Assembly (NCBI GenBank): GCA_951406725.2
Contig: OX597825.1
Location: 37,448,001 to 37,512,000, forward strand
Length of the DNA: 64,000 nt
Direction of reading: 5' to 3'
DNA from: Octopus vulgaris
Lineage: Eukaryota
Part shown: positions 1-64,000 of the stretch, one piece after another
How the letters are laid out: each line of letters opens with the position of its first letter
Numbering within the stretch: position 1 is the first letter of the stretch
The notes under the pieces: generated by a model
The model's database searches: none
Told to the model about the DNA's origin: nothing
The model's input: only the letters and a program-made list of their open reading frames with translations
Translations under genes and position numbers: made by a program

Positions 1-715
1 ATGTCAACCCACCTAACCTCATTCAACAACCATTTCTTACGAATTTAAGGGACGTGAGAAGAGTTGATCCTGTTTGCCTCCATTTCCTCAGTGGTACTTA
101 ATTTTATAAAACCAGAAACGTGTAACGTAGAACTCAGCGGGATTTGAAAACTGAGTATAGAGAAACAGAATGAAAAACTGCAAGAGTATTTTGTTGAATA
201 TTCCCCCATTTCTGTAAGTACCCCCAGCTTCCGTCGATGATAAGAAACAATAGATGAAGAAAGACATACGAGAAACAATATACATATAACGAAAAGACTG
301 GATGTAACGGCAGAGAAAGAAAAGATAAAACTAATTACAGATTGTCAAAACAAAAAATAAATATGAGCAACTTAAAACAAACATTGATCCCATAAACAAA
401 CTAAAGTAGAATTTGTAAAAAATGAAAACAACAAACACAAAGAACAATAAGAAAGCAAACAAAAATATACTTTCCGTATCCTATTTATTCTAGAGTTTTG
501 TTGTATTTCAATGCAAAGTCAATAGAATTAAAATGCTTTGAAACGTAACCAAGAAAAAAAAAGAAAGAAAATACAGAAAAAGAAAGTCATAGAGATAGAT
601 ACAGAAAAGCAGAAAAGCGAAGAAATCAAAGCAACACAAGATGAGAGCGGTGGAGAGAGGGAGAGAGAGGGATTGAGAGAAAAGAAGAGCAGAAGAAGAC
701 GGGGTTAAGCATATG

Positions 716-767
<52 letters not shown>

Positions 768-937
768 GCCGCCTACATACATGCACACGCATATGTAAGT
801 ATATTTGTATATATATATAAATGTAAGTATATATATCTATATATATATATATATACATGTACATACAGATACATATGTATGTATATGTGTGCGTATGTAT
901 GTATTTGTGTAGCAATATTTATATAGTGTCACATATC

Positions 938-993
<56 letters not shown>

Positions 994-1350
994 GATAGAT
1001 ATTGTTGTGTCTGGGGAAAAGACGCACACACGCACGCATGCACGCGCGCACACACTCACGCGCGCGCACTCTCTCTCTCACCCCCCTCACACACATATAT
1101 ATATATATATCACAGGAAGATGAAATAATAAGTAAACATGAAGGATGTGTATAAGATGGGAACAATAGATGATATTGAAGAGAATAGGAAACAAAAAGCC
1201 AATTGAACAAAAATATATTACATCTTTCTCTGTGTCCATCTATCTATTTCTTTCCCCCCTCTCGCTCCCTCTATCTCTCTATCTCTCTATCTATCTATTA
1301 CCTCTTTATGTATGTATGTATGTATGTATGTATGTATGTATGTATGTATG

Positions 1351-1396
<46 letters not shown>

Positions 1397-1618
1397 CCTA
1401 TCTACTTTTCTAAGTATTTAACATTTAATGTATATATCGGGTTACCACGAGTATCTATTTTCAATCTAATGATTTGCTCATCTTTGCAATAGCTATCATT
1501 ACAATGTGCCTGTCTGTCTGTCTCTGTCACTCACTCAGTCACTCACTCATTCACTCACTCACTCACTCTCTCTCTGTCTCTCTCTCGCTCTCCCTCTATA
1601 TCTATCTATCTATCTATA

Positions 1619-1733
<115 letters not shown>

Positions 1734-2039
1734 TCAGTCATACTAATACTTGACTTGTGTTGCAGAATCTTTGTTCTTACCGTTTATATCTCTCTGTATT
1801 TAAATCTGCCTGTCACGGATATGAAAGAGCACAGATAACTTGACGTCTGACGTTGTTTGACCCCCAAGTCAGATATGATTGAGCATATGTATTTGTTACT
1901 GGCATACGACTTTGCAAACGAACCCACTCTCTGTCATATACTCCAACACAGTTGGTTACAGGTCCTTTATAGATGTAAAGAAATTACACGCACACACACA
2001 CACACACAGACACACACAGACACACACACACCCATTCCC

Positions 2040-2435
2040 TTATTCTTTTACTTGTTTCGGTCATTTGACGACAACCATGCTGGCGGATCACCTTAAATGG
2101 CTTTCGTCGAATAAATCGACCCCAGGACTTATTTTTTGTAAGCCTATACTGCTTACATAATTCACGGGGACATAAGCACGCGAACATCCAGTTGTCAAGC
2201 GATGGTGGGTGGGGTCACAGACTAACACACAAACACACACACACATAGAATTCCATATACACACGTATATATGACAGGATTCTTTTTACTTTTCGTCTAC
2301 CAAATCCAGTCACAAGGCTTTGGTCTACTCGGGGCTATAGTAGAAGACAATTGCGCAAGGTGCCACGTAGGGAAACTGAACCCAAACAATGTGGCTTGGA
2401 AGCAAGCTTCTCACCACAAAAGCCACGCTTGCGTG
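2040..2435 (-). mobile_element. tRNA-derived SINE, family A (abundant octopus-type SINE with internal CA/TA tract)
   Basis: Reverse complement matches the + copy at 33028-33428: head GGCTTTTGTGGTGAGAAGCTTGCTTCC...GGGTTCAGTTTCCC, CCTTGCGCAATTGTCTTCTACTATAGCC, tail GACCGAAACAAGTAAAAGAATA. Confidence 0.85.
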
Positions 2436-2658
2436 TGACTATATATATATATATATATAGTCGTTTTAGGAAGAATTTAACATTATATGTACAATTAATT
2501 TAAAGATGTATGTGACTAGGACTCATCGTTCACACAAAGTATTATTTGACGTTCCCCCGAAAGTTTATAGAAAATGCTTATGGCGTCAATACATACATAC
2601 ATATACACGTGTATGTGTATATATATATATATATATGCACACATACATCAACGCACAA

Positions 2659-2713
<55 letters not shown>

Positions 2714-2747
2714 CACACATACATATGCATATATATATCGAAAATTA

Positions 2748-3045
2748 TGGTATGGAGTAGATAAAATCCAGGCTACATATGTTGTAATTACCCAAACGAG
2801 TGGTAATCCGGTAGCTTTTCATGGGGCCAAAGATACTTTAATCAAATTGAGTTTATATTGTCGACAAGCAGATTCATTGGTCCGACGAATAGCTAGCGGA
2901 TTACCCTTGTTTGAGCAAACAGTTTCTGTTAACTATGAAACATATCTAGCCTGAATTCTATCTACTCCATTCTCTAAGTTCGAAATTTAATTCGCATACA
3001 CAGCAACCCCAGCTGTTAACCGTAAATATAAAAAAATTCTGCTTG
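2748..3045. mobile_element. Non-autonomous foldback/MITE-like element, same family as 10020-10610
   Basis: GGAGTAGATAAAATCCAGGCTA...GTAATCCGGTAGCT (2754-2816) is inverted to AGCTAGCGGATTAC...TAGCCTGAATTCTATCTACTCC (2891-2968). 2890-3040 aligns to the reverse complement of 10020-10185. Confidence 0.6.
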
Positions 3046-3511
3046 TCAAAGACAACAAAAGAATTGTTACAGTTCTTTCGGCATCAGACTGTTTGAACGT
3101 CATCGCACGCAACATATTTGCAGTTTTATACTTCATTTATAATATTCATTGAATATGCGTCCTCATACTCTATGTGTTCTGATTCAGGTATAGCCTTCCT
3201 ATATCTCATGGTTATACTCCGTTTCGTACTCTATTAATTTGTTACCTGCAAACGGCTACTCGAGTAATATTTGTATGGTTTCAATCCTATGTTTAGAACC
3301 CAAGACCTTTAGATACACATACATACATATTATGTACATATACAGCACTTCATGTAGACATATTCATCCTGAGAAATGCGGAAATAACTTTAATATTACG
3401 CTTAAGAAAGCTTGCGTAGCTGAATTTCACTTGGATTTGCGTTATTTGTTTCCAAAAGATATTTGCTTTCCCCACTGATCGAGAGTCCTACTACTTGTTG
3501 AACTTCATACT

Positions 3512-3840
3512 ACGCGTTCGGTGGTAGAGAGTCGAGCTTACGATCGTGAGGTTGTGAGTTCGATTCCCGGAGCGGACTGTGTATTGTGTTTTTCAGCATT
3601 ACGATTTATTTCACGTTGCTCCAGTTCACTCAGCAGTAGAAATGAGTTGCGACGTCACAGGTGCCAAGCTGTATCGGCTGTTGACTTTCACTTGGATAAC
3701 ACTGGTGGCGTGGAGAGGGGAGTCTGGTATGCATGGGCGACTGCTGGTCTTCCATAAACAAACTTGCTCGGACTTGTGTCTGGGAGGGTAACTTTCTATG
3801 TGCAATCCCATGGTCATTTATGACCGAAGCGGGTCTACTC
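3512..3840 (+). mobile_element. tRNA-derived SINE, family B (V-domain-like middle)
   Basis: Pol III-like head GGTGGTAGAGAGTCGAGCTTACGATCGTGAGGTTGTGAGTTCGATTCCCGG. Highly similar to the inverted copy at 5668-6005. Confidence 0.85.
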
Positions 3841-3872
<32 letters not shown>

Positions 3873-3899
3873 ATGTGCATATATATATAATGTTAATCT

Positions 3900-4020
3900 A
3901 AACAAGAAAACACAAAAAAAAAACACAACAACGCGAGGATGTGGAACAAATATAGAATTATTGGACGCTCAGGAAAGAAGGAAAGAAGGAGGGCTTAACG
4001 TTTCCAGCGGAGCTCTTCGT

Positions 4021-4023
<3 letters not shown>
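3900..4023 (-). mobile_element. Penelope-like pLTR tail fragment with degenerate minimal hammerhead
   Basis: Minus strand reads CCGACGA-AGAGCTCCGCTG-GAAACGTTAAGCCCTCC followed by a tail shared with 52715-52845. Truncated by (TA)n. Confidence 0.55.
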
Positions 4024-4091
<68 letters not shown>

Positions 4092-4611
4092 ATTGATAGA
4101 TAGATAATTCCGCACTCGCAACCACGTATACGTACAGTTATATTCACAAAGACCAAATTGTATGTATTTACATACATACCTAAATATATACACAGACACA
4201 CGCACACACACATACACACACACACTCGCACGCACATATACATACATATATACTCGCACAAACATAAATAGTACACTTTGCAATGTTTATATATCTTGTA
4301 TGTTGATTAACATATATCATATGTTGATACTGTGTTGGTTAACTTCCTCGTTGACCGGTCAGTAATATTAAATACAGCGTTAAAAACTTATTGTATGCAA
4401 ATTAGTAGCTCTATTTCTATAAAACAACTGGATTTCTCTTGTATATAAACAGTTTGGTTGCATATTTCTCCGGTGGTGGTGGTGGTGGTCACGAGATGAG
4501 AAGCTCGCTTAATGGTGAAAAAAAGATCAGTATTCTATCAGTCGACAGAGAAATAATTGAATTTGTCATGTTTGCATGTCTATTACGTCTGTATGTATGT
4601 ATGTATGTATG

Positions 4612-4642
<31 letters not shown>

Positions 4643-4678
4643 ACATACATTCATATATAATACAAACACGCATGGTAC

Positions 4679-4717
<39 letters not shown>

Positions 4718-4882
4718 CATACATACGAGTGAGTGGACAAAAGAAAGAAAAGGACACTCAATATACTTAGTAGGTGTTACATGTGTTATTTAAAACAGTT
4801 TGATTCGGTCCCGTGCGACTTCACGTTTACCAGTCTCCTCATGGGGCCTCTTTCAGGTTTTAGATTGTCGCAAGACTTGATA

Positions 4883-4913
<31 letters not shown>

Positions 4914-4971
4914 TATGAAAGAAAGCTTAAAATCGCATGGAACCGATTGAAACGGTTATATATATATATAT

Positions 4972-5157
4972 ACTCTTTTCAGTCATTCGACTGTGGCCAT
5001 GCTCGAGCACAACATTTAGTCGAGCAAATCGACCCCCAGGACTTATTCTTTGTAAGCCTAGTACTTATTCTATCGGTCTCCTTTGCCGAACCGCCAATTC
5101 ACGGAGACGCAAGCACACCGGCATCGGTTGTCAAGCGATGTTGGGAGGACAAACGCA

Positions 5158-5199
<42 letters not shown>

Positions 5200-5347
5200 T
5201 ATATACGACGAGCTTCTTTCAGTTTCCGTCTACCAAATCCACTCACAAGGCTTTGGTCGGCTCGAGGCTATAGTAGAAGACACTTGCCCAAGGTGCCCCC
5301 ATGTGGTTAGTAAGCAAGCTACTTACCACACAGCCACTCCTACACCT
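4972..5347 (-). mobile_element. tRNA-derived SINE, family A
   Basis: Shares CAAATCGACCCCCAGGACTTATTCTTTGTAAGCCTAGTACTTATTC and CTACCAAATCCACTCACAAGGCTTTGGTCGG blocks with the other copies. Confidence 0.9.
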
Positions 5348-5667
5348 ATATATATTTGATTTTGATTTTTCCAGTTTCAGCTAATGAGCTGTGGCCATGC
5401 TGGGGCACCGCCATTTTATATACATATATATATATACATACATATATACGTACGTACATATATACATACATATATTATTGACATATATAGACATACGTAC
5501 ACATATGCACAAGAATCCTACCCACACATATATGCTATTTTATTATATCCCTTATCGCAAATTATTCTTTTGCGTAATTATTAAGCCGATTTTCATTATA
5601 TAGCCCCTAATATATCAAGGCAGAAATTTACAATTCTGGGAAATGTTGTTTCCCGTAGTATCAGTTA

Positions 5668-6005
5668 AGGGTAAAGACCCCCTTCGGTCATGAATGACCA
5701 TGGGATTGCACCTAGAATGTTACCCTCCTAGACACAAGTCCGGGCAAGGTTGTTTATGGAAGACCAGCAGTCGCCCATGCATACCGGCCTCCCCTCTCCA
5801 TGCCACCAGTGTTATCCAAGGGAAAGACAAAGGTCGATACAGCTTGGCACCAGTGACGTCGCAACTCATTTCTACAGCTGAGTGAACTGGAGCAACGTGA
5901 AATAAAGTGCCTTGCTGAAGAACACAACATGCAGCCCGGTCCGGGATTCGAGCTCACAACCTCACGATCGTAAGCTCGACGCTCTAACCACTGAGCCATG
6001 CGCCT
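5668..6005 (-). mobile_element. tRNA-derived SINE, family B, near full length
   Basis: Minus head GGCGCATGGCTCAGTGGTTAGAGCG (A box)...GAGCTCGAATCCCGG (B box). Inverted homolog of 3512-3840. Confidence 0.9.
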
Positions 6006-6015
6006 TCAGTATCAG

Positions 6016-6152
<137 letters not shown>

Positions 6153-7549
6153 AGCATGACAAACTTCGTAATCATTAGACTGTTGCATCTTATGTAAATT
6201 TACACACTCAGACGCCGTCGCACACGCACACGCTCGCCCGTGCACACCCACACGCCTGTGCATACGCACAAGTAAGCACTTTTGCATAAAATACTTTTGC
6301 AATAAATAGACACTTATATACTAACATGGTCAACAAATTCTGAGTCACAACTCAATATCAAATAAAGATCAGTACACAGAAATTGATACATGACCAAAAC
6401 TTTAAATCAGCTGAGTACGAAATCACATGCACGAAGTTGTGGAATTATTATTTGCAAATTAATGTATACTATTTTCTTCTGTAAATCAGTAAAATGATTG
6501 TTCATTAATAAATTCATAATATCTTAAATTGTAATTGTTGTTGTGCTTGTTTTTCGTTGTTACTGCTTGTGGCGTTGTTAATTGTAGAAGACTGAGTACT
6601 AGTTTAAAAATGAGTTCTACAGAGTTACTTCAACTGCTTAAAATTACAGCTGAAATCCCCTCAGATCACGCACATATCGTCTTAAGAAAGAGCACATTAG
6701 CTAGCGCAATATTGTAATTGTTACAACTAGTACATATTTTGCTGCAGTTCTGATCTGGAGAGACATAACAAAAACAACAGCACCAACGACAACAACAGCA
6801 TCATCATCATCAAATAGGCACAAGGTGACGAAGATAAAATGTTTACGTGGTTGATCTGCTAGAAATATTAGCTAAATCTCTCTAAAATCACACACTACCC
6901 TTTTATAGGAAGGAAGGTCACAATTAATTATGTAGTTCTAGATATACTTCTAGGAAGATGGATATGTCATTGTCCCATTGGTACCAATAAGTTACTTCGA
7001 CAACAACAATGCTAACAACTAAACACAAGGCCAATATTTGTAGGAAAATTGTTTTGTTGATTCATAAGACTAATATCATAGTAATGGCAGTTATGTATTT
7101 TCCCTTGAGGTTATAGCTTAGCTAACCTCAGCTGGAATTGGGTTTCAGAATAAGGAGAACTCTGAAAATACAGTATTGTGTTTTTCTATCGTCCGGTGAA
7201 GGCTGCGAATTAACACAGATCTTAAAGTGTTGGATAAAATCTATTGCAGTACTTATTCTACATCTCTATGATCTAAATTCTAAACACTTAGAGGTCAGAT
7301 TGCACCTTCTCTCTATCGAGTACGTAACTAAAATGCTGATCCAAGTTAGTGGATTGGCGGGGGTTTTAGAGAGTTGGACGAGATATTTCAGCTTTTTGTG
7401 TTTTGAGTTCGAAATCCGTTTAGAGTATCACATCCGATTGTCGGCCTTGAGAAAAGGTGCCAAAGCACAGCGTAAGAGAATCTGGCTCTGGTATATCTGT
7501 CCAGTCGGTATGTATTCTCATTGTTTCAATATAATTGTATTGTAGTGAC

Positions 7550-8077
7550 AAGGTGTTTTGCAAACCAAAAATTGTGGAGATCTAATGCATATCTTTTTCT
7601 TTTCACTAATCAATCTCAATAGCAAGTGGCCCCTTCCTTATGATTTCAGAAACATTAGGAATATTATGGTCAACAAAGAAACTTCATCATCACCAATATT
7701 CAAATGTGTGAAAAAATCAACCAATTCTGTGGCACTTTGGAACTGTAGTATGTAGGGAAACAAGAATACCGTGAACGTAAAAGATGAAGAAAATCACTTG
7801 AAGTTTGATCGATCAAACCTATGATCAATGACATTCCGACCGTGACCAATCCCTCTTTTTACGCGTTTGTTTACTATTTAATGTGAACTTTCCTTATGTA
7901 GCAGATTGGCGATTCATTTGAGCAAGAGTAGTGTGTTATTTCTAGCATGTGGAGCAACTACCCAAGGGTAAATTATTGGAATGTGAAGGTGTTAATATGA
8001 TTTAGTACACTGTTGAAACATTTCAGTGTCTCTTTTAGAGCCGCTGGGAATTACATGAGTGTTACAACTTCCTATTG

Positions 8078-8108
<31 letters not shown>

Positions 8109-9650
8109 TACACATTAAATACAAGGCCTCTATTACTGATGATAAGAAACCACTATTAGTAAAAGTAGAATGAGCAGTGTGTTGCTCTTTTACTTATTGG
8201 ATGGCAAGACATATTACATTCAAGTAATGAAAATAAAAATAAAACCGTATTGATAAAATAAACAAATCTTTCCTCAATGGGTAATAAAACGAACATTTCT
8301 GATGGGTTAGACATAAAAATAAATTTAAATGATAAAGAAAATCCGAAATAAAAAAAAATTCCCAACAACTCTTTAAAGTTAAATTTCCAATGTTAGTTTA
8401 TATATGTATTTTTTCTAAAGATGAGATTTCGTGATTTACAAGTATATATATAAAAAAAAAGAACAGAAAAATGTATGTCTGAAAGAATTGTTTTCATTGC
8501 GCAGCTAGAAGTGCCATGCTTTAAAATAATAAAAGTTAGACCTACTTACCTCTTTTAACGAAAGTTCCATTCACAGTGGCTGGAAGAGAGTAATATGAGT
8601 ATGGAGTAGTGAAAAATTGTAATATATATAGTTTATCTCTTAAAACAACTAGATTCCACCATTGATTAAAATGGTATTAAATACAAAATCACAATAAGAA
8701 TCTAAGCAATAACATATATCAACAAAAAATTTTATAAAGCATTTAAATAAAACATCAAAGTACAACATAAAAATGTAACTGAATAAATAATATTTGTAAA
8801 AAAAAATATCTTTTTGGCTCATCTAAAGAGATTTTCATCGTTTAAAGATGAAAGATTTTGGACGCCTAAATCTAGCTTGCTGTTTTACTGGCGCTTATTA
8901 CTACTGACGCTGGGGAGATGATAGTAAATATAGACTTTGGCTTGAATTGCAAATAGGAGAGACTGACCAAATACCCTATAGTATTTAGTTACAACATTTT
9001 GCATTTGGAGTCGATAATATAATCACCAGTCAAGTAATGGAGATCGATTAAATCAGCTAAATCGACTCCCTGAAATTTCTGGCTTTGTGGCAAAGTAAGA
9101 AACCAATTATTAGATTAGTAATTGATGCTGGAATCGATAGAAACCTCAGACAGAATAGTTTGTTATTATCTCTGTGAATTCTGAGTTCAAATTTAGATGC
9201 AATATACTTTATATATTCTCCATCTGCGAGCTTGGTGAAAAAATGCCAATATTAAAATAGCAGGATCGCTAGAATTGCTCGAATTATTTCCAAAAATTAT
9301 GTGCAAAAGGTTCGACTTTTTAGATCATAAAGTCAATCAAGAGTTGGATCTAAGAATTGGATGAATGCAGGGCTAAATGCCTCAAGGGAGTTAATTATGA
9401 TAATTTAAGGTGGGGATTAAATTGTTCTGCTGTTGATTTTTCTGTCCATGCATCTAAAGTGACTGAAAAGGTTTCTCCACAAACTCACCACAGTAAAATA
9501 AGCCATAACGCGATGCGTGTGAATGAACTCTTGCTCTTAAACGTATCAACTGAAAGCGTCATCATTAGTTAGAGCACAAAATTACATCTCTGTGCATTAT
9601 CTATTTTAAGAGGTAAGGAACTCTATGACATTTATTTCTTACCCAAGAAC
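7550..9650 (-). pseudogene. Possible heavily decayed Toll-like-receptor-like relic (locus A)
   Basis: Minus frames give LRR-like DTFKSKSSFTRIAL and PLRHLALHSSN (9350-9550), hydrophobic FVYFINTVLFLFSLL (~8220-8270), TIR-like EVV/NTHVIP-ALKE and FTLG (~7960-8075), and LTIIFLMFL. Interrupted by repeats; weak. Confidence 0.3.
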
Positions 9651-9852
9651 GCAGGCTAGGTAATTGAATTGAACAATTTTTCAGATTTCGATGATCGATA
9701 TATGTATGTAATAAGTTGATGAGCGCACGAAATATCAAACAAAAAATATATAAAATAAATGCGATAAAAATATACATGAATGCTGCAAGATATGCTGAAT
9801 ATTATCAAGTGTCAAGAAGAGAAGGATAAATAGATAGAGAGGGAGAGAGAGA

Positions 9853-9887
<35 letters not shown>

Positions 9888-10019
9888 GGTAAAAATAAAA
9901 CCCAAGTTAGTAAGTTTCGAGCAGTCCGTAGAAGGTATCAAAATCAACTTTAAGGAACAATAGTAGTTTATTGACGTAGAATGTAACTTTTTCCCATATC
10001 GAAGTACGGTAAGCTGAAA

Positions 10020-10610
10020 AAATTATTTTATAGTTCACGGTTTGCAGCTGAGGTTTCTGTGTATGCGAATAAAAATCAAAAATTAGGGAATAGAGTAAAT
10101 AATAGCCAGGCTAAATATATTTCGTAGCTAGCAAAACCTCGGAAGTAGTAATTTCTCAAACGAGGAGTAATCCGCTAGCTACTTGTCGGGATAAAGATAC
10201 CTTACTCAAACGAAGTTTATATTATCGTCAAGGGGTCCCATGTTAACTCACAGGAGATATGATCGAAAATGCGTGGAAAGCACAGAGTGAGCGAACAAAA
10301 AGGAAAACATAAAAAGATGTGAACAAAAATACGAATGAGTATTCTTATTCTTTTCCTTAACAAACTGAGACATTTACCCACTGCATATATTATTTCTTGA
10401 CAAATATTTGTTCTCATTTGTTCTCTCACTCTGTACTTCCCACGAAGTTTTTACTTCCCCGGCGAGTCAACTTGGTACTCTTAACGACAATGGAATTTCA
10501 ATTGGTTAAGATATATTTGACCTGACAAGTGGATTGCGAGTTACCCATATTTTGGGTAATTACTACTTACTATTTAGCCTGGATTTATCTACTCCGTTCT
10601 CTAATTTTGG
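10020..10610. mobile_element. Non-autonomous foldback/MITE-like element
   Basis: 10081-10190 is an imperfect inverted repeat of 10521-10606 (C(C/T)GACAAGT...AATTACTACTT...TATTTAGCCTGG...CTAATT). Homologous to 2748-3045. Confidence 0.6.
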
Positions 10611-10642
10611 ACATACATATATGTGTGTGTGTGTGTGAATAC

Positions 10643-10683
<41 letters not shown>

Positions 10684-11885
10684 CAGAGAGAGAGAAAGAA
10701 CGAGAGAGCAAAGGGAACATGTAAAGATATTTTAATGTATTTTGAAAATCAAAATTATTATAATATAAAATAATTTGGGCCTTTTATTGCAAAAACATAT
10801 TCTTATTAACCACAATTAAAAGAATATATATATATATTTATATATATATATACACGTCATATGTTGGAAGAATTCAATTTTACTATTTTTGACATTTAGA
10901 AAAGACGTAATTTTAGGTAATCAAAATTAGAAAAAAACAACTTCGAAATCCAGCTTTATTCTTAAAAACAAATTCATCATTTAAAATTCGGAAAAAGCAA
11001 TTTGATGATAATGATCGTGCTTAAACTTAATTTTAAATATATCATATTAGGTTATATTATATTACATTATATTTCTAGTGACGGTTAAGTTAGGAATAAG
11101 CGAAACATCCATAATTTACATTTAATTTTAAAGTTAAAGTTAGCGTAAAAGTAAGTAAAATGTATGAATCCACATTTTTCACTTTATATGATAAAATAAA
11201 CAAAAACTAGTTTATTTTGGACAAACAGAATGCCAAACATTTCTTATCATCTTCAAAATATTCCTGATCGATATTCATTGTGCTTGAAAGGCTAAAACTA
11301 CCAAGATAACATTTGAAGGCAACTCCCTAGAGGAATATAAGTGTATATACAGATATCCATCTTTAAGGCGTAGGAAAGATGAATTAAGATTTCTTTTGAT
11401 CATAAGCCAAGACTCTGTATTGTCTCAGTCGTATTTTCACTCTTCAGGGCGTAAATATTTATTTCTTTTAATTAGTTATGAAAAATATTCTTTAAAAGAT
11501 AGCCATCTATCCTAGTAAGACTTAAATAATTGGTAAGTGTCGTGTGGACGCCAGGTGATCAAAAAATACGCTCGACTCGTAAGGGATTTGTACTCAAAAT
11601 ATCAAAGAAGTGTAACATTGGAGTGCAAAGTATTTTGTAAGTGACAAAGTACTCAAGCGCTTTTTTATTCTATGGTTCAGTAATATTGATGTAACCATTA
11701 CATTATTTCTTCTTATACTATCACTGATTTCCCCGACAGTTGAAAGAGAAATATGATCAAGCTGCACTTCTAAACCACAAATTCTATATAGTTGTGAAAT
11801 ACTTTAAAAAATTTGCCCTATACATTACTATTTCTATTTTATATCCCCCATACTAACAATATATGAATTATGAATATAAATCAAG

Positions 11886-12336
11886 ATGGCCATTACCTCA
11901 TTCATTAATCTAGTAGTTTTAGTCTTAGTTTATTTCAGATAAAAACTAATTGTTTCAATAAATGTGTAATGTTGGACTAGAACACCAAAGCATAATATTA
12001 CACAATAATGAACATTAAACAATTTCAACACTCTATAAAATCTTAGTGTAAATTAGCCTGAGAAGCATGATTGAACATTGGGACAAATATTTAGATAAGT
12101 TATTTTTAAATGCATTGTTAAAAAATAAAGTGCAGGCCTAATACATTTTGAGGGTTTCTGGGACTGATCAGATGAAAACAACTATCATCATTCTGGCCGA
12201 GCCCTGGCCCGAATGATTGCAACAGAGGGAATACCGCTAAACATATAGAAAATAAGAGGTAGTGGTCGTCAATTGGGATAGCGATTAATTCTACGCAAGA
12301 ACAGGAAAGGTATATCTATCTATCTATCTATCTATA

Positions 12337-12411
<75 letters not shown>

Positions 12412-13400
12412 GTGTCTGTTTGTCTGTCTAGTTGTTTTCATATTGTCTCAGCCATTCTCCCCCCACTTCGTTTGTCTCCTGTCTATTGAAAAGAAAACTA
12501 CAGGTGAATCAGACTGATAATCCAAGTTCAATTTGATTATATACATATAGGATAATCTGATAAACTAAAATAAATACACGCTGCATAACTGGAAGAATCT
12601 AAGATTGATGGAGTAAATGTTAATGGGTCAAATTCGTGTCAATGCAACTGACAGAATTCTAGCTTTCTATCTCCTTTGTTTTAAACTTGATTTTTGTCAT
12701 GTCACGTCACCGAAGATTAGCTTGTCAATGCGCCCAACAATTCTCCTTCAGGGTTTCCTTTTAAATACATTTCGACATCATAGTGTAAAAATATATTTTT
12801 TCATTAGGAATATGAAGTTACTACTAGTGACAGTTTCAACATACCTGCCATAACGGACGGAATTTACATAAAAGATATATTTGCTCAAAAATTGTTGACA
12901 AATGCTGGTCGAATTTTGATTCCTTTATGATCAGCAGATCAATGTTAGTGTTAATGCTTTTTGGTATCAAATGAACTTCACCAAATATCTGAATAGGAAA
13001 AGTAGGATATATGGAAGAGTCACTGGAGAAAACGTTGATTCTTACCCTATCATTAAATCTGCATTGCAAGTAAATGCAAAAGTTTTTGTGGTTGGTGCTT
13101 GTTCCCTGGACTACATTATCAAAGATGCTTCTGGCTAACAATTTTGTAACTAGGAATGTTTTAGTTGAAATTTGGCTGTTATTTCTATTAGGTACTCTGA
13201 CTATAAAATCTAGGGAAATTATAGAACTGAAGAGAGGCACACTGCTTTACGGTTTCCTATTCAATTGTAAATGTGCAATAGCAATTACTTGTAACACTCC
13301 AGTTTTGTAACTGCAGTGAGAAACACCTCTCATATAATTAACATAATGAAAGTTTCAGACATTAAATCTTAATAACGTTGTTGTTGCGTGATGTCGTTAA
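11886..13400 (+). pseudogene. Decayed Toll-like receptor pseudogene (locus B)
   Basis: In order: signal-like MAITSFINLVVLVLVYF (11886), NCFNKC, LRR-CT LACQCAQQF (~12717) and HTCHNGRNL...DKCW (~12840-12908), TM-like MISRSMLVLMLFGI, TIR box2-like LQVNAKVFVVGACSLDYII (~13064-13120), then LLANNFVTRNVLVEIWL. Stops, frameshifts and a (TATC)n insertion at 12312-12410. Confidence 0.65.
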
Positions 13401-13941
13401 GGTCTGCTCAGGTCTGATTGGATTGACCTATAATCAAGTGTTCCAAACTTATATTCTGTCATTGTATATATTGGATAACATAATGAAATTCAGAATTCTA
13501 TTCTTTGACAGAGTAGTGTGCACTATTAGTAAGATCTAGGTTGCAGCTTTTAACAGATTTAGCCGTCACGAAATCTTCAATAACAATCTGATTTTTCAGG
13601 ATTAAATCATGAAACATTCCACTAGAGAAATATTCATACATCAATCTTAACATTCAAATTCAAATCCTGGTTTATTGTCACAAAATATTCCTCAAACTAA
13701 GAAGGCGCTATGTCGACGCTCGATAAATGAGAAGTAGCAGCAAAATATGTCTCAAACCACACCGTATTACATTAGAAAAATAATCCAATGCAATATTACA
13801 TATCCTTAGAAAGAGGGACGGTTTGAGTGAATACATTCTGGATCAGAGTACATCTGGAAATAAATCACAACCTGCTTGAGCAAACCAATAAAGGAAAAAT
13901 TTATTCACAACAAATACAGAAAAATGAAGTAGTATATATAT

Positions 13942-13982
<41 letters not shown>

Positions 13983-13991
13983 ATATGTATG

Positions 13992-14053
<62 letters not shown>

Positions 14054-14059
14054 CATACA

Positions 14060-14197
14060 TATACAATGCTGATGAGAAGATTGCATCTTACACCGTTTAT
14101 TCCTTTGGAATAAAACCACATATGTCGAAAGTAAAGGAATTTTATTAATATCTTGGTTCAAGTCTATTTATTTATTTATTCATATATGTATTATTTA

Positions 14198-14248
<51 letters not shown>

Positions 14249-15560
14249 GAAGAACAACCATAAGAAATATCATAAAACCTGAATGTGGGTTCAATAAGAA
14301 AGTGAATACATTTTGATGTGGAAGAAAAGAAGGATATCGCCTGATGAACTCTTTCACGATATGTTGACCGCATCTCAATGTAGAAATACCGGATTCTGTC
14401 ATCGATCAATGAGCATGGATTACCCACTTATAAAGCAATTGTAAATAATGTTAGTAGTGTACTGATTAACCAAATTTGCGTATTTGTGATTTTGATGGTT
14501 CAAAATTAATTTTAAAAGTCATTTTGCACAATATAGTATAAATCAGAACTGAAAACAATTTAAATATCAATGAAAAAAATTATATATATTGCTCTTTGTA
14601 TATATTGATGAGCAGAGCAAAGAAAGTGGTCCTGCTGGAGCGTTTAAGGGTTTGCCGACTGATAGTCATTAATTATATCTACATATATATAAATATGAAT
14701 ATACATACATGTATACATACATACATACATACATACATACATACAACCATGCATATATACATACACACCTACATACATACACTCACACATATATTCAGAT
14801 ATGAAACGAAAGAGAGCAACAATTAACAATTAGAAGCTGATCATTGATATTAAATGGTCATAGTTTAATTAGTTAAAAAACATTTACAGCTGTCTCTGTT
14901 TGTTATTTTTGGAGTAAATTATCATTTTTCTCGTTCCATTTAACAAACGTCATCAGAATGATTTAGAGTTTATCGGAGGAATATAGACCGGAGAAAAAGG
15001 AGAAAGAAAAGAAAAAGGAAAAAATCCTTTAGGCTTACATTTTTGTATCCTTTAAGGTTGCACGTGTGTGTACATTTCCTCAATTAGATGACTATATATA
15101 TATATATATATAATATACATATGCATGTGAATATATACATGCATGATACGTACATATATAAATGTATATACATTTGAAAATATTCATACACATTTCTGTG
15201 TGTATGTATGTGTGTGTGCATGTGTATATGTGTGTGTTTGTATAACACTAAGAAATCGTGAGTAGATGGAGACGTTTTTGAGTGGTAGCTCTCATTTCAA
15301 TTCTACTGTTTAGACATTACGTAATATAACATTGTATATCACTTGGAAGCTCTCTGGTGCAACTTCAAAATGAGATAGATTCGTAATATTTCACATAACA
15401 GATAGAAATGAAATCTGAAAATTCCAATCATTATAGTGTGATTTCTCGCGAGGTTTCATTATTAATATCTATTACAGTAAATTGATTTATTCACGCCTTT
15501 TGATAATAAGCAGTTACCTAACACTAGCTAGTTATGGGAGATTTATTACGGTAGTCGGAA
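14060..15560 (-). pseudogene. Decayed TLR-like relic (locus C)
   Basis: Minus strand: LRR-like NLP*LASV and NITNLSHFEVAPESFQ (15340-15550), TIR box1-like YNCFIS (14426-14443), then RYFYIEMRSTYRERVHQAISFFSSTSKCIHFLIEPTF. Broken by microsatellites. Confidence 0.45.
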
Positions 15561-15797
15561 AATCCAGACATACACACAGAAGTACATATACGTACATTCT
15601 TGTCATATACTTGTATAAAACATGACGGATGTATGGTTGCCGGTGTGTATGGATATATATAATGTTTGTGTATATGTTCTGTTTAATTCAAATATATAAA
15701 CGTACTCATACGCGCAAATATATAGGTATGCATTCATTTGTTTTATGTATATATGTATGCATATATTTATATACATGTATGTGTGTACACACACACA

Positions 15798-15842
<45 letters not shown>

Positions 15843-16139
15843 CATACATATATATGTATTCATACACTCAAAGACAGAGAGACATTCACCCACACACACA
15901 CTCACACACATCCACATGAAGTTTCATAATTGTTTGACTCAAATCCACGCAACTTAGTTGTGTAGAGTCATTGAACAGCTCGTTAAGCACTTGGAGGTCA
16001 AGTAAGAGGAAATAAGAAAAAAACTCAAGGGGGCTTCAAATGTTAGACCTATTATGCTGTCAGCCTCTTGTTTTATTGGTTTGGAAGCGACATCAGATCT
16101 TATCTTTGTTCTCAGGTCCACGTGACTGGGCAAGATTTT

Positions 16140-16520
16140 CGTCGTCATCTTTCTCTGTTAACTGTAGGCTGCTGGTATTGTTTATTTGCACATGGTATTC
16201 CACGACTTTCTACTGTTCCTATCGTTGTTACTCTTGATAATTTCAAAATTCCTCCAGGCTCTTTTATATATACTCTGACCCTTTCCCTATGGTTGTACCC
16301 TGAGAACTGCATGCGGTGAACGAAGTGTTGTATGTGTCTCTTTAACCCTGTAGGGTTGCACATGCGAGACATTTCTCATTACTCTGATGAGGTCTGCCAT
16401 CAATATATTGAATTTGGCATTGCCCGCGGTAGTTGAGTTCCGGTGGATCAGGTACTTGGATGCCATAGGTTTAGCATAGTGTGAATGGAGGATTTGGGTT
16501 TTATTAGATACAGAAATCTT
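16140..16520 (-). mobile_element. Penelope-like element fragment, inverted RT-thumb segment
   Basis: Minus translation ILHSHYAKPMASKYLIHRNS...KFNILMADLIRVMRNVS...HRMQFSGY. Inverted duplicate of part of 16884-17080. Confidence 0.8.
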
Positions 16521-16589
16521 GTTTCCAACCAGAGTTACCAAGGCTTGGAAATTGTTGGCCGTGCATTTCTGAAGTCCAAGAACAATTGT

Positions 16590-18160
16590 CCACATCATCA
16601 TGCGGCCAAACTTTTCATGGTGTGGTTGGAGAGGAGAGTTAAAGAACGCCTGGCACGGAACTCCATACTCATGACCATGTACTCTCGCTATGTCGATGAT
16701 ATCAACATAGTAGTAAAGGCACCCCCACAAGAGAGTACCCTTGAAATACAAATAGAAACTAATACTATGGAGAGTATCCAGCATAGCTAACTCCATTCAC
16801 CAGAGTATTCAGGTCACGATAGACTACCCTGCGAAACACGCTAACTATAGACTACAAGTACTAGATACAGAACTCCGGTTGGAAATATATTGATGGCAGA
16901 CCTCATCAGAGTAATGAGAAATGTCTCGCATGTGTGATCCTACAGAGTTAAAGAGACACATACAACACTCCATTCACCGCATACAAAGGAGAAAATTTGA
17001 AATTATCAAGAGTAACGATAGGAATGCGATTTGCCTATTCTATAGGAGCAAGTCATGGAATGCCATTCAAAGAACTAAGAAGAAAATAGAGAAGGCCAAC
17101 TCATGGTATGATAGCCACAAATACCAGAGTGTCATATTCGTCGATACCAAGACTAGAGGTGAACTGGCGTACCGCTTTAGAAGGGCTCTAGAAAACTTTA
17201 GCTAAAAATTAAGGTTGTAGAAAGACCAGATAACCCTGTTAAATCCCTAAACGGTAGAACCTACCCTTTTAATAGAACCCTTGTAATGATAGGGACTGTA
17301 TTGTATGTAGATTTTTCCCACAAACAAACTGTAAAGCTAGGAATGTAGTCTATATAGTATAAGATGTACAGAGGGACGGCTCAGAAACAAGACAACAACG
17401 TACGTAGGGGGGTCAGCATGGAGCATTCGAGAGCGGGTAAATGAGCATTTGAGAGAACTTAAGGCAGAGAAGGGCGCATATGTGTTATACCAGAACGCTG
17501 AGCGAGAACACTCACGAAGATACGAGTTAAAATTGTTTCCCCTCAGAGAACGCTTAGACAAATTACTGACGCTACACACATGATAGAAGATAAACCTAGC
17601 CTAAATAGTAAACTAAAATGGAACACTAGCACCAGCCACATACACCACAATCTATGGCAGGATAGGATCGCCATAAACTAATAATAATATGAAACTAAAA
17701 CAGTAGACAGATAAATAAATGGAATTAAATAAATGCATAAACAACATATTATAAATTGAATTAAATTAATGCAAAAAAATTAAATTAATACAAAAAAATT
17801 GAAAGGAAAGAAAAAGTAAATAAATAAAAACAAATGTATAAAATAAATAAAAGTAAATTAAACGAACGTGAATAAACATGGGATACTGATAATGCAGGTA
17901 GCATACACATTCGACCCCCACACACATTAAATATAGACACTCACAGGGATATACTCATGCGCAAATAAAGACACACACAACAGGAATACAAAATGGCAGA
18001 TCGTTAGGAAGGAGTGACACAAAAAAGAAAGAAGGAAGCAAAGGACCGCTGATAAGTTCAAAGAAGTGTGACGAAAGAACTCTGATCGAAATACAATTCA
18101 TATGAAATAAAGCTGAAGCAAGTGAACATCAAATATATAGTGCGTGTGTTTTCCTTGGCT
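16590..18160 (+). mobile_element. Degenerate Penelope-like retroelement: RT, GIY-YIG endonuclease and pLTR
   Basis: KLFMVWLE...YSRYVDDINIV (RT motif C), ANSIHQSIQVTIDYP...RLQVLD, and GIY-YIG-like NVVYI...YVGGSAWSIRERVNEH (17340-17450). Degenerate hammerhead CTGATAA...GAAA at 18049-18076. Confidence 0.88.
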
Positions 18161-18284
18161 AAACTGGCAACATGACCATCTCCAAATACAACAATGTCTG
18201 TTTCGACACAGGAACTCACAGCAAGAATCTTGCAAAACGACTATTTAAACGTACATATATATCTATATCTATAGCTATGTCTAA

Positions 18285-18370
<86 letters not shown>

Positions 18371-18398
18371 CTCTCTCTCTCTATATATATATATACCT

Positions 18399-18515
<117 letters not shown>

Positions 18516-18681
18516 TATATATATATACACTCGCACATACACACAAACACAAATATATATACATATACAGGGATATTTATAAATATTTACACATGTATTA
18601 CATTGCATAAATACAAAGAAAGAGATTTCGTAACTGAATTCTCCTCTATGTGTAGTTATACACACACATTCCCACACTTGG

Positions 18682-18726
<45 letters not shown>

Positions 18727-18949
18727 CATTCATACATACATACATACATATATATATATATATGTATGTATATATAGATATTTATATAGATAGGTTTTTG
18801 TGTATACGAATTTATAAATCTTACATATACTTGTGTACTTATATAGGTTTTGGTTTGTTTACATATGTAGGTGCATACATAATCCACGTGCTACATATAC
18901 TTATTTATACAGATACATACACACATATACTTATACGCTTATTTGTATG

Positions 18950-19001
<52 letters not shown>

Positions 19002-19734
19002 GAAAGAGGGGGAGAGAGTGAGTGACTAATAGATAGCTAGAAATAGAGGGGAGAGAGGGAGAGAGAAAGAGAGAAAGAGCGAGAGCGAGAGAGATGAATA
19101 TTCAAAGACAAACGTGTATTTAATTAGCCATTTGTTTTGAATGTAAAATCAGTGATTACAATGTTTTGCCTTCTAATTATTCATGAATTGTCAATATATA
19201 TTTATCTAGAGAAACAGAATTCATATCCACAAAGCAGTCTATTGAATCGGAACAAAGGATATTTCTGTTAATTTGCTTATAATTAGAATAAGAATATTCC
19301 TTAAAGAATTCATTTAGAAATTCCTGGAATGTACAATGTATTAATAGTGAAAATTCTTTCATTTGAAATATTCAACAGTTATCTGTTGCAAAAGAGGTAT
19401 TTTTGAAATAGGGAAAATAACAAACAAATTTCTCTACGACTATTAGATTATAAATTTTAGCGAATTAATCTGCTTATTCAATGAGGAATAATACAAATTC
19501 TGATTACTTTCATTAGCACACGGCGTGAAACACGAGAGATGTATGTATATTTTATTATATCGTCTACGCCCTGGTTCGGTGCTTTATTATCTGGAAACCT
19601 GGCAATACTCAGGATTTGAGCTCAAAAGATATAGACCCTGAAAAAATACCGTCTTGCATTTCCTCGGAAGCGCTAACTATTCTGCCAGTTAAGACACTCG
19701 GTAAGACATGGATACAGAATTGAAAAGATAAGAT

Positions 19735-19855
19735 AATGATAATAAGGATGATAATAACAATAACAACAATAACGACGACGACGACGACAACAACAGCAAC
19801 ACTAATAATAATGATAATGATGATGATAATGATGATGATAATGATGATAATGATG

Positions 19856-19898
<43 letters not shown>

Positions 19899-19912
19899 TA
19901 ATAATAATAATG

Positions 19913-19976
<64 letters not shown>

Positions 19977-19995
19977 TTGATAATAATAATAACAA
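19735..19995. repeat. (AAT/GAT)n microsatellite
   Basis: Directly visible trinucleotide array. Confidence 0.95.
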
Positions 19996-20915
19996 TCAGA
20001 AAACGGAAGGGTTTATCATAACAGCGCAGAATCAGTGCCTACCTACAAGAAGCTACCAGGCCAACATCTTATAGAAAGGTAGTAGCCCAACATATAGTGT
20101 ATTTAAGCAACAGATCTAAACTATCGATTATGTTGTCTCCATTTGCAGCTATCTTACGCCTCAACAGGCATGAGAGAGTGGCAGAATATATTTACTGGGT
20201 AATTTGCAAAGACGTGGATGTGCCCCATGGTAAAAGCTGGTGGGAATACCAACCACTACCAGTGCTTGAAAATGATCACGCCTCACTCCTTTGGAACTTC
20301 ACGATGATAGATGCAAATAGGCCAGATATTATATTGAGCGGTTTCAGACAAAAATCATGCCCCATCATCGATATGGCTGTCCCAATCGACATAAAGTTGT
20401 CTGTAAGACCTACCAGAAACAGAAATTAGCAAAATGTGATGCCATAGGTCCCCTAGGAATATAGCAAAAGGGGATGATTGTTAACTATCACAGATACCAG
20501 GAAATCCAAAATTGGAAGAAATTAAAAATTCATGTGAACTGCTCATATCCTGCAAAAAATATCGTCTATGTAATTCCCAAAATATTTTAATCTATAAACA
20601 TTATGAAAAGTACTTTTGAATGCAACATAAATAGCATACACATTTTACTGCCATCTTAAGATCACACTATCAACTTGTCAAATTGCTTTTAAAACAACTT
20701 TTAATTTTCTTATGTTTTGACAGACATTCTCTAGAACAGTACTCTGCAAAATCCAAAATATGGTACCCTAGTCATAATATCAACTTGAACTTCTACCTCA
20801 TTGTCTCTTGAGGCCTCTGGTTAACTAGTTAACTTGGAGTTAACTAGTTGAGGCCTCTGGTTACTAGTTAACTTGGAGTTAACTAGTACAAATATAAAGC
20901 AAAAGCCAAACATCA
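19996..20915 (+). mobile_element. 5'-truncated R4/Dong-like non-LTR retrotransposon (RLE C-terminus and 3' UTR)
   Basis: TEGFIITAQNQCLPTRSY, RHERVAEYIYWVICK, LLWNF...ANRPDII...IIDMAVPID. Flanked by (AAT)n on both sides. Confidence 0.85.
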
Positions 20916-21618
20916 TAATAATAATAATGAAGAAGCACTCCTCAACCACGGTTTGCACAATTAATTGCACAGTTGTAGTCACAACTGAAGTTGCTGTAGA
21001 ACATAAGTAGGTCTAATTAAAGAAAGAGCACTTAGAAAGGAGACTGGCATTATGAAACCATACATTCACAACATATTGATGGTGGGGTCAATCTTAGAAA
21101 TGATGTCACCAGTGTGCTTAATTTGTAATAGAAACGATTGCCATATTATGAATGAATATCCAGGATTTTCCCGAAACAGATATATAAGTTCTGGTGACAT
21201 AATGAGATAGTAAACGTTCTGCACTGGAAACTGTGAAAAGTGGGGGTTTCAGAGCAGGTGATTAAGTAAGGAAGAGGAGCAAAGCAAGTTAAACAGATTG
21301 GTGAGAAACATTTCCCGGATCAGCTTTGGAAAACCACTGAGGTGTAGAATAAAATACTGGACTGCGAAAAACAACTTAAGAATATACGTATATACAGAGA
21401 AAATTGTAGAATATGTGGAACTTGGGATTGCAGAATGCCAGACATTTTTGCAGAATGTCCCAAGTTGGCTTAGGGACAATATAAGAAATTGATGTATGAT
21501 CTAGTTTTCAAAGTTTTGCACTTGAAGCTTTGTCGGAAATGGGGTTTGAAGTAGGAAGAAGATGGCGCAGTCATCGGGTAGAACGAGTTTGAGTTGGAAA
21601 CTTGCACATCAGTACATA

Positions 21619-21682
<64 letters not shown>

Positions 21683-21695
21683 CATATATATATAC

Positions 21696-21751
<56 letters not shown>

Positions 21752-21781
21752 GCGAGAATGAAGCAACAAGAATGGATAGGT

Positions 21782-21872
21782 TTTTAGTACAATCGTTTCA
21801 TACAAGGACAGGTTTTATTAAAAGTTGCAAAAATTACAGCATATAAACGTGTCCCGTACTCATCAGCTAAAA
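21782..21872 (-). ncRNA. Type I hammerhead ribozyme (inverted-arm copy)
   Basis: Reverse-complement copy of 23796-23886. Confidence 0.85.
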
Positions 21873-23795
21873 TACATGTGAGTTCTCTAGACATCCTAGT
21901 GGTTGAGGCTATACTCATGAAGTAATGTAGATAATTAAGTAACATAAACAGATTTCAAAAGTTCATTAAAGTTCTTTAAAGATGATGTACAGTCTTATCA
22001 CAGAATTTAAAAAAAAGTCTTAACAGCATCACAGAGAAGGTGACCCAATCCATAGTGCATATATGAATTTCCAGAGATATGATGAGGGATTACATACTCA
22101 CAGAAGGCAAATTTATCCATTGTTAATTACAACGAGGTGGGTTTCAAATCCTGCTTATTAGCATTACAGAGAGGGTGAATTAATTCTAAAGCATAGAAAA
22201 CATAGAAACCTATTGAATAACCATATCGAACTAGGTCAAGTTTGTGTCCACGCTAAATTGAAGACTTTAAAATATTTTAAATGATTAGAATATTCGTAAC
22301 TAGATAGATAGATATAACCTGATTTCTACTGGTATAGCACTGCTTTAAGTAGATAACTAAGAGTTCTCACACTACAGTTATCTTTTTCCTATATCTGCAT
22401 CAGTTTTTTGAGAACAGGGAAATGAATAGCACTTATTCGCTGCTTAATTGAGGCTTTATTTAATTTCAAACTCACAATTTTTAAATTTTTAAATTCTTAA
22501 TTTTAAATCTTAATTGTAATTTTTAATTTTAGTTCCTAACTTAATCTAATTTAATTAGCATAACTCTAATTAATTAAATTGGGTTACTATAGACCCATAA
22601 TTCTATTTCAAAATTAAATAAATGAGACTATTCCCTCGGTGATAATATGAGTATCTTCATTATGATAGACAATCCCCTAACACCTCTTAAATGATCTTCT
22701 AAGATTTGACCTGTAGTCCGTCAATGTATGAATAATAACGGCAACTCCTTAAGACAATAAAATGAATAAATTAAATAAGTAAATTTTGATGACTTTTTGA
22801 TAAGATTATACCTAGTTTTCCCTAATGTATTTTCTGGTGATTTTAGCATCTGACCCCGAAACCCCTAACTGTGTTATCTCTTTAGATTCTCTTTAAATTC
22901 ATAGCTGATTTCAACAGCAATAAATTAACTGTTTTAACTGGTCAAAGAATAATATTCTCCTCTAATTCCTAGATGCCTGTAAACTAAAACTAGACTTGTC
23001 GTCTACTAATTCTTCTGTATAACTAGAACCCTTTTTTTCTTTTTCTTTCTTCTTTCTTCTTTTTTCTTTTTTTCTTTTTTCTTCTTTTTCTTTTTTCCCT
23101 TCCTTCCCTATTTCTTTCTCTTTTCTCTTTTTCTTTTTCTTCTTCTTATTCTCTTTTTCCTTTTCTCTTCTCTTTGAGTCCCCCTTCCCCCCTTTTTGCT
23201 CCCTCCTCTTTTATTTTCTCTCTTTTATTTTCTCTCTTTTCTTCTATGCCCTTCCCTTTTCTATTCTATACAGCTCTAGTAAGCCCTTCAGCCTTTAAAA
23301 GTTAAATAGCTACAGCCTCTTGTAAATAGCAGTAATGTGATTAATGTGGCAAATACCTAATCATATAGCAAGAATTGATACCTACCTCATTGTGTTCAAC
23401 CATTGATAAATTTATCGCCTGTGAATATGAAATTCCTTGGAAATTTACACCTACACCATTGGAAATTGTGCATCTATACAAAGGATTAATTCACCCTCTC
23501 TGTAATGCTAATAAGCAGGATTTGAAACCCACCTCGTTGTAATTAACAATGGATAAATTTGCCTTCTGTGAGTATGTAATCCCTCATCATATCTCTGGAA
23601 ATTCATATATGCACTATGGATTGGGTCACCTTCTCTGTGATGCTGTTAAGACTTTTTTAAAATTCTGTGATAAGACTGTACATCATCTTTAAAGAACTTT
23701 AATGAACTTTTGAAATCTGTTTATGTTACTTAATTATCTACATTACTTCATGAGTATAGCCTCAACCACTAGGATGTCTAGAGAACTCACATGTA

Positions 23796-23886
23796 TTTTA
23801 GCTGATGAGTACGGGACACGTTTATATGCTGTAATTTTTGCAACTTTTAATAAAACCTGTCCTTGTATGAAACGATTGTACTAAAA
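23796..23886 (+). ncRNA. Type I hammerhead ribozyme
   Basis: Stem I TTTTAG/CTAAAA, core CTGATGA (23802-23808), stem II GTACGGGACA/TGTCCTTGTAT, GAAAC (23869-23873), minimal stem III AC-GATT-GT, predicted GUA cleavage after 23880. Confidence 0.85.
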
Positions 23887-24033
23887 ACCTATCCATTCTT
23901 GTTGCTTCATTCTCGCTTATAATCACCCCACATTACTGTATTGTTAAATCAGTATAGTTTTTTTTGGTGCATCTAAGTTAGGTACCATATTCAAGTAAAT
24001 TCATTTAAATTAACTTGAATCTTTATTGCTTTT

Positions 24034-24133
<100 letters not shown>

Positions 24134-24417
24134 CGCGCATGTAAGCAATTATGTGAGTGTATGTGTGAGTGTGTGTGTGTATGTATCCATATTTTAGTTC
24201 CTTAGCTGTCTGCATTTTCTGAAAGAAAAAGTGTATATATTATTTTATTTAAATGTGATTTATGAAATACAACTATTCGTTTGCATTTTCAATAAAATGA
24301 AAGAAGATATAAAGGATTGTATAAATGTATTAAAAGCATGAAACGTAAAAATTTGTAACATTTCATTGACTATCATTTATTCTTATTACTCCTTAATTAA
24401 CATATTTCAAATATTGA

Positions 24418-24481
<64 letters not shown>

Positions 24482-25382
24482 TATAAGATAAAATCAAAAT
24501 CAAATAAAAATTAGACTAACCGTATGTGAAGTCATTAGAAGACAAGTTAACTTTTAATCCGGATTAAAATATTGGTAGACCGAAATAATACTACAGCTTA
24601 CGAAAGATCGATATAAACTTTTGAGTCTTACGTATTACAAATGAGAAATAATGAAAAGATAAATAACGAAGGAACCATCAATACACGCAAAAAACTAACT
24701 AATAAGGTTTATTAAGACGTCAATGCTTTCTGGAATACTAAATACTTTGAATCATCAGTAGGACAGTTTGGAAAATACTAAAATTATAAATAATCGAATG
24801 TACAGAACATGATAGAAATACTGATAATAAAAACTGACATGTATGTAAAAGTGATTGTTGTATTTGAACTAGAAGATGATTTAAAATATTTTGATTTTGG
24901 TCGATCATAGAATACGTTATAATAATATTCGTTTATTGTTTTATTCTGCTTCTTGTTTTAGTCATTGAAGTGGCTGTGCAGGGGTAGAGTCATCAAAGTA
25001 TTTCATTTATCACTTCAACCCTAGTAATTACATTAATATTACTCTTATATTATTAATAGCTCTGGTTAACGCGGTGAGCTAGTAAAGTTGTTACCACGAC
25101 GGAGAAAATGTTAGTGATGTTTCTTCTGTCAAATTTCACTGAAATCGACATTTTCATCCCTTTAGAGAGTTAATACCAGTTGAGCATTGGTGTTGATTTC
25201 TGCTCTGTTCAGAATTGATGCACTTGTACTAAAATTAGAAAGAATTATTGATTGCTCTTGTACCCGGAACCACGTGATTGCGAAGCGTGCTGCTCAATGA
25301 CACAGTAATGTCTGCACCGACATCCAGTCACTTTCTTAATGAAAATATCCCTCCTCCCTAATATTCATTTCAAACTTTAGAA

Positions 25383-25783
25383 CAAGGCCAGCAATTTCAG
25401 GTGAGAAGTAAGTTGATTATACCAACGCTAGTGCTTAAATAGTACTCTTTATTTCGACCTAGAAAGGACGAAAGGTCAAGTCGATCCTGGCAGAATTTGA
25501 ACTCAGAACACAAAGATAGGTTGGTAACCATTTTTCCGGGCATGCTAATGGTTCTACCACTCACCGCTTTGCTATTCCCTAATATTGGTTTTAAAATCTT
25601 GCACAAAGCAAGCAAGTTCGATTAAATCGATTCCAGTCCTCAAATAGTACTTATTTTATCAACTCGAAAAGTATCAAAAGCGAAGTTGACCCTGGCGGGA
25701 TTTAAACCCAGAACATAAAGACGGACGAAATGCCGTGAAGCCATTTTGCCCGGCATACTGATGACTTTATCAGTTCGCCACCT
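25383..25783 (-). mobile_element. Two tandem tRNA-derived SINEs, family C
   Basis: Two units with minus head GCGGTGAGTGGTAGAACCATTAGCATGCCCGG...GAGTTCAAATTCTGCC and a central GACYTTTCGTCCTTT...GTCGAAATAAAGAGTAC-type block, also seen at 27084-27306. Confidence 0.75.
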
Positions 25784-26161
25784 TCCTGCTCCCTAATATT
25801 ACTGACTATGCCTTTGCTTACAATTGAAGATCTTGCTGCTTTTAGTACGTTCCCCCCAACATATTTGATGACATCATGTCTATAACTAACGACGTTATCG
25901 CTCCAGACCTCCGTCTATCATACTCTATTATTTACTGATTTATTCTGAATTTAGTGATATTTTCTACTTCTAAATCGAATGATTTCATTTTCTTCCAAAC
26001 TTAAATGCATTATCTATTTTTTTTATTTATTGCTTCTAGAGTAGCTGTTTATTGTTAATATACCTCTTTGTATTTACTGGCTGTATCTTTTTATATTTAA
26101 TTTAGTAACTTTTTACATCCATTATTTTAGTGATTTTATACCTCTCTGCATCATTCTCCCG

Positions 26162-26220
<59 letters not shown>

Positions 26221-26221
26221 C

Positions 26222-26524
26222 ACCTTGAAAGATTTTAGTCGAATGAATCATCATATTACTTACATTTTTAAAAACCTATTGCTCAGTTTATCATTCTATT
26301 TTGCTGCACTGCTGGGTTACGGGGGGCCTAAATATACCAACATCGGTTGTTAAGCGATAGTAGGAGAGAACCGTAAACACGAAGACACATACACACAAAC
26401 ACATATACGACGGGCTTGTTTTCATTTCCCTCTATCAAGTTCACTCACAAGGCTCAAGACACTTGGCACGTGGTTATACTGAACCCAGAACCACGTGGTT
26501 GGTTAGCAAGCTTCTTACCACACA
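26222..26524 (-). mobile_element. Degenerate SINE, family A
   Basis: CATCGGTTGTTAAGCGAT, TACGACGGGCTTG, CACTCACAAGGC and GCAAGCTTCTTACCACAC blocks. Confidence 0.7.
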
Positions 26525-27083
26525 TGTATATATATATATTATGTAATGGATCAACCCATTTCCATTTAATTTTATTCCTTTTCGAATTTACTGATTCTTT
26601 TCCCACCCTGCTAACATTTACTGACTTTTATCTTAGTTCCTTAGATCTGAATAATCTCAATCGTTACAGGCAATATCAAAATTTCTTCAATGTTTTTGAT
26701 GGTGTGAACAACATTGACAGATATTTTCTAATATTAGTGTCTGGCTTTATAATCATGAGCATTCTTCCATTGATTTATATTTAAGATATAAATCTTTATA
26801 TAGATTTTACACAACAAAATTCTGATTTTCGTTGTGCATTTTTGCTCTCTGTAGAATAGTGTTACATTCTCTGTATGTATAGCGAAATCAATTTTACTTT
26901 CGGATTTCGACATACACCTTGTACATGTTATTAAGCTTCTTTCTTTATTTCTTTCTTGTTATTACTACTACTACTACTCTTTTTATAATGAAATATAGTT
27001 ACTTAAGAAAGTGGCTACTTCGATACCGTAGGTAGTCAACACAGTAATACTTATAATTTCTATTTTTATTAGTTTCAAATTCT

Positions 27084-27306
27084 GCCAAAAGGCCAGCAAG
27101 TTCGGTGGAGGGGTTAAGTCGATTACATCGACCCCCAGTACTCAGCTGGTACTTACTTTATCGAGCCCGGAATGATGCAAGGCAAAGTTGACCTCGACGG
27201 AATTTGAACATAAAGACTGACGTAATGCCACTAAGCGTTCTGCCTGGCATGCTAACGATTCTGCCATTTTACCTGGCTTGCAATCGATTCTGTCAGCTCA
27301 CCGTCT
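27084..27306 (-). mobile_element. tRNA-derived SINE, family C
   Basis: GTCGATTACATCGACCCCCAGTACTCAGCTGGTACTTACTTTATCGAGCCCGG...GGCAAAGTTGACCTCGACGGAATTTGAAC...CAGCTCACCG. Confidence 0.85.
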
Positions 27307-27314
27307 TAATTCCT

Positions 27315-27790
27315 ATTATTAATAATATTTACTGTTATCTGTTGCTTGTAGAACCGGAATCCAGTCAACGGTTCTAGGGCACCAAAGGAGGTGTTTGTAC
27401 AATATACGGGAGAGCACCTTTCTTAGTATGTAGGCTGTTCTCTTTTGGAAGTTTTGGATATTGACTTTGCCAGGCATTTTGAGGGTAAATCTGTTTAATT
27501 TTCTTTCCACGAGCTCAACAGCACCGACAAGGATAGGTATTACTTTAGTATCCACTACCTAGACCTCTACATTTTTGGAAGTTTATAACGTTGCGGTGAT
27601 TTTTCTGTATGTATTTTTCTCTTTGATGGTATTGCAACGTTTGTTATTAGGCATTTCTATTCCTTCTCATCCCTAATAATGATGTCCGGACGGTTTGATG
27701 TTATTTTCCGGTCTTTATGAATAGGCACATCCCATAGTGTGGAGACTGTTTCGGTTAATGGTCATACTATTTCTCGGTGGTCTCGAACTT
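27315..27790 (-). mobile_element. R4/Dong-like RLE LINE 3' fragment
   Basis: Minus translation WDVPIHKDRKITSNRPDIIIRD, TKVIPILVGA, KRTAYILRKVL. Confidence 0.8.
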
Positions 27791-27804
27791 TTGTATTGTT
27801 GTAG

Positions 27805-27839
<35 letters not shown>

Positions 27840-27999
27840 CTTCTTCTTCTTCTTCTTCTTCTTCTTCTTCTTCTTCTTCTTCTTCTTCTTCTTCTTCTTC
27901 TTCTTCTGCAGTTTCGCTCTTTCATTACAAGGCTCTTTTCATATTAGTTGTATATAGTTCCTTTGCATTCAGCGTGTTCAACGTTATATGTGTGCATAT

Positions 28000-28290
28000 T
28001 AGGGCATATTTCTAAGTCCTTTCGCTGTGATTTTCAGTAATTCTCAAACTACCTCTAACAATATGGATTTTTCTGTTTGAAGTTAGCAAATTTTCAATAT
28101 CTCTATTTCCAATACTTTATATTGGGATAATATGCCAATTTCGTCCGGGGATACATTAGCGTTCTTCCAAATTGATACTTCCATTAGATGACACATCCTA
28201 TCCTGGTGGTCTTCGAGGAGAATGTTCTCTGGATTATGCATTGATCTTATTGCATGCATTAGCACATTCCTAATTATGGTCATTTTCTAT
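28000..28290 (-). mobile_element. Degenerate RLE LINE fragment
   Basis: NPENILLED...CHLMEVSI...SQYKVLEIEILKI resembles the PD..D..K-Y..L..EI RLE region. Confidence 0.55.
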
Positions 28291-28399
28291 CTCTTTCCGA
28301 ATTAATTCAGGAAAACATACAGACATACATATATACACATACTTAACTTCCTAACTCCCCTCCTGCCCTACGTACGTACGTACGTACCTACCTACCTAC

Positions 28400-28468
<69 letters not shown>

Positions 28469-28629
28469 GTATCTATCAATCTATCTATCTATCAATTTAT
28501 CTATCTAACCATATAGAATACGTGAATATGTGAGAGAATACGGTATCCACCAGGATACTTTATCCCTTTCATACTCTTTTAAACAGACAGATGGACACAC
28601 ACATAAATATATATCCTTTTTATCTCTAG

Positions 28630-28741
28630 GTACAAAGCCTCAAATTTTGGGGGAATGGGCCACTCGATTTCATCGACCCCGGTACGCAACTGGTAAGTAA
28701 TTTATCGACCCCGAAAGGTGAAAGGCATAGTCGACCTCGGC
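28630..28741 (-). mobile_element. Partial SINE, family C
   Basis: CATCGACCCCGGTACGCAACTGGTAAGTAATTTATCGACCCCGAAAGGTGAAAGGCATAGTCGACCTCGG. Confidence 0.75.
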
Positions 28742-28789
28742 TATATATATATATAATTTGAAGAGTATAATGGATAAACGATCTGCCTC

Positions 28790-28850
28790 GATAACTGAAG
28801 AGATGCCGGTGCAGGTTTCCGCCCCAACATCCGAAACTCGGAGTTTTATT
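28790..28850 (+). ncRNA. Minimal type I hammerhead motif within a PLE pLTR-like fragment (28755-28955)
   Basis: GATAA-CTGAAGA-GATG...CATC-C-GAAAC-TCGGA-GTT-TTATT: stem I ATAA/TTAT, stem II GATG/CATC, stem III ACTC/GAGT. Confidence 0.7.
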
Positions 28851-29916
28851 ATAGCAACCAAATAATTGTCACATATTATATTACAAATAAATCCCTCTAT
28901 TTACATAATATCGAGGTCTCTTCCATTCTTTTGTTGTCTTACCATTACTATTAATATATATATATATAATGCAGTTCACTCGTGAACGAGGAAGATCATC
29001 ACTGATATCTTTGCAAAATGTCAACAATTCCAGTGCATGAGGTGAGTGGACCAAGGATGGATTCATCTGGGTTCTGTGACTGCCATTCTCACCACCGTGC
29101 TCTCTTACTGAACCGGGCATGAAACAGATGCCTGGCCAGATATTGTGCAACCTATCCTCACCCTAGTGACATGATCTAGGGATAGTCCAGGGCAGAAATC
29201 CAGCACCAATATCTGTCGCAAGCACAGAAATGTGGAGTGCCAAGGTCGCAAGCCGAAGCAAACCATCCCCAAAAGGTTCAATCCCATTCCCTGCATAAGT
29301 TGTTTTATATCAGAGTGACCTTATTCTTGAGATATACTTCTACAAAAAACTTTGGTGTGTTTCACTACCAGTGGTATTTCAGCTCATTAGATACCAACAT
29401 AGAATTCCTGTGTGTACGTGCTATTATTAAATAGAAGCCGGACCTACATGAATTCATATTTCCTTTTGATAGAAGTTGTTTTTAGTTCTATTGGGTTTCT
29501 AGCAACTCTCCTCGCTTCGTAATTTTAGTGGAGGTGCCGCCAAAGAACCGACGATGCAGCAGTTTGTACTGGATTCTATAATAACAGTTGCACTCATGAG
29601 AGGCCTGAGAATTGGTCTTACACTCACATACACATTCACACACGAGCGTGCGCGAACCACGCACGCACATACATATATTATTTTCATATGCATACTTAAC
29701 ACGCAAAATGAGCTGGCTAATATAGCGCATAATTGAGCCTAAAAGAATATAGCGGATAATTGAGCCTAAAAGAATGCTTTGTATTTACTTATACTTATAG
29801 CAAAAAGATTATTTGCTGCTCAGTGTTTGTATCTGCTAACTGATAAAGGCGCAAGTCACGAAGATGCTTAGACGTATTAATTATTTTGAGATCCCGAAAC
29901 ACAAGGAGGAGATAAC

Positions 29917-29966
<50 letters not shown>

Positions 29967-30361
29967 GTGTGTGTATATATAGCTGCTGATCGCCCTAAAG
30001 ACATTAACACACACACATGCACACAGATCTTACCACACACACCACATGCACAGTTTACACACTCAAACAGAAGCACACACACAGTTAATACACCACACAC
30101 ACACGCACTACCACAGGCTACCAAACGCACACACTACACACCGTCACACACGATCACATACAGTTACTGCCACACGCACATTGACGACTTCCTTTCCTCC
30201 TTCGCCTTGGACTTCCCTGTTTCTCCCTGTTTCCAATGAAGCACTATGCTAGAAACGTGAAACTTCTACTCTTTCCCTTCAATGAGAGCCTTATTAATAC
30301 ATTACTTGTGCCACGTCCAAACGTTTGTTTGCTTTATTCTTTTTCTCTGTTTTCCTTAATT

Positions 30362-30413
<52 letters not shown>

Positions 30414-30579
30414 GGATTTATTGTATTCATCCCAAGTTTATTCACTGGAGGAGAAACTCAAGTAATCTACTTACCAGCGTAACAGTGCCAGGGGCGTTTA
30501 CGTGCAATTTCAGATCGTATAGTAGGTGCCCGGAAAGGTCCACATGCATAGGGCCTGTCCATGAGCAGACCAACACTAT

Positions 30580-30757
30580 ATATATATAAGAAAAAAGTTT
30601 AAAACAATACTCCTTACAGAGTTTTTCTTTGTTAAAGCAAATTTGGCTTACAGCTGTTTCCAGTAGTCATGATAGATGGAGACAGCTAGAAGCGAAATTC
30701 GTTCCAATAAAGGAAATATGTGCAATGACCATTAATTTTAACTTGTTTCTTATATAT
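30580..30757. repeat. Degenerate ~180 bp foldback
   Basis: TATATAAGAAA...GCTTACAGCTGTTTCCA pairs with TGGAGACAGCTAGAAGC...TTTCTTATATA. Confidence 0.65.
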
Positions 30758-31900
30758 CACTCTGTGTAAAAACTAATTTGTCTGAGCCCATCACGGATTT
30801 AAAATATATAATAGAATTGTGATGAACCATAACTTTGGACCTTACCAAAAGATTACCTGGAGTTCTTCACTAATATAAGTGATATTGTTAGCTTGATTAT
30901 AAAGTATTTTGCCCAGATTGATAAAGGCTCACTACTTGTTTTCTCTCTATCCTTTTCCACTCTTTAAGCGTCTTATTAATAATTCACATGTGCTACGTTC
31001 TCACGTTGTTGTGTTTTCTTGTCTTTTTCTGTTTTTTTAAAAATTATTATATGTATATATATTTATATCGTTTTAAGTACAGTGAATAGTGTATATATGT
31101 TAGAGAGCTGAATGAATAAATAATAATTGGCATAATTGACTGGCATAAATTTAGAAATGTGACTCCAAATTCAAGATTTTTATGTATAGCAGTCATCATA
31201 GTGTGTCGAAACCTCATTGCTTATTTTCTTATAGAGTAAATTGTAATTGTCTCTGGTAGAAGTTTCGGTTCACTTCTTTCTAGAACATTCAGTCATAAAT
31301 ATATATTTTTCAACCGAATGTTCCAGTAACAATTATAATTCACTGTATATCGGTTTTATAAGAAACAAGTTCCCCTGCAGGAAACTCACAACTATTGATT
31401 GACTTTACTATATAAAAGCATATATCTTTACACACGCACACGCGCGTGCATACACACATACAGATATGTACACTCACACATACAAACACATAAACGTTAT
31501 AAAACCAGTTATGTACCATGCGTAGCGTATGTACGGCATTGATATTTAAGTTATTGTGGTCTTAGTCCAGAGATAAGAACTCTTAAAGACGAGATGTATT
31601 TAAAACAATCAAAATCGGAGGGCGACAGAAACAGCGCCGCTAGCAGCTAGCGAAAATATTACTTGTATTCCAAGCTTTTAGGCCATTTCAAATCACATCC
31701 ATTAGAAGTATTATTTAAAGACAAACACCGGTATAACTTTACTATCTACAAAATACATACATTATGTATTATCCATAGATGGATATTTCAACTTAATACT
31801 GACTCAACTGCATATACCGGATACACACACACATACACATACATATATATGTAAATAAAAAATATATCTTTCTATCTAACTCTGCCTCTGTCTCTCTCTT

Positions 31901-31955
<55 letters not shown>

Positions 31956-31999
31956 TATTTTATATTGCATTATACCAGATATTTATTCTATAAGTAAGC

Positions 32000-32990
32000 T
32001 CTGATTCTTCCATGTATTTCTTCCTTGAATAGTACTGGACAACCAGAGATAATATGGTTAATATTTTCGCTTCCACTCTTCTCATGTTCAGCAATGAGTC
32101 AAGGTGTTTTTGCTCCATTATATGCTTTTAATAGCCAGTGAATGCACTGATACTTTGCTGTTATCAACATTCTTCACTCTCAGCATTTTTGTGCTTGTCT
32201 GCCAGTCCTACACTTATTCGTTATCTATTTTCATCCTGTTCAAGCTATCCGTGTACTCTCGCATACCATCAATTTACTATTTTGTAGCTTAGATAAGTTG
32301 AGACACTTTTTCAACTTTTGTTGTTTTGACTATTTTCCCTTCCCAAATATCAATCCCTATAGTCTCAGCTTTTGCTTTATTGGCTTACGCGAATATAATA
32401 AAAACATTTTGTGTTGATTGTGTTTTTAGATTTTTGCATTAGTTTTCTATTGTTCTTTTCTACAGTGAATATTTTATAATATTTTCCAGTTGGATTTACC
32501 CCCTACTTCCCGGTATACTTGATATGTATAATCTTTGTAGTTCAGACTTAAGGTGGTGCATTCTAAATGCAGTCAATATTTCTTGATTTCCTGTTATATT
32601 TTCAAAATCATTTAACATACATTTACGATTATAACAATAACCTTGCTATAGGATCAACTACAATAATGTTATTTATTACCATATATATTTTGCATTTAAC
32701 TGTTTCAACTTATAAACTAATATGCTGTTAATATTCTTTCCAAGCATTTTCTTTCATCTGTGTATTTAGCATTCTGTCAAGTTCATTGATTCCTAAATAT
32801 TTATAAGTCTATTACTTTTGGCCAAATTGCTATATTTTCGTTTCTCATCTAGCGTATTTTCCCTCGCTTCAAGTATTCTTTAGTGGTATTTACTAATTCG
32901 TACGAAATTTTTTAGTGAAAGGTTTCAGTAGCAGTTTTCGTAGTTGCTTAGCAACTAGATCATAAAAATTAAGTTTCTCCATATTCAGAC
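32000..32990 (-). mobile_element. Old R4/Dong-like LINE RT-thumb relic
   Basis: Minus YKYLGINE...MKE..WKEY (32735-32810) and the downstream GG..QLE-like motif, with many stops. Confidence 0.6.
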
Positions 32991-33027
32991 TTGTTAATTG
33001 GCCTCCTATATTATTTATGTCCATATA

Positions 33028-33428
33028 GGTGCAGGAGTGGCTGTGTGGTAAGTAGCTTGCTTACCAACCACATGGTTCCGGGTTCAGTCCCGCTGCGTGG
33101 CATCTTGGGCGAGTGTCTTCTGCTATAGCCCTGAGCCGACCAAAGCCTTGTGAGTGGATTTGGTAGACGGAAACTGAAAGAAGCCTGTCGTATATATGTA
33201 TATGTATGTGTTGTGTGTATATGTTTGTGTGTCTGTGTTTGTCTCCCTACCATTGCTTGACAACCCACGCTGGTGTGTTTACGTTCCCGTCACTTAGCGG
33301 TTCGGCAAAAGAGACCGATATAATAAGTACTGGGCTTACAAAGAATAAGTCCCGGGGTCGATTTGCTCGACTAAAGGCGGTACTCCAGCATGGCCGCAGT
33401 TAAATGACTGAAACAAGTAACAGAGTAT
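33028..33428 (+). mobile_element. Full-length tRNA-derived SINE, family A
   Basis: A box GAGTGGCTGTGTGGTAAG, B box GGGTTCAGTCCC, CORE-like ATCTTGGGCGAGT, internal TG tract, tail GACTGAAACAAGTAACAGAGTA. Confidence 0.92.
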
Positions 33429-34274
33429 GAAATCAAGTCTGATTTCAGATAGTGGTAAAAGATGTTCGCGTTCGATACAAAAGGTTTGAGAGAAGGAAAC
33501 CTTTCTTGAAACATTTTACTTCTAACGGAAATTCGATTACTTATTAGACATTCTTGTTTGTCCTTGTTGATAAATTGTTTGGTGACATTTTAAATATATC
33601 TACTTATTTTTTGTTAAAAATTCTGCTTCTTATGACTAAGGTTTATAGACACCAAGTGGGGAAGAGAGAATGCTGACCAAAGTCTTCTTTTTGCCAATGT
33701 TATATTCAAAATGTATTTCAAATTTAGGATTTTTCTGCTATACGTTTGTTAAAAAGAAATGCTTACAGTTCTAGCAAATTCCGTTGTTTTGCAGATGTTA
33801 ATTTATTCTAAACTATATCGTTGCAACAAGCGCTTTATAGGTATGGCGGTGGAGCTTTTAGTGATCAGTTTTTTCATTAATGCAGGGATTTAAATTTATT
33901 TTATCCACAGTGCTCATACACTCAATTGTTATATACGTTAATAAATCATTATTAAGCAAATTTCTTTGCACCAGATATATATCCCAGATAGATATTTCCA
34001 ATAATAGTTTTATTGTGCACCAACGTTCTCTAAATTTTTGTGTCTTGCAGCATCTTGGCTATATCTGATGTCGTTAAAACCTCTAAACGTTCTTCACATA
34101 TTGTGTTCGTTGTTTCTTCTCTGCCCATTATTCTATCGGAATTTTTCTAATTACATAATGTTGGAGTGAAATATATTTAAGCAACATTTTCATAAATTTA
34201 AGCTGCTTTGTTTCAAGAACAACATTTGTTCTGCAAACGAATAAATCCTTTGTGATTAAGAGAGAATTTCTATA

Positions 34275-34288
34275 ATAATGTAATAATG

Positions 34289-34359
<71 letters not shown>

Positions 34360-34465
34360 CTATGAATGGAATTTATTAATATCTCAATGTATTACTATTC
34401 ACGACCTTTGATTTGTGGAAGCGTACGTAGCGATGCATTAAAATATTTATAAATTCCATCCATGG

Positions 34466-34531
<66 letters not shown>
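34275..34531. repeat. Foldback with (AAT)n / (ATT)n outer arms
   Basis: (AAT)n-CTATGAATGGAATTTATTAATATCTCAATGTATTACTA is inverted to TAGCGATGCATTAAAATATTTATAAATTCCATCCATGG-(ATT)n. Confidence 0.8.
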
Positions 34532-34776
34532 TTCATCCTATATTATATCGGCGCAGTGCGGTGTGATCCTGTCCCACGAAAGTGACAGTTGGCATCAATA
34601 GGTTGTAGCTGGCATAACGAAATAAGACCTGTTATATGCATATTTATAACGTTTCCCGTAAGTGAACTTAAAGGATATGTGTATGTGTTCCTGTGTGAAT
34701 GTGTTCTCTCTCACTTTGTATATATATATATATATATATATATAGGCACATCACACACAGACATATATATGTATGT

Positions 34777-34844
<68 letters not shown>

Positions 34845-35269
34845 GTGCATATATATAAATATCTTGAGAGAGAAAGAGAGAGAATGAGAGGAGAGTGAAA
34901 GAGAAAAAATAAAGTTTTATTCCACTCGGGTAGAAATGTTGGAAAAATATAATTTGAAAATGAACTGAGAATAGTTCAGATATTTTTTATTAATATATCT
35001 TAACTATTATTCATCGGTGTCACAGTTTACGCTTATTTTCAAAAAGTTGAAATAGAAAAACGTGGCTTATGTCGCAGGTGTCTTGCATCTGACTAGTGTT
35101 TGAAGCTTACCCTCATAGGGTTTTCATGGCTCAAATTAGTCTATGTTTTGAATAGGATTTGATTTGCAGAGGATAATCACATGACTGGTCTTAAAAATTT
35201 TTGTACGGTCTCCGCTACGTCTGACTGTTATTATCAATCTTATTGAATACAACATAAAAATTCAAATCA

Positions 35270-36245
35270 GGACATACTTTTACCGTAAAACATCACTTTA
35301 CATGTTCTGCAAAAAATTTAATATAATAAATAAATGTCAAGGATGTAATAAAGATTACACAGGTCAAACAAAGCTACTCTAATAAGTAAGACTGATCGTT
35401 CACCGACAACAAATACGAGACCCTAGTACTAGGCAGATTCCACTGAATGAACACATAGACATATGTGCAAAAAAATAAGTCCACGAATTCCTTGTCTTTC
35501 CACTCTATGTATGCTCACAGATGAAGCACGGATAAACAGAGAAAATACTTTCATACGAAAGTACAAGCCAAGACTTTAACAGATTATACACACAAATAAC
35601 TACTCACACACAAAACTCAGTTTGCCACTTAGCATGAGGAACCTACACACCTAACAACCTGAACTTCAGCCACTGGACTACATACAAACGACTTCTGTCT
35701 ACTCGTCCACCAGACAGATTAAATCTGGAGTGCCTTGATGGTGACAAACATGTTTACTCAACCGCGTCGGCCTTCTTTTAGGAGCAAAATATACTGTTAC
35801 GTGTCACTAACGCACCGACGTAGCAGGAAACGTACAAAAGGTTATAAACTTAATCATGTGTTCATTCTCTACTAACACTTGACAGGAACCATTCGGAGCA
35901 TTGATTGTTTGGGCATGTTCAGTCAAATGTGGCAGCCTTAACTTATGACGTTAAACATTGTCACTTGATATTAACACACCGACGTTGCAGGGAACCTACA
36001 ATAATTTCTAACGCCAGTCATGAGACTATCCTCTACTAATTAAAACCTATTCAAAAATTATTCTAATTTTAGCCACGAACTCCATATAAAAGATAGGACA
36101 AGCTACTAGTCAGAAGTAAGGCAGCAGCGATATAAGCCATGTCTTCCAATTACAACTTTTGAAAAGCAGTGTAACTTGTAAACCCGGTTAAAGCTTTATA
36201 TATGTTAATAAAAACTATTCTGAGTGTATTTTCAACTTCTCTTTT
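35270..36245 (+). mobile_element. Degenerate Penelope-like element 3' part (GIY-YIG and tail)
   Basis: FTCSAKNLI..CQGCNKDYTGQT...VHRQQIRDPSTRQIPL...VFPLY...FIRKYKPRL, with frameshifts. Confidence 0.8.
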
Positions 36246-36246
36246 T

Positions 36247-36287
<41 letters not shown>

Positions 36288-37200
36288 TTGTATCAAAATA
36301 TCGGGTAAAATATCGGATGTATATATATATATATATTTGTATCAATATATCGGGTAAAAGCTTTGCTTTATTGGTTCCGATTCAAATCCTGTTTTCACCA
36401 ATGTTACCTTGCATCTTTCAAGAGAAGAACATGTGAAACCATTCAGAGTATTTACTGCGAGAAACACTTCAATTCTATTGAATTCTATTAGAGAGGTTCA
36501 TTGACCTTTTGCTAGAGTATGATGGAAGATAAACCTTGTGTAAATCGAGTTCAATTCTTTATTGAGTGAGATATTTTCTCCTTATTTTCTACACTTTTCT
36601 TTTTATTGTCCATGTTGCTTACTTAGAGTTTTTTTTTATATGAGCTGAACTCGGTTAAATCTCAATTTCATACGCAATCACAGAGACCTCTGCATCTATC
36701 ATTGGCATTGACGTGATGGAATTGATGTCCATATTGTTTTTAATTAAATTTCCATGATCCGTTTTGAGAGGTTTTCTGGATGGACCATTTCATCAATACG
36801 TTTTAGTGTTGAGAGGCACTTTCGTTGGTGCATAGGAAGATCTGTTCTTTTTAATTATTTAAATATCTCCATTATTAATTTGTCGTATTCAAAATTTCCT
36901 TCCTCAAAAATTCTTATTATTTAATAACTTTCATAAACATTTCTGTTTCTATTTTTGCATGCATTTTCAGATTTGATTTTTGTCTTTTAGTATTCTGTTA
37001 TGTATGATTATTCAATTTGCTTTGCGCATATTAGTTCTATCATTATGATTTAAGTTCTCAAGATTTAAGTTTTCTCTTTTGTATTTTCTATTGCTCTTTA
37101 AATTTGCGGCACTACAAATTTCGTAGACCATATATATTATTTTTTAATTATTTACATTATTTACATTCGACGGATATTTGCCCTCATCTTGTTTGTTGTT

Positions 37201-37246
37201 AACACAACGTTTCGGCTGATAAACCCTCCAGCCTTCATCAGATGTC
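37201..37246 (-). ncRNA. Minimal hammerhead motif
   Basis: Minus GACAT-CTGATGA-A-GGCTG-GAGGGTTTAT-CAGCC-GAAAC-GTT-GTGTT. Confidence 0.7.
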
Positions 37247-37515
37247 TTGGGGAAATTCCTAAGGTATTTTTCCATGTTATTATTATGATTATTATTATTC
37301 AGGTCACTGCCTGGAATCGAACTGGAAATCTTGGGGTTAGTAGCCCACGCTTTTAACGACTACGCCATATGCTCACGGGCATATGTTTAAGAGCGCGGGC
37401 TACTAACCCCAAAATTGCGAGTTCGATTCCAAGCAGTGACCTGAACAACAATAATAATAATAATAATAATAATGATAATAATAATAATGATAATAATAAT
37501 AATAACAATAATAAC

Positions 37516-37601
<86 letters not shown>

Positions 37602-37650
37602 CATCGAAGAACACCCTAGGAATGAGAACCCAGGTTCGAAATTTCCCCAA

Positions 37651-37695
37651 GACACCTGAAGAAGGCTGGAGGGCATATCAGCCGAAACGTTGTGC
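37651..37695 (+). ncRNA. Minimal hammerhead motif
   Basis: GACAC-CTGAAGA-A-GGCTG-GAGGGCATAT-CAGCC-GAAAC-GTT-GTGC, with palindromic AACGTT stem III. Confidence 0.7.
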
Positions 37696-39847
37696 TGACA
37701 TGAAACAAGATGAGGACAAATATCCGAATGTAAATAATGTAAATAATGTACATAATTCCTTATCTCTTAAATATAGAACTCTATATTAGTTTTGTTTTAC
37801 CGGAGATATGTCACAGAAAAAAACATACATAACGAAGAGAACTGTATCTTTCTTGTCCCATTTTGAGTTTTCCTTGCTTTTTACAATTTCGAGATTTGAA
37901 GGCTGAAGATTATTTAGAATATCATAGTTTCCGTCGTCTTCCGGTATGTTTGCATCTGGTGGTACTGAAATGTATACGTGCTACATTTGGTATTTTTAAT
38001 GTATCAAATTGAAAAATCGCATTCGTCTACTTAATCTAACGTAAGTGATATTGTTATTTTATGCATTATATACAATTTTCGAATGGAAGACAGCATTAAG
38101 CAAGTGCTGTTATGAAATATGCTTCAAAACTTTGTTTATACTTGATACATATCACCAAGCACTATCTACATTTGTAATAAATTAACTGCGAGAGCTGTTA
38201 ATAAACATTAGTATTTCCAAGTATTACATAGCTATTTTAAAAAATAATCACATTGTTATATGACTCGTTATTTCTAGTCGTTATTTTTGGATTTTTTCGG
38301 AGCAGTCAGGAAGATTTGTGAGGAAATGAGCTTTGACCATGGAGAGCATGCAAGCAATAGACTACTGTTGAAACCCATCTATATTCATTATTATAATTAT
38401 TATCTGTCTGCTGTTAACATGATTTGTTCTCCGTTAGTTTGTTTATACGTGGCATCCGAACGTCGTCCAATACGAACATTTTCAATACATTAATTATATG
38501 AGGAGAAAAGATCAATAAATTTTACTACTAAGACTTAAACAGTTATTTTTTCAATATATTTTTTGTTTAATTTTTCCAGATTTGATTCATTGTTATTTAA
38601 TCGTTATTAATGCATATTTTTTCAGAGCAACCATGTAATGTCCTCTCATATTAAATGTCCTCTCGTATTAACACACTAAAACATAAATTTAAACAATACA
38701 CACGCACACAGAAAGACATTAAAAACAATAATAAATCTTTAGGAATACTAGTCAAATAAAGTTAAGACATTGCTCAGCTATCAAGGGTAAAACTATGTTT
38801 CAATTGCATATCACTTGAAAATGTACGCGATTGCTGGCTCTTATTTGTTTTGTTTAATTAATGTTAATCGTCAGAAGTCACAGACGCCAAGACTTGCACA
38901 CGTTGCTCTTTATCAAATAAATTTGATACGAGCCTATATGCAATGCACGAAATTCTGTTCCATTGACTTACGCGTATAACATCTGCCGGTTCAAAAGTAC
39001 AAAATATGTACATACATGTATTTAAATCTGTTTGTTCGGTTTTCTTCTATTGAACCAATTTATTTATGTAAATGTATGCGTATGTATAGGTGAATATATG
39101 TATAGGTGTGTTTGTAAAGGCGAATATATGTCCATGCCTCTGACGTTCGAAGCTGTTGGCTCTGCCATACTTGTAGAGCTTGTCTTGAACAAATAAGAAG
39201 CCTCTATAAGACTGCCATGCGAAGGATATTTGGAAGTTGCCTATAGTCTCCGACCTGAAAATTCTCTAGTAAAGACTGCTCAGACTATTCCCGCCGATTC
39301 ACAGAATCAATCACATCCCATCATCCGTCATACTCTCAAATGAACCTCATTAAAACCTGTCAAAATTCTATATGACAAACACTAGCCCTGGATTACGTCT
39401 GACTCATCGTTTGACTCATGAATACGGCTTTAGGTAAAGTACCGTGCTATAGTAAGACGTGTTGCACGAAGGACGGCCACACCACTTTTCCCTAATATCG
39501 GGTTTTGTCGGCGCCTTTGTAATAATTTAGCTATTTCTGCAAAGAGGAGCATCCAGAGATAATCTCTTATAGTGTATTAATAAATGATATATTTTCTGAT
39601 GAGTAAAAATTGCCCTTGCCTCAACAATCGGAAAAAGCAGGTGCTCTTATCCAGTCAGAGGTTTTTTTGAACAAGGTTCATGGTAGTACAATCCATGGGG
39701 AATGTATATGGATTAGCTACCTCTGTCTGACTCTTCCTGGACGGCTTTCTCTCAGTCTATATCTGAGAGAGCCGGGTCACCCAGTTTGCTGCATCATATC
39801 ACTTCCTATTAACCTAGAGATATGATTTGATTTAGGATCTAAGCACT

Positions 39848-39886
39848 TTCATCGGGCTCTCAAATCCGATTTGAGAGCCCGATGAA
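39848..39886. repeat. Perfect 19 bp-arm palindrome
   Basis: TTCATCGGGCTCTCAAATC-C-GATTTGAGAGCCCGATGAA. Confidence 0.95.
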
Positions 39887-40612
39887 GCCCTTAAAAGTAT
39901 GTCTACAAGTTTGTCCTGATTTATCTGCCCTCCTAATAATGATGATGAGGATAATGTGGATGATGATGATTATAATGATGGTGGTTATGATGATTATCAT
40001 GATTAAATTCATTAATCGTTACCATTGACTCCAGTACTTGTCTACAACATAGGGATATAAACGCGAAACGTAAAGGGCTGGGGCAAATACCTCATCTTGA
40101 CTGTCGCTCTTACCACTTTTGCCTGGCCAAACGCAAAATCATATAAATTTTGAGAGTGGGCTTGCCCCTATGTAACTGAGCCACACTTGGAAGGTGTTTG
40201 CCAACCATCAGGCTGCCTAATGTATAAGTTTATTTTTATCCTTCTTTTAATGACAAATGACTTTATAAAATCTTCTACACTACAGGCTAAAAGTTTTATA
40301 TACAGCAATATTCCCCAACTTGTTTTGCCCTACAGACCGATTCCATACAAGACAATTTTTCCACGGACAGGGGAATCGCACATATAACAAAACACACTAA
40401 AGGGTAAAATATATATTATTTAATTACTACACATACGATACGTATACTCGTATATTTATACATACATACATACATACATACATATACCTATACATATATA
40501 GATATATATGTATATATATGTATAGACATATATACGTATATTTGCATATATCTACACACACACACACCTATATATATATATATATATATAAATGTTGTAT
40601 AAATGATGATGT

Positions 40613-41071
40613 GTAAGGCCAAAACAATGCAAAGTAAATGCACGGTAAATCACAAGAAAACAAATTTGTGAATTAATGTAGACTTACCTTGTATTCAATA
40701 TTGGGGTTATGACCCACATTTTTAAGAAATTGACGAATGTTGCCGATGTGCGTGTGAGCGTGTGTGAAGTGGACATGCGCAGAAACCAATGATCAGTAAT
40801 AGAAGGGAGATAAGGAAGCTAGCCGGTTGCTATAGCAACACTCTTCTGCGCATACCCACTCCACATACGCTCACACGCTTGCTGGTTACTATAGCAACAT
40901 TCTTCTGCGCATGTCCACTCCACACACGTTCACACGCACATCGGCAACATTCGTCACGTTCTTGAAAATGGGGTCATATCCCCGAAATATCGAATACAAG
41001 TAAGTCTAAATTAATTGACATATTTTTCTTGTGATTTACCTTGCATTTACTTCGCATTGTTTTGACCTTAC
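40613..41071. mobile_element. MITE with ~170 bp terminal inverted repeats
   Basis: GTAAGGCCAAAACAATGCAAAGTAAATGCA...CATGCGCAGAA is inverted to TTCTGCGCATG...TGCATTTACTTCGCATTGTTTTGACCTTAC. Internal ~58 bp tandem duplication. Confidence 0.9.
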
Positions 41072-41132
41072 CCACGGTCTTTTATAAAATATATTCTACA
41101 CAATGCTTCACAGTAATTATTCTTTTATATAC

Positions 41133-41212
<80 letters not shown>

Positions 41213-42044
41213 GTGTTTGTGTGTGTGTTTGCGTGTTTGTGTGTGTGTGTGTATAGATATGTATATATATACATAATACATACATAATGCATGTATATTG
41301 CAAAAACATCCTGAAGACTACTATAATCAATGAAATATAATTATAGATTAAAATTTATCATGTCTCTGCGGCCCGGTACCAGTTGATCTATTGCCAGGTA
41401 TTGGTTCATAGCCCAGTTGTTTTAAACACTGGATCTAAAATATTTTAACTGCAGACAATTTTTGAAAAATAGATATTTACTACATTTGTTTGTGTTTCAA
41501 AATGGCCGCTTTCACATAGTTGTTGGCGATATAAATTGAAATACCTCACCACAAACTTTTAGATATAAAAGTATTTAAATTTATCTCACTCAGCATCACT
41601 TTTAAATAAACATGTAACCCCAGCAGCACAGTATTTCACTTTAAAATAGACAAAATATAACCCTATAAATCAATTTAAATGATATAAATAACGCACTCAG
41701 AAACGTTAGCCGTCCCTCCTCTTCCTAGTGATGCGTAGAATAAGAACATGATGTAGATCTACAAAATATAGAAGTAATATACAGAGAAAAGAAACCTCAT
41801 TTCTGCGCTTCTATCCCGGTAAGGCAAGAAGAGAAGTTCAATTGCTCTGTCAACGAGGGCATTTTAAATATGAAATAACAAGTTAGTTGTAGACTTGTTA
41901 CTAATCAGTATATTGGATAAGGATGATTTTGCCGCCCTATTATATCTTGAAATCAGGGTGGCTACATGAATCGCTCTCCTACCCATAGATACTGCAAAAT
42001 ACATTCGTTAGATGGAAATAGGCGGTACACATCGCGGTATATTA

Positions 42045-43960
42045 ATGGTATTGGACATACTTTTCTCGTTGTCACCATTGCCTTTGATTATGATTAGATA
42101 ATGTGAGCAGACACGATCTAAAACAGTATGTTGTTACACAAAGACCACATTATAATGTTACTCAGATTACAATCCGCTTGCTGACATTATACCGCGGTCA
42201 GAAGTTTAGGTCCTAATTTCCTAATTTCTTTCCCCCGAAAGCTATACTGATAAACTGGAACTACATCATATCATATTGTGATAGTGCAAAGAAGTGTTAT
42301 CAAATTAAATTTGTGGAGCAAAGAGCCGATTGATACACATGTGAGTTAGAACATTTGAAAGGCGCGAGGAGAGAGAGAGGGGAAGAGAGAGAGAGAGTGA
42401 GAGAGAGAAGGAGAGGGAGGAATATATATATAGAGAGAGAGCGAGGAGCGGAAAGAGAGAAGGAGGAAGTGGCGGAAGAAGGTAGGGAAGAAGACTTTGG
42501 TTTCTGCTAATGATACAGTTAAGAAATCCCCATTCCACTTCAGAAATGGCTAGCATTGAAACAGTTTCTCTTTACTCTCAGAACTATAAATACCTATGAC
42601 TTAGAATAAACGGCACCGATAAATGAAAGGATCTCTTCCTACTCCAGTATAAGACCGACCACAAGCTCCAGCTGTAACTGCAAGCATTTTCCCCTGCAGT
42701 ATGAGAAAGTGTGATCTTGAAGAAAGACACAAAAACCTTGTGGAGAATAGGAGGAGAATGAATGAACAAAAATGAAGAGGGCCCTAGTCGAAAATCGGGC
42801 AATAGAATTCCACTGCATAGCGATACCTTTCTACTTCGTATGGTTCTCCAACCCCAACGATGATCTAATGAAATTGTCGAAAAACACTGTATCAAGTGTC
42901 CCTGGTGTTTTGTAAGGAACTACATTCCACTTTCCTGTCTTTTGTTTTCAGCGAAATTACATCTTGGACAGATATTTTTCTTGTGTTCTTCCTCTTGACT
43001 GTTGTGATATGTAGGAAATTTCGCTACTATTATTAGCTAGTCAATCGACTACGTATCGGGTCTTTTGTTTGCTTGAGTAACACATCTGTCAGTCGAACAT
43101 TAAATTTACAACACACCTGCACTATAAATGTGGGTTTTTATGCGTATGCCAGAAATTATTATTGTTATATTTATTCTTAGCTGCATTCTTGTAATAGTTG
43201 TTTCTATCCAACAAAAAGGAAGTTAAAATCTCTACCCTAACCATTCTTCATATATGGCTTAAAAATGATGTCGGAAAGGTAATCCATTAGTCTAATGTAA
43301 TAACAGAGACATTACATTTGTGAAACTTTTGTAAATTTTTTAAAATACGTCTGTTAGTTATCTGACAAAAGAAAGAAAAAAAGAAAGAGATACAGACAGA
43401 CAGAGAGAAAGAGAGAGAGAAAGAGTGAGAGAAAGAATGAGAAACTATGATTGAACAAAGAAAAAAAGTAAATAAAATTACATCAAAACATGTTATGTTT
43501 TGACGACTAATGTTCTTCATTTTGACAAATTAATTCGGTCTATTTTGACGGGTTGGCATCTCCAGTTTGATAATGCTTGATTTATGCAGTGTTTATTTGA
43601 TTTGTACGGTGTTATATTTGAATAGAATGTTGGTAAATAGTTTCCAAAAATCAACGCCTAATGTATCATGCTTTGTGTCATGAAACTCAGATTTAAAGAA
43701 TAGCTGAGCCAGCCAATGGTTTTTCGTATTTCTTTTGCGACTCTCTTCTGAAGCAAAATGATTAATATTCTGTGAACTTCCATTATATCTGTATTTAGGA
43801 GTGACAAATGATGGTGTTCTTAATCGACTTTTGATTCGACAATGTTGAACTTTTGCTTACGCATTTATTTTCTTTCTATTTCCGTTGTGGCCTGGTTAAG
43901 TTTTCAGAGTAGAATCACTCATATCTTTTGGCAGGTTGAGCTCTAAGTTAACACAATAGT
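42045..43960 (+). pseudogene. Decayed TLR-like relic (locus D)
   Basis: Signal-like MVLDILFSLSPLPLIMI, LRR-NT-like RGQKFRS*FPNFFPPKAILINWNY (~42193), LRR-like IKLNLWSK, PLDCC (~42991), TM IIIVIFILSCILVIVVSI (43155-43208), weak TIR-like ASQWFF (~43708). Confidence 0.45.
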
Positions 43961-44749
43961 GATCAATATTGGAAAAGCCGTTAATGATATGTCCTATAAT
44001 CTGTTAATAGCTGCTGGTGTGATGATATAAAACATTATCACTTCTGATATCATCTAAAACTAATGCCATATGACCTTCCTGTCAGTAATCAGTTATACTT
44101 AGCTGATGGAAGAGGATTGATTGGCCACAGGCTTAAATAGCATTAGGTATGGTGATTAGGTTAAATAACTTCTCTTAAGAGCTGATGGTGGGGCGGAAGC
44201 AATAATGTACGATTGTTAAGAGGTTAACTATTGTAGGTGATTAATTTGATATTAACTCTTTAAGGGTATTTGCTATTCAATCTGGAATTAATAAAGTGAA
44301 TCTCTAAACAAATAGTTTAATAAATAGTACATTTACATTTTCCATTACAAATCAACGAGAAAGGAAGTAACTGGCCAATATGATTACCTTTGAGGCCACT
44401 ATGCATTAATACAAAAGAAATTCTTATTCACACATAACATATAAAACAAACTAATATCTATTTGTTGCATATCTACTTAGTCAATTATATTTTAGAAACT
44501 GTTCATATCAGTATCCATACGTTCAATATTTTAATTAAACTTCCATCGCTATCACAGTAACGCATTTGATTATTAATTGGAAATGAACATGAATTGATAT
44601 AACCGTAAACGTGACAAAATTATAAATTTTGCAGTATCGGCTAATTCTTTCAGCTGTTTTGATTCTTTCTGCGACTAAATTAAATCAAATTTATAGCATG
44701 CTTTACAAACAGATATCTTCATTACTTCTCACCGCAAAAAACGTCTTAC

Positions 44750-45384
44750 TATTAGGTTGTACTGAAAATAATCGCCCATTTCAGAAACATAATTTTATCC
44801 TGGAAAAATTAACAACAGAAATGTTTTCACCTTAGCAATCTTCTGCAGATTGCGTTAGACAGTTGCAATACCGGTGCCAAGTGCATGAGAAATTTCTCTG
44901 CCAATTTGCCCCGGGGTTTTGTTCAGCAATTGCTTTCAATTGTTCTTTGTCAAGACTGCATGACTGTCCTATACCTTCTTCATCTTCAAAGTTGTCATCA
45001 CTACTACGGAATTTCTACACCTTCTTCATCTTCAAAGTTGTCATCACTACTACGGAATTTCTAAAACCACCTTCATACTGTGCAATCACTTTCGGACCCC
45101 TCTCCCTGTACTCGGTTGATACTGACAGCAGTTTGGGAGGTATTGTGCCCAAGCGTGAATTGATGCAAGAAAAGTAAGTGAAGGCCCTTTTTTGTCATGC
45201 TCATAATTAAGGGTGCTTATGCTTCAGGAATGTTTACTGTTTGAAATAAGTAGGAAATCATTAAAGAGCATACAACAATTATTAAGTATGTCGAAATTAA
45301 CCAAAAATATAATTAAATAATATGATAAAATTTCGTTTCAAGACACAAACTTAGAGAGGCCATTATTTTCGGAGCAACCTAATA
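44750..45384 (-). mobile_element. Internally deleted mariner (Tc1/mariner) transposon
   Basis: TA-flanked TIRs TTAGGTTGTACTGAAAATAAT / ATTATTTTCGGAGCAACCTAA. Minus FLHQFTLGHNTSQTAVSINRV...TV*RWF*KFRSSDDNFEDEEG...LDKEQLKAIAEQNP matches the mariner N-terminal HTH region. Internal ~46 bp tandem duplication. Confidence 0.92.
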
Positions 45385-45429
45385 TTTTATCAGTATCTTG
45401 TATCCTTTTATTTGTTGATTTTCTAAATA

Positions 45430-45818
45430 AGAAAGTTGTGGTTGTTGTGGATTACTCCTATGGCCAAGTGTATGCAAACCACTCCCACCCAGTAATTTTC
45501 ATCAGCAATATGTATACTCTTGAACATATTAGATAAACGTCCTTCTTTAAAACCGTAGTATATGATTTGAGATATCTAAAGAGAGTGACTCAGTCATCTA
45601 ATTTAGTTATAGTGGCAAAACCAGCAAAGTGCAAATCATTCATGCATCAGCCCTTTGGCTCCTAGACTGCGTTGCCACTTGATCAGATGGTATCTACAGA
45701 TTTGTAGAAATCTCCCAGTTCTAAACTTCCCAATAACTACGACCCTCTAATTAGTACTACGGTTTATGAAATCACAACACTCTGTGTTGTCCAGGCTATA
45801 TACAATAAAACTCTTTCC

Positions 45819-45902
<84 letters not shown>

Positions 45903-47108
45903 ATTTTTTGTTGAATGTAACCTGTCACCTCCTCGTGTACACAGGGTTTCAGTATGAGAAAGTAGCAACCATTGTTCCTGTTAAGTGATTTGTCTGATAT
46001 TTGTGGCATTATAATAACCGAAACCGTCAAGGGACGACTCATGATTTTACCAAACAGTGTAAGCTCTCTCATAGCGTTCTCTCTAACAACGTTGGTACGG
46101 AAATATTTGCAAATGTCTTATGTTCCAATAACAATCGTCATCTTTAACCAGTTGTCTATTTTGAAATGGACCCAAATCTTACTTGCAACCACAAAAACGT
46201 TACTGGAATCTGCTTAAAACATTGGTTAATTTTTCATCACTGTGACAAAATATAGAGTTAGTGATTTATCCGGAAGTAAGTAAGCAGGGTTGCATCATCA
46301 CGATATTGCATCATGATGTTGTATCGCTTGCATCACGATGATTTAATCGTATCTATTTCGGATCAATAATTCCTTGACAACCCCCTCAATCTAGTTTTAT
46401 CCACGTTTTGCATTCTGGACGTCTGGTGCATTTCAAGGCCCGAGTACACTTTATAGATACATATATATTAAAGACCAGCTTCAGACTATATACTATATGA
46501 TTAGGATAACTTAATTCACTATGACTTAACCTTTTTAACGTAGTCATTTACATGCAACCTAGAAACCTTATGCATTACTTTACTCTCAAGTGGGAAATGA
46601 CACCTAAGTCCATCTTCAAATATCATTACACACAGTTTTCGTCTGTCTGCCCTGCTCCTTCTACTAACAGATAATGTGCATAAAACTTGCAACATATGTT
46701 TACCCTTATATAACAAATGCTATTACATGCTAACTGTGCATGGATGACGTTGTCAGAAATGTATCTCAAAGATTGGCTTTCTCACTCAAGACTGTATATT
46801 TATGTCCCGATAAATTGACAATGCCTTCCATAGCTGAAATGTGAGCCATATGAAATTACTATTTACAAATCTGTGAGGCTACTGCGGACAGCTTTAAAGA
46901 AACCTGTTGGAAACAAATCAGTCATGAATAATTTAGATTTTTCCTGCATGTGTAAACTAGTTCGATACATTAAGTTTGATACACTTGTCACACACTCGTT
47001 TGGTTTCATTGAGTGTCCATGATTGACCTGTTGGGATTGTCTAACGAACGGTGCTACTGTCACAAGATGTAAAAGAAGGTAAATATATTGAAATAAGTAT
47101 AGAATCAC
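45430..47108 (-). pseudogene. Decayed Toll-like receptor pseudogene (locus E)
   Basis: Signal-like ILYLFQYIYLLLHLVTVA, LRR-like FPTGFFKAVRSSLTDL and LACNSICYI, LRR-CT SNVF/FCGCK...NWL (~46150-46205), TIR box1-like SFIVYSLDN (45785-45812), KFRTG, box3-like FAYTWP (45461-45478). Confidence 0.6.
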
Positions 47109-47517
47109 ATTGAAGAAGCTGCTTAATGGTCGTTCGATATGCTATAAAATAACAACCTAATTTTCATTCAATCCTCTATACATGAGGTAATGTAATCTCA
47201 AATGAACTGTCAGATTAAAAAATGGAATGGGTTCTACTGCAATGCTTTTGAGCAGATGTTCTACTCAGTCTGAGCTGCAATCAGCAAAACAAAAGTGTTG
47301 CACGAGAAGCTGATAATTTATTTCGTTAATTTATTTACATAATAAAGGGGGAATTTGAATAATATTTTTATATGACAAGCGTATTGTATGAATAAATGAA
47401 CGAGAGCTAATCAATCAAATACTGAAATATAATTTTATCGTTAGTGTAATTGTAATTGTTTAATTGACAACACGATGCATTTCTTGATTAGAAAATATAA
47501 TACTTGACATGTTTTTC

Positions 47518-49750
47518 AGATGAGTATTTTTAAAACATCTGAATGACTGTGGCAGTAGAAATTTCTCATAAATTCCTGAAATATTGATTACATTTTAATG
47601 AAGGTTCTTATTTGTAGTCGATGAAGAATTTGCTGGTAAATAGAAATGGAAACGTGTTTCCTAATATGTCAGTGGTGTACATGATGTGAAAGAGTTTCAA
47701 CTAGAAAAGAAACCTAGATTCATTCGTGATAAGATGGTTGCTTATATCATAATCTACGGGATACCACATAACTCACAAAATATTACATTTTCTCATTCTT
47801 GGTTAAAATTATTATTTAATAATTCCGCAAGAAACTATGGCGCTTATGTGTAATAAGATTGGAAAATATCATAACGTGCTTCACTGATGCTGTAACCAAT
47901 CATTGGGACAAAGCATTTCTAACCATTCCAATATCAACCACACATCAGGCTGATATTTTAATATCCTGAATAACTAAAGAATATTGTTTGAGTGAAAACA
48001 CTTCAACGAATTGCTGTATTTATTTGATCCAGTTATTGGAATATATTTAATAAAATCTGATATGATGTAAGCGAAAATCATCCTTTAATACCTAATCCCA
48101 TAAACTATCAAGATGGTGGGGAATCACAAACTATTTCCTCCAGTAGTAGTAGATAGAATAGCATACAGCATAAATACATAACAGCATGTGAGGCTTACAA
48201 GACACTCATTGATTATACAGTATTTCCGCCTCTCACACAGTTGATCTTTGAAAATCCAGCAAGGTAAACCAAATCAACGAGAGTTAAATGTCTTATCCAT
48301 AGTGAGGTGGCTATATATTGATATGCTATAGATTCAACCAGCTGTATCTATTTCAGATGGTATCTTTATGTAACATAAATTATCAGATTTGCTCATGCAC
48401 TACACATTCAATTTCACTAGAGGCAACAAGCTCATCCAACCATGTTTGTCATAATTATATCGCACGGTGGCAATATGTAGTTGTGGAATATTGATAATTG
48501 ATAAGATTATATGTTGCTGTAGTGAGATGTAGTATTCATTTTACTCACTGGTGAAATAAATGAAGCTAAACATCTTAAATTTGAAATTTCCTGCTTGTTT
48601 GTTCGTAATTGTAGGTATTTATTTAAGGCGAATAGTCCATGTGGCTTTGATGCCCTTCTGCACATTACTTAAATAATAAAATTCAAACGGCTGCAATAAA
48701 GTATTGAATGATAATTGCTGACTCATATCCTCGATAGATTGTGACGATACTGAATTCATTTTCAACTGAGAAAATTAAAAATCTTTTCGTAAGCGAGGAG
48801 GTTCAACAGGAAATACGAATTTGCTTAATGGAGCGCTCCTTTCTATTGATTATTTTGAAATAAGGGTTATATTTTTAGATTGCACAAAGATTTGAAGTTG
48901 TGTTGTTTATGCAATTCTCATATAGCATTATCAATATGATTTAAAGGTAATTGCATCAGAGTGAAAACGCCTTCAGGAAGGTTACTCTTTCGAATATGGT
49001 ACTCCCAACTATACAACTGATATCTTTAGTAAAGCTTATTCTTACATTTAATTAAACAGTTCATCAAATTAGAAATTTTCTATCATTTAAGACTATATTT
49101 CAATTTGATTTCTAATTATTTATCTTCTCGCTTGGTAATTAAAAACCAAATGAAATTAATTCCATGTAAGTACATTATATTTATATTGTTGATATATTTA
49201 CCCCATGGCAGTAAGCAATTACACATAACCTGCGCAATCTAGTACTAAGATCACTTCAGTTGTTTGTATATCATAATTACGAAAATCAAATGTGTATATA
49301 GTCTCCTGTGTATAACGTAGGATAATCAGGTGGTTGTCAAAGCATCCACCTGACTGAGTGGTCAATGTTACAGTCAGGTATGAGTGCAGTTAGACAAAGA
49401 GTCGTGAAAGAGTTGCATCAAAAGGAATTATATTACGTTTATATGTAGAATTTTCTTCTGAAGTAACAATAAGAGAAATTCAATTTCGGTGTTCTGCAGT
49501 ATATGAATATATGACATCTGAAAAACGTTGGATTGAAAAATGCTTGTTCATAGCTGATAACAGAACCCAGACGCCTAAAAGATAGGGATGGTGTTTTTAT
49601 GGCCTTACTAGGAAACATAAAATTCATATATATCATTTGGCAATTCTGAATAACAATCAAGAAGCACGGATCCCTCCTCACATAGAAGAAATACCTTTTC
49701 CAGTTACCAAGAGAAGAGTATTCTACATATAGCAGAATCAAAAGCTTCTG
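47518..49750 (+). pseudogene. Decayed Toll-like receptor pseudogene, possibly with two TIR domains (locus F)
   Basis: Follows a TTTTTCAG acceptor-like site. LRR-NT DCGSRNFS*IPEIL (47545), ICSCG (~48472), GFDAL, box2-like RICLMERSFL (48816-48845), IRNFLSFKTIFQF. A second TIR-like block has EKFNFGVLQYMNI, KCLFIA, GWCFYGL (49586) and RIPPH. Confidence 0.65.
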
Positions 49751-49999
49751 ACTCACTATAAGTAACAACTTCTAATTACTTGAGTCAATGAAGGAACCTT
49801 AAGCGATAACTTAACTGGTTACAAATAGTTATCAAATTATCCAATTGTCCTCAAATTACCACCTACTATCTTAAAAAGTGAGGAAAAATCGATATTTTAG
49901 TATTAGATAGGCAATACGTGAGAAAAAGACAAGATGATCATGTGCGTAAGCTTTTGATGATACAGGTCTTCTCAACTGGGGCTGATCTGATACCAAACA

Positions 50000-51300
50000 A
50001 GGTGACAAAATTACAGCATTAAGTTTTCTTAAGCTGCTACACTGTAACAACTAAACAACATCATAAAGAAATATTTCCATCCGCAGAAGTGTTGGACCTC
50101 CCACATGTTGCTAAACAACACTTGACAACACTATCTAATTGTGACATTAATATCAGTATGAAGGTGTCGTACTCAGCCAATAACCAACAAATGACAGTAA
50201 GAGGAAAACATAAACGAATTTTGTTGCCATAGAGAAACTTGGACTCGAATCTCTTATCAATCGACTTGAAGAGCTGTAAAAGAACGAAGAAAATCAGCAA
50301 CAAAGAGGTTTTACCGACGAGTAAGTAAATAAATATATGCATTAAGGATTTATTTTTACTTTCCACTATCAAATTCATATTTACATACAGATATAAATAC
50401 GCACATACGTATATAAATTGACATTAAGTGGTTATTATAATGTAATCAATAGTAGGCTTTATTGTTTTATGCTGTGAAGTGTGTGTTACATACATAGATA
50501 ATGCTGTATATATTTATGTATGTATGTATGTATGCATGTATGTATGTATATATATATATATGTGTATGTGTGTGTGTGTGTGTGTAACAGTTACACCCGA
50601 TTCATCGAACAAAACGATAAAAAATATTGATCATATAATAACTACTTAACGACAAATGTTATTTTATTGTTATTGAACAAGAGGGAAAATATGCTTCTAG
50701 AATGTTATCGTATTGTCTGATGTAAATTTAAATATAATAGCACAAATAGTAAGATGTTTCCTGTGTATGAATATAACGTAATAACTATAAAACTATATTT
50801 TTTGTATGTAAGTTGATAAGAGGTGAATGAAAACACATTCGAGAAATGCGATGTTTACTTATGTAGATTTTATATAATCTTCTTGAAAGACAATGGTACA
50901 ATATATTATATATGTGAGATTCTACGGTAATGGCATAATAGATCGGCAGTAGAAACAAAATTGGTATGGAAAGTAATGTACATTATAAAGATGGAAAAGA
51001 AAGACAAAAGAGAAAATAATAAAACCAACAGCTGTGAAGAAATATGATTACCATATACCTCTGAATCACTTGTAAAGATATTTCTATAAATATTATTGGA
51101 AAAGAGAACGAAATATATCATGGTATCTGTTGGTGGTGATAATTAGATGACCCATGTCTGTTTACAGAAATTTAATCAATTTATAGGTTGCTGGTGTTTC
51201 ATTAGCTAATTCTATTTCTCAAGTGGCTTGGTAATCATTGTTTTACAGAGCGGAAAATATACATGCGGTAGAATTCGATCGCACGGACTATCATGTGAAG
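50000..51300 (-). pseudogene. Decayed TLR pseudogene (locus G)
   Basis: LRR-like DIFRSLF, LFSNNI and VYGNHIS. ORF 50061-50378 gives TM SLLLIFFVLLQLF, juxtamembrane KRFESKFLY and TIR box1 EYDTFI (50158-50175), then FCGWKYF and RKLNAVILSP, cut by a repeat at ~50000. Confidence 0.58.
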
Positions 51301-51731
51301 CATCTGAGACAAGAATTGATATGAAAGCAGTTGATATAATTACTCATGATAATTTCTTTTACTAGTTCTGTATGGAAGAAGGGGCAATGCTCATGGTCTA
51401 CTTAGAGTTACAAACGAAATTTATAACGTTAATGTCCCACTAGAATATTACCAAGCAAAAACTTGCACGAAAGGACGGAATTCCACAGGGTCAAGTATTC
51501 TGAGGGAAACGACTGGGCGCAGTGATCAGTGTGGAACTGAAAGCAATGATGGTGATCGAGAGAAAAGAAATGAGTTAGTCAGGAATTCATGAGTGGAATT
51601 GTCTTGAGTTCAGCGCGCTCATATAAGCCTATACAATCATAACCGTTGGGAGAGAACAGAGTGTTCCTAGAAATCTTTAAATAGTTGCATACTAAATAGT
51701 TGGGTATCTTTTCTACATGACAGATTGGTAT

Positions 51732-51958
51732 ACTCTCTTTACTCTTTTGTTTTTTCAGTTATTTGACTGTGGCCATGCTGCAGCACCGCCTGTTAGTCGA
51801 GCAAATCGCTCCCAGGACTTATTCTTTGAAAGCCTAGTACTTATTATATCGCTCTTTTTTGCCGAACCGCTAAGTTACGGGGACGTAAACACACCACCAT
51901 CGGTTATCAAGCGATGTTGGAGGACAAACACAGATACACAAACATATACACACATATA

Positions 51959-52003
<45 letters not shown>

Positions 52004-52154
52004 TACGACGGGTTTCCGTCTACCAAATCCACTCACAAGGATTTGGCCGGCCCGAGGCTATAGTAGAAGACACTTGCCCAAGGTGCCAAGCAGTGAGACT
52101 GAACCCGGAACTATGTGGTTCATAAGCAAGCCACTTATCACACAGCCACTCCTA
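51732..52154 (-). mobile_element. tRNA-derived SINE, family A
   Basis: Near full-length match to the reverse complement of 33028-33428. Confidence 0.92.
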
Positions 52155-52334
52155 TGAAGTCTGAATATTAAAAGGAAAATATTGGCGTAACTGTTTGGTG
52201 GATGCAGTATCACGGATGTCAACTGGCATTTGCTCAACACACACGCACACACAAACATACACACACGACCTCATGAACCTCGTTAACCAGTGTCTGCTCA
52301 AAAGCTGAGGTCATGCTGGGGCAGTACCGTTGGC

Positions 52335-52548
52335 TTTGCTACACCATTATTTGAAATCCTTTCGGATATGTATTATTTGGTGAATGGTACTGCTGCCCAC
52401 ATATGTGATTCCTGCTGCTAAATAGGTTCTTTGTTGACAGGAGGAGATCCATTTTTATTTTGAAGACACCTACATCTACACGATGCAGGTCTCTCAGGCA
52501 TTGTGGAATGATATTAAAAAGTTGTGGGCCCTTGAAACCCAAGCTCCG
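52335..52548 (-). mobile_element. CR1/L2/Jockey-group LINE ORF2 C-terminal fragment
   Basis: GFKGPQLFNIIPQCLRDL...VFKIKMDLLLS. Confidence 0.75.
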
Positions 52549-52637
52549 GCGCGTTTGTCAAGTGCCTTCTATTAAAATCTCATGTCGATTAAAGCCTTGT
52601 TAGCTGATTTGGTAGGCGGAAGCTGAAAGGAGCCTGT

Positions 52638-52709
<72 letters not shown>

Positions 52710-52714
52710 ATCCC

Positions 52715-52848
52715 CCCAAAAGAAGAGCAAATACAAAGAAACATAACAACGTGAGTGCGTGGTACATGTAAAGTATTAGCAGACGCTCAAGGAAGGAAAG
52801 AAAGATGGTTTAACGTTTCGAGCAACGCTCTTCTTCAAAAACCTATAA
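52715..52848 (-). mobile_element. PLE pLTR tail with minimal hammerhead-like motif
   Basis: Minus TTGAAGA-A-GAGC-GTT-GCTC-GAAAC-GTTA-AACC. Tail homologous to 3900-4023. Confidence 0.6.
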
Positions 52849-53033
52849 CTTAGAGACACACACACATTACGAGAGTATGCACAATAATGGGAAAAAAGAT
52901 GGAAAAGAATAGTACTCGAATACCGGAGGTAGTGAAATATGCATTATTAATAAAGCTATAATGACATCATAAAACTGTTACTCAGTTGCAACTTTTTAAA
53001 TAAAATACATTTATAAGTATTTATAAATATGTG

Positions 53034-53089
<56 letters not shown>

Positions 53090-53391
53090 AAGAAAGAGAG
53101 AGACCCAGTGAGGGTGAAAAAGAAAGAGAATAAAAGAGAGAAGGTGAGAGGGAGAGAGAGAGAGACATTAGTGTAGAATGCAGATGAAGAGTCATTCATT
53201 TCGTAAATAATTTGAACACTCAATATATCTCTTATTTAATCATTAAGTTTATGTTACGGGGACAAAACTTTGAAATGGATTTGAAATGACTGATCATATA
53301 TTACCCATACATCTACTATGTATGGGCGCGCATACGTGATTGTACATGTGCGTTGAGACAGATACATATATTGATAAACAACTTTTATTAA

Positions 53392-53454
<63 letters not shown>

Positions 53455-53603
53455 ATAAGCAAATATGAACACAGAAATATTTGTGTATGCTTAGGCATCG
53501 AGACAAACTAACAAGCACACACACATTTAAGAAGTTTAAGAACATGTGTGTAGGATTGCATATTGTATACATGAATAGACATGCATATAAGCGCACGTAT
53601 GTG

Positions 53604-53648
<45 letters not shown>

Positions 53649-53932
53649 GTATATGTTATTGTATGTGAGTGCATGTGTGTGTGTGCTTCTGCACTGAGAA
53701 ATGAACGAGAATTATTCCTTTTATGAAATATTCCCGGCTATCAGAAGATTATATTTATATAAAAGAAATATTTAATCTATGTTAAATTCAACATTTTTAA
53801 CAACCCAAGACTTATCTATTTTTGTATTTTCCGAAACGCATAGAGAACATTCATGCAAATAGACTTAAAAATCTTACATCTTTTTAAATCCATACATAAC
53901 ACAAGAATTATTATCCTTATTAATGTTGTTGA

Positions 53933-54170
<238 letters not shown>

Positions 54171-54479
54171 ATGTTGCTGTTAATGTTGTTCTCTCACATT
54201 CTACTTATACTCTAGACAGTTCTCCGAAGCTCCTTAAGTTATCAATTTGTAAACAAATTTTCTTCGTGAAAGATTTTTGCAACATTTTTCTTGCTTATTA
54301 GTAGAGATTATCAGGAAATTGTTTGGCATTGTCTTTAACTATTAGAAATATAAATGATTTCCTGCTGGGGTAGTCACAGGAAAGGCGGCCTGTGGTCACA
54401 GCTCTGTTGTGTTCTGACTTTGAGAGACGTAATTAACTAAATGCAGTGTTTCTGAGAATATATATGTATATACTGAGAT

Positions 54480-54828
54480 AAAACTTAGATATGTTTCGAC
54501 CAAAGATTGGTCCAGGCCATGTCTAACTTAATAGCACCACCTGATAGGATTATTTGAATCCTGTTTGAGTCAAGTTTTGTTAATGGTCCATTCAAGTAGT
54601 GAATTTTTGTTGGGTGAGTTGTAACCAATTATGGGTGGCTTATCTGGTATTCCTTGAAGGAATCTATCCAGACTCCGTTTAAAGTTGATGGGATCCTTTT
54701 CCTCTATGATCTCTTTCGGGACAATGTTAAATAGGGCAGGGCCTGTTGAGTAAAAGAACTTATGTTGCAGTGAACATGTATGCTGTGATCTTGAATTGGG
54801 CAGGGGATGTATGGCCCGTGGTCCCAAT
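54480..54828 (-). mobile_element. CR1-group LINE 3' end
   Basis: FFYSTGPALFNIVPKEI...NFKRSLDRFLQGIPDKP...NSLLEW. Confidence 0.8.
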
Positions 54829-54863
<35 letters not shown>

Positions 54864-55217
54864 AACAAAGTAACAACATAGCACCGATGTTTGTGTAACA
54901 TTTATACGTGAATATTGATTCCGCTCCTATTTATGGTACTAATGTGTAGTAGATTATTACCTTCACCAATACCAGAACCAAAAAGGTGTAGCAGCCAAAA
55001 CAAGAACATCAACAAATGCAGTAGGGCGACTATCAAAAAACCCTAGTAAAATCTATATGAAAAAATTAGCTGTTTAAGTCAGGTATTATTAAAAGTCATG
55101 AGAATAACGACAAAAAGCAACACCAATGATGAGAAGTTGTAATAGCAGAAGTAAAAACCAACAAATGTATAGCAACTAGAACTAACAAAACTATCAAGCA
55201 ACTGCCCATGACATCCT

Positions 55218-55279
<62 letters not shown>

Positions 55280-55613
55280 GTCGAATCGACCCCCAGGACT
55301 TATTCTTTGTAAGCTTAATACTTATTTTATCGGTCTCTTTCGCTGATGTTGCGGAAACTTAAACACACCAACATGAGTTGTCAAGTGATGGTGGTGGTGG
55401 GGGGACAAACACAGACAGACAAATCACTCTTTCTATATATACATATACATACGATAAGGATTCTTTCAATTTCTGTCTAACAAATCCACTCAGAAGGCTT
55501 TGATCGGCCCGAGGCTACAGCATAATACACTTGCTCAAGTTGCCACGCGGTGGGACTGAATCTGGAGCCATGTGGTTTGGAAGCACGCTTCTTAAAACAC
55601 AGCCACGTCTGCG

Positions 55614-55617
<4 letters not shown>
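55280..55617 (-). mobile_element. tRNA-derived SINE, family A
   Basis: Shared family A blocks. Confidence 0.88.
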
Positions 55618-55703
<86 letters not shown>

Positions 55704-58075
55704 GTGTATGTGTGTGTATGATTGCGTTGAATGAATGAGTTTAAAACAATTGTGATTGGTACGTTTCATGTCCTATTTTATCCTTTAAAGATAAAGTGGT
55801 CGCTAGGCAAGTAGAAATTTTGAAAATATCCACAGAATGACGGTTTAGTTGCAGGTTTTCTTGCAAAACCACATCAGGGAGGCCGCAATTGTGTTTGTGT
55901 TGAAAGAAAATTCTATGTAGAGTGCACTGGTTACCTTTATGTCATAATGTCCTTTCTGTGATGTTATGATAGGTTAGTATATTTTGTACCTATATTTGTA
56001 TATTTTAACTTAAATTATGTAGTTATCGTACCTTGTATTTCTACGTGTGGGTCTATTATCTTTCAGGGACTTCCAGGCGAATAAAAGTAAAGCTGCATAT
56101 GGCTACAAATGGTATACCATATTTCAGTTACGTCTACTAACTGACCCTTTACATGACATAACAGAAATCAAATTCATCAAATCTGTATCCAGCAGTATTG
56201 CTGTTAGACTCAAGCAAATTACTTATCAAGGGAACATACAATCAGGCGCATTCAGAATGTGATCATCTCATTTCTTAAGAGTATCTCGTATAACATAATT
56301 CAATGTCCCCTTGCCGTTTGCATGACAATATGATATGAAAGATAATTGGTTTCTTTTGTGTTTTCTTCGAGCAGAATGAACGATTGCGTAGTGATCGCCT
56401 CGCTATAGGAAATGGTCACTACGCAATCTCTACACTCAAAGAGAGAGAGCTGAGGCAATGAGAAAATATATTTATCTAATATTGTATTTATAGTGCAAAT
56501 ATATATCTATATCTGATTGCAAATATTTCTTTCTGATTTAAGATTACGTTTGCCCTTCCTTTTGGCATAAAATTGTTCACAACCGCCGTGATAATTCATG
56601 CCTATTCAGTGCGACAAGGACGCTTTAAGACAATACACTAACACTGACAGACTTTCCAATATATTTTGGTAATACATGGTTCCTCCCTTCGTTTGCAGCT
56701 TTCTAAAATCTTTGTATTTATTATTCGTTGATCTTTTCGATTTTCTGAATTTCAGCTATCAGTTTTATTCATTCATCGTGGATTTTACCATGAAAAAGTT
56801 TTGTTGATTATTTTCTAAAAGTTTTTTTTGTACTTCCTCTATGTCTAGTAAATCACTAAGTTTATGTTTTTGTAATGTAATTCAATGTAAAAAAAATATT
56901 TATCTTCGTGGAACATTCGCGCTTGTTTGAATTCTTTCATTCTTTGCACACGACGTATTCTTCAAATGTTTGCTTTTACCTGTAGAAATAATCTTCCGTT
57001 TGTTTCTTGGAGTTATTGAACATCTTTACTTGTAAGTCTTCTAAATAGAATAATCATTTTAGTTTTCGTCGATAACTTGTGTCTGTTTCAAGGCAGATTT
57101 TCCGAATCAGTCTCTTTTATCTCTCATTTTAACTCTAGGGGCATCGGTTGAGTCCCCCACGTTGTGTTGTACCTTACTTGATTTGCATTCGTTATTACTC
57201 AATACGTACTCGTCATCAAGTGTGTGAGTGATCTTCTATGCAGTTTTTGTCTTATTTGAAATATCAGCTATATCATCATCGACTCACACACTTCCCGTTT
57301 AAAAACCAGAAAGCACAGATTAAACAATGCAATGCAAGATACACTATTTCAGAAAACAAGACTAAATAGACATGGTGGGAAAATGTTTTTATCATGATGT
57401 ACAATCAGACTATAACTGGTCTAGACAATATACGTTTTTACTGTGCAAACTTAGTTTGCGAATAATCTGTCAGATAAGGGCTCTGTTCTTATGCAAGGTA
57501 TTCTTTCTTTTTGGTACACACTAGGTAACTAACCGCTTTAATTTATTTGTAATTATACTATCTTATTTTATTATCTGTGTTGTGGCTTACAATATGAACT
57601 AATATTTTCGTTTGCTTTCGTTTACTATTTCTCTTTTTTTTCTCTTCAGCTAACGTTATTCAGTTGTTGTTTAAGATATTCTGTCTTGCTTTCGATAATT
57701 TTATACTGTTTGTGGACAAATATCGAGGTGATTCTTTTTGCAAGATTCGGTAATTCGATTAGGCGATATAGACTAATGTGTATAATTTGACAGTAAATGA
57801 TGCAGTTATAACCTCTAAAAGCGCAGATGCCTTGTATATCTGTCTAAAAAAATTTGGTTTATTGTGGTAGTCTTGACAATGGTACATAGGGCCTCTTTTT
57901 AACTCCTTGAGTTGCTACTTATTCAGTTACATTTATCGATTTCTTACATTTTTAGTGTGATGTTACCATCAAGCCTTGTAGAATAAGATTTTTAATTTAA
58001 CATGAATGTAATTTATTATGTGTTGTTTCCTATAAATGTTCAATATATACCTAGCTAACTATTCTCTTTTTGCAG

Positions 58076-59093
58076 TTGTAGAAGTCCATGTGACAACGGC
58101 GAACGAACGTGAATCAAATATTAAATAGAAAGTTACGAACCTGAACTTTTAGCAGGCTCTCAACCTTTTAATCACAAACCTTCAGAGATTAAAAAATTGT
58201 TACAAAACTGTATAGCATCTGACTGAAATAACGCGTAATGTTTTAAGTACGAGTTGGCCACCTCCCGATGCCAGACTTTTTGTTGCTGTTGCACATGTAT
58301 GTATCTTTTTTTGTCTGTTCTGTTACTACAGACTTAATATGGTCTGAGGAAATGTGTCCCAGGATAGAAAACAACAGCCCGCGTTATAGGTGTGCGTGTG
58401 TGTCTGAGTACCGATGGTACACCTCGAATTTGGTGACGGTATGCCATTGTTCCTTTTAGATGATTGTTCTGTGGTTAGAGGAAGGGACAAACTCATGAGC
58501 AATACGGTTAATTACAGAGAAATCAGTTGAGAGGAATCTGCTTTTAAAAGGTCGGACATATTTGGCTAACGCATGCAATATCTCCGTTAATTATAACGCC
58601 GTAACCGTTCGAATTTGTTTTAATTTTCATCTCAGTACGTCTGCACTGCCGCTTCTTGTGGAAGGGAGAATTCTACTGACCAGGAATGAATTTGTACATA
58701 AGCAATAACTGATAATTACTGTGATTAGGAGGCATGTATTAAGCCTACAGCAACTGCAAAAACTTCGGTACGATGTGAGATGCCATATGTGAATAACCTG
58801 GCATAATGATGACAGACTGATGCTCGAAGTGGCAAAACATGTCTAGCATGGCGCTGTTCTTGACGCCGACTACGATGAACTGAACTTTCTATTATGGAAG
58901 AATTTCAGCCTCAAGATTCTGGATACATTCAGTGTTGTTGGTTCCGATGGGCATTTAGGGTTTGAGATAAAGTCTTCAGACTCTGCCATTTGCGGCTAAT
59001 GGAGATTATATTTTGTTTTGCAAGTGTATCATCAGTGGCCACCTGAACTACTGACTGGTGTCAGGTGCTGGAACAGATCCAGCCATCAATTAT
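58076..59093 (+). pseudogene. Decayed Toll-like receptor pseudogene (locus H)
   Basis: Follows a CTCTTTTTGCAG acceptor-like site. LRR-CT VCHCSF*MIVLWL (58439), LLKGRTYLANAC, TIR box1-like YDV...HNDDR (58769-58816), box2-like SGKTCLAWR (shifted frame), SGYIQCCWFRWAF, box3-like VYHQWPPELLTGVRCWNR (59024-59077). Confidence 0.65.
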
Positions 59094-59829
59094 AAAAAAG
59101 CATATTTTTGCTCCCCATGTGTATGTCTTTCATACACTTCTTTACAAACCTTTGTGGCAAAGAAATAATAATTATTGCTTGTATAACATCGTCATTGGCA
59201 ATAATATTGACAAAATCAAGAAAGAACTGTGATTTCACGGTGAATTTTCTACATTAAAATTTGAAAGGTTATTATAATCGGTTGGATATTTCTTGAGAGA
59301 TATATTTATCTGAATTACAGATTGGAATTAAACTTATGGTGCAATAATTTGCTGCTAACTAGTGAAATAGTATTTCATTTAAACCTGACGGAAGCCAAAA
59401 CCAATGCAACATAATTACAGTGACAGTACATTCATTAAAACATTTGAATGAGACCTTTCTTCATTTATTATTTTATATGAAATATTTGTAATTGTATTTT
59501 ATTTCACATTAATGGGACTACTGTCTGATAATAGCTATATTATGTATAATACTAAATATTGCGTTGCGAATTATATGGTGTCATAATTTATCCATGTTTT
59601 CTCAGGTATTTTAGTCGATATTATTCAAATTTTTAAGTCCTTGTTATTTATTGTAACAGCTAGCGATTAATCATTTAAAATTTCGCACTAATTATGATTC
59701 GTAATAATAACAAAGTTATGCATATACAAACAAATTTATACATATGATTCATTTAGTCGTGTTGTATCTTACTCGTTGCATATATTGCTAAACTATGAGA
59801 TAAGTATTATTTATGCATCTTTTATAAGT

Positions 59830-62200
<2,371 letters not shown>

Positions 62201-63479
62201 AATCAGTATTCTATGTTCTGACACAACTATACATACATGCATAATATGTGTGTGTGTGTATACATGTATATACATGTATATACAATCATGTATTCATAAT
62301 ATGTGTATGCATATATGTATACTATATATATATATATATACATCCAGGATGTGTGTGTATGCGTGTGTGCGCGTATTTGTGTGTATATATATATACACAC
62401 GCATATAAATAACAAAGTTCGATTTGTAATGCTAGGATTTTCTGTAATCTAATGTTTTATTTTGAATTATACTAAAGGTATTCTTTCATAAACTTCCTCA
62501 GTTTTTCTTTGTCTCTTAATCTGGTGGCTGATTCGTTTATTCCATTTATTGTTGTGGTTGTTTTATTTAATATTCAGTAGATTCTTGTAAGGTTTCTTTC
62601 ATCTAGCATATTAAAGAGACGTTCACAGTTTTTAATCCATTTGATAAATTGTAGCTTTGTTAAAATATATCGTTGTAAATCTCTCTGTTCTCTTAGTAAT
62701 TTCCTTTCTTGTTTGATATAATATCGTGCGTCTATTCCTAAAACTTATTCTTTTCCCCTCTTGTTTCTAATATTTCAATCTTCTCTGTCTAGTTTACTAC
62801 GTATTGGTAAGACTCTTATCTATCTCCAGAACTTCCTTTCAATTGCTTTTATCTACATAGTTATTATGGATGTGGAAACGAATTCATTTACTATTTCTTC
62901 AGGGTGTCCTCCATTACTCTCGATATGACAATTGCAACTGTGTTGGTTATTCGTCTGAATGTTTTCATCTTGTCATATCTTTCTAAAATATCTCTAAATA
63001 CCTCAGTAAAACCTGGCTGTAATTGTTTCTTCTTGCTTTGTTATAGACTTCTTCTTCTTCTTCTTCGTCGTCTTCTTCTTCTTCTTCTTCTTCTTCTTCT
63101 TCTTCTTCTTCTTCTTCTTTTTCTTCTTCTCACCAACTTCCTCATTCCCATGATCACCATTATCTTAATCATCAACAGCATCACCACCATCACCATCCGC
63201 AACGAAGACTACAACAACGAAGACTACAACAACGACGACAACGACAACCACCGCCACCGCTACCACACCAAAACCACCACCACCACCGCCACCGCCACCG
63301 CTACCGCAGTTAGTTTCATAAGCATTTCTTATGCAGCATCAAGCGGCCATTCGTGTTTCCTGAGGTTTATATTGGGAGCAGTGTTTCTCGGAGTGTAGAA
63401 AATATTTGTGCACTCGATCATTTTCATTTTGTTGTGAGATTAGTTTATAGTGTAACATTTAGATAAAATTTTGACTAAA

Positions 63480-64000
63480 ATATATACAAAATTATTTATG
63501 CTTCTTATTTAACGAAATTTATGTTCCGCAACTGGTCAACCCATTGTCTCATACATTTATGTGCCCAGTGTTGAGTTTGTGAGAGCATGTGCTGTAGGAA
63601 CCGTATCTTTTCTTTTCTAATATCACACGATAGCAATTGTTCAGATTTTGAAGTATGTAAGATAAGCGTTTGATGTTGTTTCAGCTGAATATCTATTTAT
63701 CGGTTAAACCATAATATTTTTTGCAAAACTAACATCATCTCCGATATATACCTTACCGCATTTTTGGCGCAAACCTCTTATTGTAGAAAGTTAACATGCA
63801 ACCGTCTCACTTTCTGATATTGTATTGGGTTGTTCGGAAAGTTCGTGCCGATTTATAGTAGCTTAACTTTCGACTTATTTTAGAACATGTTTGAGTCCAT
63901 AAAATAGGATCTGATTACACCTCCATTTGGAGCGCAGTATAAGCTATCTTTGCGTGGAAGAAGATGCATTTTCCTATAACCTGTGTTAATTCTGTAATCC
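63480..64000 (-). mobile_element. Old Penelope-like linker/GIY-YIG relic running off the window end
   Basis: Minus KIAYT.LPN-like segment, KYYGLTD, and a terminal C-R/G-HKF-like motif, with many disruptions. Confidence 0.5.

What the first reader, a model, noticed from the sequence alone, without database searches (positions are those of the whole stretch)
37145..37775. Palindromic SINE pair: tRNA head + (AAT)n + hammerhead tail
Seen: two units are fused head to head around CATATGCTCACGGGCATATG. Each has Pol III A/B-box-like sequence (anticodon-like loop CTACTAA), an AAT spacer and a minimal hammerhead with a self-complementary AACGTT stem III. Established: SINE tails usually come from their partner LINE, while minimal hammerheads and inverted 5' copies are PLE hallmarks. 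Inference: a Pol III SINE mobilised by Penelope machinery, that is a SINE-retrozyme hybrid, whose normal insertion form may be an inverted dimer.
Basis: partly seen in the sequence, partly recalled or inferred. Interest (0 to 1): 0.75.

Follow-up and report, generated by a model that had tools for sequence, protein, structure and literature searches.

The report
tRNA-headed Penelope-type repeat, head-to-head pair
Two copies of a very common short repeat, each with a tRNA-like start and a hammerhead-ribozyme motif, sit head to head here and were likely pasted in one event by a Penelope-type retrotransposon enzyme; three sister families share the tRNA-like start, so these elements are probably copied from RNA polymerase III transcripts, a link I did not find in print.

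Summary
The head-to-head pair is real. Both arms carry a minimal type I hammerhead of the Penelope-like element (PLE) kind. Only the right arm has a 33-nt tail, the junction is a 20-nt palindrome, and a 12-bp target-site duplication (11 of 12 match) flanks the whole pair: the published signature of a PLE insertion, not of a LINE-driven SINE. The family is high-copy, probably in Octopus, with a fixed 5' end at the tRNA-like head, PLE-type 3' ends and no poly(A). Animal-like DNA inside a bacterial assembly gave three divergent sister families. Each has the homologous A/B-box head, covarying hammerhead and tail; 3 of 6 insertions there are head-to-head pairs. Corrections: the right arm has lost its A box, the conserved helix III is ACGU, (AAT)n is family-specific, the two ribozymes are on opposite strands and cannot dimerise in cis, and single copies are common. 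Open: whether the master is the terminal repeat of a coding PLE (as earlier scan notes on this genome say; my tests could not confirm it) or a free SINE. Transcription and cleavage are untested. The scan reported this kind before on other DNA.

The parts
37133..37144 (+). left copy of a likely 12-bp target-site duplication
   Evidence: 11 of 12 match to 37782-37793; 0.2% of 9129 random and 0.8% of 5049 AT-rich window positions score as well
37147..37374 (-). left arm: complete head, short AAT spacer, 19-nt gap, hammerhead, no tail
   Evidence: differs from the family majority at 8 of 185 aligned columns
37201..37246 (-). left minimal type I hammerhead; predicted cut between 37206 and 37205 (GUU)
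   Evidence: descriptor scan; covariation across families; cleavage untested
37277..37299 (-). short (AAT)n spacer of left arm
37300..37374 (-). tRNA-like head: position +1 equivalent at 37374, A box 37367-37357, CTACTAA loop 37343-37337, B box 37323-37313
   Evidence: homologous to sister-family heads
37366..37385 (.). 20-nt palindromic junction with 2-nt loop at 37375-37376; its inner 12 nt are the usual 5' end of the family
   Evidence: loose-end table
37377..37780 (+). right arm: head with A box deleted, long AAT spacer, hammerhead, 9-mer repeat, tail
   Evidence: differs from the family majority at 14 of 185 aligned columns
37420..37430 (+). B box of right arm
37450..37601 (+). (AAT)n spacer, 50.7 copies; specific to this family
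   Evidence: absent from sister families B, D, E
37622..37789 (+). 55-codon open frame from an ATG through ribozyme and tail; possible start of a PLE reading frame, not shown to be under coding constraint
   Evidence: open in 1-3% of 5000 shuffles; no third-position bias between families
37651..37696 (+). right minimal type I hammerhead; predicted cut between 37691 and 37692; helix I weakened by a substitution
37727..37756 (+). 9-mer repeat, 3.3 copies, at the tail-less 3' end
37748..37780 (+). 33-nt PLE-type tail, present on the right arm only
   Evidence: family 3' ends pile up at 37778-37784; homologous tails in sister families
37782..37793 (+). right copy of the likely target-site duplication

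Best explanation
This is a head-to-head pair of a short, high-copy unit made of a tRNA-like head, a minimal hammerhead and a Penelope-type tail, likely inserted in one event by the reverse transcriptase-endonuclease of a Penelope-like element (PLE) from RNA that is probably started by RNA polymerase III at the head. Shown: anatomy, one-sided tail, junction palindrome, flanking duplication, fixed 5' end, conserved head and covarying ribozyme in sister families. Inferred, step by step: (1) the unit is a PLE terminal repeat (pLTR) whose lineage long ago captured a tRNA-type promoter; (2) Pol III starts at or a few bases before the tRNA +1 position of a master copy, more likely (about 60:40) the pLTR of a coding PLE than a free non-coding SINE; (3) the PLE protein nicks both strands of an AT-rich site about 12 bp apart and primes reverse transcription at each nick, from two internal start sites 33 nt apart, giving one arm with and one without the tail; (4) both cDNAs run to the RNA 5' end and anneal through the 12-nt terminal palindrome; repair leaves the pair and the duplication. 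The ribozyme would cut only as a dimer of two sense copies or with protein help, not between these two opposed arms; this genomic pair is likely dead.
For: PLE footprint: tail on one arm, 11 of 12 bp duplication around the pair, same layout as Adineta Pen2a with 31-bp tail and junction palindromes (PMC3846280). Ribozyme fits the PLE consensus: extra base after A9, G10.1-C11.1, 6-bp helix II, palindromic CG (PMC4209133). Family ends: 305, 374, 235 and 22 contigs in 4 of 4 runs leave at 37780 into unlike AT-rich flanks, no poly(A); 95-111 contigs in 3 DNA runs leave the 5' end after the palindrome. Sister families: 3 of 7 A-box/B-box pairs in 511 kb of animal-like DNA are heads of these ribozyme units, against 0.002 per 300 nt background; heads are homologous (5 of 6 pairwise comparisons, at most 1 of 500 shuffles); all 3 start at the same tRNA +1 position; 4 of 13 ribozyme pairs change on both sides, covariation 0.238 against 0.151 in shuffles, 0 of 500; the family D pair has a perfect 12-bp duplication; tail on one arm in 3 of 4 pairs. 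In vitro, Poseidon_Ac nicks and extends both strands at AT-rich DNA from two internal starts that define the tail, and needs RNA beyond them (PMC11167929). No T4 terminator in 5 of 5 arms (weak, 23-63% of shuffles also lack one).
Against: No coding PLE linked to this family was found: 1 hit among 3 candidates of 98-2000 aa, a host gene model; 44 translated relatives, longest 183 aa; no codon-position bias downstream of the ribozyme, and family E breaks the frame. Rfam and ARAGORN do not call the heads tRNA-like; the B-box pattern was widened after seeing family E, which the stricter pattern missed. One of 4 pairs has tails on both arms; 4 of 6 sister insertions show no significant duplication. 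In the 3 sister pairs the junction is asymmetric, so annealing through a terminal palindrome cannot be the general route. The 'tail-less' 3' class at 37147 is mixed: its consensus runs about 10 nt into the tail. Covariation counts come from 10 related sequences and are not independent. No raw RNA reads, so nothing on polymerase, starts or cleavage.
Confidence: 0.62

Rival explanations
1. A free, non-coding SINE lineage whose partner is a PLE instead of a LINE. Short Pol III transcripts of head-ribozyme-tail units carry everything the PLE protein needs; no coding element bears this head. Insertion mechanism as in the best explanation.
For: Fixed 5' end and sharp 3' end with unlike flanks on both sides; units of 270-415 nt without T4; no long coding continuation found; no coding constraint, frame broken in family E; translated sister families B and C occur as tandem ribozyme-plus-tail units.
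Against: Poseidon_Ac needs RNA downstream of its start sites (PMC11167929), which short copies ending at the tail lack. Frame open from ATG to tail end in families A and B, as in pLTRs that hold the start of the coding frame (PMC3846280). One protein, P0034, has a segment that I recall as PLE-like directly before a family C ribozyme (not confirmed by Pfam, Atlas or PDB). Two earlier scan notes claim a coding link (unchecked).
Confidence: 0.3
2. Same element, but the pair forms by fold-back: one cDNA reaches the RNA 5' end, its terminal palindrome folds into a hairpin and primes a copy of itself (or self-priming on an antisense template, as proposed for Adineta).
For: The family 5' end is a 5-bp hairpin with a 2-nt loop and the junction is centred on it; self-priming was proposed from such palindromes (PMC3846280).
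Against: The second arm stops at a common family end 33 nt short of the first, which fold-back does not predict. The arms share only 1 identical departure from the family majority among 20 differing columns; decay after insertion could also give this.
Confidence: 0.25
3. An ordinary LINE-driven tRNA SINE with an (AAT)n tail landed by chance next to a PLE fragment, or two independent insertions met head to head.
For: Head plus (AAT)n looks like a simple SINE; contig depth over the head is lower than over the ribozyme.
Against: Head and ribozyme are joined in both arms and in 3 sister families without AAT; the family B head occurs once in G001, on its ribozyme unit; one duplication flanks the pair.
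Confidence: 0.04
4. A MITE-like DNA transposon with long terminal inverted repeats, or an assembly artefact.
For: The pair is a long inverted repeat flanked by a direct repeat.
Against: Arms differ by about 11% with private indels, so not a read-folding artefact; single-copy contigs join both outer ends to their flanks; the unit occurs singly and 5'-truncated; outer ends are unequal by the tail.
Confidence: 0.02

Closest known systems
Inverted pLTR insertions of EN+ Penelope-like elements: Adineta Pen2a/Pen2/Pen3a (PMC3846280, passages), general PLE layout (PMC8557442, passages)
   Same: Head-to-head terminal repeats, 30-40 nt tail on one arm, palindrome at the 5' end or junction, duplication of about 10 bp around the whole insert, solo pLTRs.
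   Different: Those pLTRs have a putative TATA/Inr (Pol II) promoter; here the repeat starts with A and B boxes, and no coding frame lies between the arms.
Minimal type I hammerheads of metazoan PLEs (PMC4209133, parts 1-2 of 4 and supplement search)
   Same: Extra base after A9, long helix II, short helix I, palindromic CG, C-G-U-U core as in Lottia; opposite-strand pairs 100-700 bp apart already noted in Schistosoma.
   Different: No tRNA-type head reported in the parts read; no octopus entry in the supplement files searched (1 file not searched).
Poseidon_Ac of Anolis (PMC11167929, main text read)
   Same: Ribozyme overlapping the start of a reading frame; two 3' ends 30-40 nt apart, about 110-160 nt downstream of the ATG; AT-rich targets.
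   Different: A coding element with biochemistry; no tRNA head described; the partner protein of this family is not identified.
Sm-alpha / Sj-alpha SINE-like elements of schistosomes (through PMC6765202 and PMC2770079, passages; original papers not read)
   Same: tRNA-related Pol III promoter followed by a hammerhead in a short, high-copy retroposon.
   Different: Canonical hammerhead, tandem arrays in which cleavage frees monomers; no PLE tail or inverted-pair footprint described in the passages read.
TRIMp3: Helenus, Ajax, Cassandra (PMC10886601, passages)
   Same: Small-RNA-derived Pol III promoter built into the terminal repeat of a retroelement, proposed to arise from a SINE inserted in the repeat.
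   Different: LTR class with primer-binding site, polypurine tract and 4-5 bp duplications; the word Penelope does not occur in its main text.
Animal non-LTR retrozymes (PMC7229834 and PMC7761336, passages; bioRxiv 10.64898/2026.07.22.740005, parts 1-2 of 5 and word search) and non-autonomous Chlamys such as MRC1 (PMC8557442)
   Same: Short non-coding type I hammerhead or pLTR units thought to ride on PLEs.
   Different: Defined by tandem head-to-tail repeats and circular RNA, said to lack promoters; here an inverted pair with an internal promoter-like head.

Membership tests
PLE terminal repeat (pLTR) | minimal type I hammerhead with extra base after A9 and palindromic helix III | tested here: met
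   against PMC4209133
PLE terminal repeat (pLTR) | optional 30-40 nt tail, usually on one end of the insert | tested here: met
   33 nt on right arm only; 3 of 4 pairs one-sided
PLE terminal repeat (pLTR) | head-to-head inverted copy with palindromic junction, inserted as one unit in AT-rich DNA | tested here: met
   family D pair 12 of 12 duplication
PLE terminal repeat (pLTR) | flanks an RT plus GIY-YIG reading frame in full-length copies | tested here: inconclusive
   none found by protein searches or in 511 kb of sister-host DNA; no whole genome held
SINE (tRNA-derived) | 5' head with A and B boxes at tRNA-like spacing | tested here: met
   left arm and 3 sister families; right arm A box deleted
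SINE (tRNA-derived) | head traceable to a named tRNA | tested here: inconclusive
   no Rfam or ARAGORN hit; no eukaryotic tRNA set on hand
SINE (tRNA-derived) | short (100-700 nt), dispersed, high copy, fixed ends | tested here: met
SINE (tRNA-derived) | 3' end of LINE type, ending in poly(A) or a simple repeat | tested here: not met
   3' ends fall at the PLE-type tail into unlike flanks; the simple repeat is internal; no LINE library to compare with
SINE (tRNA-derived) | transcribed by RNA polymerase III | not testable with these tools
   only assembled contigs available; no run on record as RNA
SINE (tRNA-derived) | non-autonomous master, independent of a coding copy | tested here: inconclusive
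non-LTR retrozyme | two or more ribozyme units in tandem, same strand | tested here: not met
   the two motifs are on opposite strands; translated sister families B and C do show tandem units
non-LTR retrozyme | self-cleavage and circular RNA | not testable with these tools
   needs bench assay or raw RNA reads
MITE / DNA transposon | moves as a whole unit bounded by equal terminal inverted repeats | tested here: not met
   single and 5'-truncated arms, unequal ends

The most novel reading that the evidence does not exclude
A lineage of Penelope-type retroelements that runs on a captured tRNA promoter: at least four divergent families in two animal hosts keep A box, B box, hammerhead and tail in the same order. 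If the master is non-coding, these are SINEs whose partner is a Penelope enzyme, not a LINE; if it is coding, it is an autonomous retrotransposon whose copied RNA starts at a Pol III promoter. The fixed 5' palindrome of this family would be a built-in joint for two cDNAs primed at both nicks, making the unexplained head-to-head PLE footprint directly testable.
Probability: 0.55. Interest if true: 0.72.

Novelty: new variant of a known kind. Interest (0 to 1): 0.55.

Why it matters
The insertion pattern and the ribozyme are known PLE features. What I did not find in ten literature searches (open-access PubMed Central and bioRxiv only, Repbase reports and subscription journals not covered) is a PLE-type repeat with a conserved tRNA-type promoter. 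It would extend Pol III capture from LINE partners (SINEs) and LTR partners (Helenus, Cassandra) to the third retroelement class. It would also mean that some repeats filed as unclassified SINEs in octopus (893 of 900 recently active SINE families in PMC13282606) may be PLE-driven. A 330-nt unit with fixed start, two fixed ends and thousands of likely copies is a good natural substrate for working out how PLEs make head-to-head inserts and what their ribozyme is for.

Tried and rejected
No whole genome is held, so no genome-wide count of pairs against single copies. Contig depths are summed over overlapping contigs and fall near the centre partly because of private changes in the left arm; I did not use them as a dimer fraction or copy number. 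No RNA holder listed; one run guessed to be RNA covers 37758-37860, no evidence on expression. Rfam gave only chance hairpin hits. A 26-nt motif was absent from JGI metagenomes; family alignments found nothing in viral contigs or metagenomes and 1 locus of 82 candidates in genome contigs. Folding single arms does not recover a cloverleaf or an unusually stable ribozyme (z -1.1 to +1.1). Search for a coding partner: (10 of 44 hits given to Pfam), all negative; the GIY-YIG remnant in L037 and the PLE relic at window 16.1-17.6 kb have no such head or ribozyme beside them; one search found no relative of the relic's RT piece. Codon-position test for a conserved frame: 15/16/16, 11/8/8 and 19/24/23 mismatches, no bias. 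Joints near the predicted cut: 5 of 30 listed breakpoints lie at 37203-37208 (p 0.002 for this preset site, 0.03 if the region is twice as likely, 0.15 for any 6-nt window; 54 joints not shown): suggestive only, not used as support. Naming the source tRNA: bacterial tRNAs of G001 were uninformative; a resemblance to eukaryotic Arg, Ile or Thr tRNAs is recalled and untested. Lunse et al. 2017 is not held; known only through reviews. Supplements of the bioRxiv retrozyme preprint are closed, and file 1 of PMC4209133 was not searched; either may list such elements. Look-ups by sequence and near place in earlier findings were empty.
Full report
Observation. The window holds two inverted arms, 37147-37374 on the minus strand and 37377-37780 on the plus strand, 88-89% complementary and centred on a 20-nt palindrome with a 2-nt loop. 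Each arm reads: tRNA-like head, (AAT)n, minimal hammerhead, 9-mer repeat. A structural descriptor finds these two ribozyme motifs and no other in 64 kb; shuffled windows give 0.07. The alignment of the arms adds three facts. The right arm has lost most of its A box. The left arm has a 19-nt gap. Only the right arm carries the last 33 nt. Both arms begin at the position equivalent to tRNA +1, seven bases before the A box. A 12-bp direct repeat (11 of 12) flanks the pair; 0.2-0.8% of control positions do as well.

Host and family. The translated ribozyme region hits gene models of Octopus sinensis and O. bimaculoides at 74-78% identity, so the host is probably an octopus. Laid on the left arm, three DNA runs gave 22,285-27,511 contig pieces each, with summed depth up to about 10^5 times that of the single-copy flank. 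That is no copy number; thousands of copies or more is my inference. On the head side the best-supported exit is at 37372: 96, 95 and 111 contigs complete a 12-nt palindrome and then go into unlike AT-rich sequence. So many copies are single and share one 5' end. On the 3' side copies end near 37147 (208-297 contigs; a mixed class, some running about 10 nt into the tail) or at 37778-37784 (305, 374, 235 and 22 contigs at 37780 alone in 4 of 4 runs), with no poly(A). Within the ribozyme, variants above 5% are confined to two CpG sites (5-26%) and loop II; one helix I base is private to the left arm. The arms differ from the family majority at 8 and 14 of 185 columns, so this pair is decayed.

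Sister families. A profile search returned 44 translated repeat copies in three groups (one search aligned these plus 2 cluster members). One scan of genome contigs gave locus L001, animal-like DNA inside a bacterial assembly (G001). I fetched 1.06 Mb of three contigs, of which 0.51 Mb is animal-like. It lacks close copies of this family but holds six insertions of related units: a complete single copy (family B), a truncated single copy, a head-to-head pair (family D), a family E pair with a separate piece beside it, and a pair of truncated E copies. All three copies with a complete 5' end carry an A box 202-217 nt upstream of the ribozyme and a B box further on (family E's B box has an extra T and was caught only after I widened the pattern). 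They make up 3 of the 7 box pairs in that DNA; the background is 0.002 per 300 nt. The heads are homologous to each other and, for B and D, to the window's head (at most 1 of 500 shuffles; A against E 82 of 500), and start at the same +1 position. The tails are homologous too. Across 10 ribozymes, 4 of 13 pairs change on both sides and the covariation score beats 500 of 500 shuffles and all slid controls; the sequences are related, so this is not a probability. Helix III is the 4-mer ACGU (10 of 10 and 9 of 10 pairs); the cleavage base is U in 5 and A in 5. The D pair has a perfect 12-bp duplication, the truncated E pair 13 of 16; four other insertions show none that is significant. None of B, D, E has (AAT)n.

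Mechanism. The footprint matches what is published for PLEs. Adineta Pen2a has inverted pLTRs, a 31-bp tail on one, a 9-bp duplication, and related families have palindromes at the pLTR 5' end (PMC3846280, passages). Purified Poseidon_Ac protein nicks and extends both strands of AT-rich DNA, starts reverse transcription at two internal sites that define the tail, needs RNA beyond them, and its ribozyme cuts only with protein and is not needed for insertion in vitro (PMC11167929, main text). From this I infer that both nicks were primed, one at each start site, and that the two cDNAs met at the RNA 5' end, here through the terminal palindrome. Fold-back of one cDNA is the main alternative; it does not explain why the second arm stops at a common family end. 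The sister pairs have asymmetric junctions, so the palindrome is not needed in general. The fixed 5' end at the tRNA +1 position in four families is what a Pol III start would give; no RNA data test it. The two ribozymes cannot form the usual dimer in cis: a read-through RNA has one sense and one antisense copy and folds into a long hairpin (-285.6 kcal/mol, 0 of 20 shuffles).

Coding master or free SINE. For a coding master: the frame from ATG 37622 to the tail end is open (1-3% of shuffles) and is open in family B, as in pLTRs that hold the start of the coding frame; short copies lack the downstream RNA that Poseidon_Ac needs; protein P0034 has a segment I recall as PLE-like in front of a family C ribozyme, which Pfam, the Atlas and PDB did not confirm. 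Two earlier scan notes on this genome claim such a link; I could not check that they concern this family. Against: no long protein starts with this peptide, there is no third-position bias, and family E breaks the frame. I put it at about 60:40 for a coding master.

Comparison and novelty. Minimal PLE hammerheads, including opposite-strand pairs 100-700 bp apart, are in PMC4209133 (parts 1-2 of 4; supplement search). Inverted copies and one-sided tails are general PLE features, and non-autonomous Chlamys exist (PMC8557442, passages). Schistosome Sm-alpha joins a Pol III promoter to a hammerhead in tandem arrays (PMC6765202 and PMC2770079, passages). Helenus puts a tRNA promoter in LTRs (PMC10886601, passages). 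Retrozymes are tandem and described as promoterless (PMC7761336, PMC7229834, passages; bioRxiv 10.64898/2026.07.22.740005, parts 1-2 of 5 and word search). The O. vulgaris repeat annotation does not contain the word hammerhead in text or supplement (PMC13282606). Ten searches found no paper on a tRNA-headed PLE repeat; Repbase and subscription journals were out of reach. It works like a SINE driven by a PLE; it fails the SINE test on the 3' end and the retrozyme test on arrangement, and meets the pLTR tests except the unproven coding link. Verdict: new variant of a known kind, interest 0.55.

Noticed in passing
window 16145-17600: A separate decayed PLE: RT motif YSRYVDD, GIY-YIG remnant (Pfam E 0.004, below cut-off) and an inverted 5' piece (16308-16409 against 16884-16985, 93%); no hammerhead found by the descriptor.
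   Followed up: partly
proteins P0001 and P0003; window 37622-37730: Two octopus gene models (an uncharacterised membrane protein of O. sinensis, dystrobrevin beta of O. bimaculoides) begin in this element and leave it within a codon of the first GTAAAT of the 9-mer repeat: possible exonisation through a splice donor, or model artefacts.
   Followed up: partly
G001 contigs C16, C52, C61 (L022-L075): A bacterial metagenome-assembled genome holds at least 0.51 Mb of animal-like, microsatellite-rich DNA joined to bacterial DNA within single contigs.
   Followed up: partly
window 37633-37642 and L001:5022-5032: A second B-box-like GTTCGA lies about 20 nt upstream of the ribozyme in families A and B, with a similar word in D; it is removed by the 19-nt gap in the left arm.
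   Followed up: no
proteins P0004-P0010, P0027, P0031, P0033, P0045: Sister families B and C occur as in-frame tandem units of about 42 and 36 codons running from the ribozyme to the tail end, retrozyme-like.
   Followed up: partly
L037:8636-8960: Isolated GIY-YIG remnant after a (TA)n run, no ribozyme unit nearby.
   Followed up: partly
window 21613-22187 with 23482-24097; 3518-3836 with 5675-5994: Two other long inverted repeat pairs (88% and 90%) not examined.
   Followed up: no
window 2041-2432, 4971-5351, 33007-33427, 51740-52154, 55284-55637, 61501-61667: At least six copies of another dispersed repeat family, 69-82% alike.
   Followed up: no
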